Positions 1 through 51,330 of a stretch of 51,330 nucleotides of DNA are shown here, in pieces (the stretch's first letter is position 1; every line of letters begins with the position of its first letter). The notes beneath the pieces are model-generated. The model ran no database searches and had not been told where the DNA came from. It saw only the letters and a list, made by a program, of their open reading frames with translations. The position numbers and the translations under genes were made by a program. Origin of the DNA: Minisyncoccia bacterium (GTDB taxonomy: Bacteria; Patescibacteriota; Minisyncoccia; Phycocordibacterales; UBA918); contig CAXRCZ010000006.1 of the NCBI GenBank assembly GCA_964229335.1, positions 1 through 51,330 on the forward strand, read 5' to 3'.

Positions 1-7
1 TGCAATT

Positions 8-484
8 TTACTGCGCTAAAAGCTTTTCGCGTAGTTCCATCAGGTCGGCACAAAATTGCTCTGGGGAATAGTGTGGATCAGCACCAGTTTCTACCTCATG
101 AGTAAGGAAGAGGCCTTCTGTAGCAAGCAGAGCTTGCTTACGATCCTGGTTTCCCATAATACTTGCCCAGTGAGCCGCTTTCACAATGGAAATATGTTCC
201 TGAGATCCTAACGCCACTTTTCTCCTTGCCCAGAAAGCCAATTTCGTATCGGCTTGACCACCGAGTTGTTGGGCATATCCCAGACTGGAAGCAAAAGCTT
301 CAAAGCGTGCCTCTGAGCCTTCGGGATATTTGATGCCAGCAAAAAAACCTTCAAACGAAGCAAACCAAATTCCTTCAAATTTGAAAGGTCGGTTTCTGAG
401 CGGGCTCAGCATTCTCGCGATTTCCCGTAGAGTCGCATCTTCATGCTTTGAACGACTATGAATATTCAGTGTTTGTTGGGTCAT
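8..484 (-). CDS. NADAR-like (T4 gp30.3-type) protein, putative
   Basis: Motif PFKFEGIWFASFEGFFAGIKY...ALLATEGLFLTHEV resembles phage-type NADAR proteins (by eye); SD GGAGGT upstream. Confidence 0.55.
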   Translation of the reverse strand: MTQQTLNIHSRSKHEDATLREIARMLSPLRNRPFKFEGIWFASFEGFFAGIKYPEGSEARFEAFASSLGYAQQLGGQADTKLAFWARRKVALGSQEHISIVKAAHWASIMGNQDRKQALLATEGLFLTHEVETGADPHYSPEQFCADLMELREKLLAQ

Positions 485-589
485 ATTTCATACCTCCAAT
501 TACTTCTAGCGCTACTATGCCTATATAAAAAACAGATTGCAAGCGATAAATAGATTGAGTAGTTGAACCTGTCTTGTTATTGTAAATGT

Positions 590-1168
590 ATGTTACACCT
601 AAAAATAATTATTGGCAGCACCAGGGAAGGACGCTTTAGCGAAAAGATTGTTCCTTGGCTTGAGAGTGAACTACAGAAAAATGAGAGTTTTACGTATGAA
701 GTACTCGATTTGCGTGATTACGACATGCCATTTTATGACCAGCCAGTTAGTCCTGCTACGGTAGAAAATGGAGAGTATGCACACGAAGTAGTCCGGAATT
801 GGGCAGACAAAATACGCGAAGCCGATGCCTATCTAGTGATTGCGCCAGAGTACAACCATGGCTACACCGCAGTCCTCAAGAATGCGCTGGATTCCGTCTA
901 CGCAGAATGGAACAACAAGCCAATCGGCTTTGTATCTTATGGTGGCGTCAACGGCGCTCGCGCGGTAGAGCAATTGCGACAGGTCGCTATTGAACTCCAA
1001 ATGGCTCCGATTCGCAGCGCGCTACATATGAAGGGCCCATGGAATTTACTCGATGATGACGGCAACTTACCAGACGGAGCCCTTGATGAATACTCCAAAA
1101 CCTTCCAAGGCGTCATTGCTCAACTCCAAAGCTGGGGCGAAGCGCTTAAAACTGTGAGAGATAATTAA
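590..1168 (+). CDS. NAD(P)H-dependent FMN reductase (flavodoxin-like fold)
   Basis: IIIGSTREGR, PEYNHGYTAVLKNALD, KPIGFVSYGG motifs; start moved to ATG 590. Confidence 0.93.
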   Translation: MLHLKIIIGSTREGRFSEKIVPWLESELQKNESFTYEVLDLRDYDMPFYDQPVSPATVENGEYAHEVVRNWADKIREADAYLVIAPEYNHGYTAVLKNALDSVYAEWNNKPIGFVSYGGVNGARAVEQLRQVAIELQMAPIRSALHMKGPWNLLDDDGNLPDGALDEYSKTFQGVIAQLQSWGEALKTVRDN

Positions 1169-1245
1169 TAAAACATATAACTATAAAGGCTGTAGTTGCT
1201 TTTATAGGGTATTAATTCAACACAATGAATTATTTTTTCTATAAT

Positions 1246-3876
1246 TTACAGCTGCTCGACAAACTGTCCGTAATTTTCAACCTCCTTGTACTTCACTTCG
1301 ACGACCTCAAAGTGTTTCTTTGCAGAAGCAATTTTTGCCTGCTCGGTTGGGCGAAGGTTTGACACATCACCCTTTGTTTCAATCACAAAATAGACACGCT
1401 CCTTATCCTCACCACCTTGCAAGTCGCGCTTTGTAGTTACAATTGCCCAGTCAGGATTGTATCCACCGATGGGAGTTTCAACCTTGAACCAGTTAGGAAG
1501 CTTGATGAAAAGCTTTACGCGCTCGTCAGCATCTAGGTCAACTGCAAAGCTCTTTTCCACCTCCGAGTCATACACAATTGCATCGTAAATAGAGTTTTTT
1601 ACTGGCTGTGTCGCATCCTTGTAGCTTGGAATGTTCTCAAATTGCTTTACGTCATATTGTTCAGGTAACACCTCATAACGTATCTGTTCAATATAGTCCT
1701 TTACTAACTCGGCTTTGATTATTTGTGATACTTCAAAACAGAATCGCTCTGGGTTATTGAGAAAAGCTTTTGCATTACCTGCTTTTGATAGAATCTCAGT
1801 GACTGTGTGCCGAGTCAGTTTTGTCTCGTTCTTGATTAGCTCAACACAATCAATAGCACGCTTGGTCTGATTGAGGTCGGTTGTACGTGCGCCAACTACA
1901 CGGGCACTGATTCCTTCTTTGCTCATCTCAACTCCTGCTCGATTAACCCGCACTTGTGGCCTTGAGATTGAAAGCTTGGCAATTTGCTCTGCACAATTCT
2001 CAATAAGTCGTTCACTGTTCACGCTTACCAAATAACGTGTTTTCTTTGAGATTTTGTCCCAGATACCACTAAAGTCCGTATCCTTATCAAAACCTTTTTT
2101 GAGTTTTACTGTTGTCTTACGCTTTGCGTTGTGGGGAGTAGGGGCTGATTTGTAGATACCATCTTCCTCGTATTCACCTTGAAGTTGCTGAACATACTCC
2201 GCGTAGCTCTCGTTGGCAATAACTGAAAGTAAGTTGATATGGGGCACGAATATACGCTCGCCATCTTGATTAACACAAAGACGCATACCACGCCCAATCT
2301 CTTGGCGCTTGCGAACCACTGACTTCGTTTGTCGTAATGTACAGATATTAAAGATGTTCGGATTATCCCATCCTTCCTTGAGAGCAGAGTGAGAGAAAAT
2401 AAACTCGGTTGGTTCTTCAAAAGAAAGCAAACGTTCCTTGTCTTTCATAATAAGTTCATATGCCTCGTCATTTTGAGAAATAGCACGCTCTTGTTGGAGG
2501 TACTCATCACCACGCTTCGCAAAGTATCCTTTATGAACTGTATCTACATCAAGTTCACCAGCGTCATATTCTTTCTTCAAGCGGTTGAACTCACTAACAA
2601 AAGTAGAGCGTATGAAGCCGTCTGATTGCACATAATTATCTACCTTATCTATGAAAAAGAGGGAGAGCACCTTGATGTTGTGTTCTTGTAACTGCGCTCG
2701 CTTCTCGAAGTGTCGTCTGATTGTTTGTTCAATTTGCTCACGCATCAACTGCTCATGATTGTCATCCACACCTTCTCCTTGAAGTATCTCTACATTGTTG
2801 CGAAAGCGTATCTTTCCAACCTGTCCCAAGTCGGGAGCATCAGCATCAAGTGCTTCAACCACATAACCTGCATAGGCATCATTGTTTGTTTTTACCGCCA
2901 AGTCGTCACCATCTTTTAATGTTAGTTTCTTTTGCTTCGGCACACCGCCAGCATCTTTTGCCACGGCTTCCACCTTTGCTTTGAGAGTTTTTCCAGCATC
3001 AACAGAAATAAGATTCAGTGATGGACGTGATACACCAGAATCATCGTCTGTTACAGAGAACACTTCAATCTTCTTTACCAAACCAAGCTGATAGGCATCA
3101 AATGGAGTAAGTTGATACATCAAATTGTACGCATTGCGGTGTGTTGCTGAATACCGAAGTCGAAAGAGTGCGTTGAACTCCTTGAGTTTTTCTGTCGTTG
3201 CTTCACCTTCCATATTCTGCGGTTCATCAAGTATCAAAATAGGGTTAGTTCGCTGGATGTAACTGATTGGTTGCTCGCCCTGCATTTGGTCACGTGATGC
3301 ATAAAGCACGTTAGCATCCTTGTTGAAGGCACCAACAGTCATTACCATAATCTCTATGTTGTTAGAGTCAGCAAAGCGTTTTACTTGTGATATGTTCTTT
3401 GATTGGTACTCGTAAAAGCGGTATGGCACATTGTCGTACAAGTCAGAAAAGTGCTCCTTGGTAATGTTGAGCGTCTTGATAACACCTTCACGAATAGCGA
3501 CAGAAGGCACGAGAATAATAAACTTCTTCCAGCCATACTTTTTGTTTAGCTCAAAGATAGTTCGTAGGTACACATAGGTTTTTCCTGTACCTGTTTCCAT
3601 CTCTATTGAAAAATCAAAGTCAGGAACAGCCCCACCATTTTTTATCTTGTTTCGCTTCTGAATCTTTTGAACATTAGCGTTTATTTCTTCATCAGAAAGT
3701 GTTAGTTCGTTAGGATAAATACCGTACGCCTGCTCCAAAGGAAGTCGTCCCGAAAGATGGAGAGTTGGTACATTCACTACAACACTTTGGCGCTGTGGTT
3801 GTCCTTCAAAAATGTCGGTAATTGCGTTTACCGCTTCGAGTTGAAAATCTTGGTTTGCATCAAACTTGAACTTCAT
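1246..3876 (-). CDS. res: Type III restriction enzyme, Res subunit
   Basis: EMETGTGKT Walker A, LDEPQ, ALKEGWDNPN, C-terminal YNPDWA...IETKG PD-(D/E)XK nuclease; overlaps mod stop by 4 nt. Confidence 0.95.
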   Translation of the reverse strand: MKFKFDANQDFQLEAVNAITDIFEGQPQRQSVVVNVPTLHLSGRLPLEQAYGIYPNELTLSDEEINANVQKIQKRNKIKNGGAVPDFDFSIEMETGTGKTYVYLRTIFELNKKYGWKKFIILVPSVAIREGVIKTLNITKEHFSDLYDNVPYRFYEYQSKNISQVKRFADSNNIEIMVMTVGAFNKDANVLYASRDQMQGEQPISYIQRTNPILILDEPQNMEGEATTEKLKEFNALFRLRYSATHRNAYNLMYQLTPFDAYQLGLVKKIEVFSVTDDDSGVSRPSLNLISVDAGKTLKAKVEAVAKDAGGVPKQKKLTLKDGDDLAVKTNNDAYAGYVVEALDADAPDLGQVGKIRFRNNVEILQGEGVDDNHEQLMREQIEQTIRRHFEKRAQLQEHNIKVLSLFFIDKVDNYVQSDGFIRSTFVSEFNRLKKEYDAGELDVDTVHKGYFAKRGDEYLQQERAISQNDEAYELIMKDKERLLSFEEPTEFIFSHSALKEGWDNPNIFNICTLRQTKSVVRKRQEIGRGMRLCVNQDGERIFVPHINLLSVIANESYAEYVQQLQGEYEEDGIYKSAPTPHNAKRKTTVKLKKGFDKDTDFSGIWDKISKKTRYLVSVNSERLIENCAEQIAKLSISRPQVRVNRAGVEMSKEGISARVVGARTTDLNQTKRAIDCVELIKNETKLTRHTVTEILSKAGNAKAFLNNPERFCFEVSQIIKAELVKDYIEQIRYEVLPEQYDVKQFENIPSYKDATQPVKNSIYDAIVYDSEVEKSFAVDLDADERVKLFIKLPNWFKVETPIGGYNPDWAIVTTKRDLQGGEDKERVYFVIETKGDVSNLRPTEQAKIASAKKHFEVVEVKYKEVENYGQFVEQL

Positions 3877-5714
3877 ATTGTTTTTAGTTCAAGGTTAAGC
3901 CCTAAGTTTGCTTTTGCTGTGTCATCAAGGGCAGTGTCAAAACAAATGAAGACCTTGTTTTTGTAATCTTTACGGGTCATTTCAGATACCGTCTTCGCAT
4001 CAATATTTTTATCGAGACAAAGCATGAGTTCCTGCTCATCACCAGAAATTGTGTAGATTTTATTTTTGCCGAGTTTGCTTTCTTCTATTTTTGAGTTGAG
4101 AGATAGACCTTCTTTCACTATGTTTTCGTAGATGAGACTTACTTCGTTAATATCATCAATGAGCTTGCTTTGTTTTGCTCTTTTTAGGTATTCCTCGAAG
4201 GCATCTTTGTTTTCCTCCTCGCTTTTCTCTGGGTCAAACTCAAAGGTGTTTTCGGGATAGTTAGATTCTGCCAACTTAAATACTTTGAAGCCCGCATTAA
4301 CTTTTAATTCTTCTATTATTCTACGTATTCTTTCCTTTGAAATATTCGCTATATTGTTGAACCCTTCTTTTCGAGCGATGCTTCCTTTTGGGGTCTGCTC
4401 TGGTAACTGCACAAGAATAAAATTTCTACTCCCTCCATCTTTGAGATTTTGTTCAATTATCGATTGCGCAGTCACGCCAGATCCAGCAAAAAAATCTACT
4501 ACTAACCCATCTTTATTAGTACCCATTTCGAGCAACCTTTCGATAAGTTCTTTTGGTTTTGAATATTCAAAAACTAGGGAACCGAATATTCGTTCTATTT
4601 CTTTGTTTCCGTTTATAGGTATATGTGATATTACCGTTCGTGGTGCGAATTCCTTTTTTTCATTTTTGAATATCTTTTGTCGAGGAACATTTTTATATTC
4701 TGGACCACTACCAAAATATATTCTGTCGTCTTTAATTAAGCTTTCCATCTCGTCTCTCGTTACTTGCCACTGTCTTTTCCATATAACTCCTGAGGGGCTC
4801 TTAATTTCAAAGTAAAACTCTGATTCTGGGTTTGAACTGTTTTCATCATATGAAACAATTGCTGAAAACCAATCACCGCGAGAATCATTATCAGGATTAG
4901 AAAACTTTCCTTTAGGTGATAAGAGTATCTTTCCTAGCTCGCCTCGTGTTCGATCCTTATGCGCAACAAGAATATATTCATGCTCTTTCTTGAACCCGCC
5001 ACCAGAAGTTCGTTTTACTGTATTACCTTGCTCGTCAACTTTATGCCACACCAACTCATCTATGTTTTCTTCTCCGAAAATCTCGTTCATCATGATGCGA
5101 AGGTGATGAACTTCGTGGTCATCAATGCTTACGAAAATAACTCCATCATCGCGCAGGAGACTCCATGCCAACTTTAGTCGAGGATACATCATTGAAAGCC
5201 AGTCGCTGTGATAGCGCCCGTTTGTTTCTTTATTCGTTGAAAGTTTATTGCCGTTAGAATCTATCTGTCCTGTTTGTTCCAGGTAGTTTCTTACTGGAGA
5301 TGCAAAGCTGTCACTGTACACTAAGTCATCACCCCTGTTATACGGAGGGTCAATGTATATCATTTTTACTTTCTCAAAGTATGCTTTTTGAAGAAGCTTC
5401 AGCACCTCAAGGTTATCGCCTTCAATAAAGAGATTCTCGCTATCATCAAACTTCACGCTCTCGTCTTTAAAAGGAGTGAGCGTAGCTTTGCTTGGTATCA
5501 CGACATTCTTGATAGCATTTGATTTACCAGACCAAGTAAAGCCAAACTTTTCTACACCCGCATCAACGTCATCACCAAGTGCCGCACAAAGTTTATCCCA
5601 ATCAATCTTTTCTTCACTGAATGCTTCGGGAAGTATGCGACGTAGCTCTGCTAGCTTTTCCACTGAAAGATTTGCGGACGTTAGGTTTACTTTTTTATGT
5701 TTTGGTTTTGCCAT
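3873..5714 (-). CDS. mod: Type III R-M adenine methyltransferase, Mod subunit
   Basis: IEGDNLEVLK, IYIDPPYN catalytic motif, DFFAGSG SAM-binding motif. Confidence 0.95.
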   Translation of the reverse strand: MAKPKHKKVNLTSANLSVEKLAELRRILPEAFSEEKIDWDKLCAALGDDVDAGVEKFGFTWSGKSNAIKNVVIPSKATLTPFKDESVKFDDSENLFIEGDNLEVLKLLQKAYFEKVKMIYIDPPYNRGDDLVYSDSFASPVRNYLEQTGQIDSNGNKLSTNKETNGRYHSDWLSMMYPRLKLAWSLLRDDGVIFVSIDDHEVHHLRIMMNEIFGEENIDELVWHKVDEQGNTVKRTSGGGFKKEHEYILVAHKDRTRGELGKILLSPKGKFSNPDNDSRGDWFSAIVSYDENSSNPESEFYFEIKSPSGVIWKRQWQVTRDEMESLIKDDRIYFGSGPEYKNVPRQKIFKNEKKEFAPRTVISHIPINGNKEIERIFGSLVFEYSKPKELIERLLEMGTNKDGLVVDFFAGSGVTAQSIIEQNLKDGGSRNFILVQLPEQTPKGSIARKEGFNNIANISKERIRRIIEELKVNAGFKVFKLAESNYPENTFEFDPEKSEEENKDAFEEYLKRAKQSKLIDDINEVSLIYENIVKEGLSLNSKIEESKLGKNKIYTISGDEQELMLCLDKNIDAKTVSEMTRKDYKNKVFICFDTALDDTAKANLGLNLELKTI

Positions 5715-5799
5715 ACTATTCGTTTTTTGTTAAGTGTACCAGTTTTTAAGTCTATTTAAAGTAGAAGATATAACAGGAAATTGAAACATGTCTGTGGTC

Positions 5800-5848
5800 A
5801 GTTCAATTCTTACACAAGCAAAGCAGTTTGTTTGCTTCCATCCCACTG
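5800..5848 (-). repeat. tmRNA 3' trailer: split antisense copy of the tmRNA T-arm/acceptor 3' end
   Basis: Transcript reads CAGTGG-GATGG + hairpin AAGCAAA-CAAACTGC-TTTGCTT + gtgta-AGAATTGAACT, versus true antisense CAGTGGAGATGG|GGAGAATCGAACT. Confidence 0.6.
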
Positions 5849-5854
5849 CAAAAC

Positions 5855-5874
5855 AAAAAGCGCCAAACGGCGCT
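5855..5874 (-). terminator. Intrinsic terminator after tmRNA
   Basis: AGCGCC-GTTT-GGCGCT hairpin followed by TTTT on the minus strand. Confidence 0.65.
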
Positions 5875-5887
5875 AATGTTTTAACAG

Positions 5888-6279
5888 TGGAGATGGGGAG
5901 AATCGAACTCCCGTCCGAGTTAGGGTGTGAAGGTGAGTCTACGTGTGTAGGACATCCTTTGATTTAAAGTACGTAGCTAGAGGATGAGCAAAACACTACG
6001 CACTCGAGTTGTCACAAATCTCGCTTACCTATGACAACGGCATAGGTAAGCCAAGTCTCATGGCTATTCTACTCCAACTAGGGTATGAGACGTTTGCTAG
6101 CGGAGCATCGCAGCGGCGAGCGAATGGTTACGCTACAGCGGGTGCGAACCCAAACGAGCGAACGTATGGGCTTGGTACTGCTTTGTTTGCAGATACAAAA
6201 TGGAACCTTTTTACGAATTGATTGCCAATTTCGACACGCACACATCCGACACGACTAACCGTCGATGCCTGGCATCCCC
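5888..6279 (-). ncRNA. ssrA: tmRNA (one-piece)
   Basis: 5' GGGGATG pairs with 3' CATCTCC-A with G3:U wobble; T-arm GGGAG-TTCGATT-CTCCC; tag frame 6190-6128 reads ANKAVPSPYVRSFGFAPAVA*; smpB nearby. Confidence 0.96.
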
Positions 6280-6388
6280 GCAAAAAATTGAAGACTTTCA
6301 ATTTTTTACGGGAACGGTGTACTTAATATTTAGATACATGAAGGTGGTGCGGACCGCCGAAGCGGTCCGCTCCTTAGTGTCATGAACC

Positions 6389-6736
6389 TTACGCCGCAAC
6401 GGAACGTTGTTTGGCTTCAGCTAGTTCGAGATCGAAGAAGTTGTCTAGGTCAGCGATGACTCGCTGTTCGACATTCTTATCGCCGTCTTCTTCAGCATCA
6501 GCGATTGCGCTCATCATGACATTGAGTGTGAGGAAAAGAATTCCTTGACGGTTGAACCGATAGGGAGGGATGTTCATCACCTCATCCATCTTGATCGACA
6601 AGTCGATCAGGTCATCGTCTTCTTCAGGGATGATAACACCCCCGGTATCTTCGACTGAATCTTTGCCCATGGCAGCGTGAGCTATCATGGTAGTTACCAG
6701 ACACAGTCTTTTTCCTTCGGATACTTGCTGTTGCAT
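6389..6736 (-). CDS. Hypothetical acidic protein, SD-led, C-terminus SVAA
   Basis: 115-aa ORF, AAGGAGG SD, GC hairpin GCGGACCGC-TTCG-GCGGTCCGC downstream. Confidence 0.7.
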   Translation of the reverse strand: MQQQVSEGKRLCLVTTMIAHAAMGKDSVEDTGGVIIPEEDDDLIDLSIKMDEVMNIPPYRFNRQGILFLTLNVMMSAIADAEEDGDKNVEQRVIADLDNFFDLELAEAKQRSVAA

Positions 6737-6806
6737 TTATCTTTCCTCCTTGAACAGTGGCCTCTTCCTCTAGCGAGGTAGGTCCACCTTCATATATCCA
6801 AATATT

Positions 6807-7256
6807 TTAATATGTATTTTTTAACGTACGGTTGATGTCGCGCTTGCTGTCACGCTCTTTGAGCGTTTGACGCTTGTCATACTGGCGTTTTCCGCGCGCA
6901 ATAGCGACTTCAAGCTTTATTTTTCCAGCATTACTGTACAAGCTAACTGCCACTGCTGTCAAGCGCTCTTTTTCTACTGCTTGCTCTATCTCAGCGAGTT
7001 CTTTTTCTGACAAAAGAAGTTTGCGAGGACGCTCGGGGTCATAGCTTTTTGGAGTGTTGGCTGGCTGGTAGGGATTGATGGTGGCGCCTATTAGATAAGC
7101 TTCACCACCGCGTACCACCACGTACGCGCTGGTGATATTACCCATACCTTTACGAATCGCCTTTACTTCAAAACCATGCAGCACTAAACCAGCCTCAAAG
7201 GTCTTTTTGAGTTCAAAATCAAACGTTGCTTTTTTGTTGCGCATATAAGTGGCCAT
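6807..7256 (-). CDS. smpB: SsrA-binding protein SmpB
   Basis: NKKATFDF...FEAGLVLHGFEVKAIR...RKLLL...ARGKRQYDKR; start ATG 7256 directly after TATAGT -10. Confidence 0.97.
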   Translation of the reverse strand: MATYMRNKKATFDFELKKTFEAGLVLHGFEVKAIRKGMGNITSAYVVVRGGEAYLIGATINPYQPANTPKSYDPERPRKLLLSEKELAEIEQAVEKERLTAVAVSLYSNAGKIKLEVAIARGKRQYDKRQTLKERDSKRDINRTLKNTY

Positions 7257-7348
7257 TGTGCGTACTATAGCGCAAAACGAGGTAAAAGTAAGGTGATTGA
7301 AGGCAAAAAAACTAGCAAAATCTCTAGGCATGCGTATAATGCGCAGGT

Positions 7349-9463
7349 ATGAATGAGCCAGAGAAAAAACCAGAAAATATAGAGGAAAATCAAGAAGAAG
7401 AGCAGCCAACCCCCGCTCCAGAAAAGACTTCTTCAAACGGGAAGGATACGACTGAGAAAAACCCAGAAAAATTAGCTCCGATACCAAAACCAAAGCGTAA
7501 TCGGAACCTGAAAGGTGTCGGAAAGAAAATGCCTGTTGGACCGGGAAATTTCTGGAACAACATGCTGACCACGCTGCTGTTACTTATTTTTATCACTGCG
7601 ATTTTCTCATATATTACCGAAACCAGAAATCAGCCTGACGAAGTCTCTCTGACTGAAGTAGCTGCTCAACTACGAGCAGGCGAAGTTGAGACTATCGTGG
7701 TGCGAGGAAATACATTGGAAGTTGAATACACTGACGAGACACGCACTGCGGGGGAAGCCCGCCGAGAAGCTGATGCGTCAGTGACAGAATCTCTCACCAA
7801 TCTCGGTGTTACCGCCGAAGAACTGAGTGGAGTGAATATTGATGTGCAACAAGAAAGTGGTTTCTTTTACTGGCTGGGACAAGCCGCGCCATTCTTGTTT
7901 CCACTATTGTTCCTTGGAATCATTATCTGGTTCTTTACCCGCTCGGTAAAAGGAGCTGGTATGCAAGCGCTTAATTTTGGAACCAGCAAAGCGCGCATGA
8001 TTGACCCAAATGACACCAACAAGAAGGTGACATTTAAGGATGTGGCAGGAGCCAAGGAAGCCAAGCGAGAACTGGAAGAAATTGTAGACTTCTTGAAACA
8101 CCCGAAGAAATTCCTAGAAATTGGCGCCGAGATTCCGAAAGGAGTGATGATGATGGGTTCTCCCGGAACTGGTAAAACCTTGCTCGCTCGAGCTGTTGCT
8201 GGGGAGGCTGGTGTGCCATTCTTCTCAATCTCTGGATCAGAGTTTGTTGAGATGTTTGTGGGAGTTGGTGCGTCTCGCGTACGCGATCTCTTTCAAATGG
8301 CTAAGAAATCGGCTCCAGCTATCATCTTTGTCGACGAGATTGATGCAGTCGGACGAGTCCGTGGTACTGGCGTTGGTGGAGGGAATGATGAACGAGAGCA
8401 GACTCTTAACCAAATATTGGTTGAGATGGATGGTTTTGAGCCCAATGCCAAAGTAATCGTGATGGCGGCTACCAACCGCCCAGACGTACTTGACCCAGCG
8501 TTACTGCGACCAGGGCGCTTTGATAGAAGAGTCACGATTGATTTACCAGACCGTGATGATAGAAAAGCCATCCTCGAAGTGCATGCCCGTAAGAAGCCTC
8601 TACAAGAAGACGTCAACTTTGACATCATTGCTCAACGTACTCCAGGATTCTCAGGAGCAGACTTGTACTCACTAATGAACGAAGGAGCTATCTTGGCTGC
8701 TCGTGAAAATCGTAAAAAAGTCAGTCAGTTTGATTTGATTCGCTCAATCGAGAAGGTAATGCTTGGTCCAGAGCGAAAGAGTCATATTCTTTCTAAACAT
8801 GAAAAATTAGTGACTGCGTATCATGAGATGGGACACGCTCTGGTGGCCTCAGTCTTGCCGTACGCTGACCCGGTACAAAAAGTCTCTATCATCTCGCGCG
8901 GACGAGCGGCTGGATATACGCTGAAGTTGCCAGACCAAGACCGACGCATGCACACCAAGAAAGAATTTCTTGATGATATCGCAATGACACTTGGTGGATA
9001 TGTAACTGAGCAAATGATTTTCGAAGATCTTTCAACTGGTCCAAGTAATGACCTGCAAGTGGTCGCCAGTGTCGCTCGAGACATGGTTACCAAATATGGT
9101 ATGAGTGAGAAGCTTGGTGCTGTGGCCTTTGAAGGTGGAGGACGACTTGTTGGTGGAGGCAATAATGATGAGCGCAGCTATTCTCCGACAGTCGCCAAAC
9201 TGATAGATGAAGAAGTATCACGGATTATTGACGAAGGAAAAGCCCGGGCTCGTGAAGTTTTGACAGCGAATATCGATGCACTTCACGCACTCTCCAAGCG
9301 ACTGGTAGAAGTTGAAACATTAGAGCGAGATGAGTACGAAGCGCTACTTAAAAAACACGGTGTTGAAATCAAAGATGCTTTTAAAGAAAAGTATGGTGAA
9401 GAGAGAGGTGGTGACCCAAGCAAAGTAATCGAGATTGCACCAGATAGCGAAGGGAATATTTAA
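7349..9463 (+). CDS. ftsH: ATP-dependent zinc metalloprotease FtsH
   Basis: Two TM helices, [24 protein letters not shown] zinc motif. Confidence 0.98.
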
Positions 9464-9466
9464 GGG

Positions 9467-9508
9467 AAAGTCGAAAGGCGTGCTAGTCAGCACGCCTTTC
9501 GACTTTTT
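9467..9508 (+). terminator. Intrinsic terminator after ftsH
   Basis: AAAGTCGAAAGGCGTGCT-AGTC-AGCACGCCTTTCGACTTT followed by T-run. Confidence 0.85.
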
Positions 9509-9546
9509 ATTGAGTGAGAGTTTTGCTATAGTTCTCTCACCAACAT

Positions 9547-9619
9547 CCGCCAATAGCTCAGTTGGTAGAGCGCAGAGCTTATACCTCTGTGGTCCTTGGT
9601 TCGAGTCCAAGTTGGCGGA
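9547..9619 (+). tRNA. tRNA-Ile (anticodon UAU), no encoded CCA
   Basis: Cloverleaf CCGCCAA/TTGGCGG; anticodon arm CAGAG-CTTATAC-CTCTG; T-arm CTTGG-TTCGAGT-CCAAG. Confidence 0.92.
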
Positions 9620-9728
9620 CAGTATTAGTTGTAATATTCAGCTTGTTTACAACTGCACCCGAGGCGGTGTACTGTGAATAGTGGTGCACCTTTCGCGCCG
9701 ACTTTCGAGCCAGAGAAGGAGATTGCTT

Positions 9729-9803
9729 ATGCGCTTTACTCAACTCCCATCGAAAGGAGGTGATCAAGTATCTCGTGAGCCAAAAGAGGGTCACGGAGGA
9801 TAA
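9729..9803 (+). CDS. Putative 24-aa small ORF MRFTQLPSKGGDQVSREPKEGHGG (or part of an ncRNA)
   Basis: AAGGAG SD 7 nt before ATG; internal GAAAGGAGGTGATC; followed by terminator. Confidence 0.4.
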   Translation: MRFTQLPSKGGDQVSREPKEGHGG

Positions 9804-9821
9804 GGCTTTTCTCCTAAGCCT

Positions 9822-9850
9822 GGGCCAGCAGCTTTGCTGCTGGCCCTTTT
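9822..9850 (+). terminator. Intrinsic terminator
   Basis: GGGCCAGCAGC-TTT-GCTGCTGGCCC-TTTT. Confidence 0.85.
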
Positions 9851-9854
9851 GTCC

Positions 9855-12032
9855 CTACTCCATATGCAGCACTTCAGCCAGTCGGGCTACCTTCTCGGCA
9901 ATGAGTGGGAAATCTTTTTCAATATCAGGATGAGTAGCTACCAAATCACGCGCTTCATCGCGCGCCGCTTCAACTAATTTCAAATTTCTAATCGCTTCCA
10001 TGCCAAGGTCAGATAGTCCTGACTGTTTAGCGCCGTATAGTTCACCACTACCGCGGAATTGCAGATCATACTCAGCCAACTCGAAACCATTCTTGGCAGT
10101 AGTAAGTGCCTTAAGTCGTTCTCTGGTTTTATCACTCTTACTTTCCGTCACTGCATAGCAGTATGGTTGATGAGTACCACGGATTACGCGACCACGTAAT
10201 TGGTGAAGCTGCGATAGACCAAAGCGCTCCGCCCCTTCAATAATGATATTGGTAGCATTTGGTACATTGACACCGACTTCTACTACCGAGGTAGCGACTA
10301 AAATATCTATTTTATGCTCAGCAAACTCTTTCATCACCTTGTCTTTTTCGGCCGGAGCCATCTTGCCGTGAAGGATGCCAGTTTTGTATTCAGAAAAAAC
10401 ATCTTTTTTCAAACGTTTTGCCTCGGCAATAACACTCTTGAGTTGGAGGGCGGTAGCGCTGTCTGGGTCTGGTTCTTCAATTCGCGGACATATAACATAG
10501 GCTTGCCGACCAGTATCTAATTCTTGCCTAACTTTTTCATACATAGCGTCGGCTTGAGGGGGAGTGACAATCTCAGTAATGACTTGTTTTCTACCAACAG
10601 GCATCTCATCTAACAAGCTAATATCAAGGTCGCCGTAGATAGTGAGTGCTAGAGTGCGAGGTATTGGTGTAGCAGTCATTGATAGCAAGTGTGGCAATCG
10701 TGCGTCTTTTTTGGCTAGTTTCTTACGCTGATTAGTACCAAAGCGGTGTTGCTCATCGATAATCACATACGCCAAATGCTTGAACTCGACTGATTTATAA
10801 ATCAGAGCGTGCGTACCAATCACAATTGGCACTTCGCCATTTTTCACCCATTTCAGCAGCTGGGCTTTGGATATCGATGTTGGCTTGGTCGGATCAGACT
10901 TGGAAGGGAATTTCATACAACCACTACCGGTAATCAGTCCAATCTGAATCGGTAGATGTTGAAAGTATTCAATAAAACTTTCAAAATGCTGCTTTGCGAG
11001 AATTTCAGTCGGTGCCATGTAGGCAACCTGCAAATTACCAAATTCAATCTTCTTGCCGCTTCCTTCTGGTGGTCGCGACGTTGCGACTGCATAGGCAGTC
11101 GAAGCAGCCACGGCTGTCTTGCCCGAGCCGACATCACCTTCTAGCAAGCGACTCATGGCGTGCGTGCCGTTGAAGTCATTGAGAATAGTTTTAATAGAAG
11201 TGTCTTGCGCTGTCGTGAGGGTAAAAGGGAAGCGGTCGGTGAATTCATCGATATGTTCTTTGGAAGTTTTAAAGGTGTAGGTACTAGCCGCGCTGACCGC
11301 TGACCGCTCAATGGCTTTTTGGATTTGGATATAAAACACTTCTTCAAAAGCGAATCGCTTGCGGGCGCTCTTTGTATGTTCGGCTTTCTTAGGGGAATGA
11401 ATCCAGACCAAGGCCGTCTTTAGCTCTGGTAAATGGTATTTCTTAAGAATTACGGGGGGGATAGGGTCTTTGATTTTATCCAAGGCGCCTTTTTCAAATA
11501 ATCGCAAGGCGGCGTGATACAACCAACGGCTCGTAACCCCCTTAGTCTCACGGTATACCGGATAAAGTGTTTCATCAGTGTCAGCTGTGTCTTTAAAAAT
11601 CGAGTCATGCCGGTCGATTGGGAGTGAGTCTAGTAGTTCTACTTCAGGATTTGATAGATATGGCTTATCTGCACTACCGGCTACCTTGCCGACCAGTTTC
11701 ACGTAGGCGCCATTTTGATACATCTTGGCCATGTATGGCTGGTTGAACCACATGATTTTCATCTTGGCTGAACCATCCTCGACCTGACCTTCGGCAATCG
11801 GGCGCTTGCTTTTCCAAGCCTTGCGTGTCTTCAGTCCAGATAGCTGTCCGTAGACAATGGCCTCCTGGCCAGTTTCCAGGCCACCAATTGATTGCACATC
11901 ACTAATATCTTCGTAGCGAACCGGCAGGTGATAGAGAAGGCCACCAACCGTAGCTATATTGAGTCGTTTCAAGGCTTTGGCGTGTGGTGCGTCAATCCGC
12001 ACATAGTCAGATAGCGGGTCAGAAAGTTGCAT
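9855..12032 (-). CDS. recG: ATP-dependent DNA helicase RecG
   Basis: OB wedge domain, GDVGSGKT, DEQHRFG, TATPIPRT, QLHQLRGRV; ATG 12032 directly after TGcTACAAT. Confidence 0.97.
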   Translation of the reverse strand: MQLSDPLSDYVRIDAPHAKALKRLNIATVGGLLYHLPVRYEDISDVQSIGGLETGQEAIVYGQLSGLKTRKAWKSKRPIAEGQVEDGSAKMKIMWFNQPYMAKMYQNGAYVKLVGKVAGSADKPYLSNPEVELLDSLPIDRHDSIFKDTADTDETLYPVYRETKGVTSRWLYHAALRLFEKGALDKIKDPIPPVILKKYHLPELKTALVWIHSPKKAEHTKSARKRFAFEEVFYIQIQKAIERSAVSAASTYTFKTSKEHIDEFTDRFPFTLTTAQDTSIKTILNDFNGTHAMSRLLEGDVGSGKTAVAASTAYAVATSRPPEGSGKKIEFGNLQVAYMAPTEILAKQHFESFIEYFQHLPIQIGLITGSGCMKFPSKSDPTKPTSISKAQLLKWVKNGEVPIVIGTHALIYKSVEFKHLAYVIIDEQHRFGTNQRKKLAKKDARLPHLLSMTATPIPRTLALTIYGDLDISLLDEMPVGRKQVITEIVTPPQADAMYEKVRQELDTGRQAYVICPRIEEPDPDSATALQLKSVIAEAKRLKKDVFSEYKTGILHGKMAPAEKDKVMKEFAEHKIDILVATSVVEVGVNVPNATNIIIEGAERFGLSQLHQLRGRVIRGTHQPYCYAVTESKSDKTRERLKALTTAKNGFELAEYDLQFRGSGELYGAKQSGLSDLGMEAIRNLKLVEAARDEARDLVATHPDIEKDFPLIAEKVARLAEVLHME

Positions 12033-12070
12033 GAGAGCATTGTAGCAAATATTCAATGTCAAACGAAGCT

Positions 12071-12097
12071 ATACTATTGACTTTATGTCAATAGTAT
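12071..12097 (+). promoter_or_regulatory. Palindromic operator overlapping the -35 (TTGACT) of the first cold-shock gene
   Basis: ATACTATTGAC-TTTAT-GTCAATAGTAT, perfect 11-bp inverted repeat. Confidence 0.55.
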
Positions 12098-12159
12098 GAT
12101 AACTTCATGAAGTCGCAGTTATGTGACAATAAGTACCACTACATAAAGGAGGTCATAAA

Positions 12160-12462
12160 TTGACCGACAATAATAGTCAGGGCACGGCGCCTAAGCTTCA
12201 GTCTCCTCAAGTGTTGAACGAGGGTCAATTTCTCGAAGGAGCCATTAAGTGGTTCAAAGTGGAAGCTCGATATGGTTTCATAATTATCGACTATCACAAT
12301 GGAAGAGAAGTCTTTCTCCACATTTCGGATGTTCCGGAAGAACTGCGCCATTCTCTCGCTGAGGGGACGCGCGTACGCTTCAAGATGGTTCTCTGGAAAG
12401 GGAAGACCAAGGCAACCGACCTCAGTTTGATTGAGGACAAGGAAGTCCAAGCCGCGGCCTGA
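12160..12462 (+). CDS. Cold-shock domain protein with N-terminal extension
   Basis: GAIKWF...YGFI (RNP1), EVFLHISD (RNP2); AAGGAGGT SD, TTG start. Confidence 0.88.
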   Translation: MTDNNSQGTAPKLQSPQVLNEGQFLEGAIKWFKVEARYGFIIIDYHNGREVFLHISDVPEELRHSLAEGTRVRFKMVLWKGKTKATDLSLIEDKEVQAAA

Positions 12463-12561
12463 CGTCCCACGCTGGTGTGGGGCGAGTGCGAGCGCTTATG
12501 CTCCACACCAGCCAACATCTATTGATAATTGTATCTCTAGGTGTTTTTTAATATTTAATAG

Positions 12562-12579
12562 TATTGACATAAGTTAATA
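12562..12579 (+). promoter_or_regulatory. Related palindrome over the -35 (TTGACA) of the second cold-shock gene
   Basis: TATTGAC-ATAA-GTTAATA, followed by extended -10 TGcTACTAT. Confidence 0.5.
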
Positions 12580-12642
12580 ACTGTGCTACTATATAAAACA
12601 TAGCCAAAAGGCTAAAAAGTTCTATTCAGAAGGAGAGGTATC

Positions 12643-13221
12643 ATGGCCAAAAAGGCTGTTACAATCGGCAATCACTACATCGGGGAAGTCATCACGTATT
12701 TCGATGACAAGGGCTACGGATTCATCCAGCCGCTGGGCGAAAAATACAAAGCCGCTTTTTTCCATGTCTCGCAGATGCTCTTCGGAGATCTGCCGACGGA
12801 AGGCGCTCGCTACCACTTCACCGGTATCGAAGGACGTGAAGATCCGGCAGCAGGAGACCTCTTCACCGCCGATGGCGTCACCCCGGAAGATTACTGCCGG
12901 CTGGTCGGAGAAGAAGGGTCGTACACGCCGACGGTCGCCCAGGAAGACGAGCTTCGCCGGAATCAAGTCGACAAGAACGACGATGGCGACAAGCTCTTCA
13001 AGGTGACGAAGCATAATCGTTTCGCTCATTTCGAAGTTGAGCGTGCCAACAACGGCGGCCGCATCATTCTCAACGGGGTCCATTCGCTGGCAGAAGCGCG
13101 GAAGAAGATCGGTAAGACGATCAAGCACCCGGCGACGGCGAATCATGGTCAATCGACCAATGATCCCTCTGTCTCGAAGGGTATGAAGAATGCTCCTTCG
13201 AAGAAGAAAGAAGCGGCCTGA
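12643..13221 (+). CDS. Cold-shock domain protein with unknown C-terminal region
   Basis: GEVITYFDDKGYGFI...AFFHVSQ; AAGGAG SD; GC hairpin after stop. Confidence 0.8.
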   Translation: MAKKAVTIGNHYIGEVITYFDDKGYGFIQPLGEKYKAAFFHVSQMLFGDLPTEGARYHFTGIEGREDPAAGDLFTADGVTPEDYCRLVGEEGSYTPTVAQEDELRRNQVDKNDDGDKLFKVTKHNRFAHFEVERANNGGRIILNGVHSLAEARKKIGKTIKHPATANHGQSTNDPSVSKGMKNAPSKKKEAA

Positions 13222-13338
13222 GCCTGACCGAGAGGGCGGGCACCGATGGTGCCCGCCCCTCAAACTGCCCAATTCACGGGTGGTTTTTTTGTTGTTCGCG
13301 CTGACCTGTCGTATACTGCAACTTCTACACAAAGAAAT

Positions 13339-14511
13339 ATGGCTACCAAAAAAACTACGAGCAAAAAGAAACCAGACTACAATAAGCTAGCTCTTATGCT
13401 TCATAAGAAGCTACACGGCAAGCTCGAAACCAGTGTCAAAGGTGCTCTTAAAACCAAAACCGACTGGAGTACGATGTACACCCCGGGGGTAGCGGCGGTA
13501 TGTAGTGCGATTGCCAAAAAACCAGCTACTGCTCGCGATTACACAATCAAGCGCAATACAGTAGCGGTGATAAGTGATGGTTCAGCGGTACTAGGACTTG
13601 GTAACTTGGGCGGCGTAGCGTCTTTGCCGGTGATGGAGGGTAAGTGTGCGATTTTTAAAGAGTTGGCTGATGTCGATGCGTTTCCGATTGTGCTTGATAC
13701 TCAAGATACGGATGAAATCATTGCAGCAGTGAAAGCGATTGCTCCAACTTTTGGAGGCATCAATCTCGAAGATATTTCCGCACCAAAGTGTTTTGAAATT
13801 GAAGAAGCGTTAATTAAAGACCTGAGTATCCCAGTCATGCACGATGATCAGCATGGCACAGCGATAGTGGTACTGGCGGCGCTTATCAATGCTAGCAAGG
13901 TAGTAAAGAAACAAACTAAATCTCTCAAGGTAGTGATAGTTGGCGCTGGTGCCGCTGGCAAGGCCACTGCAGAACTCTTGGTGAGTTTCGGTATAGCCAA
14001 TGTAATCGTACTTGATTCAATGGGGGCGATTCATGTTGGGCGTGGTGGTTTGAGTGAGTACAAGGAAGACTTGGCTAAAGTCACTAATCCAGAGCGACTG
14101 TCTGGTGATTTGCTCGCATTGTCTAAAGACGCTGACGTATTGATTGGACTATCTGGTCCTGGCTCCATTGCTAGGGTACATATTGAAGAAATGGCTAACA
14201 ATCCAATTGTATTTGCAATGGCGAACCCAATTCCCGAAATCATGCCGGTTGATGCCAAGCGCGCCGGAGCAGCGGTGATAGCTACTGGCCGTTCTGATTT
14301 ACCAAATCAGGTAAACAACGCACTGGTTTTCCCAGGCATATTTCGCGGGGTACTAGATAAGGGAGTACAGACCATTACCACCGATATGAAACTAGCTGCA
14401 GCTAAAAAAATTGCCGCTATGATTAAAAAACCGACGGCAGATTGCATCATACCGTCGGTCACCACCCCTGGCTTATCGAAGAAAGTAGCGAGCGCAATTA
14501 CGCGACCATAA
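13339..14511 (+). CDS. NAD(P)-dependent malic enzyme
   Basis: YTPGVA, SDGSAVLGLGN, GGINLEDI, HDDQHGTA, GAGAAG, TGRSDLPNQVNN. Confidence 0.95.
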   Translation: MATKKTTSKKKPDYNKLALMLHKKLHGKLETSVKGALKTKTDWSTMYTPGVAAVCSAIAKKPATARDYTIKRNTVAVISDGSAVLGLGNLGGVASLPVMEGKCAIFKELADVDAFPIVLDTQDTDEIIAAVKAIAPTFGGINLEDISAPKCFEIEEALIKDLSIPVMHDDQHGTAIVVLAALINASKVVKKQTKSLKVVIVGAGAAGKATAELLVSFGIANVIVLDSMGAIHVGRGGLSEYKEDLAKVTNPERLSGDLLALSKDADVLIGLSGPGSIARVHIEEMANNPIVFAMANPIPEIMPVDAKRAGAAVIATGRSDLPNQVNNALVFPGIFRGVLDKGVQTITTDMKLAAAKKIAAMIKKPTADCIIPSVTTPGLSKKVASAITRP

Positions 14512-15313
14512 ACAACACTAGGCTCACTGCCATAATCATCATGCCTGTAATAGCACCAATGATTGAGTGGTGATGTTGTCCATATTTTTGTGCTGCTGGC
14601 AACAGCTCATCGAGTGAAATAAATACCATTATCCCAGCTACACCAGCAAAGATAATGCCAAATACCTGGTCGCTAATGAATTGGCTTAAGATAAAGAATC
14701 CTAGTATGGCACCAATTGGTTCTGCCAGTCCTGAAGCAAATGAGTACCAAAACGCCTTTAGCCGACTGCCGGTGGCATGATAGACCGGAATAGAAACAGC
14801 AATACCTTCTGGAATATTATGAATAGCTACCGCTATGGCGACTGAGATACCAAGTGCTGGATCCTGCAGGGTAGAGAGAAATGTCGCCAGTCCCTCCGGG
14901 AAGTTGTGAATCGCAAGAGCAATCGCAGTGAAGGTTCCCATCTTGAGAAGTGCGTTCCGTTCACGCTCTTCTGGGTCATCCATTTCTTTTACGTCATGAG
15001 CATCATGGGGATTAGTTTCACCGTGATGCATTAAATGATCGATAATCGCAATCGTAATTACACCTCCAAAAAAGCCAATGGTGGCGTACATGTACCCAAG
15101 CCCAGGGTCGCCAAAAGCTTCGGTTAGAGAGACTACAGACTTTTGAAATATTTCAACCAGTGATACATACAACATTACCCCGGCAGAGAGACCGAGCATG
15201 AATGAGAGAAATCTTTTGTCTGTGCGTCTGGCAGTAAAAGCTAGGAAACTACCGATACCAGTAGCTAGTCCAGCTCCAAGTGTGACCAGGAACGCGAGAG
15301 TAATTGGTTCCAT
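14498..15313 (-). CDS. zupT: ZIP family zinc transporter ZupT
   Basis: HNFPEG and HNIPEG motifs, about 8 TM helices, His-rich loop. Confidence 0.93.
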   Translation of the reverse strand: MEPITLAFLVTLGAGLATGIGSFLAFTARRTDKRFLSFMLGLSAGVMLYVSLVEIFQKSVVSLTEAFGDPGLGYMYATIGFFGGVITIAIIDHLMHHGETNPHDAHDVKEMDDPEERERNALLKMGTFTAIALAIHNFPEGLATFLSTLQDPALGISVAIAVAIHNIPEGIAVSIPVYHATGSRLKAFWYSFASGLAEPIGAILGFFILSQFISDQVFGIIFAGVAGIMVFISLDELLPAAQKYGQHHHSIIGAITGMMIMAVSLVLFMVA

Positions 15314-15329
15314 ATATAAGTAAAAATAG

Positions 15330-15381
15330 AAATTAGCTAATAACTAATTATATATTTAATTATATAATTAAATATATAATT
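15330..15381. promoter_or_regulatory. AT-rich palindromes upstream of zupT (candidate metalloregulator sites)
   Basis: AATTAG-N7-CTAATT (15331-15349) and a perfect 36-bp palindrome at 15346-15381. Confidence 0.4.
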
Positions 15382-15522
15382 CGGGAGGAGTAAGAATCTA
15401 TGGCTGTTTTATACCACGCACTCTAGTGGAGTGCAAGGTACTTGATCACAAGTAAGAATCATGCGATTTGATTCTGTAATAAAAACAAATCACCCAACAA
15501 AGTCAGGTGACCTGTTGGGTGG

Positions 15523-16062
15523 CTACAGAGCTTCTGCAGGTTGAAACGCGGTGACTGTTGAGGGTACAAAGGCTGGCCGGTTGGTACCCAGGATGGTGCC
15601 TTGTGTGTCTAATATAGACAACTTGCCACTCGGGATGTCGACTTCCTTTTTGAGATTGAGTGAAACCCTAACTGGTTGATTGAGACCAATATTTTCCATG
15701 AACCTAACGTTGCTGATGTCAGCAACTTGAGAATTTGGAAGCAAACGACTTACTGCATGATCGCAGTGTCCGATACGGTTCATACCATTCATTTTTCCGT
15801 CGGGCCAGGAATAGGCGCCGCAATGCATATTGCCAACCACCAGAGCACTGATGAAACTGCCATCGATACTGGTGGTGATATCAACTTCTAACCTACCTCT
15901 TTCATTAATTTGCAGAACTGTTTCAGGCTCAATATGAGGGCGTAATTTCTTGGCAACACTCCTCAGATCGTCCTCATCAGTAGCTCCGGCCCGCTTGAGA
16001 ACTTGGTACAGCTGCTCGTCCTTCTCATTATCTGAAAGTTGCATCTCAAAAATCCTTTCCAT
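15523..16062 (-). CDS. Hypothetical protein, possibly degenerate MaoC/hotdog fold
   Basis: GNMH...NGM...SRLLP...VRFMENIGLNQPVRV pattern resembles MaoC-type proteins (by eye only). Confidence 0.45.
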   Translation of the reverse strand: MERIFEMQLSDNEKDEQLYQVLKRAGATDEDDLRSVAKKLRPHIEPETVLQINERGRLEVDITTSIDGSFISALVVGNMHCGAYSWPDGKMNGMNRIGHCDHAVSRLLPNSQVADISNVRFMENIGLNQPVRVSLNLKKEVDIPSGKLSILDTQGTILGTNRPAFVPSTVTAFQPAEAL

Positions 16063-16163
16063 TTCTATTCCATGACATTTGTACCATTTACTATGGACAA
16101 TTCAAGTCTTTGGTAAATCTAGAACTCATTGCAAGTATGTGTTATTCTTCCAGTCACAAATCT

Positions 16164-16253
16164 GGAGGGTTGGCTGAGTGGTCGAAAGCGCTTCACTGCT
16201 AACGAAGTAAGGTCTAAACACCTTCAAGGGTTCGAATCCCTTACCCTCCGCCA
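16164..16253 (+). tRNA. tRNA-Ser (GCU), CCA encoded
   Basis: GGAGGGT/ACCCTCC acceptor, loop CTGCTAA, long variable arm, G73-CCA. Confidence 0.95.
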
Positions 16254-16303
16254 CGTAAGGACAGGCTTTGATACCCGTCTACAGATGGTACTATTTTCAA
16301 TAT

Positions 16304-17209
16304 ATGAAGAAAAAGATTAGCACAATTAGGAAAGTGTTTGCGCTCATTACGTTGCGTTATTTTAACGTATCAACTCACCGCAAGCGGGTGTTTCGAAGCA
16401 CCTTTCTTTTGCTGTTGGCGCTTATCTTTATCCAAATATTCAAAGCGTTGATTTTGCCGCCGATTGCGTATCTTAGTGAGCTGATTGCTGTCGCTATCCT
16501 GACCGTAATCGTTAATATCTTTTTCAATGTCATCCGGTTGTTTATTGTCTCGAATCACCGAAATCGGCGTGGTATTAGCAAAGAGGAAAGTGACAACTTC
16601 ACTATTGGCGTAAATGCGCTAGTGAATTCTGCGACGGTGATTGTGGCTATTGTCATTTTCTTTTGGTTCTTTGGGATTGAAGTAAAAAGTTTTCTCAGTT
16701 CCATCGCTCTCTTTGCAGTGGCAATAGTTTTGATTTTTCAAGATTTTATTAAGAACTTCTTGTTTGGGTTCAGCATGATGTTTTCTAATGATTATGAGAT
16801 TGGTGACTATGTCCAGGTTGGCGAGACTCCGAAGGGTGTAATCACTTCGTTGACCTTTTCTAATCTACAAATAAAGACCGAGGCTGGTGCGCTGCTGTAT
16901 ATTCCAAACGCCGTCGTGCGTAATCATCAGGTGGTGAACTTTAGTAAGCTGCGTCCTAAGCACATGGTGATTGAGTTTTTGTTGCCGCGCGAAAAATTTA
17001 CCATTGTCGAAGAGCTGCAAACCTCCTTGATTGAGACACTCGATACAAAATTTCCAGAGCTATTTGATAGTGCCACTGCAAAAGTCCACGTTCACTCTAG
17101 TACCAAAGAAGATATCACCTTCGTTTTTGAAGTTACTAGCAAGAGTGCCAGTCTCAAACTAAAAGAAGAACTAAAACACGCCGTCCAAGCGTTTGCCGTC
17201 GAGTATTAA
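16304..17209 (+). CDS. MscS family mechanosensitive channel
   Basis: TM helices then FQDFIKNFLFG...YEIGDYVQV...IPN..V....VVNFS. Confidence 0.88.
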   Translation: MKKKISTIRKVFALITLRYFNVSTHRKRVFRSTFLLLLALIFIQIFKALILPPIAYLSELIAVAILTVIVNIFFNVIRLFIVSNHRNRRGISKEESDNFTIGVNALVNSATVIVAIVIFFWFFGIEVKSFLSSIALFAVAIVLIFQDFIKNFLFGFSMMFSNDYEIGDYVQVGETPKGVITSLTFSNLQIKTEAGALLYIPNAVVRNHQVVNFSKLRPKHMVIEFLLPREKFTIVEELQTSLIETLDTKFPELFDSATAKVHVHSSTKEDITFVFEVTSKSASLKLKEELKHAVQAFAVEY

Positions 17210-17293
17210 ATATAGAGGCCAGGTGTCACGGTGTTTAGTTGTACTGTGCTACCATAAAAATACGACGTGATTAGCAGTTAATTCAAAAAACAT

Positions 17294-17473
17294 ATGGACG
17301 GTACAAAAATTCTAGCGATTATTATTGCTCTACTGACTGGAGGATATTTACTCCCGTTCTCGGTTGCACTATGGCGCGCACATCCCGAGACAACTAAAAT
17401 CTTCTTATTAAACCTGTTGCTTGGTTGGACCCTCATTGGATGGGTGATTGCACTTGTTTGGGCACTTCGTTAA
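17294..17473 (+). CDS. Superinfection immunity protein (T4 Imm-like), 59 aa, absent from ORF track
   Basis: MDGTKILAIIIALLTGGYLLPFSVALWRAHPETTKIFLLNLLLGWTLIGWVIALVWALR matches Imm family signature YxLP..A..R.H.....IFLLNLLLGWTxIGWVxALVWA. Confidence 0.88.
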   Translation: MDGTKILAIIIALLTGGYLLPFSVALWRAHPETTKIFLLNLLLGWTLIGWVIALVWALR

Positions 17474-17507
17474 AACATTAGTGTAAACACACCTAGTATT
17501 TCAGGCA

Positions 17508-17535
17508 CAAAAAGAACCCGCTCGGGTTCTTTTTG
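17508..17535 (+). terminator. Intrinsic, bidirectional-type terminator
   Basis: AAAAAGAACCCG...CGGGTTCTTTTT. Confidence 0.8.
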
Positions 17536-17579
17536 TGTAAAGTGATACAAGTGTAATCAAGGTCTGGTATTCTTTAGTT

Positions 17580-17846
17580 ATGACAAAGATTGACTTTCGA
17601 CACCGACTGCCGCAAGACATGAAAGCTATGATTGAAGGTAGTCGATGCCTCAAAGAAAAATGGGAAGAACTTACTCCATTAGCTCGTAACGAATGGATTT
17701 GTTGGGTGACAATCGTGAAAAAAGCGGAAACTAGAAAAGAACATCTAGATAGATTTAAAGAAGAAGTATTAGCTGACCAAAAACGACCATGCTGTTGGCC
17801 TGGTTGTCCGCACCGCCGCCCAATTGCAAAAAAATATTTTACTTAG
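17580..17846 (+). CDS. YdeI/OmpD-associated family protein
   Basis: LPQD...WEELTPLARNEWICWV...KKAETR...RPCCWPGCPHR. Confidence 0.8.
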   Translation: MTKIDFRHRLPQDMKAMIEGSRCLKEKWEELTPLARNEWICWVTIVKKAETRKEHLDRFKEEVLADQKRPCCWPGCPHRRPIAKKYFT

Positions 17847-17860
17847 CAAATCCCTAAATA

Positions 17861-18769
17861 TTACTCAGCTATCTCGTCTTGGTAGTCGTTGGTGTATTCC
17901 TCGGTAACAATCAATTGCACCGCTTCAGTGACCAAATTCACTACATCTTGGTAATCTTGATCTTGAAGGGATGTCTCAGCATCTTCGACATATTCATTTA
18001 CTTGGGCTGTTGTGTCAGTTTGGAGGTCATTTTCGGCTAATTCAATGCTGATCTCTATCAGTTGAGTACTTATATATTGTTCGATAGTTTCGTTGTCAGT
18101 GGTTAGTAGGCTGGTAACTTCTTCGTCATACATTGCTTCGGCACTGTCGCTATTGTTTTCAAAGTCAGCACGTTGTTCTTGGGTAGCATTTTCTAGAACA
18201 ATGGTTTCAATCACCATATTCATGGCACTAATATCACCTACGAGTTCGAGAGTGTATAAATCATCAACCTCATTTTCTTCCTTAAGCAGAACTGCTAGTT
18301 CATCAACCAGTTCTCGTAATTCAACGTGTGAATCATTCAGCGCAGTCTCGGTAAGAGATAATTGCTCAGCCAGAGTTTGTATTTCTAACAATCTGGTTTC
18401 GAAGCGCTCATGTTGGTAGGTGAGTTTGTCTTCCGGACTCAATTTAGTAGCAGCAACCAGTTCTTCTAAAATATTAGTCTTTACTGGATACAATAGTTCT
18501 CCCGGTAGACTGTCAGCTGAAGCGAAGTTGGTTCCGATAAATAACACTACTGCTAATGAAGCTGAAGCGAGACTTCGCATCCAAATTGAAGAAAGAGAGA
18601 ACGGACTTTCTTTTGGATGTTGTTTAGGGGTGTGGAACTGAGCATACGATAGTAGCGTTGATTTCATTTCCTCACGCTCAATAGCTGACAAGCGTATGTT
18701 TTTGCCTTTCTCTAACAAATCTTCAGTTGTATTAAAATTGTTTTTCATATGTTCAGGAAGTTGATTCAT
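17861..18769 (-). CDS. Putative membrane anti-sigma factor (DUF5667-like)
   Basis: Single TM followed by ASADSLPGELLYPVK motif; overlaps the ECF sigma gene. Confidence 0.7.
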   Translation of the reverse strand: MNQLPEHMKNNFNTTEDLLEKGKNIRLSAIEREEMKSTLLSYAQFHTPKQHPKESPFSLSSIWMRSLASASLAVVLFIGTNFASADSLPGELLYPVKTNILEELVAATKLSPEDKLTYQHERFETRLLEIQTLAEQLSLTETALNDSHVELRELVDELAVLLKEENEVDDLYTLELVGDISAMNMVIETIVLENATQEQRADFENNSDSAEAMYDEEVTSLLTTDNETIEQYISTQLIEISIELAENDLQTDTTAQVNEYVEDAETSLQDQDYQDVVNLVTEAVQLIVTEEYTNDYQDEIAE

Positions 18770-19268
18770 AGGTTGACTTCAGTTTTTCGAGCGCTCGTTT
18801 GAGACGCATCGAGATGGTGGTTTCGTTCTCGTTGAGAATTCCGGCAATTTCAATTACGTCCAAATTATCTATGTATCTCATCACCAGTACTTCACGGTAT
18901 GAATTCTTGAGTCCATCTAGATACTGCAGTAGTTCTCGATGATTGGCTTCAGCACTTGTATTGGCTGTTTTGTCAATCACATCAAAGCCAGTTTCTTCTA
19001 CCATGGTTTCATACGAGTACGTGCGCTTGTCAGTACGGATTTCGTTTACAAAAGCATTACGTGCTGCTCGATAGAGCCAGGCTCGTTCGTGTGCAATAGT
19101 ATTGCCTTTGGAAACATATTGCCACGCACGCATGAAAACATCCTGTGTGAGCTCTTTGGCTCTATCTCTATCACCTAATCGAAGATATAAGTGGCGAAAT
19201 ATAGCGTCGCCATACTCATCGTACAAGTTTTCAAACCATTGAATCATGTCCTCCATAACAATAGACAC
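18753..19268 (-). CDS. ECF RNA polymerase sigma factor
   Basis: AKELTQDVFMRAW, AWLYRAARN region 2; region 4 HTH (EIAGIL...TISMRLKRA). Confidence 0.93.
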   Translation of the reverse strand: MSIVMEDMIQWFENLYDEYGDAIFRHLYLRLGDRDRAKELTQDVFMRAWQYVSKGNTIAHERAWLYRAARNAFVNEIRTDKRTYSYETMVEETGFDVIDKTANTSAEANHRELLQYLDGLKNSYREVLVMRYIDNLDVIEIAGILNENETTISMRLKRALEKLKSTYESTS

Positions 19269-19495
19269 AGTATGCCTAAAAAACTCACACTTATAAAGGT
19301 GCCTGAGTCAAAAATAAAAAGTGTGAGCTTTGTCATCTATCTGTGTCTAAAGAGGTGCGGGAAGGCCGCAATTGCTCCTCGACAATTGAATATTGAATAA
19401 AATACACACCGAAACAATGTCGAGGATTGTGGTCATTACATATATATCTTAAACAAAACAAAATCTTATAAAAAATAATTAATTAAAAAACAAAA

Positions 19496-21469
19496 ATGAA
19501 TCATTCACTAAAAACCAGCTTGACCGCTGGTACCTTGGCACTGGCAGTTATGACAACTGCATTACCAGTGCCAGCTGCGCACGCTCAGAGTACAACTGAC
19601 TTGCAAGCACAAATCACCGCTCTATTGGCTCAACTGCAACAACTGCAAGCGCAGGCTAACGGGCAATCACAGGTTTCGACGACTATTAATCTAAGTCGAA
19701 ACTTAAGCATGGGCATGACGGGAGCTGATGTTAAGGAATTGCAACGATTCCTCAACAGCGATGCGGCTACCACAGTAGCTCTATCCGGAGTCGGATCAGT
19801 TGGTAACGAGACTACTTACTTTGGACCTGCTACTAAAGCCGCTGTTATTAAATACCAAAACAAATATCGAGCAGAGATTCTCACTCCAGTAGGTCTATCA
19901 CAAGGTACTGGATTTGTAGGTGCTTCGACTCGAGCACACATGAATAGTCGTGGAGGAACTGGTTCACCAACCACTCCAGACAAACCAACTACACCTGATA
20001 ATCCGAGCAACCCATTGCAAGGTGAAGGTGAGCTACGCACCATGAAGCTAGATGAAGCTGATGATGACGAAATCCGCGAAGCGGCAGCCGACTCATCAAT
20101 CGCGGTCATTACCTTGGAGGCAGACAACGGAGATATCATGCTTACCCGTATGGACATCTCACTGGTAGCTGCAAGTGGTAATGACGAGCGCGATCCGTGG
20201 GATGTGTTTGAAGACATCTCAATCTGGATTGATGGCGACAAAATTGCTGATAAAAATATTGACAACCGCAATGACTTTCTTAACCGAAATACCGGTACCA
20301 TTCGTCTTTCGGGTCTAGATATTATTCTTGAAGAAGACGAAGAAGTGGAAGTTATTATTGCTGTTAGTGTGCAAAAGAGCGTCGATGGCGCTGGAAACAA
20401 CGCTGACTGGACCGTGAGTGTTGATAATCTTCGGTACAAGGATGCTGACAATGTAGTCACTACCGATACCACTACTGGTGACCTCAAAGAAAGTGTTGCC
20501 TTTAGTATCGTCGAGCGCGGTGATGGGGAAGAATTGAAGTTTAAAACTCAAGATAATAACCCACAAGAACGAACCGTGGTGGTAGATGACAATAAGCGCA
20601 CCAACAATGTGACGTTGCTTAGCTACAGTATTGAAGCCCTAGGTGGAGACATTGAGCTAGATAAGCTTTATGTCAACATCCAAACTGGTGCTGCTGTGTT
20701 TGATGACGTTGTCTCTGACGTGCGTCTAAAAATCGGCAGCAAAACCTTCAAAAAAGATGACATTGTAACTACTGGTAACTACACTGCCAACAACGTCCTC
20801 GTATCATTCGATATCGATAATAAAGTAACTATCGATGAAGATGAAACAGAAGATGTCACGCTGATTGTTGATTTAAAACCAACTACTCGATACAGCAACG
20901 GTGAAACTATTATCGCCAACATTACTTCAGCTGAGCGAGATATGACCAAGGCTGAAGGTGATGATGATGTAGATTCATTCTCAGGCGCTGTCAACGGTAA
21001 AACTCAAACACTGGTAGCCACTGGAGTCTATGTCCCAACTGAGGGGGTAAAGATGTCAACGAAAACCATTGCCAGAGACGATACCGTCGGTGAGTTCCGT
21101 ATTGAATTCAAAGTCGAAGCGGTAGAAGGTGATTTCTACATCGCCAGCCAAGCTTCAACTTCAAGCTTGTCTAGCCTCGGAGGTGTGCAGTACACCGTAG
21201 ATACCACTTCTGGTACTCCGACCGCTTTGGATGCTACACTTGATTCAACCGCTCGCGAACATTCAGACGGAGTATATGTAGTGCGTGAAGGACGATCTGA
21301 AACCTTTACCTTGACTGTAACAGTAGACGCGTCTGCGGCTGGTAGTCACCGAGTTGCTTTGAATAGCCTATTATTCTCAAGCAACACTGACGGAGTAACA
21401 AACGGAACTACGTACAATATAGTTCCAACCAACCAGTTCCGCACTGGATACCAATTCATTAACAACTAA
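19496..21469 (+). CDS. Large secreted surface protein with peptidoglycan-binding domain
   Basis: Signal peptide (AHA-Q), coiled coil, LSMGMTGADVKELQRFLN...YFGPATKAAV PG-binding motif, acidic beta-rich repeats. Confidence 0.8.
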   Translation: MNHSLKTSLTAGTLALAVMTTALPVPAAHAQSTTDLQAQITALLAQLQQLQAQANGQSQVSTTINLSRNLSMGMTGADVKELQRFLNSDAATTVALSGVGSVGNETTYFGPATKAAVIKYQNKYRAEILTPVGLSQGTGFVGASTRAHMNSRGGTGSPTTPDKPTTPDNPSNPLQGEGELRTMKLDEADDDEIREAAADSSIAVITLEADNGDIMLTRMDISLVAASGNDERDPWDVFEDISIWIDGDKIADKNIDNRNDFLNRNTGTIRLSGLDIILEEDEEVEVIIAVSVQKSVDGAGNNADWTVSVDNLRYKDADNVVTTDTTTGDLKESVAFSIVERGDGEELKFKTQDNNPQERTVVVDDNKRTNNVTLLSYSIEALGGDIELDKLYVNIQTGAAVFDDVVSDVRLKIGSKTFKKDDIVTTGNYTANNVLVSFDIDNKVTIDEDETEDVTLIVDLKPTTRYSNGETIIANITSAERDMTKAEGDDDVDSFSGAVNGKTQTLVATGVYVPTEGVKMSTKTIARDDTVGEFRIEFKVEAVEGDFYIASQASTSSLSSLGGVQYTVDTTSGTPTALDATLDSTAREHSDGVYVVREGRSETFTLTVTVDASAAGSHRVALNSLLFSSNTDGVTNGTTYNIVPTNQFRTGYQFINN

Positions 21470-21473
21470 CGTA

Positions 21474-21510
21474 TATAAAAACACCCTAGCCTTCCTAGGG
21501 TGTTTTTATA
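21474..21510 (+). terminator. Intrinsic terminator
   Basis: AAAAACACCCTAG-CCTTC-CTAGGGTGTTTTT. Confidence 0.8.
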
Positions 21511-21549
21511 TTGAAAAAACAAGCGTAGTCGCTATGCTACTATTTTGGT

Positions 21550-21801
21550 ATGTCAGCTGACTATCGACAGAGTAATCAGTCTAGGTCTAATTCCAGTGGT
21601 TTGACTGGTTGGATTATGCACCACTCTGGTGGTTTGATTAGTACTCCCAGTCAAGCCAACGTTATGTTTGTGGTAATAATTCTAATAGCCTTGGGAATTA
21701 TTTTTTACTTTTTATCTACCACTCAAAATACAGGAGAAATAGTAGCACCAGCTGGAGAAACGGTAGTCTACCCAGCTGACGCACCGCCTCGATTAGAGTA
21801 A
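21550..21801 (+). CDS. Small single-TM hypothetical protein
   Basis: 83-aa ORF, one hydrophobic helix, leaderless-type -10 upstream. Confidence 0.65.
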   Translation: MSADYRQSNQSRSNSSGLTGWIMHHSGGLISTPSQANVMFVVIILIALGIIFYFLSTTQNTGEIVAPAGETVVYPADAPPRLE

Positions 21802-21815
21802 TTCATTTTAATAAT

Positions 21816-22322
21816 ATGAAATCGTCTGGAAATAATATAAAAGGTTTCTCGCTCATCGAGCTTTTGGTAGTGATTGCGATTATAGGTATTTTGGCCAGTA
21901 TCGCGCTCGCGGGACTTAATGAAGCCAGGTCTGTCGCTAGGGATACGTTCCGAGAAGCTTCTTTAAAGCAAATGCAGGTGGCGCTCGAGGCATACCACTC
22001 TGTTCATGGTAACTATCCTAGTACTGGAGGTGCATGGTGGGGAGCGAATCAAAACGGCGGCAGTCGAGGAACCACTGGCCCAAATGGTTATATTCCTTGG
22101 CTGGCTCCAGATTATATTGCTGAGTTGCCACTCGATCCCTCCGGACAAACTGTCGGTTGGTCTGGATTTCTATACATGTCTAACAGCGTTGACTACAAGT
22201 TGTTAAGTCATATCAATGGTCCCGAAAGTTTTCCGGAAGCAGGTGAAGAGTTTTATGATCCCGCACGTCCTACCTGGGCCTGGATGGTGTGTAGTGGAGA
22301 GCCGGCGTGTAGTAGTTGGTAG
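21816..22322 (+). CDS. Type IV pilin / GspG-like prepilin
   Basis: KG|FSLIELLVVIAIIGIL N-methylation motif; LP.DP motif; C-terminal Cys pair. Confidence 0.9.
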   Translation: MKSSGNNIKGFSLIELLVVIAIIGILASIALAGLNEARSVARDTFREASLKQMQVALEAYHSVHGNYPSTGGAWWGANQNGGSRGTTGPNGYIPWLAPDYIAELPLDPSGQTVGWSGFLYMSNSVDYKLLSHINGPESFPEAGEEFYDPARPTWAWMVCSGEPACSSW

Positions 22323-22360
22323 GAGAAATCTTTTCGAGTACATATTATAGTGAAATAAAT

Positions 22361-22882
22361 ATGACTCAGCTCAACAAAGCGTTTTTTAATCGGCCGGGAG
22401 AAGTGGTGGCTAAGGAACTCCTGGGTAAATATGTGGTGCGTAAAAAAGGACAGAAAGTTTGGTCCGATATGATTACTGAAGTCGAACTTTATGACGGATT
22501 TGATGATTTGGCCTCGCATGCCAGCAAGGGTCAGACACAGCGCAATGCGCCGATGTTTGGGCCAGCCGGACATCTATACATTTATCTAATTTATGGCATC
22601 CATTTGATGTTGAATATAACTGTGAGAGAAGAGAATTATCCGAGTGCGATATTAATTCGTGCACTCAAGTCAGTGTCTGGACCGGGTCGGGTAGGGAAGC
22701 GGTTAGAACTTTCATTAGATATCTCAGGTAAAGCAGCGTCAAAAGAAACAGGCATATGGTTTGAGGATAAAGGAGTTGTGGTTAATAAAATCACCAAAAC
22801 GCCTCGCATAGGAGTGGATTACGCTGGCGCTGAATGGAGTCAAAAACCACGACGGTATCTGTTAGAAAAGTGGAGTACCTAA
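22361..22882 (+). CDS. DNA-3-methyladenine glycosylase (MPG/AAG family)
   Basis: VAKELLGK, ITEVELY, MFGPAGHLYIYLIYG, GPG, PRIGV. Confidence 0.92.
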   Translation: MTQLNKAFFNRPGEVVAKELLGKYVVRKKGQKVWSDMITEVELYDGFDDLASHASKGQTQRNAPMFGPAGHLYIYLIYGIHLMLNITVREENYPSAILIRALKSVSGPGRVGKRLELSLDISGKAASKETGIWFEDKGVVVNKITKTPRIGVDYAGAEWSQKPRRYLLEKWST

Positions 22883-22912
22883 ATTAGCTCTTTTCGAGCT
22901 ATACTTACTACT

Positions 22913-23533
22913 ATGAAAAAAACTCATTACGTAGTGCATACTGCCATAATAATTATTGTTGGATACTCTCTTATCTCAGCGACAATTTTGAACAACTGGT
23001 CAACAATGTTTGTGTTGACTCTGACTCTAATATTAAGTTTCTTACCAAACATATTAGAAAATAGATATGAGATAGTTTTATCTAAAGGATTGCGCTTCGG
23101 AATACTATTGTTTTTGTTCGGTACACTTTTTTTGGGAGAGGTAAATCATTATTACGACACATTTTATTGGTGGGATGCAGTGCTGCACTTTTGGGCGGGT
23201 TTTGGTCTTACTTTGCTGGGATTTATCGTTTTGAAAGAAATTTACTCTCAAAGTCAGTTGAAGTCAGTACCACTACTCACTTCTATATTTGGATTTTCCT
23301 TCAGCGCTATGTTGTTAGGTCTATGGGAAGTGTATGAATACATTGCTGATAAGCTTGGATTGCCGGAGAATAAAATGCAACCTAGTCTCGAAGACACCAT
23401 GGTGGATTTGATAGTAGGGTACGTGGCGGGGGCTATAGTAAGTGTTTTTGGGTATAGATATTTGAGACACCGAGAAAAGAACTTCGCAGCGAAAGCGATC
23501 GAAGAAAGCAAGCTACACTTGAACGATAAATAA
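22913..23533 (+). CDS. Integral membrane protein (DUF2238/YjdF-like)
   Basis: Multiple TMs with WWD..LH, WE..E, DTM.DL motifs. Confidence 0.7.
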   Translation: MKKTHYVVHTAIIIIVGYSLISATILNNWSTMFVLTLTLILSFLPNILENRYEIVLSKGLRFGILLFLFGTLFLGEVNHYYDTFYWWDAVLHFWAGFGLTLLGFIVLKEIYSQSQLKSVPLLTSIFGFSFSAMLLGLWEVYEYIADKLGLPENKMQPSLEDTMVDLIVGYVAGAIVSVFGYRYLRHREKNFAAKAIEESKLHLNDK

Positions 23534-23542
23534 AAAATGCCT

Positions 23543-23725
23543 CTACGAGGCATTTTTTGCAAGAGAGACAATTTTCTCTAGCTCCTTGTCATCATCAGGA
23601 AGTGATTGGACCATTACCCACGGCTTGCGATTTTTGGTAATAATTATCGGTGCTTTTGTGTAGTGGACATGGTCCATCACTTCTTGAAAATGTTTTCGGA
23701 CTTCTGCAGTCGATCTAATTTTCAT
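23543..23725 (-). CDS. Phd/YefM family antitoxin-like protein, no adjacent toxin
   Basis: STAEVRKHFQEVMDHV...PIIITKNRKP fits the Phd/YefM fold. Confidence 0.8.
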   Translation of the reverse strand: MKIRSTAEVRKHFQEVMDHVHYTKAPIIITKNRKPWVMVQSLPDDDKELEKIVSLAKNAS

Positions 23726-23774
23726 ATTTTATATTCAGTATTTAATACCGTCAGTATACTAAATAATACATTTT

Positions 23775-23850
23775 CGTACAAGTACCTCTTTTTGTACAAT
23801 TAAACAGAGTATAGAGGCTGGTGATTGTAAAGTTTACAAATTTGTACAAA
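23775..23850. promoter_or_regulatory. TGTACA-core palindromes in divergent promoter region
   Basis: TTGTACAA at 23792-23799, TTTGTACAAA at 23841-23850, variant CGTACA at 23775. Confidence 0.5.
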
Positions 23851-23890
23851 TTTACTACAATATAGTTGTTATAAGATAAGAAATGAAACT

Positions 23891-24142
23891 ATGGGTATAT
23901 TAGCTTGGATTGTATTAGGAGGAATTGCTGGTTGGATTGCATCAATGATTGCTAAAACCAACGCCGAACAAGGAATATTTTTAAACATTGTAGTAGGGAT
24001 AGTCGGAGGACTATTAGGTGGATTTGTCTTTAGTCTTTTTGGAGGAGCTGGAGTGACCGGATTCAACCTCTACAGTCTCCTAGTGGCAGTTGTAGGAGCA
24101 GTAATCTTGCTCTACATCGTGCGACTCGTGAAGCGGGGTTAA
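23891..24142 (+). CDS. GlsB/YeaQ/YmgE family stress-response membrane protein
   Basis: MGILAWIVLGGIAGWIAS...NIVVGIVGG...AVVGAVILL. Confidence 0.92.
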   Translation: MGILAWIVLGGIAGWIASMIAKTNAEQGIFLNIVVGIVGGLLGGFVFSLFGGAGVTGFNLYSLLVAVVGAVILLYIVRLVKRG

Positions 24143-24229
24143 TACAACCTAAAGGAAACACATAACACAACACACTAATTAAGGTGTTGAAGTTTATTCA
24201 ATAAAAAATAAAAAAATACACACATACAT

Positions 24230-24502
24230 ATGACGGATTCACTAACAGAAAACTATTTAGAAAAATGGAATGCAATGCGAGAAGAGTATCTTGCTAAAGC
24301 AGATCGCTTAGAAGCAGAGCAAAAACTCAAAGCAAATGACATGCTAGACAACTTTGGGAAAGAAGTTGAAGCAGCAGGTGAATGGACTGAGGCATCATGG
24401 AATGAGTTTACTGCCAAAGTTGATAAGAACTGGCAAGAATTAGCTATCGACATGCAAACCGACGATGATTCTGAGGATGATACTAACGAAGACGAAGACT
24501 AA
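24230..24502 (+). CDS. Small acidic helical hypothetical protein
   Basis: 90-aa ORF in same-strand run. Confidence 0.65.
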   Translation: MTDSLTENYLEKWNAMREEYLAKADRLEAEQKLKANDMLDNFGKEVEAAGEWTEASWNEFTAKVDKNWQELAIDMQTDDDSEDDTNEDED

Positions 24503-24539
24503 CCTAAGAGTAATCATTTTATTACCCATTAATTAAGTA

Positions 24540-25157
24540 ATGTTTATGTATAAACCAAAAATGTACCAAGAAGGAATCGGTGCGATGGGAGCCATTATTA
24601 TCGCCGCAGTGGTAATAATCGGTGGAGTAGCTGCCGTTGAAATCTATCAAAGCAATACTGCCGAAGTTGAGATGAGCGAAGCAGAGATGCAGGAGCAAAT
24701 CAATGATGCAAAAGCTGAGGCTGAATCTAGCCTACTATCGCTACGCAGCAGTTTGGCCACTGGGGTATCAACCAATGTTGACGCTACTCTAGACGCTATT
24801 GCTGATGTGAGAGCAGAACTAAACGAAGCCTATGCTAACGCTAATGCCGAAGCTCGAGCAGAATTAGATAGTCTTAATATGATGTTTGCACAGCTAGAAG
24901 CTGAAGTGCGAAGTGGTTCAGACCAAGCACTTGATACAGCAGCTTCGCTTGTGACTGAGTTGGGTGGAGAAGCTGAAGCTATGCTTGACGCAAGAGTCGA
25001 TAGCGATATGGACGCATCAATGGATGGTGAAATGAACGGCATGATGGACGAAGATGACAATTCATCAACCACTATGGATGCTGACGCTGACGTTGAAGCG
25101 AACACTACAGAAGGTTCAGCTAGTATGACAGGTTCTGCTGAATTGAGAGTGGAATAG
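24540..25157 (+). CDS. Membrane-anchored acidic helical protein, possible class III (prepilin-like) signal
   Basis: QEG|IGAMGAIIIAAVVIIGG N-terminus; terminator follows. Confidence 0.65.
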   Translation: MFMYKPKMYQEGIGAMGAIIIAAVVIIGGVAAVEIYQSNTAEVEMSEAEMQEQINDAKAEAESSLLSLRSSLATGVSTNVDATLDAIADVRAELNEAYANANAEARAELDSLNMMFAQLEAEVRSGSDQALDTAASLVTELGGEAEAMLDARVDSDMDASMDGEMNGMMDEDDNSSTTMDADADVEANTTEGSASMTGSAELRVE

Positions 25158-25169
25158 TTACGTACACCA

Positions 25170-25210
25170 ATATAAAAACTGCGCGGTACTTACCGCGCAG
25201 TTTTTATATT
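25170..25210 (+). terminator. Intrinsic terminator
   Basis: TATAAAAACTGCGCGGTA...TACCGCGCAGTTTTTATA. Confidence 0.8.
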
Positions 25211-25237
25211 GTCTGATTTGAGTGCTACAATGGCGAC

Positions 25238-25756
25238 ATGAGATTTTCTGAAGAAAAATTACAAGTCTTAGAGACAGTCGATCGCGCTTTTGATCTTGGT
25301 ACAAAAGAAAATTATATTCTCAATCAATTTCTCTTATACTTTAACCTGCTGTTGGTACTTTTTTTGGTGGCCGACTTGATTGAGTATCGTGGATACTTTG
25401 TAGGTGAAGAAGGGTTCCATAGTTTGGTAAGAAATACTGAGATAATTTTTGGAATGGTGTTCTTGATGGAGTTCACACTACGCTCGGTGTTTGTGTACAT
25501 TCCAGATAAAAAATTCTTTTCCTCCTATTCGCTCCTTAACATGGCAGTTATTGTATCTTTGCTAGCTCCGCAATTTATCGGCAACCTGGCAATATTGCGC
25601 TTAATCCAGCTATTTAAAATCTACAAGGTCTATAAACTAAACAAAGACAGCAAAAGCTACCATGTAGATATGAAGCAGGTGATTAAAAAGGTGGCGGAAC
25701 CATTGTCTCCAACCAACATTAGTGCGCGAGTGCGACGCAATAAAGCTGACAATTAG
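25238..25756 (+). CDS. Ion-transport (voltage-sensor-like S1-S4) membrane protein without pore domain
   Basis: E..FGMVFLMEFTLR (S2-like) and LAILRLIQLFKIYKVYK (S4-like). Confidence 0.6.
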   Translation: MRFSEEKLQVLETVDRAFDLGTKENYILNQFLLYFNLLLVLFLVADLIEYRGYFVGEEGFHSLVRNTEIIFGMVFLMEFTLRSVFVYIPDKKFFSSYSLLNMAVIVSLLAPQFIGNLAILRLIQLFKIYKVYKLNKDSKSYHVDMKQVIKKVAEPLSPTNISARVRRNKADN

Positions 25757-26330
25757 TAGGTAATACATCATTAAGTACAGCCGCAGCTTCTCTTAGAGTA
25801 GTTCCGGTAGTAACCACATCATCAACTAGTAAGACGGTGCTGCCAATAGGGATTTTTTGTAGCTTTGATTCATTCACCGCAAATGAGTCTGAGAGATTAC
25901 GTAGTCTTGCTGACTTGTTTAAGCTGGTTTGGGGTGGGGTGTCTTTGGCTCGCTTAAGAAGCATTATTGAACGCTCTGCCGAACTACATTGGCGAATGAT
26001 TTCTACCACTTGGTTATAGCCACGCTGCCGCTGCCGAGCAGTGCTAAGAGGAATAGGGACCAGGAGCACCTTATCGGCGGCTAAGCTTTCAATAAAACTA
26101 TCTAAAAAGGTGGCCAGATACTTAGCCGCCCGGCGATTTTGATAATACTTATTTTCAACTATAAGAGCTTGAATTACTGAATCTTGGTAGGAGGTTAAGG
26201 TAAATACTCCTTCGCTCGTCTGGCTGATATGTAAATGTGAAGACATTCGTTCCTCTACAGCACGAATTAACTGCTGGCTTTGCCGCGGCGGAAAAACTAT
26301 ATCGATAAGTGAGATAATTATGTTCATCAT
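25719..26330 (-). CDS. comF: ComF family competence protein (PRTase domain)
   Basis: VPIPLS..RQRQRGYNQ, VLLVDDVVTTGTTL; divergent from pilM. Confidence 0.9.
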   Translation of the reverse strand: MMNIIISLIDIVFPPRQSQQLIRAVEERMSSHLHISQTSEGVFTLTSYQDSVIQALIVENKYYQNRRAAKYLATFLDSFIESLAADKVLLVPIPLSTARQRQRGYNQVVEIIRQCSSAERSIMLLKRAKDTPPQTSLNKSARLRNLSDSFAVNESKLQKIPIGSTVLLVDDVVTTGTTLREAAAVLNDVLPTNCQLYCVALAH

Positions 26331-26374
26331 GGCAGTAGCAAATGTACTACCCATGCTACTATAATGGGTGTTCA

Positions 26375-27466
26375 ATGGGTATGAAATTTAGTTTTTTATC
26401 AAACCTCACACAACAATCTTCATCCACGTATAAGGTGGTAGGAGTTGATATTGGCTCTTCTTCAATTAAAGTTGTTGAGCTACATGATAAAGAGGGGATA
26501 CTAACCCTCGCGACCTATGGGGAGCTCCAGCTTGGTCCGTATGCTGATAAGTCTATCGGCGAATCAGTAACTGTTTCAGCTAAACAAGAGCAAGCAGCCT
26601 TAATCGATATACTCCGAGAGTCTGCGGTGAGTGCCAAAGAGGCTGTGTTTGCAATGCCGTTGTCATCTAGCTTTGTTACCAACGTCAGTTTGGTAGCAGA
26701 ACCTGACGCAGATCTTTCCCCGCTGGTTAGAATTGAAGCTCGAAAAGTCATCCCTGCATCACTGAGTGAGGTTACTCTGGACTGGGCAGAAGTTAGCAAC
26801 CCAACCGCTAATCGAGATAAGAGCAGCAATGCTACCCATAAAATTTTAATTGCAGCGATTCAAAACAACGCGCTCGAACGCTTCAAGACACTGATGAAAT
26901 TTGCCGGACTAAACGAACCGCCAACCGAAATAGAGTGTTTTAGTACCGTACGGAGTTTGTATCGCCGGTCAGATAGTCAGGTAGCAATTATTGATATTGG
27001 CTCAGTTTCAACCAAACTATTTATAGCGAATCAAGGATCATTGATGCGAATGCATCGAGTGCGCGCTGGTGGTTCCTATATAACAGAAGAAATTTCTAAA
27101 GAATTAAAATTATCTTTTGAAGAAGCGGAGCTAAAAAAACAGACTATTGGCAAAAGTGATACTGACCATGCAACTATCAAAAAAATTCACACCAGCCATT
27201 ACGAAAGACCACTGCGTGAATTTAAACAAGTGATAGCCGAATACGAAAAGAATAACGATTGTAAAATAGAACGAGTTTACCTCTCCGGTGGTGGGGCAGT
27301 GTTTGAGAGCGTATTGCAACAAGTCTCCCAGTCGCTCGAGCAAGATGTTTTGTTAGCCGATCCCTTTAGAAAAGTTGCTTATCCAGCGTTTATGGAGGAT
27401 ACTCTTCATAAGATTGGGCCATCATTTACGGTAGCGCTCGGAGCCGCGTTACGACAGTTTGAATAA
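26375..27466 (+). CDS. pilM: Type IV pilus assembly protein PilM
   Basis: VGVDIGSSSIKVVEL, IIDIG, YLSGGG, VALGAALR actin-like ATPase motifs. Confidence 0.93.
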   Translation: MGMKFSFLSNLTQQSSSTYKVVGVDIGSSSIKVVELHDKEGILTLATYGELQLGPYADKSIGESVTVSAKQEQAALIDILRESAVSAKEAVFAMPLSSSFVTNVSLVAEPDADLSPLVRIEARKVIPASLSEVTLDWAEVSNPTANRDKSSNATHKILIAAIQNNALERFKTLMKFAGLNEPPTEIECFSTVRSLYRRSDSQVAIIDIGSVSTKLFIANQGSLMRMHRVRAGGSYITEEISKELKLSFEEAELKKQTIGKSDTDHATIKKIHTSHYERPLREFKQVIAEYEKNNDCKIERVYLSGGGAVFESVLQQVSQSLEQDVLLADPFRKVAYPAFMEDTLHKIGPSFTVALGAALRQFE

Positions 27467-27524
27467 TTTCTCCACAGTGCCATACCGACTGGCAAAGGCC
27501 AGAGCGTATAATTGATAAGTAGAT

Positions 27525-28268
27525 ATGGCTGAAGAAAATAATAATTCTTTTATACCTAAGCGAGGTCCGTCTCGCCGATCCCGCTCAGTTCCTGCACGTC
27601 AGGTTTACGTTTTCTCATTGGTGAGCTATGTAGTATTCGGGGCAACCTTGGTAGCGGCTGGTGGGCTATTTTTGTACCACCAATACATCGACCGACAAAT
27701 GGATACCTCGGTATCTGAATTAAACTCTGCTATTGCCAACTTCAGTGAGGAAGAAATGGATCAGGTGCGAGAATTCAACGCTCGACTCATTCATGCAGAG
27801 AATCGTCTAAACGCCAGTGTTTCTATAGTAGACATGTTGCTGAGTCTCGAAGACTCGACAGCTAACAGTAGTGAATTTTCTCAATTGACTCTAGAGAGAT
27901 TCGGTGATGAATCTCTCACGGTGGCCACGGCTATTAGTAGCGACTCTTTTGACTCAGCTGCATTTCAACGAGAATTGTTTGCTAACAACACTATAATTGG
28001 AGACGTCACAGTCGACGAGATAACCATCGCGCAAGCGAGTGAGTTGAGCGCGGCAGACACTATTAGCTTTACTGCGGTATTAGACATTCCTTTGACAGCG
28101 ATACCGTACACTGTGCTCATTGACTCGCTACCGCCAGCCACCAGTACCTCAACTCCAGATGAGACAGAAACCAGCACCAGTACCAGTGCCAGCACAGCCA
28201 CTACCACACTTCCAGCAACTGAAGAAGAGGGAGGTATTGCTACGAGCACTAATGACACCAGCCTATGA
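27525..28268 (+). CDS. PilN-like protein
   Basis: SFIPK N-terminus, single TM, coiled coil; follows pilM; Thr/Ser-rich tail. Confidence 0.65.
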   Translation: MAEENNNSFIPKRGPSRRSRSVPARQVYVFSLVSYVVFGATLVAAGGLFLYHQYIDRQMDTSVSELNSAIANFSEEEMDQVREFNARLIHAENRLNASVSIVDMLLSLEDSTANSSEFSQLTLERFGDESLTVATAISSDSFDSAAFQRELFANNTIIGDVTVDEITIAQASELSAADTISFTAVLDIPLTAIPYTVLIDSLPPATSTSTPDETETSTSTSASTATTTLPATEEEGGIATSTNDTSL

Positions 28269-28945
28269 TACCTAAAGGACTTTTTGCACAGATTGGATTG
28301 TTACTACTTGCGGTCGGTATAATTTTTACTTACATACGACCGACGTTTGAGGAGATTGGGCAGACGCAGGACGAAATTCTTACCTATCAAACTGAAATCG
28401 AAAAAGTGACCATGGTAAACCAGAAATTGATGAGTATGGTCGCTACTATAGACAGCACCACTATTGATGACAGACAACGCTTGTTGGCGTACATGCCAAA
28501 TACCGTCGATATTCTCTTAGTGCCGCGTGACATTCAAACAATTGTAGAGCGGACTGGCGGTATACTCGATAGTGTCTCCTATGATGGAGTTAGAAATGAT
28601 GAAAGCTCACAAGACAATAGTGGAACAACTAACGCTTATACCAATACGAATCAACAAGCTGCCGGCGGACAATTTGCCAACACCAGTAGTGTGTCTACAG
28701 TGAGTGAAAAACCAACCGCCCATGCCTTCAGCGTCTCTTTTGCTGGAAATTATCAGCAAGTCAAAAATTTCCTCTCTGCTTTAGAGACTAATCACTACCC
28801 GCTGGAGGTGCATCAACTAACCCTCTCACCAGCGGAAGGAGGTTTTCTCAACGCTGAGCTTGAATTAGTGACATATTCTCATCTTGATCCGAGTCCTCAA
28901 GAAGAGTTGCAGCAAACATTTAATAATCAGCCAATGAACATATGA
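28265..28945 (+). CDS. PilO-like protein
   Basis: N-terminal TM, coiled coil, F.GNYQQVKNFLSALE motif. Confidence 0.75.
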   Translation: MIPKGLFAQIGLLLLAVGIIFTYIRPTFEEIGQTQDEILTYQTEIEKVTMVNQKLMSMVATIDSTTIDDRQRLLAYMPNTVDILLVPRDIQTIVERTGGILDSVSYDGVRNDESSQDNSGTTNAYTNTNQQAAGGQFANTSSVSTVSEKPTAHAFSVSFAGNYQQVKNFLSALETNHYPLEVHQLTLSPAEGGFLNAELELVTYSHLDPSPQEELQQTFNNQPMNI

Positions 28946-29256
28946 ATAATACTGTAAAAAACATTTTTATTGTTGCTGGATTGCTAGCGGTTGCCTACGC
29001 AGCCTATTATTTGTACTTACAACGAGAAGCGAGTACATTAGATTCTTCTCCCACTGGTGTATCTAACCAAACTATGATTTCCCAGACTCAAATGTTCATT
29101 CAACACCGACGTGAACTCGATGCGATGGATCCAAACTTATCTATATTTGAAGATCCCCGCTTCTTATCATTGATTGATTACACCGAACCAGTAGAAGATC
29201 AGCCTGTTGGTCGATCTGATCCTTTTGCGCCACGTACCTATCAAGTAGCTAACTAG
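28942..29256 (+). CDS. Small pilus-associated protein (PilP-position, GRxDPF motif)
   Basis: TM followed by C-terminal GRSDPFAP; operon position. Confidence 0.6.
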   Translation: MNNTVKNIFIVAGLLAVAYAAYYLYLQREASTLDSSPTGVSNQTMISQTQMFIQHRRELDAMDPNLSIFEDPRFLSLIDYTEPVEDQPVGRSDPFAPRTYQVAN

Positions 29257-29264
29257 CTGGGCAT

Positions 29265-31088
29265 ATGGACCCGATACAACAACTCACAGAGCAAGGGGTA
29301 CTTACTGCCGATGCTGCTTCCAGAGCAGAAGTATTACGTGAAAATGGACAGACATACGAAGAGGTTTTACATGAGGTGGAGGTGCCACGACTTAAGATAA
29401 AGGAAGTATTGGCTAAGTACTATCAAGTTCCCACCTATGAAATACCAGAAGGGTTCAATATCACTCAAGAAATATTAAATTATATCCCCCAAGACTCAGC
29501 CGTACACTATCGAGTAATGCCGCTCGAGACTGAAGACGGTATTCTCAAGGTCGGAAGTAGTAATCCCGATGATTTGCAGATGCGGGAGGCTTTGAATTTT
29601 ATTAGTGCTAAGAACAATCTTTCTTATCGCCTCTTCTATCTACTCGATGAAGAAATTACTAAACTCCAAGAATTTTACACTAACTTAAAAGGGGATGTTG
29701 GAATGGCACTACAGAATCTCGAAAGTGATCTCGATGCTGAGATAGCTGCTAGCACCAATGAAAGTCAGGAGGAAGAAACCTATGAGCATATTGAAGAAGA
29801 TGCTCCGGTAACAAAAATTGTAGCCACTATTTTGCGTTACGCGGTGGATGGGAAAGCGTCTGATATTCATATCGAACCAACACCAACTAAAGTAGGAGTG
29901 CGGTTTCGGGTTGATGGTGAGTTAGCCACCAGTCTTGAATTACCAAAAAATGTCCATATGGCGGTAGTCGCACGAGTCAAAATTCTTTCCTCGATGCGAC
30001 TAGATGAACGGCGAAAGCCTCAAGACGGGCGTTTTTCAGCTACCTTCGATGATCGCAAAATAGATTTTCGTGTTTCAGTATTGCCAACCAATCATGGCGA
30101 GAAAGTAGTGATGCGTATCTTGGACAACGAAAAAGGCGTCCACTCATTGGAAGAAACTGGTTTAGCGCCAGAAAACCTAGATATCATCAAGCGTATTGTA
30201 AAAGAACCATATGGCATCATTCTCATTTCTGGTCCAACTGGCTCTGGTAAGTCGACCACCTTATACGGAATGCTCGGAGAAGTTGATCGTGTGAGTAATA
30301 ACGTGATGTCACTAGAAGATCCAATCGAGTATTCAATCGATGGAGTTAGTCAGTCCCAAGTTCGGCCGGAGATAGGGTATACCTTTGCCAAAGGACTACG
30401 AGCTTCGTTGCGACAAGACCCCGATATTATTATGGTAGGGGAGATTCGAGACAAAGAAACAGCGCAGTTGGCCATTCAGGCTGCGCTTACCGGTCACTTA
30501 GTGTTGTCCACCATCCACACCAACAATGCGGTTGGGGTCATCCCGCGATTAATTGATATGGGGGTCGACCCATACCTAATTGCGCCTACTCTTAAGCTTG
30601 CTATAGCACAGCGCTTGGCGCGGCGTCTATGTGATGGAACTGGAATCGAAAAACCAATTGATCACAGCACCAATTTGATAATTGACGAAGCTTTCAAGAC
30701 ATTACCGAAAAAATATCATGGCCGCATCCCAGAACGCACAACTATTATGGAACCAGAAAAAACACCCGGTTGTTCAACCGGTATGAGAGGACGAACTGCG
30801 GTCAGTGAAGTACTTGAAATAAACGAAGAGATGCAAGAATTAATTTTGCAAAATGCTCCGGAAGAAAAGTTTTTGACCGTAGCTCGGAAAAATGGCTTTG
30901 TCAGTATGTTTGAGGACGCAATCATAAAAGCCTTGAAGCACGAAATCCCATTTGAAGAAATGATGGCTTTTAGAAGTCAGGTCGGCAATGAACCAGACTT
31001 GCCAGAAACAGAAGTAGATGTCGATAACTCTTCACCAGAACTGCCTCCGACCGATATAATAAAAAGTGATGAAACTCCTACTAATTGA
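29265..31088 (+). CDS. pilB: Type IV pilus extension ATPase PilB/GspE
   Basis: ASDIHIEP, PQDGRF, GPTGSGKSTT, LRQDPD, TGHLVLSTIHTN. Confidence 0.95.
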   Translation: MDPIQQLTEQGVLTADAASRAEVLRENGQTYEEVLHEVEVPRLKIKEVLAKYYQVPTYEIPEGFNITQEILNYIPQDSAVHYRVMPLETEDGILKVGSSNPDDLQMREALNFISAKNNLSYRLFYLLDEEITKLQEFYTNLKGDVGMALQNLESDLDAEIAASTNESQEEETYEHIEEDAPVTKIVATILRYAVDGKASDIHIEPTPTKVGVRFRVDGELATSLELPKNVHMAVVARVKILSSMRLDERRKPQDGRFSATFDDRKIDFRVSVLPTNHGEKVVMRILDNEKGVHSLEETGLAPENLDIIKRIVKEPYGIILISGPTGSGKSTTLYGMLGEVDRVSNNVMSLEDPIEYSIDGVSQSQVRPEIGYTFAKGLRASLRQDPDIIMVGEIRDKETAQLAIQAALTGHLVLSTIHTNNAVGVIPRLIDMGVDPYLIAPTLKLAIAQRLARRLCDGTGIEKPIDHSTNLIIDEAFKTLPKKYHGRIPERTTIMEPEKTPGCSTGMRGRTAVSEVLEINEEMQELILQNAPEEKFLTVARKNGFVSMFEDAIIKALKHEIPFEEMMAFRSQVGNEPDLPETEVDVDNSSPELPPTDIIKSDETPTN

Positions 31089-31440
31089 TGATGATGCCTT
31101 TTTGCGTGACATGTATGCCACTAAATTTTCCGAAGCAGGGCATACTGTAGAAACAGCTGAAAGTGCCGCTGATGGGTTGGCAGTGCTAGAAAAATCACAA
31201 GAGTATGACGCTATGCTATTGGACATGATTATGCCCGGTATGACTGGTGTCGAACTCATAAGCACCATCAAGAAAGAATATCCAGATTTACAAACAGCTA
31301 TGATTGTACTGTCTAATCAAGGTCAGGCTGAAGACGTCGCTTCAGCCAAGCAGGCTGGTGCAGCTGGATACATTATTAAGGCTGAATCGATTCCTAGTGA
31401 AGTCGTGAAGAAAGTAGAGTCCCTAGTTAACAAATCCTAG
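31069..31440 (+). CDS. Single-domain response regulator (CheY-like)
   Basis: LLIDDD, LLDMIMPGMTG, LSN, GAAGYIIK. Confidence 0.92.
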   Translation: MKLLLIDDDAFLRDMYATKFSEAGHTVETAESAADGLAVLEKSQEYDAMLLDMIMPGMTGVELISTIKKEYPDLQTAMIVLSNQGQAEDVASAKQAGAAGYIIKAESIPSEVVKKVESLVNKS

Positions 31441-31443
31441 TAT

Positions 31444-32511
31444 ATGTCAGTAGATTATCGAAAAGAATTACAAGCCCTGATTGAACTGATAATTCAAGAG
31501 AAAGCCTCTGACCTACATTTTTCTGTGGATGCGCATCCAATGGTGCGGGTCTCTAGCAGTTTGATTCCGCTCGTTAAAAAACCAATTCTCACTGATGGTG
31601 ATGTCGATAGTTTTGCGAAGCTCTTAATGCGCGAAGATCAGTACAAAAGATATCTAGAATATGAAGAAATAGATTTCTCTTACGAAAACGCTGAAGGAGT
31701 ACGTTTTCGTGGGAATGCATTTTACCAACGAGGCCGTATGGGTATCGCGCTACGTTTGATTCCAAATGTAATTCGCACTCTAGATGAACTTCATCTGCCA
31801 CCAATCTTGGAAAGTTTTACTCAGCGTAACCAAGGGTTCTTTCTGTGCGTAGGTCCAGTCGGACAAGGCAAATCAACCACTCTGGCCGCCATGGTAAATA
31901 CTATTAATAAGAATCGGGCTGAACACGTCGTAACCATTGAAGATCCAATTGAGTACGTATATCAAGAAGAGAAAGCTCTAATCGATCAGCGCGAAGTCGG
32001 TATTGATACCAAGAGTTTCGAAGCAGCGCTCAATGCTTCGTTCCGTCAAGACGTCGATGTAATTCTTGTGGGAGAAATGCGTAATGCCGAGACAATTGCG
32101 GCGGCAGTGACTGCGGCTGAGACCGGGCACTTGGTCTATTCGACACTCCATACCAATGACGCAGCGCAAACCATTAACCGTATTGTCGATAGTTTTCCTG
32201 GTAGTCAACAAGACCAGATTAGAGTCCAGCTTGCAGGTTCGCTAATCGCCATCTTTTCTCAACGACTCATTCCACGCATCTCCGGTGGGTTAGTACCAGC
32301 CTATGAACTTTTGATAAACAATAACGCGGTCAGTAACTTGATTCGTGAAAATCGAGTACATGAGATTGGTTCAGTGATTGAGACAGGACTTGAGCAAGGA
32401 ATGATTGACATGAACCGCTCGCTCGCTCGCCTCGTACAGACCGGAGAAATTACAGTTGAGAACGCCTTCCTTTATTCATTTAATCCAAAAGGTCTCGAAC
32501 GGCTCCTGTAA
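31444..32511 (+). CDS. pilT: Type IV pilus retraction ATPase PilT
   Basis: ASDLH, GPVGQGKSTT, TIEDPIE, AAETGHLV.STLHT, VSNLIRE. Confidence 0.96.
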   Translation: MSVDYRKELQALIELIIQEKASDLHFSVDAHPMVRVSSSLIPLVKKPILTDGDVDSFAKLLMREDQYKRYLEYEEIDFSYENAEGVRFRGNAFYQRGRMGIALRLIPNVIRTLDELHLPPILESFTQRNQGFFLCVGPVGQGKSTTLAAMVNTINKNRAEHVVTIEDPIEYVYQEEKALIDQREVGIDTKSFEAALNASFRQDVDVILVGEMRNAETIAAAVTAAETGHLVYSTLHTNDAAQTINRIVDSFPGSQQDQIRVQLAGSLIAIFSQRLIPRISGGLVPAYELLINNNAVSNLIRENRVHEIGSVIETGLEQGMIDMNRSLARLVQTGEITVENAFLYSFNPKGLERLL

Positions 32512-32520
32512 TATTTACGT

Positions 32521-33738
32521 ATGTTGTTTACTTATAAAGCACTCGACAGCACCAACGCGCAGCGGGAGGGAACCGTAGAGGCACCTAGTATTGACGCCGC
32601 TATTTCAGCGGTGCAAAAACGCGGATACACCATCATATCAATTGATGAAGTAGCCAAACAGCAAGGATTGTCTGGTCTGGTAAACATTGAATTATCTTTT
32701 TTTCAAGGCGTATCAAATAAGGAAATAGTTATTCTATCTCGCCAGATTGCCACCTTATTTCAGGCACAAGTTTCGCCACTACGAATCTTTCGCTTACTCT
32801 CGGCTGAGTCAGAAAATGAAAAACTGCGTGTGGTCTTGAATGAAGTAGTCGAAGACCTACAAGCTGGTACGTCTATATCACGCGCATTGGCAGCCCATCC
32901 ATCAGTCTTTTCAGCTTTTTATGTCAACTTGGTGCGTTCTGGCGAGCAATCTGGTTCACTCGAAAAAGCGTTCGATTATTTAGCCGATTACTTAGACCGC
33001 CAGTATGAAATTATTTCTAAGGCTCGCAATGCACTAGTGTACCCAGCCTTTGTTATCTCAATCTTTTTTGTAGTGATGGCCTTGATGCTCACCTTGGTGA
33101 TTCCAAGTGTGGCGAGGATTTTGACTGAATCTGGTCAAGAATTGCCTATTTATACCAAGCTGGTAATCGGCATTTCTAACTTCATGGTCAACTACATTAG
33201 CATCATCTTGTTGCTGATAGCTGGAGGTGGTGCCGCCTTATGGAAGTTCTCAAGAACCGGAGTCGGGAGACGTACTATCGATGAGTTTATTTTATCGATT
33301 CCGTATATTGGAGACTTGCAGCGCAAACTACTTCTAACCCGTATTTGTGACAACATGTCTACCATGCTCTCCAGTGGTATCTCAATCGTACAGGCTATTG
33401 AAGTAACAGCCGATGTCGTAGACAACCTGGTCTTTAAGGAGATTCTTGAGACCACTCTTGAAGAGGTGCGTGGCGGACGGTCCTTTGCTGATGCAATCGG
33501 GGAGTATTCAGAGATTCCCGGAATTCTGTCTCAGATGGCCAAGGTCGGTGAAGAAACCGGTAGTTTAGCAAATATTTTAGAGACGCTTTCAAACTTCTAT
33601 CGCCGAGAAGTTAATAACGCGGTGGACACTCTAATTAGTTTGATTGAACCAGCGATGATTGTGGCGCTCGGTCTCGGGGTCGGGGTATTGTTGGCTTCCG
33701 TGTTGATGCCAATCTATAATCTAACAAGCAACTTCTAA
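32521..33738 (+). CDS. pilC: Type IV pilus platform protein PilC/GspF
   Basis: Two T2SSF repeats, GEQSGSL, GEETGSL, LIEP. Confidence 0.95.
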   Translation: MLFTYKALDSTNAQREGTVEAPSIDAAISAVQKRGYTIISIDEVAKQQGLSGLVNIELSFFQGVSNKEIVILSRQIATLFQAQVSPLRIFRLLSAESENEKLRVVLNEVVEDLQAGTSISRALAAHPSVFSAFYVNLVRSGEQSGSLEKAFDYLADYLDRQYEIISKARNALVYPAFVISIFFVVMALMLTLVIPSVARILTESGQELPIYTKLVIGISNFMVNYISIILLLIAGGGAALWKFSRTGVGRRTIDEFILSIPYIGDLQRKLLLTRICDNMSTMLSSGISIVQAIEVTADVVDNLVFKEILETTLEEVRGGRSFADAIGEYSEIPGILSQMAKVGEETGSLANILETLSNFYRREVNNAVDTLISLIEPAMIVALGLGVGVLLASVLMPIYNLTSNF

Positions 33739-33852
33739 GTTTTCCCCATTTAGAGAAAACACGCGGCAACTGCTTCGTATAATTAAGATAGCCTCACTAA
33801 ATATAGGTACCTATACTGTGGCACTACTATTTAAGATAATTAGTTTTAAAAT

Positions 33853-34308
33853 ATGAAAAAAGTATTACAACGCGGTTTCACTCTCATCGAGCTGTTGGTT
33901 GTGATTGCTATCATCGGTATTCTCGCCGCGGTAGTACTCGCTTCTTTGAACGATGCGCGGGATGGTGGTTCGGACGCATCAATTAAACAAACCATGGGTA
34001 ATATTCGCTCACAAGCTGAGATTTACTACAATAGCGACAGTACCTTTTCTTACACTGACTTGTGTGAGGATGCTGATGTAGAGAGATTACTAGACGCAGC
34101 AGCAGCAGGCGGAGCCGATGCTGACGGAGCGCATGCAGATGACGCCGCTGCATCAGCTACTTCTGGTGTATGTAATGACAGTGATTCGGAATGGGCTGCC
34201 TGGATGCCTCTAGCAACCAGTGGCGGCTGGTGTATTGATAGCACTGGTTATGCTGGATCAGCCTCTAGCACGGTAATTAGTTCTGGAACTGACTACACTT
34301 GTAGCTAA
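33853..34308 (+). CDS. Major type IV pilin 1
   Basis: RG|FTLIELLVVIAIIGILAAVV; WCIDSTG; own promoter and terminator. Confidence 0.93.
   Translation: MKKVLQRGFTLIELLVVIAIIGILAAVVLASLNDARDGGSDASIKQTMGNIRSQAEIYYNSDSTFSYTDLCEDADVERLLDAAAAGGADADGAHADDAAASATSGVCNDSDSEWAAWMPLATSGGWCIDSTGYAGSASSTVISSGTDYTCS
33864..33959 (+). repeat. 96-bp direct repeat, copy 1 (pilin 5' end)
   Basis: Identical to 34503-34598. Confidence 0.9.
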
Positions 34309-34325
34309 GTTCGATGCAAGGAAAA

Positions 34326-34350
34326 CAAAAAGCGCCTCTAGGCGCTTTTT
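34326..34350 (+). terminator. Terminator after pilin 1
   Basis: AAAAAGCGCC-TCTA-GGCGCTTTTT. Confidence 0.85.
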
Positions 34351-34491
34351 GTTTTCCACGAGCAAAAAAATAAATTAAAAGGAAAGCACGTATAATATAA
34401 ATACACCTCGCTATAACGTAGGTTAGTCTGGTTTCTATGTACGCAGCTGATACATGAAAATCAGATATTAATTAATAACGTATTTACAATT

Positions 34492-34944
34492 ATGATCAAT
34501 AAATTACAACGCGGTTTCACTCTCATCGAGCTGTTGGTTGTGATTGCTATCATCGGTATTCTCGCCGCGGTAGTACTCGCTTCTTTGAACGATGCGCGAG
34601 ATAGTGGTAACGATGCAGCTATCAAGCAAACCATGAGTAATATTCGCTCTCAAGCTGAAATCTTCTACAACTCAAACAGCTTCAGTTACGAAGGTGTGTG
34701 TGCTGATACTGACATCCAACGCTTAGGTGACGCCGCTGCTGCAAATGGCCTTGATGCAGACGATGATATGGGGGTAGGTGACACTACAGTCTCAACTGCT
34801 ACTGCTGGTATCTGCCATGACTCCGCTAGTGCATGGGCAGTACAGATGCCACTTGCTACGTCTGATAACTGGTGCGTTGACTCTTCAGGTAACGCTCTAC
34901 AAACCAGTACTCCGCTAGGAAGCAGCGACTACGTCTGTAACTAA
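34492..34944 (+). CDS. Major type IV pilin 2
   Basis: RG|FTLIELLVVIAIIGILAAVV; WCVDSSG. Confidence 0.93.
   Translation: MINKLQRGFTLIELLVVIAIIGILAAVVLASLNDARDSGNDAAIKQTMSNIRSQAEIFYNSNSFSYEGVCADTDIQRLGDAAAANGLDADDDMGVGDTTVSTATAGICHDSASAWAVQMPLATSDNWCVDSSGNALQTSTPLGSSDYVCN
34503..34598 (+). repeat. 96-bp direct repeat, copy 2 (pilin 5' end)
   Basis: Identical to 33864-33959. Confidence 0.9.
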
Positions 34945-34962
34945 TCGCAATTTAAAAACTAC

Positions 34963-34986
34963 AAAAAGCGCCGCCAGGCGCTTTTT
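34963..34986 (+). terminator. Terminator after pilin 2
   Basis: AAAAAGCGCC-GCCA-GGCGCTTTTT. Confidence 0.85.
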
Positions 34987-35031
34987 GTATAACCGCTAAA
35001 GCCTAGTAATAGCTACGGTATACTGTAAAGA

Positions 35032-35862
35032 ATGCTATCTACCTTAGAGGTTTTACCAGTTGCGGTACAGATTGCTATGAGTTTTGGATTTGGTGCTATT
35101 ATCGGCAGCTTTCTCAACGTGGTTATATATCGTTTCAATACCGGTAAATCGTTATCCGGTAACTCACATTGTTTGTCCTGCGGAAAAACACTGCGTTTTT
35201 ATGAATTGTTTCCAGTAATTTCGTACCTTAGCTTGCGCGGTCGTTGTCGTGGGTGTGGAAGTTTTTTTTCAGCTCGGTACTTAGTGGTAGAGGTGGGAAC
35301 TGGCACCTTGTTTGCGATTGCACTTATGGTCGCCACTTCGACTTTAGAGGCAGCGTTTCTTTGGTTAATTATCAGTGTGTTAGTGGTAATAGTGGTTTAC
35401 GACATCAGGCACTACATCATTCCCGACATATTAGTGCTATTGCTGCTCGGTATAATGGCATCCTTGCTGGCGTGGCAATATTGGCAGGGAATAATATCGA
35501 CCATTTATCTACTGTACGCCGTCTTGGCGGCAGCGATTGCTAGTGGAGTATTTTTCTTGCTGTGGTTTATCTCTAAAGGGCAATGGCTTGGCTTTGGAGA
35601 TGTCAAACTAGTATTCCCACTCGCGCTCTTAGTTGGTCCAAGTCTTACTTTTTCATTTATTGTGTGGTCGTTTTGGATTGGAGCAATAGTTAGCGTCGGA
35701 ATACTACTAATGGCAAGTCTATCGAGGGGAAAACTCACCTTACCTTTTTTATCAGGCAGACTTACAATGAAAAGTGCAGTCCCGTTTGCCCCTTTTTTGA
35801 TAGCCGGCGCTTTATTGGTCTTTTTTACATCGATTGATGTTATTACACTTTTTACATTCTAA
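35032..35862 (+). CDS. pilD: Prepilin peptidase PilD
   Basis: GSFLNVVIYR, CxxC...CxxC, YD, GFGDVKL, PFAPFL. Confidence 0.95.
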   Translation: MLSTLEVLPVAVQIAMSFGFGAIIGSFLNVVIYRFNTGKSLSGNSHCLSCGKTLRFYELFPVISYLSLRGRCRGCGSFFSARYLVVEVGTGTLFAIALMVATSTLEAAFLWLIISVLVVIVVYDIRHYIIPDILVLLLLGIMASLLAWQYWQGIISTIYLLYAVLAAAIASGVFFLLWFISKGQWLGFGDVKLVFPLALLVGPSLTFSFIVWSFWIGAIVSVGILLMASLSRGKLTLPFLSGRLTMKSAVPFAPFLIAGALLVFFTSIDVITLFTF

Positions 35863-36451
35863 AAGTAAGTCACTTACTCGTATAAGCCGTCAGAAATCCG
35901 GCAGCCCGGCTGGTTTTGGTTTGATTGAATTAATGGTCAGTATCAGTATCATGGTGCTAATTTCTGCCATTGTATTAGCTCGGCACGGTGCTTTTAACGG
36001 TGCTGTACTCCTTAGAAGTCAGACGTACGAGGTGGCTCTGCAACTACGAGAGCTACAGCTAAGCGCAGTTAGTGCTACTAGTATAGCGGGTAACTTCAAC
36101 ACAATATTAGGAGTACAATTCGATACACAAACTCCTCGTACGTTTACTAATTTTAGCGATCAAGACGGTGATTATTATTACGATGCCAACGAAGCGTATG
36201 GTCAGCCAGGCACACTTGATCCTCGTTTTGAAATTAGGTCTATTACTGCTACTGGAGACACTGTTTCTGGAACAGGTGTCTCGATAGTATTTGAGCGACC
36301 AAACTTCGACGCTAGGTTTTTTGATGTTGGTGGTGAAATTAACGCTTCAAGTATTGAGATTGTGATTGGTCGAGTAGGAGAATCTGGAGTCGGGCCAGAG
36401 GTAATACGGACCCTCGAAGTCACTTCTACTGGTCAGATTACTGTACAATAG
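35837..36451 (+). CDS. Minor pilin (FimT/GspH-like)
   Basis: AG|FGLIELMVSISIM. Confidence 0.85.
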   Translation: MLLHFLHSKSKSLTRISRQKSGSPAGFGLIELMVSISIMVLISAIVLARHGAFNGAVLLRSQTYEVALQLRELQLSAVSATSIAGNFNTILGVQFDTQTPRTFTNFSDQDGDYYYDANEAYGQPGTLDPRFEIRSITATGDTVSGTGVSIVFERPNFDARFFDVGGEINASSIEIVIGRVGESGVGPEVIRTLEVTSTGQITVQ

Positions 36452-36456
36452 AGTAT

Positions 36457-37146
36457 ATGCGGAAGGTACTTTTACAGCATTTTCTGAAGCTACAAACTTC
36501 CAACGTGCGAAACCAGTGTCGGCAGGCAGGTTTTACACTGATTGAAATGATTGTTTCACTGGCCCTGTTTTCGATTGTGGTCGTCGTATCAGTCGGGGCG
36601 TTGTTGATGCTGGTTGGTACCAATAACCAGTTGCAAGGTGAGCAGAGTGTCATGACCAATCTCTCTTTTGCGCTCGATAGTATGACGCGAGAATTGCGAA
36701 CGGGAACTGCCTATTATTGTTTTAGTATGAACTCGCCTTTGAGCGGGGGCGGAGCAGTTAATCTTGATGCGCTTATTGGCGATGCAAAAAATGATTGTCA
36801 AAATGGTAATCCAAGCAATCTTCGTTACCACGGAATCATCTTTAAAGAAGCGGGAGACAGTATTACCGGTAATGCCGAGCGAATTGCTTATTACTTTGAC
36901 AGACAAGAGGGGAGGATTTATCGAATTGTTAGCTCTGCCGCTCCAGAATCAATTGTTTCGTCAGGTATTTTCATCAGAGAGGCAGAATTTGTAGTAACTG
37001 GTACTCGTACAGTCGAAGAGGGTGGATTGAATCGGGATATACAGCCGACCATCACTGTATTTATTGAAGCGGCTGAAGGTACTGAGGTTGATGCAAAACC
37101 CTACTATATTCAAACCACCATAACTCAACGTTCACTTGATGTATGA
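36457..37146 (+). CDS. Minor pilin (PilW/GspJ-like)
   Basis: AG|FTLIEMIVSLALF...LDSMTRELR. Confidence 0.85.
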   Translation: MRKVLLQHFLKLQTSNVRNQCRQAGFTLIEMIVSLALFSIVVVVSVGALLMLVGTNNQLQGEQSVMTNLSFALDSMTRELRTGTAYYCFSMNSPLSGGGAVNLDALIGDAKNDCQNGNPSNLRYHGIIFKEAGDSITGNAERIAYYFDRQEGRIYRIVSSAAPESIVSSGIFIREAEFVVTGTRTVEEGGLNRDIQPTITVFIEAAEGTEVDAKPYYIQTTITQRSLDV

Positions 37147-37745
37147 AATATAACGTATCAGAAAAAGGTTTTAGTTTAGTAGAGACGCTGGTGGCGATAA
37201 CGATATTACTGTTGGTCATCATTGGTCCAATGACAATCAGTTCTCGGACGGCACAAAGTACCAGTTTCTCAAGTGAGCAGGTGATAGCATTCTTTTTAGC
37301 GCAGGAAGGAGCGGAGCTGGCTCAAAAAGCTCGTGATGATTTATTATTACGTCAGTTTCTCAGCTCTAATGATCCACTGTATTTGAATAACTATTGGTCA
37401 ATATTTTCAAACCAAAATGGTGCATATAGAGAATGCTACGAACCAGCTGGTTGTGGACTAGAAATCACTGGTAACAATAGCGGATCACTTATTACACCAT
37501 TAGACTGTGGGACTTTCGACTTGTGCCGTCTGTACCTAGATGAAAGCGCGGGTAATATTAGGTCTCACTATACACACACTAGTACCGCGGGTGATCCTAC
37601 TATCTTTACCCGAAAGATATTTTTTGACTGGGATGGAATAGACCAAGTGAAAGTGACTTCTCAAGTGACTTGGCAAAGCGGCGTCACTGCAGATGATCAA
37701 GAAGTAGCAGTAGAAACATATTTATTCAACATTTATGAAAACTAA
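37143..37745 (+). CDS. Minor pilin (PilV-like)
   Basis: KG|FSLVETLVAI...AFFLAQEGAE. Confidence 0.85.
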   Translation: MKYNVSEKGFSLVETLVAITILLLVIIGPMTISSRTAQSTSFSSEQVIAFFLAQEGAELAQKARDDLLLRQFLSSNDPLYLNNYWSIFSNQNGAYRECYEPAGCGLEITGNNSGSLITPLDCGTFDLCRLYLDESAGNIRSHYTHTSTAGDPTIFTRKIFFDWDGIDQVKVTSQVTWQSGVTADDQEVAVETYLFNIYEN

Positions 37746-38334
37746 TTCGAGTCCACAGCAAAAAAAAGGCTTTGCATTACTACTAACGTTGATTGTAGTA
37801 TCTGTCATTATATCGATTGGTTTGTCTGTGTTGGACTTGTCTATTTTACAGGTGCGACTATCGACTAACTCAAAAGACTCCGAAGTTTCTTTTCATGCGG
37901 CAAATGCTGGTATGGAGTGTGCTCAGTATTGGCGGCGAACCGAATCCAATAGAATGGAGGGAGGACAGGCAATTTCTCCCACCTGTTTTGATGCCAATAC
38001 TTACTCTAACAGTCGTACCACCATCACTTCAGGTGCTAATGGTTCAGCGTATCAATACCGGTATTCTTTCACTTGGCCAGGCTCGGTTCAGCGATGTACC
38101 CAGATAAACACCATCGTGATAGCAGCTGCGCTAGATGGGAACGATTTAACTGTCAATAATATGACTTCATATATCCCTGGATATCCAGGTAATACCAGTA
38201 GAACCTGTGTGGCTGGAGAGACCTGTACTATCATTTCAGCGCAGGGATTCAACAAAACCTGCGCTGCAGTACAGGCGGCTGACAGTAATGACACCTTCGG
38301 TATCGTTTCTCGTGAAGTATTGCTACAATTCTAA
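37735..38334 (+). CDS. Minor pilin (PilX-like, lacks Glu5)
   Basis: KG|FALLLTLIV...SFHAANAGME. Confidence 0.82.
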   Translation: MKTNSSPQQKKGFALLLTLIVVSVIISIGLSVLDLSILQVRLSTNSKDSEVSFHAANAGMECAQYWRRTESNRMEGGQAISPTCFDANTYSNSRTTITSGANGSAYQYRYSFTWPGSVQRCTQINTIVIAAALDGNDLTVNNMTSYIPGYPGNTSRTCVAGETCTIISAQGFNKTCAAVQAADSNDTFGIVSREVLLQF

Positions 38335-40353
<2,019 letters not shown>

Positions 40354-40418
40354 TGCCGGTAATGCTATGATGCCCAATATCAAGCTACCGCGCACAGCGC
40401 CGTTATTGGTTGCTAAAT

Positions 40419-40733
40419 ATGGAAAAAGAAAATCAAATAACACAAGCCGATATTGCTCATTTAGCTTCACTAGCCCGGATTAGTGTTTCAGAGGCTGAAT
40501 TAACCTCGTTTGAAACTGAGCTGTCTTCAATCATGAAGTATGTAAGTGAAATCACTACCATCGCAGCTGACGAAACAGATGCCGAGCCGTCGCTCGGAGC
40601 GCGCCATAATGTGTTTCGTGAAGATGTGGTAACCAATGAGTCAGGAGAATACACAGAAGCGATTTTGGATGAAATGCCAGCACGTGAAGGTCAGCACTTG
40701 TTGGTTAAAAAAATACTATCGCACGATGAATAA
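40419..40733 (+). CDS. gatC: Asp/Glu-tRNA amidotransferase subunit C
   Basis: IAHLASLARI...NVFRED; directly upstream of gatA. Confidence 0.92.
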   Translation: MEKENQITQADIAHLASLARISVSEAELTSFETELSSIMKYVSEITTIAADETDAEPSLGARHNVFREDVVTNESGEYTEAILDEMPAREGQHLLVKKILSHDE

Positions 40734-42150
40734 ACCAACTACAATCAAGGCTTTGCGTGAGGCTTATCTAAATGGTTCGTACACGCCACTACAAGCCGTT
40801 ACTGATACACTGGCGACCATTAAAGATACTGATACTGACATCAATGCCTTTTTGGCTGTGTACGAGGACAGTATTGAGACGGCTAAAACAGCCACCGAGC
40901 AAATAAAAAATGACAAAGACAAAGTACCAGTACTAGCCGGCGTGCCAATAGCAATAAAAAACAATATTCTCATCAAAGGTAGAAGAGCCACCGCCGCGTC
41001 AAAAATACTCGAGAACTATACCGCCACCTATGACGCCACAATCATAAAACGACTTAAAGAAGCCGGAGCGATTTTGGTGGGAGCTACCAACTTGGATGAG
41101 TTTGCCATGGGTAGCTCAACCGAAAACTCAGCCTTTGGTGTGACCAAAAATCCAACCGACTTCAGCCGAGTAGCTGGCGGTTCTTCTGGTGGTTCGGCGG
41201 CAGCGGTGGCTATGGGCGCTGTTCCTGCCGCAGTCGGGACTGATACTGGCGGCTCTGTTCGCCAGCCAGCCGCCTTTTGTGGAGTAGTCGGCTATAAGCC
41301 TACCTACGGTGCTGTGTCTCGGTATGGATTGATTGCGATGGGTTCCTCACTAGATCAGGCCGGACCTCTTACTCATACAGTAGCTGATGCAGAGATAATT
41401 CACACTGTTATTGCGGGCGAAGATAGCTACGATGCCACTACAATTTTGCCGGATACCTACTCGGTGCCTGCGGTGACAGCTCCGTACACCATCGGTGTCC
41501 CGTACAAATTTCTAGAAAGTGGAGTTGATAAGGACGTGATGCAAAACTTCACTGCGCATCTAGAATCCTTAAAGGAAGCCGGACACAAAATCGTGGATAT
41601 CGACTTACCATTGTTTGAAAAGGGCCTAGCCGCTTACTACATCGTCATGCCAGCGGAAGTATCATCGAATTTGGCTCGCTATGACGGAATTCGCTACGGT
41701 TTGTCAGTGGAAGGTAAAGATTTGCTGGAGGTGTATGAGAAAACACGAGCAGAAGGCTTTGGGTCTGAGGTAAAGCGTCGTATTTTACTTGGTACACACG
41801 TGCTGTCAGCGGGTTACCATGACGCCTATTACGGAAAAGCCGAAATCGTGCGCCGAAAAATGCGCACCGAACTAAACGATGTCTTTACCCAAGTTGATTT
41901 TATTGTGACTCCCACCACACCAACGCCAGCTTTTAAGATAAACGAAAAGTCTGATCCGCTAGCGATGTATAAGCAGGATATATTCACCGTGCCAGTCAAT
42001 CTCACCGGGGTACCAGCACTTAGTTTTCCGATGGGTACTGTGGAGCGAGACAGTGTAGAGTTACCGACTGGGGTACAATATATAGCACCGCATGGCGGTG
42101 ACGCTCGTTTGTTTGCGATTGGAAAAGAAATGTACGACGAGCGTCTATAG
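40726..42150 (+). CDS. gatA: Asp/Glu-tRNA amidotransferase subunit A
   Basis: NLDEFAMGSSTENS, GGSSGGS, GTDTGGSVRQPA, SSNLARYDG. Confidence 0.97.
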   Translation: MNKPTTIKALREAYLNGSYTPLQAVTDTLATIKDTDTDINAFLAVYEDSIETAKTATEQIKNDKDKVPVLAGVPIAIKNNILIKGRRATAASKILENYTATYDATIIKRLKEAGAILVGATNLDEFAMGSSTENSAFGVTKNPTDFSRVAGGSSGGSAAAVAMGAVPAAVGTDTGGSVRQPAAFCGVVGYKPTYGAVSRYGLIAMGSSLDQAGPLTHTVADAEIIHTVIAGEDSYDATTILPDTYSVPAVTAPYTIGVPYKFLESGVDKDVMQNFTAHLESLKEAGHKIVDIDLPLFEKGLAAYYIVMPAEVSSNLARYDGIRYGLSVEGKDLLEVYEKTRAEGFGSEVKRRILLGTHVLSAGYHDAYYGKAEIVRRKMRTELNDVFTQVDFIVTPTTPTPAFKINEKSDPLAMYKQDIFTVPVNLTGVPALSFPMGTVERDSVELPTGVQYIAPHGGDARLFAIGKEMYDERL

Positions 42151-42156
42151 ACACTC

Positions 42157-42780
42157 ATGGAACCTAGTACTCAAGTCGAATACTCAGCCAGCAGCACACC
42201 GCTCAACAACTCTGCCTTTGGGATAGATATTTTTTCGCCAATCCTAAATCTCTTCTCATCCTTTGGTGGAGGTGTTTCTGGTGATTTTATAGATTTACTC
42301 AGTACTATCTGGTCAATTTTTGCTGTTATATCATTACTGCTATCAATTGTAATGCTAGGACTGTACATTTTCGCCTCAATCCGCCGGTGGCATTATTACA
42401 CCCTTAATGACATACAACTACGCGAAGCAGAGGCTCTTTTTGAGAGTAAGGTTAAGGGTGTGAATCGAAATTCTCGGATGGATGACATTGTGGCGCATAT
42501 TGCTTCAGAGAATCCGAATGATTGGAAGTTAGCCATCATCGAAGCAGACGTGATACTAGACAATCTTATGAAAGAGCGGGGATACGCAGGTGCTAGTCTT
42601 GGCGAGCGATTGCGCAGCATATCGACCGAACAACTATCCACTCTTAATGACGCTTGGGAGGCCCACAAGATGCGTAACATGATTGCTCACGAAGGAGCTG
42701 ACTTCGTTCTGACTAAAAGAATGGCCGAAGAAACCATAAATCGTTACCGACGTGTCTTTACTGAATTCGGTATTTTGTAG
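42157..42780 (+). CDS. Membrane-anchored hypothetical protein with HEPN-like RNxxxH motif
   Basis: One TM; AIIEAD...AWEAHKMRNMIAH. Confidence 0.6.
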   Translation: MEPSTQVEYSASSTPLNNSAFGIDIFSPILNLFSSFGGGVSGDFIDLLSTIWSIFAVISLLLSIVMLGLYIFASIRRWHYYTLNDIQLREAEALFESKVKGVNRNSRMDDIVAHIASENPNDWKLAIIEADVILDNLMKERGYAGASLGERLRSISTEQLSTLNDAWEAHKMRNMIAHEGADFVLTKRMAEETINRYRRVFTEFGIL

Positions 42781-42921
42781 CCCGGAGCTAGAAACAGACC
42801 TAAAACACGTTTTCTAGACAAAAATTTGAGAGATGTTATACTCTTCGCCACGACTTGGTGTGTAGTCGCGAGCATGTCTACGCGAACACAACAGTTGAAA
42901 TGTGAACAAAAAAGAATATAT

Positions 42922-43256
42922 AGCGGGGTGGAGGAGTGGTACCTCGGGAGGCTCATAGAAATGTGACCTATTACAGTAATGTAGTACGGAAAAATCTTCG
43001 AAATTGCTGGAAAACCGTAAGAGCTTTACTTGCCACAACGTGACCTGAGAGGGTGAACGTGACGGCTTCAAAAAAGTAAAGATTCGGCAATCGGCAGCCA
43101 AGCCCTTTATCTAGTTGGATAGACGGAAGGTTCAGAGACTATAATGAAGAGTTCCATGCGCGTAGTTTGCGTATGGAACATGGGATAGTCCATGCCCTTG
43201 TGAAAACATGGGATCAGCAGAACCTCCAGACCCCGGTTCGAGTCCGGGCCCCGCAA
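42922..43256 (+). tRNA. Initiator tRNA-fMet (CAU) split by group I intron; exons 42922-42956 and 43221-43256
   Basis: Spliced cloverleaf: AGCGGGG/CCCCGCA with 1:72 mismatch, A11:U24, anticodon arm GGAGG-CTCAT|AA-CCTCC, T-arm CCCGG-TTCGAGT-CCGGG. Confidence 0.9.
42957..43220 (+). mobile_element. Group I self-splicing intron (264 nt, no ORF) at tRNA position 36/37
   Basis: 5' exon ends in U, intron ends in G; IGS GTGA (42963) pairs TCAT; P AAATTGCTGGAAA (43001), Q AATCGGCAGC (43089), R GTTCAGAGACTATA (43130), S GATAGTCC (43184); P7 GACTA/TAGTC. Confidence 0.93.
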
Positions 43257-43260
43257 CAAA

Positions 43261-43300
43261 TAGTAAAAAGATCGAGACTTATTCTCGGTCTTTTTGCTAT
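43261..43300 (+). terminator. Terminator-like hairpin after tRNA-fMet
   Basis: TAGTAAAAAGATCGAG-ACTTATT-CTCGGTCTTTTTGCTA. Confidence 0.7.
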
Positions 43301-43306
43301 TACGGC

Positions 43307-43457
43307 TGCGGTGGCCAGAGAGCCAACTGCTTGGCTCTTGTCGGACTCGAACCAGCGGAGCCATAATTTTTGCACCTACCCTGGTGCATAAATAGGCGAG
43401 CTCGGGGAGGAAGTTCTTATGAGCGTAGCGAATTAGAAACTTGACCCTCGAGTCCGG
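43307..43457 (+). repeat. tRNA-fMet 3' trailer: split antisense plus sense copy of tRNA 3' end
   Basis: TGCGGtGGC + hairpin 43316-43340 + TCGGACTCGAACC; sense copy TCGAGTCCGG at 43448-43457. Confidence 0.75.
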
Positions 43458-43546
43458 TTCTTACAGAACCAGTACACCTTTTGGAAAACAAGTTTCTCAT
43501 AAGGTCTTGCGCCAGTCTCCCAGACTGGCTCACCTCGAAACAAAAA

Positions 43547-43577
43547 AGAAAAGCCAGCAATAGCTGGCTTTTCTTTT
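43547..43577. terminator. Bidirectional-type terminator
   Basis: AAGAAAAGCCAGC-AATA-GCTGGCTTTTCTTTT. Confidence 0.75.
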
Positions 43578-43609
43578 GGGAGAAAGCAGAATTTGTTATA
43601 GTGGAGGGT

Positions 43610-44701
43610 ATGAAAAAAATAATCATTATTCTGTTGATTCTGGCGCTCGGTGCTGGAGTCATTTGGTACCTTACTAATAACAATACTACCGAAGACGGAA
43701 CTCAACCTGAGCAAATTAATATTGAAGAATTAGTAGAAGTTAATCCTGTCTCCCACGCTTCATTCGTAATGACGCTTGATCGTACGGTCATCTACAACGA
43801 TCCGGTAGGAGACTTAGAATTGTATAGTGCGTATCCACCACCAGACGTAGTGTTGCTGAGTGACATTGATCCAGATCACCTTGATGTAGAAACATTATCA
43901 GAATTAGTTAATGAAGATACGCCAATCATCGCACCAGCGGCAGTGGCCGAGCAACTCCCGACTAACCTATCAAGTGAAATAATCGTCCTTGCTAATGGAG
44001 ACACTACCAAGGTGCAAGGGGTGACAGTGACTGCTATTCCAATGTACAACACTGGTTCTGGAGATGATGTGTATCATCCCGAAGGTCGAGGTAACGGCTA
44101 CCTGCTAGAGCGTAGTGACGCTCGTGTATATATCGCTGGAGACACAGAAGAGACTCCAGAAATGAGAGATTTAGAGGACATTGATGTTGCCTTTGTGCCG
44201 ATGAATCTTCCATACACGATGAGTGTTGAGGGTGCAGCTGATGCTGTACTGGAATTTGCTCCACGAGTAGTCTATCCATACCACTATCGCGGCACTGATG
44301 GTCTGAGTGATGTCGAACAATTTAAGACCTTAGTAGAGCAAGCGAACGCTGCAATAGAAGTGGTACTAGGAGATTGGTATCCAGAGGAGTCTACAGCTTC
44401 TGAGACCGAAAATGATTCAGATGGAGAAAATGTAACGTTCGATATTTCGGGCACTAACTTTGCGTTTGATGTGACTGAAATGAGAGTTAGTGAAGGAGAT
44501 ACAGTTACTGTTAATTTCACTAGTGAAAGCGGATTTCATGATTGGGTAGTTGATGAATTCGGTGCCGCTACTGAGCAAGTAGATACTGGCGGAACCACCT
44601 CAGTGACCTTTGTGGCTGATAGAGCTGGAACGTATGAGTACTATTGTTCTGTTGGTAGTCATCGCGACCGCGGTATGGTCGGTACACTGATTGTCGAGTA
44701 A
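43610..44701 (+). CDS. Membrane-anchored MBL-fold hydrolase fused to cupredoxin domain
   Basis: N-terminal TM; HASF, DIDPDH, YIAGDT, YPYHY (MBL fold); HDW...YYCSVGSHRDRGM type-1 copper site. Confidence 0.85.
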   Translation: MKKIIIILLILALGAGVIWYLTNNNTTEDGTQPEQINIEELVEVNPVSHASFVMTLDRTVIYNDPVGDLELYSAYPPPDVVLLSDIDPDHLDVETLSELVNEDTPIIAPAAVAEQLPTNLSSEIIVLANGDTTKVQGVTVTAIPMYNTGSGDDVYHPEGRGNGYLLERSDARVYIAGDTEETPEMRDLEDIDVAFVPMNLPYTMSVEGAADAVLEFAPRVVYPYHYRGTDGLSDVEQFKTLVEQANAAIEVVLGDWYPEESTASETENDSDGENVTFDISGTNFAFDVTEMRVSEGDTVTVNFTSESGFHDWVVDEFGAATEQVDTGGTTSVTFVADRAGTYEYYCSVGSHRDRGMVGTLIVE

Positions 44702-44773
44702 TTCAGAATCTAGATAAGAATGGCGACAGACAGTAGTATTCTGGCGCTTTTTCTTTTGCTATACTCATCGTAT

Positions 44774-45451
44774 ATGCAATGTGTAATTTTAGCGGCGGGA
44801 AAAGGAACCCGCTTACGACCTCTTACTGAAACCACTCCAAAACCTCTAGTAAAAGTAGCCGGAAAGCCACTGCTGGATCATATTGTTGAATCCTTACCGA
44901 GCGCAGTCAATGAGTTGATTATTGTTACTGGTTATCTTGAAGAAAACATAAAAGAGCACTGCGGCGAGGTCTTCCACGGACGGCAGGTTACGTATGTCCA
45001 TCAAGCCGAACAAAAAGGAACCGCTCATGCACTGTGGTTGTGCAAGGACTTATTACAAGGTCGTTTCTTGTTTATGTTTGCCGATGATTTGCACGGCAAA
45101 GATGATATCGCTCGCGTTACTTCGTATTCGCGAGCGATGTTGACGTATCAAACTGATACGCCAGAACGGTTTGGTATCGTGGTACGTCATCCGGATGGGA
45201 CTCTGGCAGAGATAATAGAAAAACCTCAACACCCACCATCAAACCTGGCTTCGACTGGAGTCATGGTGCTTGATACTAATTTATTTAACTATGAAGTCAG
45301 AAAGGAAATAAATGGTGAATTTTTCTTGACTGACGTGATTCAGGAATATGCTAAAGAATATCCCATGGCAGTGGTTGAACAAAGATTGTGGCTACCAATT
45401 GGTTATCCAGAAGATATTGAGAAAGCAGAACAGGTATTGAATCGCCTTTAG
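44774..45451 (+). CDS. Sugar-phosphate nucleotidyltransferase family protein
   Basis: ILAAGKGTRLRPLT..TPKPL, Q..QKGTAHA, EKP. Confidence 0.9.
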   Translation: MQCVILAAGKGTRLRPLTETTPKPLVKVAGKPLLDHIVESLPSAVNELIIVTGYLEENIKEHCGEVFHGRQVTYVHQAEQKGTAHALWLCKDLLQGRFLFMFADDLHGKDDIARVTSYSRAMLTYQTDTPERFGIVVRHPDGTLAEIIEKPQHPPSNLASTGVMVLDTNLFNYEVRKEINGEFFLTDVIQEYAKEYPMAVVEQRLWLPIGYPEDIEKAEQVLNRL

Positions 45452-45481
45452 AAGTGTAGTACCCTTGTTGCCACACCAATT

Positions 45482-45555
45482 GCTGACGTAGCTCAGTTGG
45501 TTAGAGCGTAGGACTCATAAACCTAAGGTCGGAGGTTCAATTCCTCCCGTCAGCA
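45482..45555 (+). tRNA. tRNA-Met (CAU), probably elongator, no encoded CCA
   Basis: GCTGACG/CGTCAGC acceptor, loop CTCATAA, T-arm GGAGG-TTCAATT-CCTCC; Ile2 identity cannot be fully excluded. Confidence 0.85.
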
Positions 45556-45560
45556 CAAAG

Positions 45561-45584
45561 AAAACCGCCCATCAGGCGGTTTTT
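45561..45584 (+). terminator. Terminator-like hairpin after tRNA-Met
   Basis: AAAACCGCC-CATCA-GGCGGTTTTT. Confidence 0.75.
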
Positions 45585-45587
45585 GAC

Positions 45588-45713
45588 TGCTGACGGCGCA
45601 TTTATCTGGGAGATAAATGCGGAGGAATTGAAAAGGTTGCCAGCATTCTGCGAGCTTGCGAAGCAGAAGGCGACAACCTGTACTGAACATGTAATGTTCA
45701 GTTCCTCCCGTCA
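45588..45713 (+). repeat. tRNA-Met 3' trailer: split antisense plus sense copy of tRNA 3' end
   Basis: TGCTGACGG + hairpin 45597-45621 + GAGGAATTGAA = exact 20-nt antisense; sense copy GTTCAgTTCCTCCCGTCA at 45696-45713 (17/18). Confidence 0.85.
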
Positions 45714-45736
45714 CTAAATCATGCTACACTTTCCAT

Positions 45737-45811
45737 ATGCTATACATTACAAACAATCATAGTCGGCGGCGAAGCAAGACTCTCTTTGAGCTCGCTTCTG
45801 AATGTTTGTAG
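45737..45811 (+). CDS. Possible leaderless 24-aa leader peptide MLYITNNHSRRRSKTLFELASECL
   Basis: TGcTACACT -10 six nt before ATG; terminator hairpin at 45833-45859. Confidence 0.3.
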   Translation: MLYITNNHSRRRSKTLFELASECL

Positions 45812-45886
45812 AATACACTCCTCGAATTTTTTAAGCGGTCTCAAATGAGACCGCTTTTTGTGTAAGTGCAATGAAAGGAATTTGTA

Positions 45887-46105
45887 ATGAAAGTCTTTGA
45901 ACTCTCAAACCAAGCAGAAGCGAAAGCTGAGACTTGGATCGAGCAACACAAAAAGGAAAAATGCGGGATGTTTGATCGCCCAATGAGGGGAGAAATCACT
46001 GAAAGCCCGATTACATACACTTTTACCGATAGTAGTATTGGCACTCTTGCTTCAGTGTCGTGTGAATGTGGTAAATCAGAGCTTATAAATTTTGAAGATT
46101 TGTAA
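45887..46105 (+). CDS. Small hypothetical protein, phage-like, Cys-containing
   Basis: 72 aa, AAAGGA SD, TYTFT.SSIG...CECG; terminator at 46118-46147. Confidence 0.6.
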   Translation: MKVFELSNQAEAKAETWIEQHKKEKCGMFDRPMRGEITESPITYTFTDSSIGTLASVSCECGKSELINFEDL

Positions 46106-46156
46106 GCTTAACCAATACACTGGCTCGCGTTTGCGCGGGCCAGTTTTTCATAATTA

Positions 46157-46320
46157 GACGAGGTTCGGTCACAAGTCCAAATCAAAGATTTGGCTCGCGA
46201 CCCCGACTCAGCGACAAGCCCTCGCTCCGCTCGTCTTGTATACCGCCTCCGTCTTTCGAGTCCCGTCTGGCGCGTACATAGCAAAGTCCCGGTCTTTGCA
46301 GACCGGGACCTAACTATGTA
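46157..46320 (-). repeat. tRNA-Asp 3' trailer with perfect 20-nt antisense copy of tRNA 3' end
   Basis: TTCGAGTCCCGTCTGGCGCG on + strand at 46255-46274 is the inverted repeat of 46323-46342; nested GTCCCGGTCT/AGACCGGGAC hairpin. Confidence 0.85.
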
Positions 46321-46322
46321 TG

Positions 46323-46396
46323 CGCGCCAGACGGGACTCGAACCCGCAGCCTCCCGCGTGACAGGCGGGTGCTCTAACCAATTGAGCTACCAGCGC
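46323..46396 (-). tRNA. tRNA-Asp (GUC), no encoded CCA
   Basis: GCGCTGG/CTGGCGC-G73, anticodon arm CCCGC-CTGTCAC-GCGGG. Confidence 0.95.
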
Positions 46397-46487
46397 AAAT
46401 GTGGGAAAGAGTATAGCCGGTTTACATATTTTTCGCAATAGCTGGAAAAATAAAAGGTGATTTGGTATGCTGTGACGGCTTACAAAT

Positions 46488-46563
46488 GCCATCTTAGCTC
46501 AGTCGGTAGAGCGCATCCATGGTAAGGATGAGGTCCGCGGTTCAATCCCGCGAGATGGCTCCA
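46488..46563 (+). tRNA. tRNA-Thr (GGU), CCA encoded
   Basis: GCCATCT/AGATGGC, anticodon arm CATCC-ATGGTAA-GGATG. Confidence 0.95.
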
Positions 46564-46564
46564 A

Positions 46565-46605
46565 AAAAGAACCACTCAACAGCATCGCTGTTGAGTGGTT
46601 CTTTT
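46565..46605 (+). terminator. Terminator after tRNA-Thr
   Basis: AAAAGAACCACTCAACAGC-ATC-GCTGTTGAGTGGTTCTTTT. Confidence 0.85.
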
Positions 46606-46619
46606 GCTATACTCATCCT

Positions 46620-47492
46620 ATGTCAGACTTCGAATCAAGAATCGCCGAGATAGAAGCAGCTATGCTAGAACCATCGTTTTGGAACGACTCGCAGGCTGCG
46701 CAAGCGATGATTAAAGAACTCCAGGAACTAAAAGATGCGGCTGAAGGTAAGGGCAAATATGACCGCTTCGATGCGGTGTTCACCATCGTTGCTGGTGCTG
46801 GTGGAGACGATGCGGAAGATTTTGCTCGAATGCTGGTGGAGATGTATCAAAAATACGCTGAGAGCAAAGGGTGGAGTGTAGCAATTATTGATAGTAATAC
46901 CAACGACCATAATGGCTATCGCAATATCACTTTTGAGATACAAGGGAAGGAGGCTTATGGCACATTGCTAAGTGAGTCTGGTGTACATCGTCTAGTTCGT
47001 ATTTCACCATTCAATGCCAACGGCAAACGCCAAACCTCATTTGTGTTAGTGGAAGTCTCTCCCAAATTAGAAGACCTGGATGCTGAGGTTATTAAAGAGG
47101 ACGAACTGGAAATAAGCTTTGCTCGATCAGGGGGAGCTGGTGGCCAGAATGTGAACAAACGAGAGACAGCTGTCCGGATTGTCCACACCCCAACCAATAT
47201 CTCAGTCAATGTCTCTAGCGAACGGTCACAACAACAAAATCGCGAAAAGGCTCTTAAGTTGCTGGCTGGTAAAGTAATTGCTTTTAATGAAGCTCAGCAA
47301 AAGCGAGAATTACAAGGCTTATCAGTTGAAAAAAGCCTCAAAATCGAGTGGGGCAACCAAATTAGGTCGTATGTGTTGCATCCATATCAGCTTGTAAAAG
47401 ACCATAGAACTAACACTGAAGTCCGAAATGTCGACGCTGTATTAGGCGGGGATATCGAGGCGTTTATTACTACTTCTAAGAAATTAGAGTAG
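46620..47492 (+). CDS. prfB: Peptide chain release factor 2, shortened
   Basis: [11 protein letters not shown] (SPF specificity motif), [12 protein letters not shown]. Confidence 0.93.
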
Positions 47493-47510
47493 CGTGTTAT
47501 AATCTGACTC

Positions 47511-48194
47511 ATGATTTACTTTGATAAAGTTTCCAAGCTTTACAACGATGGCCGGTCAGCGGCTCTAGAGGAAGTGACTTTTCAAATTGCTCCCAAAGAA
47601 TTCGTTTCAATTGTTGGACACTCTGGAGCCGGCAAAACTACTTTACTCAAAATGATTATTGCCGAAGACCAACCATCTCACGGTCAAGTATTCTTTGAGT
47701 CGCTTGATGTACACAGCATCCCTCGCTCCAAGCTTCCACACTACCGGCGCAAGATTGGAACTGTCTTTCAAGATTTCAAACTCCTAGCTCACAAAAACGC
47801 TTACGAAAATATCGCCTTTGCGATGGAGGCTAATGGTCGGACTGACGAAGAGATTGCGGAGAATGTTCCACAAGCTCTCGCTCTAGTAGACCTAGAAGAC
47901 AAAGCGCGCAATTTCCCACACGAGCTATCAGGTGGAGAAAAGCAGCGAGTAGCCATTGCGCGCGCCATCGTCAATCAGCCAGACTTGATTATTGCGGACG
48001 AGCCAACGGGAAATCTTGACCCTATCGCTACTTATGAAATCGTAGAAATTCTACGCAAGATTAACAACCTTGGCACAACTGTAGTGATGACCACTCACAA
48101 CAAAGGGGTGATAGATGAGATTGACCGCCGTGTCATCACTATGGATGAAGGGCGGATTGTGCGTGATGATGAGAAGGGTAAATATGTTTTGTAA
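47511..48194 (+). CDS. ftsE: Cell division ATP-binding protein FtsE
   Basis: GHSGAGKTT, VFQDFKLL, LSGGEKQRV, ADEPTGNLDP; upstream of ftsX. Confidence 0.94.
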   Translation: MIYFDKVSKLYNDGRSAALEEVTFQIAPKEFVSIVGHSGAGKTTLLKMIIAEDQPSHGQVFFESLDVHSIPRSKLPHYRRKIGTVFQDFKLLAHKNAYENIAFAMEANGRTDEEIAENVPQALALVDLEDKARNFPHELSGGEKQRVAIARAIVNQPDLIIADEPTGNLDPIATYEIVEILRKINNLGTTVVMTTHNKGVIDEIDRRVITMDEGRIVRDDEKGKYVL

Positions 48195-48197
48195 TTT

Positions 48198-49118
48198 ATG
48201 TTAAGTGGACTTCGTAGAGTAGTAAAAGCCGGAACCATCGGATTTTGGCGTAATGCGTATGTGTCGTTGGCGTCAGTGTTTGTACTGACAGTGACGTTGT
48301 TTGTGATTGGGTCAACCATGTTCCTCGACCAGTTGTTGACTAGTTCTTTGCAAACGTTGCAATCGAAAGTCGATATCAATGTCTATTTTGTACCAGATGC
48401 TCCAGCCGAAGAGATTGAACGTCTACAAACTGCCATAGAAGCGTTGCCTGATGTTGAAGCGGTTACTTTCACTTCTCGTGAAGAAGCGCTGGAAGAGTAC
48501 CAAGCCCGTAACCAAAACGACGAGATTGCTATGCAAGCCCTCTCTGAGCTAGACGAAAACCCGCTTGGCTCCAACTTAGCTATTCAGGCATCAGAGACTT
48601 CACAGTACGAACAGATTGCTAATTTCCTTGAAGAGCAAAGAGAGCTTGAGCAACCAGGAGTACCGGTAATTGATGAGATTAACTACAATCGAAACCGAGA
48701 ATCAATTGATAGATTGACCGATATTATCGGAGCAGTCGAACAAGGTAGTTTCTTAGTGATGATGATTCTACTCATCGCGGCCGTGCTAATTACCTTCAAT
48801 ACTATTCGGTTGGCTATTTACACAGCTCGTGAAGAAATTTCTATTATGCGTTTGGTGGGAGCTAGTAACATGTTTATTCGTGGTCCGTTCATGCTACAAG
48901 GCTTTATGTACGGCTTTATTGCCGGAGTATTGTGTCTCCTTATCTTCTATCCAATCCTCCTCTGGCTTGGTCCAAAGACCCAAACCTTTTTCGAGTTCAA
49001 CCTACTGACCTACTATGTAGATAATCTAGGTTACCTGTTCTTGGTACTAGTGGGTATTGGTGTAGTCCTGGGTCTAGTCTCCAGTACCCTCGCCGTAGCT
49101 CGGTACCTTCGCACCTAA
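48198..49118 (+). CDS. ftsX: Cell division permease FtsX
   Basis: 4 TMs, NTIRLAIY..REEISIMRLVGAS..FIRGPF. Confidence 0.93.
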   Translation: MLSGLRRVVKAGTIGFWRNAYVSLASVFVLTVTLFVIGSTMFLDQLLTSSLQTLQSKVDINVYFVPDAPAEEIERLQTAIEALPDVEAVTFTSREEALEEYQARNQNDEIAMQALSELDENPLGSNLAIQASETSQYEQIANFLEEQRELEQPGVPVIDEINYNRNRESIDRLTDIIGAVEQGSFLVMMILLIAAVLITFNTIRLAIYTAREEISIMRLVGASNMFIRGPFMLQGFMYGFIAGVLCLLIFYPILLWLGPKTQTFFEFNLLTYYVDNLGYLFLVLVGIGVVLGLVSSTLAVARYLRT

Positions 49119-49124
49119 TTTCTT

Positions 49125-50795
49125 ATGAAAAAAGCAGCAACCACAAGAAAGACGTCCCTCAAAAAGACGCCTAAATACCTCTTTGTAGTCGGGGGAGTTA
49201 TGAGTGGTGTTGGAAAAGGGGTCACCACCTCATCAATCGCTACCTTGCTACAATCTCGCGGTCTCTCAGTCACTGCGCTAAAAATTGATCCATACATCAA
49301 TGTCGATGCCGGCACCATGAACCCAACCGAACATGGGGAAGTGTTCGTACTGGAAGACGGTCTCGAAACTGACCAAGACATGGGTAATTATGAGCGGTTT
49401 CTCAATACTAATTTACCAGCCATCAACTACATGACAACTGGTAGTGTGTATCAGTCAGTCATTCAAAAAGAACGCAATCTAGAATATGGCGGTCGAAATG
49501 TACAGGTAGTGCCCGACATTCCAAATGAGGTAATTAGACGTATCAAATTAGCTCAAAAAGCTGCCGATGCGGATGTGGTATTGATAGAAATTGGTGGGAC
49601 AGTCGGTGAATACGAAAACATTCTTTTTATTGAAGCCATTCGTAGTCTGAAAAGTGATCATCCAGATGATGTGGCGGTAGTGATGGTGAGTTACTTGCCG
49701 GTGCCAGGCAGTATTGGCGAAATGAAGACCAAACCGACGCAACATGCCGTTCGTACCTTGGGCTCAAGCGGTGTCATGCCAGACATTATTATTGCTCGCA
49801 GTAAGGTATCAATTGATAAAAAACGCAAAGAAAAGATTGCCAAGTTCTGCAACGTGCGACCGGAGCATGTTATATCGGCGCCGGATGTACCTAGTATTTA
49901 TGATATTCCGCTAGCCTACGAAGTCGACAAACTATCAACCAAAATTTGCAACATACTAGATCTAACGGTCAAAAAATCTCCCAACCTGAGCGCTTGGAAA
50001 CGCTTTGTCAAAAGCTCAGACACTACTACCGCACCGGTCAAAATTGCTGTGGTAGGAAAGTACTTTAATTCTGGAGACTTCGTTCTGTCTGATGTGTATT
50101 TATCAGTACTAGAAGCTATTAAGTTCTCGGCTTACAAGCTCGGTCTCGAGCCACAGATCTCGTATCTCTCGGCCCAAGAGTTTGAAGATAAGAAGCGGCT
50201 GAAGGAGCTAAAGAAGTATGATGGTATTTTAGTCCCAGGCGGTTTTGGTACGACAGGAATTACCGGTAAGTTGCATGTAATTGAGTATGCTAGAAAGCAA
50301 AAAATTCCATATTTCGGAATCTGTTACGGTATGCAACTAATGGTGCTTGAATATGCCAAGCATGTACTCAAGCTTAAAGATGCCAGTACCGAAGAAATAG
50401 ACCCTAAAGCCCAACATCTAGTAGTTGGTGTGATGGAAGAGCAAAAAGAAAAAATTGCTAACAAAGACATGGGTGGAAGTATGCGTCTAGGTGCTTGTAC
50501 AGCAGTACTAAAGAAAGGAACGATACTACGCCAAGCGTACCGCTCGGCAGAAGTGTCTGAACGACATCGACATCGCTATGAAGTAAATAATGAGTACGTG
50601 CCGCAGCTGGAAGAAAAAGGATTAATTTTCTCAGCCACTTCTCCGGACGGAGGTTTGATGGAGGCGGTTGAACTACCTGAAAAGGACCATCCATTTTATG
50701 TAGGAGTGCAATATCACCCAGAACTACAAGCCAGACCGCTTATCCCACACCCACTATTTACTGCGTTTGTAAAAGCCTCGTACGAGTCAAAATAA
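49125..50795 (+). CDS. pyrG: CTP synthase
   Basis: GGVMSGVGKG, DPYINVDAGTMNP, GICYGMQ, HPE. Confidence 0.98.
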   Translation: MKKAATTRKTSLKKTPKYLFVVGGVMSGVGKGVTTSSIATLLQSRGLSVTALKIDPYINVDAGTMNPTEHGEVFVLEDGLETDQDMGNYERFLNTNLPAINYMTTGSVYQSVIQKERNLEYGGRNVQVVPDIPNEVIRRIKLAQKAADADVVLIEIGGTVGEYENILFIEAIRSLKSDHPDDVAVVMVSYLPVPGSIGEMKTKPTQHAVRTLGSSGVMPDIIIARSKVSIDKKRKEKIAKFCNVRPEHVISAPDVPSIYDIPLAYEVDKLSTKICNILDLTVKKSPNLSAWKRFVKSSDTTTAPVKIAVVGKYFNSGDFVLSDVYLSVLEAIKFSAYKLGLEPQISYLSAQEFEDKKRLKELKKYDGILVPGGFGTTGITGKLHVIEYARKQKIPYFGICYGMQLMVLEYAKHVLKLKDASTEEIDPKAQHLVVGVMEEQKEKIANKDMGGSMRLGACTAVLKKGTILRQAYRSAEVSERHRHRYEVNNEYVPQLEEKGLIFSATSPDGGLMEAVELPEKDHPFYVGVQYHPELQARPLIPHPLFTAFVKASYESK

Positions 50796-50870
50796 GCACT
50801 AAACCCATCATTTGAAGGGTAGTGAGCGATGTGTTAAACTTATACAGTTATCAATAATTGTACAAAATCT

Positions 50871-51272
50871 ATGAAAAAAGGATACAAAGACGACATCGAA
50901 AAGTTGACCTTAGAAAACACTAATTTCCGCAAAGTACTCTACACCGGAGCTAATATGCAGTTGGTTCTCATGACACTGAAACCAGGCGAAGATATTGGTA
51001 GTGAGGTACACCCAGAAAACGATCAATTCTTCCGCTTTGAAGAAGGTTCTGGAAAGGTGGTAATTAACGAGACGGAGTACGATGTAAAAGATGATGATGT
51101 AGTAATCGTGCCGGCTGGTGCAGAGCACAATGTAATCAATACCTCTGACAGCGATGCACTAAAGATGTACACCATCTACACTCCACCGCACCACAAAGAC
51201 CAAATTGTCCGAGCTACTAAGGAAGAAGCAGAGGCCAACGAAGAAGATTTTGACGGAACCACCACTGAATAA
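50871..51272 (+). CDS. Cupin domain protein
   Basis: IGSEVH..NDQFF..EEG, VPAGAEHNVIN. Confidence 0.9.
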   Translation: MKKGYKDDIEKLTLENTNFRKVLYTGANMQLVLMTLKPGEDIGSEVHPENDQFFRFEEGSGKVVINETEYDVKDDDVVIVPAGAEHNVINTSDSDALKMYTIYTPPHHKDQIVRATKEEAEANEEDFDGTTTE

Positions 51273-51330
51273 TCAGTTGGAGTAAAGTAGTAGAGAGTCA
51301 AGAAAAAATATGCTAAGGTAGTGGGGGCCC

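Follow-up and report, generated by a model that had tools for sequence, protein, structure and literature searches.

The described systems closest to the locus analysed here are the tRNA-linked repeats (TLRs) of Escherichia coli. There are 22 of them at ten loci, and their function is not known according to the sections of PMC8144298 used here. The same source reports that TLR RNAs arise when transcription reads through the terminator, that they are processed and bind Hfq and CsrA, and that three rRNA-linked TLRs give processed sRNAs (PMC8144298). The rttR processing and stringent-response claims are repeated in a preprint (10.1101/2024.07.17.603846); the rttR starvation claim is reported as retracted (PMC8144298). 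An engineered IS608, of the IS200/IS605 group, recognises 12/17-nt targets (PMC5934647).

The window, that is, the whole stretch of 51,330 nucleotides that was analysed, comes from a Minisyncoccia genome of 741 kb in 13 contigs. The trailer of its tRNA-Met gene (Table 1) is one copy of a gene-less folded element of about 125-180 nt and not a peculiarity of tRNA-Met. The family layout is a gene tail, a terminator, an antisense arm, a conserved folded core, and a second copy of the tail, and the 161-nt unit in the window has no ORF. As in the TLR class, this element is found downstream of a tRNA gene; the family also occurs at protein genes. For the identical end of 18-19 bp in the TLR class, the window's element has 15 nt with one mismatch, truncated, while most copies in relatives reach positions 73-74. 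The element is single at tRNA-Met, compared with one to five copies per locus in the TLR class, and stacks are found in relatives.

Table 1. Features of the tRNA-Met locus, in window coordinates.
Feature	Position	Strand	Basis or remark
tRNA-Met(CAT), likely elongator; target gene, no encoded CCA	45482..45555	+	ARAGORN; Rfam RF00005
Putative 161-nt unit: tRNA tail from C56, terminator, split antisense, core	45538..45698	+	junction 55/56
H1, terminator-like 9-bp hairpin; A-tract 5', T-tract 3'	45561..45583	+	
Antisense arm A, complementary to tRNA 65-73 (45547-45555)	45588..45596	+	counterparts in relatives
H2 hairpin, 11 bp, TGGGA-type loop; splits antisense at tRNA 64/65; recurring module	45597..45621	+	
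Antisense arm B, complementary to tRNA 54-64 (45536-45546); proposed guide	45622..45632	+	
Core stem AGGTTG/CAACCT around variable arm H3 (45643-45671)	45634..45679	+	covariation
GTACTG linker and H4 hairpin AACAT-GTA-ATGTT, ending at junction	45680..45698	+	conserved; covaries
Displaced copy of tRNA C56-A70, one mismatch	45699..45713	+	sequence comparison

The earlier note on this DNA, which was made from the letters alone, described 45588-45596 and 45622-45632 as together the exact reverse complement of 45536-45555, with a perfect 11-bp hairpin between them (45597-45621), and both descriptions are correct. The arms, 9 + 11 nt, are the exact complement of tRNA-Met positions 54-73, split at 64/65, and 0 of 1000 dinucleotide shuffles of the 160-nt trailer reach the split-antisense score of 20 (maximum 14, mean 9.1). 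The fold of the trailer has z = -5.2 as RNA and -7.6 as DNA. Arm B covers 2 nt upstream of the junction, arm A is optional in the family, and H1 is scored as terminator-like on the minus strand only. A 668-nt contig from the public run X1, which is possibly the source sample, equals 45527-46194 with 0 differences, so the trailer is not an assembly artefact. The runs X2, X21, and X19 do not reach the trailer, and there is no coverage of it in the single RNA run; runs with a small share were left out. No Rfam 15 family matched the trailer at its gathering score, and E-value scans gave generic hairpin matches only. A self-cleaving ribozyme was rejected as a candidate, since the known consensus does not fit.

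The note had also seen a sense copy of the tRNA end at 45696-45713. This does match 45535-45552 at 17 of 18 positions, but 45696-45698 are part of hairpin H4, so that the real duplication is 45699-45713. The displaced copy stops 3 nt before the discriminator and has no terminator after it, whereas in the closest relative (L002) the right copy is full length and the terminator is duplicated. Thus, with its truncated right copy, the window's unit looks slightly decayed. The AGGTTG/CAACCT stem drawn in the note covaries, but the CC...GG pairing drawn with it is not the conserved one. The part that is most conserved in the family, GTACTG with the hairpin AACAT-GTA-ATGTT (45680-45698), was absent from the note. 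The core at 45634..45679 scores 84 bits with the alignment-based model R1.

An elongator identity of this tRNA-Met(CAT) is likely, given G1-C72 and the presence of a separate initiator-type tRNA-Met and a tRNA-Ile(TAT) in the window. The anticodon loop of the initiator-type gene (42922-43257, +) is interrupted by a group I intron of 264 nt (Rfam RF00028, 67.6 bits), and the gene has its own antisense/core/sense trailer, of another core type. Abutting that trailer is a second copy of the tRNA-Met-type core (43457-43508, -; 28 bits) with an H2 hairpin. The ORF at 43613-44701 (+) encodes a predicted N-terminal anchor and a metallo-beta-lactamase-fold domain fused to a cupredoxin domain. The tRNA-Ile at 9547-9620 has a TAT anticodon, which is rare in bacteria, and the tRNAs of the genome include no recognisable Ile-type CAT tRNA.

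A model search finds the core at 10 distinct places in the host genome, 3 of them at protein genes (11 matches, one being the mirror on the palindromic contig C7). Exact antisense to positions 54-61 within 130 nt is present at 10 of 37 distinct tRNA loci, a count that takes in other core types too, versus 0 of 1090 non-cognate pairs, and a sense copy of the tail is present at 11 of 37 versus 8 of 1326 non-cognate pairings. The middle of the host-genome tRNA trailers is made up of several unrelated cores. The tRNA-Asp trailer (46160-46342, -) has a 20-nt perfect antisense, a 26-bp hairpin, and a decayed right copy; its core differs from that of tRNA-Met and is common to the Ala-GGC, Arg-TCG, Arg-CCT, and Ser-GGA trailers. 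Behind the tmRNA gene (5887-6279), at about 5820-5886 (-), is a decayed remnant versus the tmRNA 3' end, in which a terminator, arm A, an H2-like hairpin, and arm B can be seen and the core is absent. Upstream versions, with copies of the tRNA 5' end, H2, and the core, and some with antisense to positions of about 15-32, are found at G000:C4:97340-97500 and C4:32500-32600, on C7 (5' of Gln-TTG and Tyr), and on C1 (5' of Ser-TGA). Entry close to the D loop and close to the anticodon loop seems to occur as well (L127, L148, L192, Ile-GAT). Contig C7 of the host genome (G000), 126,716 nt, is a perfect palindrome, equal to its own reverse complement. This is almost surely an assembly artefact, through which ten tRNAs appear twice and the values for genome size and contamination are too high.

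For the core of the tRNA-Met type, 82 tRNA-linked copies were collected, at 29 tRNA types and in units of 123-202 nt. Across the order, 67 of 101 genomes are positive with the core model, with up to 39 copies each. The core pattern is present in 37 of 61 relatives, and the reversed control gave 2 matches. A search of 150 genomes across the phylum, with stricter filters and 29 candidates scored per genome, gave 0 positives, which is a weak negative. Titled records with the structured core are mostly from Kaiserbacteria, Nomurabacteria, Paceibacteria, and other Patescibacteria bins; the few under other labels are possibly mis-binned. For 68 of the 82 copies, the nearest core neighbour belongs to a different tRNA and a different genome, and clustering of core similarity is significant neither by genome (p = 0.08) nor by tRNA (p = 0.10).

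The structural alignment comprises 58 sequences from the 60 copies that passed length and right-copy filters. In this alignment, 94.5% of cells are paired and double changes occur at 27 of 29 pairs, a level reached by 0 of 500 shuffles, with the structure drawn from the same 58 sequences and the relatives not independent of one another. In H4, 5 of 5 pairs covary and pairing is 100%; with any loop of 3-5 nt allowed, the GTA loop is found in 81 of 82 copies, some of whose loci were fetched with loop-containing queries. Short H3 arms have a GNA loop in 20 of 38 cases. A loose test reports a hairpin close to arm B for 57 of the 82 copies; many of these hairpins are a clear H2 at 64/65, and others are the terminator. 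Covarying stems can come from template-switch correction without selection. Even if it were a passive repeat, this is an uncatalogued structured family present in two thirds of one bacterial order.

The antisense arm tracks its target. In a set of 76 copies, positions 54-61 are Watson-Crick paired with the arm in 580 of 608 cells, and pairing ends at 53. For positions 59-64 in the same set, the mean is 4.9 of 6 with the cognate tRNA versus 3.5 with others. Pairing at 54-56 in this set arises partly by construction, because the set required GA near the core, and in a set picked without any antisense requirement it is found in 79 of 82 copies. At positions where the left tail is not identical to the right one, the arm agrees with the left tail in 10 of 11 cases. 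The right copy agrees with the cognate tRNA at positions 57, 59, and 60 in 70/72, 70/71, and 70/71 cases. In all three tRNA-Met cases with an ATC T-loop (3/3), the right copy has TT and the arm has GAT. Elongator tRNA-Met genes with A at 54 (ATC T-loop) were seen at L007, L008, L009, L012, L016, L020, L021, L023, and L029. Outside the host genome, AC, AG, GG, or GT is a frequent end of H4, yet the arm still has AA against T54-T55. These variable ends place the junction at 55/56, sometimes one base later, and imply that the arm spans two chromosomal bases outside the unit. The arm also follows codon changes in a protein-gene target.

In a rival explanation, the unit is a single-stranded att site on whose fold a tyrosine recombinase acts, as with CTX phage or integron cassettes. 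The antisense and the carried tail would then form the duplex att, and the arm would be its bottom strand and not a guide; one strand exchange would integrate the unit, and replication would resolve it. Such a site predicts the sense-antisense-sense layout and the stacks, the arm does match the carried tail best and ends sharply at 53/54, at the T-loop edge, and the host genome has one Xer-like recombinase. However, tyrosine recombinases need sequence-specific sites, and the targets here are 29 tRNA tails and the codons of rplK. Furthermore, the junction at 55/56 is in mid-loop, and the two final bases of the arm agree with chromosomal sequence and not with the element end that would lie opposite them in a circle (7 + 3 tRNA cases, and rplK). 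We regard this explanation as quite unlikely.

Wobble pairs give information on the folding strand. Read on the sense strand, there are 44 G-T versus 15 A-C wobbles, so the sense strand is the one that folds. Nearest-neighbour energies do not favour the sense strand, either as DNA (42 versus 68) or as RNA (41 versus 71). This strand bias of the wobbles is one of three points against the idea that the antisense has no guide function and is a by-product of fold-back copying or template switching around a hairpin-rich repeat, later palindrome-corrected. The other two are the fixed 2-nt overlap upstream of the junction and the split at 64/65 by a hairpin with a conserved loop, which recurs across tRNAs and for which two copying events would be needed. 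Copying would explain the perfect local match without a reprogramming step, and near-perfect variable hairpins do occur throughout these trailers; on balance, we judge this origin to be decidedly improbable.

The earlier note remarked that, at the DNA level, the sense copy resembles a target duplication around a tiny insert, and proposed a comparison with close relatives for an empty site. This view is supported by the fixed junction, by the patchy presence at the orthologous tRNA-Met, by tandem stacking, and by the recurrence of the core at rplK as well as at other tRNAs. The trailer is conserved in relatives, but its presence is patchy: among 29 elongator tRNA-Met loci, which are the best matches of a search, this core type was seen at 9, remnants or a different core at 5, and no match by the exact test at the other 15. 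Tandem stacks of units occur at L050, L057, L130, L184, and other loci. The duplication extends at least 40 nt past position 60, terminator included, in 9 of 82 copies. The patchy presence and the stacked units, together with stacked rplK units that have different tails, suggest mobility between genomes. The window's locus also carries the signature by which genomic islands are found in tRNA genes, an intact tDNA with a displaced fragment on the same strand. A tRNA with a downstream 3' fragment is the island signature, and a copy that breaks 3 nt before the discriminator resembles the 'damaged' fragments described there (PMC4383910). The unit could on these grounds be the remnant of an integrase island (attL/attR) with its interior deleted, but this is largely refuted by the identical core at 29 tRNA types and at protein genes, and by the antisense arm, the uniform size, the covarying structure, and the lack of an integrase, so that only a very slight chance is left to it.

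A second contig from X1, from a related strain or species, differs from the window by 20 differences and 2 gaps, none of them in the arms, the core stem, or the linker. Its 9 H2 substitutions all keep pairing (three Watson-Crick swaps and two wobbles, with pairs assigned by hand), and one-sided stem changes give G-T on the sense strand. This contig joins tRNA-Asp within about 60 letters, at a joint of 85% likeness that is a hint only, and thus appears to be without the 72-aa ORF and the Asp element. Neither a joint skipping the 161-nt unit nor the joint of a single-stranded circle was found in the assembled contigs of four runs. In the window, the stretch 45714-46105 (+), towards which the Met and Asp trailers converge, comprises a structured 173-nt leader, without a match in the genome or the compared loci, and a 72-aa ORF for which Pfam gave no match. 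In relatives, the spacer between Met and Asp ranges from about 160 to 1500 nt.

The element is not restricted to RNA genes. In the host genome, the core is present at the rplK stop, where the tail is duplicated and the antisense is 11 nt long. The best BLAST matches from 121 genomes of the genus gave 26 rplK ends, and the element is at the stop of 8 of these (5 found by script, 3 by eye). The exact runs of the arm against its own codons are 11, 4, 8, 8, 12, 8, 12, and 8, so that 7 of 8 are at least 8, and the run of 4 is an 8-nt arm with one wobble. In the controls, the mean run is 4.8 for non-cognate pairs, and runs of 3-7 are found at 18 empty loci. The displaced rplK tails keep the in-frame stop and differ mainly at third codon positions, and at two loci (L374, L388) a second unit is stacked, which differs in its tail and has an arm of its own. 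Two further copies in the host genome are at the starts of genes which we take, from their motifs, to be a GH1 gene and msrA. When remnant and intact starts are compared, 7 of 9 third positions differ (one fully changed codon left out) and the leaders differ, the GH1 comparison being by eye. These 5'-type copies have no recognisable guide. We read the tails at protein genes as having probably arrived from other genomes, because of the third-position differences and the stacked rplK units with different tails.

We suggest, with a rough probability of 0.55, that the family is a non-autonomous, guide-bearing insertion element, probably of single-stranded DNA, that depends on an enzyme from elsewhere. 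In this mechanism, the folded single-stranded unit would pair its antisense arm across the target site, and a circular single-stranded intermediate would be joined at the junction by the outside enzyme. The carried tail would then restore the gene while the old tail is pushed downstream, and repeated entry would give stacked units. The broader proposal, that a protein-less element is programmed by a DNA guide of 11-20 nt for any gene end, pairs across the cut, swaps in its own tail so that the gene stays intact, and moves between genomes with the help of a host or visiting enzyme, is put forward tentatively, as possible and less than probable.

The trailer might instead be a functional RNA, with read-through of H1 giving a structured RNA from tRNA 3' processing, or with the arm misfolding and down-regulating the pre-tRNA. 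The element is always on the sense strand of its gene, the related X1 contig has compensatory changes, and the TLR RNAs of E. coli are transcribed and processed, as for RtT and RrB (PMC8144298). In the fold model, the acceptor stem is displaced by arm A once synthesis has reached 45596. The earlier note went further and proposed a two-state fold in which the antisense pairs with either the tRNA or the copy. This is geometrically possible, but the antisense:tRNA state (-103.5 kcal/mol) is favoured by about 11 kcal/mol over the cloverleaf with antisense:copy pairing (-92.4), in a model that leaves out tRNA tertiary contacts and modifications, and the antisense lies behind a terminator. The pairing probability of antisense with copy is 0.0 in the full-length ensemble. 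Thus, the modelled fold is one-sided and not bistable, and reading through would leave the tRNA misfolded, with no toggling, unless the transcript were first cut or stopped at H1. The same arm and core sit at the rplK stop codon, and the core at protein-gene starts, so a role in tRNA processing is not the general purpose of the family. The 15 orthologous tRNA-Met loci without a match and the 34 of 101 order genomes without any copy also argue against a functional RNA, as do the triloops in place of GNRA or UNCG tetraloops. Overall, we think an RNA function rather unlikely.

Triloops bear on the choice of polymer as well. In the GCNNNGC series, as presented in the sections of PMC13037366 used here, DNA mini-hairpins form with GNA triloops only, and the stability of an RNA counterpart, r(GCGAAAGC), falls far short of that of the DNA form. 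The stability of such mini-hairpins depends on the closing pair (PMC3201870), and in H4 this is T-A in 90 of 112 cases, not the C-G of the most stable DNA mini-hairpins. By this analogy, the triloops would favour DNA as the folded polymer only mildly.

No recombining enzyme was found in host-genome gene searches, among element neighbours, or in an order-wide RAYT comparison. Besides the Xer-like recombinase, the host genome has one RAYT-like Y1 gene and three GIY-YIG matches; its only PF00589 gene is on another contig than the tRNA-Met element, and neither RT nor IS110 was found in it. RAYT was rejected as the enzyme, as it is present in 41 of 67 element-positive versus 23 of 34 element-negative genomes (Fisher p = 0.66, hand-counted), and there is no association at genus level (24/37 versus 12/24, hand count). 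The single-contig genome G232 has 18 element copies and no RAYT with the query used. Palindromes flanking RAYT differ from the core; by eye, the most that they have in common with it is AGGTT/AACCT, at 4 of the 28 Y1 loci listed. A cognate Y1 HUH gene, flanked by the core hairpins or co-occurring with them, was looked for and not found. RAYT-like genes (L071, 1240-1275 and 1940-1980; L209-L231) are flanked by short genome-specific palindromes, often over the stop codon. The IS200 beside two copies in G036 is an independent insertion, since its third copy is without the element. No recurring recombinase beside elements was seen among the top 22 of 295 clusters from 370 neighbouring ORFs, which are housekeeping genes as judged by eye. 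A phage carrier was also rejected: the 3 viral 16-mer matches are due to chance, with the structure absent, and no phage copy was found with a longer pattern or BLAST.

If the arm is a guide, this would be a long-guide programmable insertion system without a protein of its own, in genomes under 1 Mb, and gene ends, including the last codons of ribosomal protein L11, would be replaced between lineages. Element tails can mimic att sites in island-finding, and several element matches lie at contig ends. The guide reading also offers a testable origin for the E. coli TLRs, which sit in the widely used rrnB terminator (PMC8144298).

No published description of this family was found in the literature searched, mostly non-subscription main texts. 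Several known systems share some of its properties. In IS110, the bridge RNA has a guide that covers the 2-nt core and the right target flank. The element differs in having no left guide and no donor loop, and the host genome has no IS110 DEDD recombinase; the AGGTT beside the arm is constant across targets and paired internally, and a left and right guide pair of the bridge-RNA kind was not found. The attP of CTX phage and the attC of integrons are, like the element, single-stranded folded recombination substrates that give stacked units. Their sites (dif or attI/attC) are fixed and their recombinase is known, whereas the paired arm of the element changes with each target. IS200/IS605 insertion makes no duplication. 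IS608 and the REP/RAYT systems resemble the element in their folded single-stranded DNA ends and in target choice by pairing with element DNA, but the natural guides of IS608 are 4 nt, and the element has no linked transposase. Genomic islands in tRNA and tmRNA genes (Islander, PMC4383910) share with it a restored gene with a displaced 3' or 5' fragment, a T-loop subsite, and tandem arrays. The islands of that database are at least 2 kb and have a tyrosine integrase (PMC4383910), whereas the element is 161 nt, without an integrase, and has an antisense arm and one core for many targets, including protein genes.

The closest likeness is to the TLR class, which includes RtT/RttR (Rfam RF00391) and RrA/B/F. 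The TLRs of E. coli MG1655 have the same order of gene tail, short antisense, triloop-hairpin core, and sense tail copy, and they too occur in tandem. Their antisense has 10 nt in the tyr repeats; at lysQ it is 8 nt long and directed to positions 54-61, in the other lys units it is 5 nt, and the rrnB unit has no clear antisense. Their cores have GAA, GCA, GTA, or GGA triloop hairpins, and the lysQ unit has its terminator duplicated too. The TLR copy starts at 58/59 and that of the element at 56, and the TLRs have neither a split arm nor H2. The account of TLRs in the cited sections of PMC8144298 makes no mention of an antisense arm, protein-gene targets, or movement between genomes. The RtT model RF00391 has no match at E<=10 in 45400-46500 and none at E<=1 in the genome, and model R1 has no match in the E. 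coli units (best E 2.2). Since neither sequences nor models match in either direction, the likeness is one of layout: the element would work like a TLR in its arrangement, and common descent is not supported by homology search. If the guide reading is true, it would extend to the TLRs, which have lacked an explanation since 1978, as a distant case of one design.
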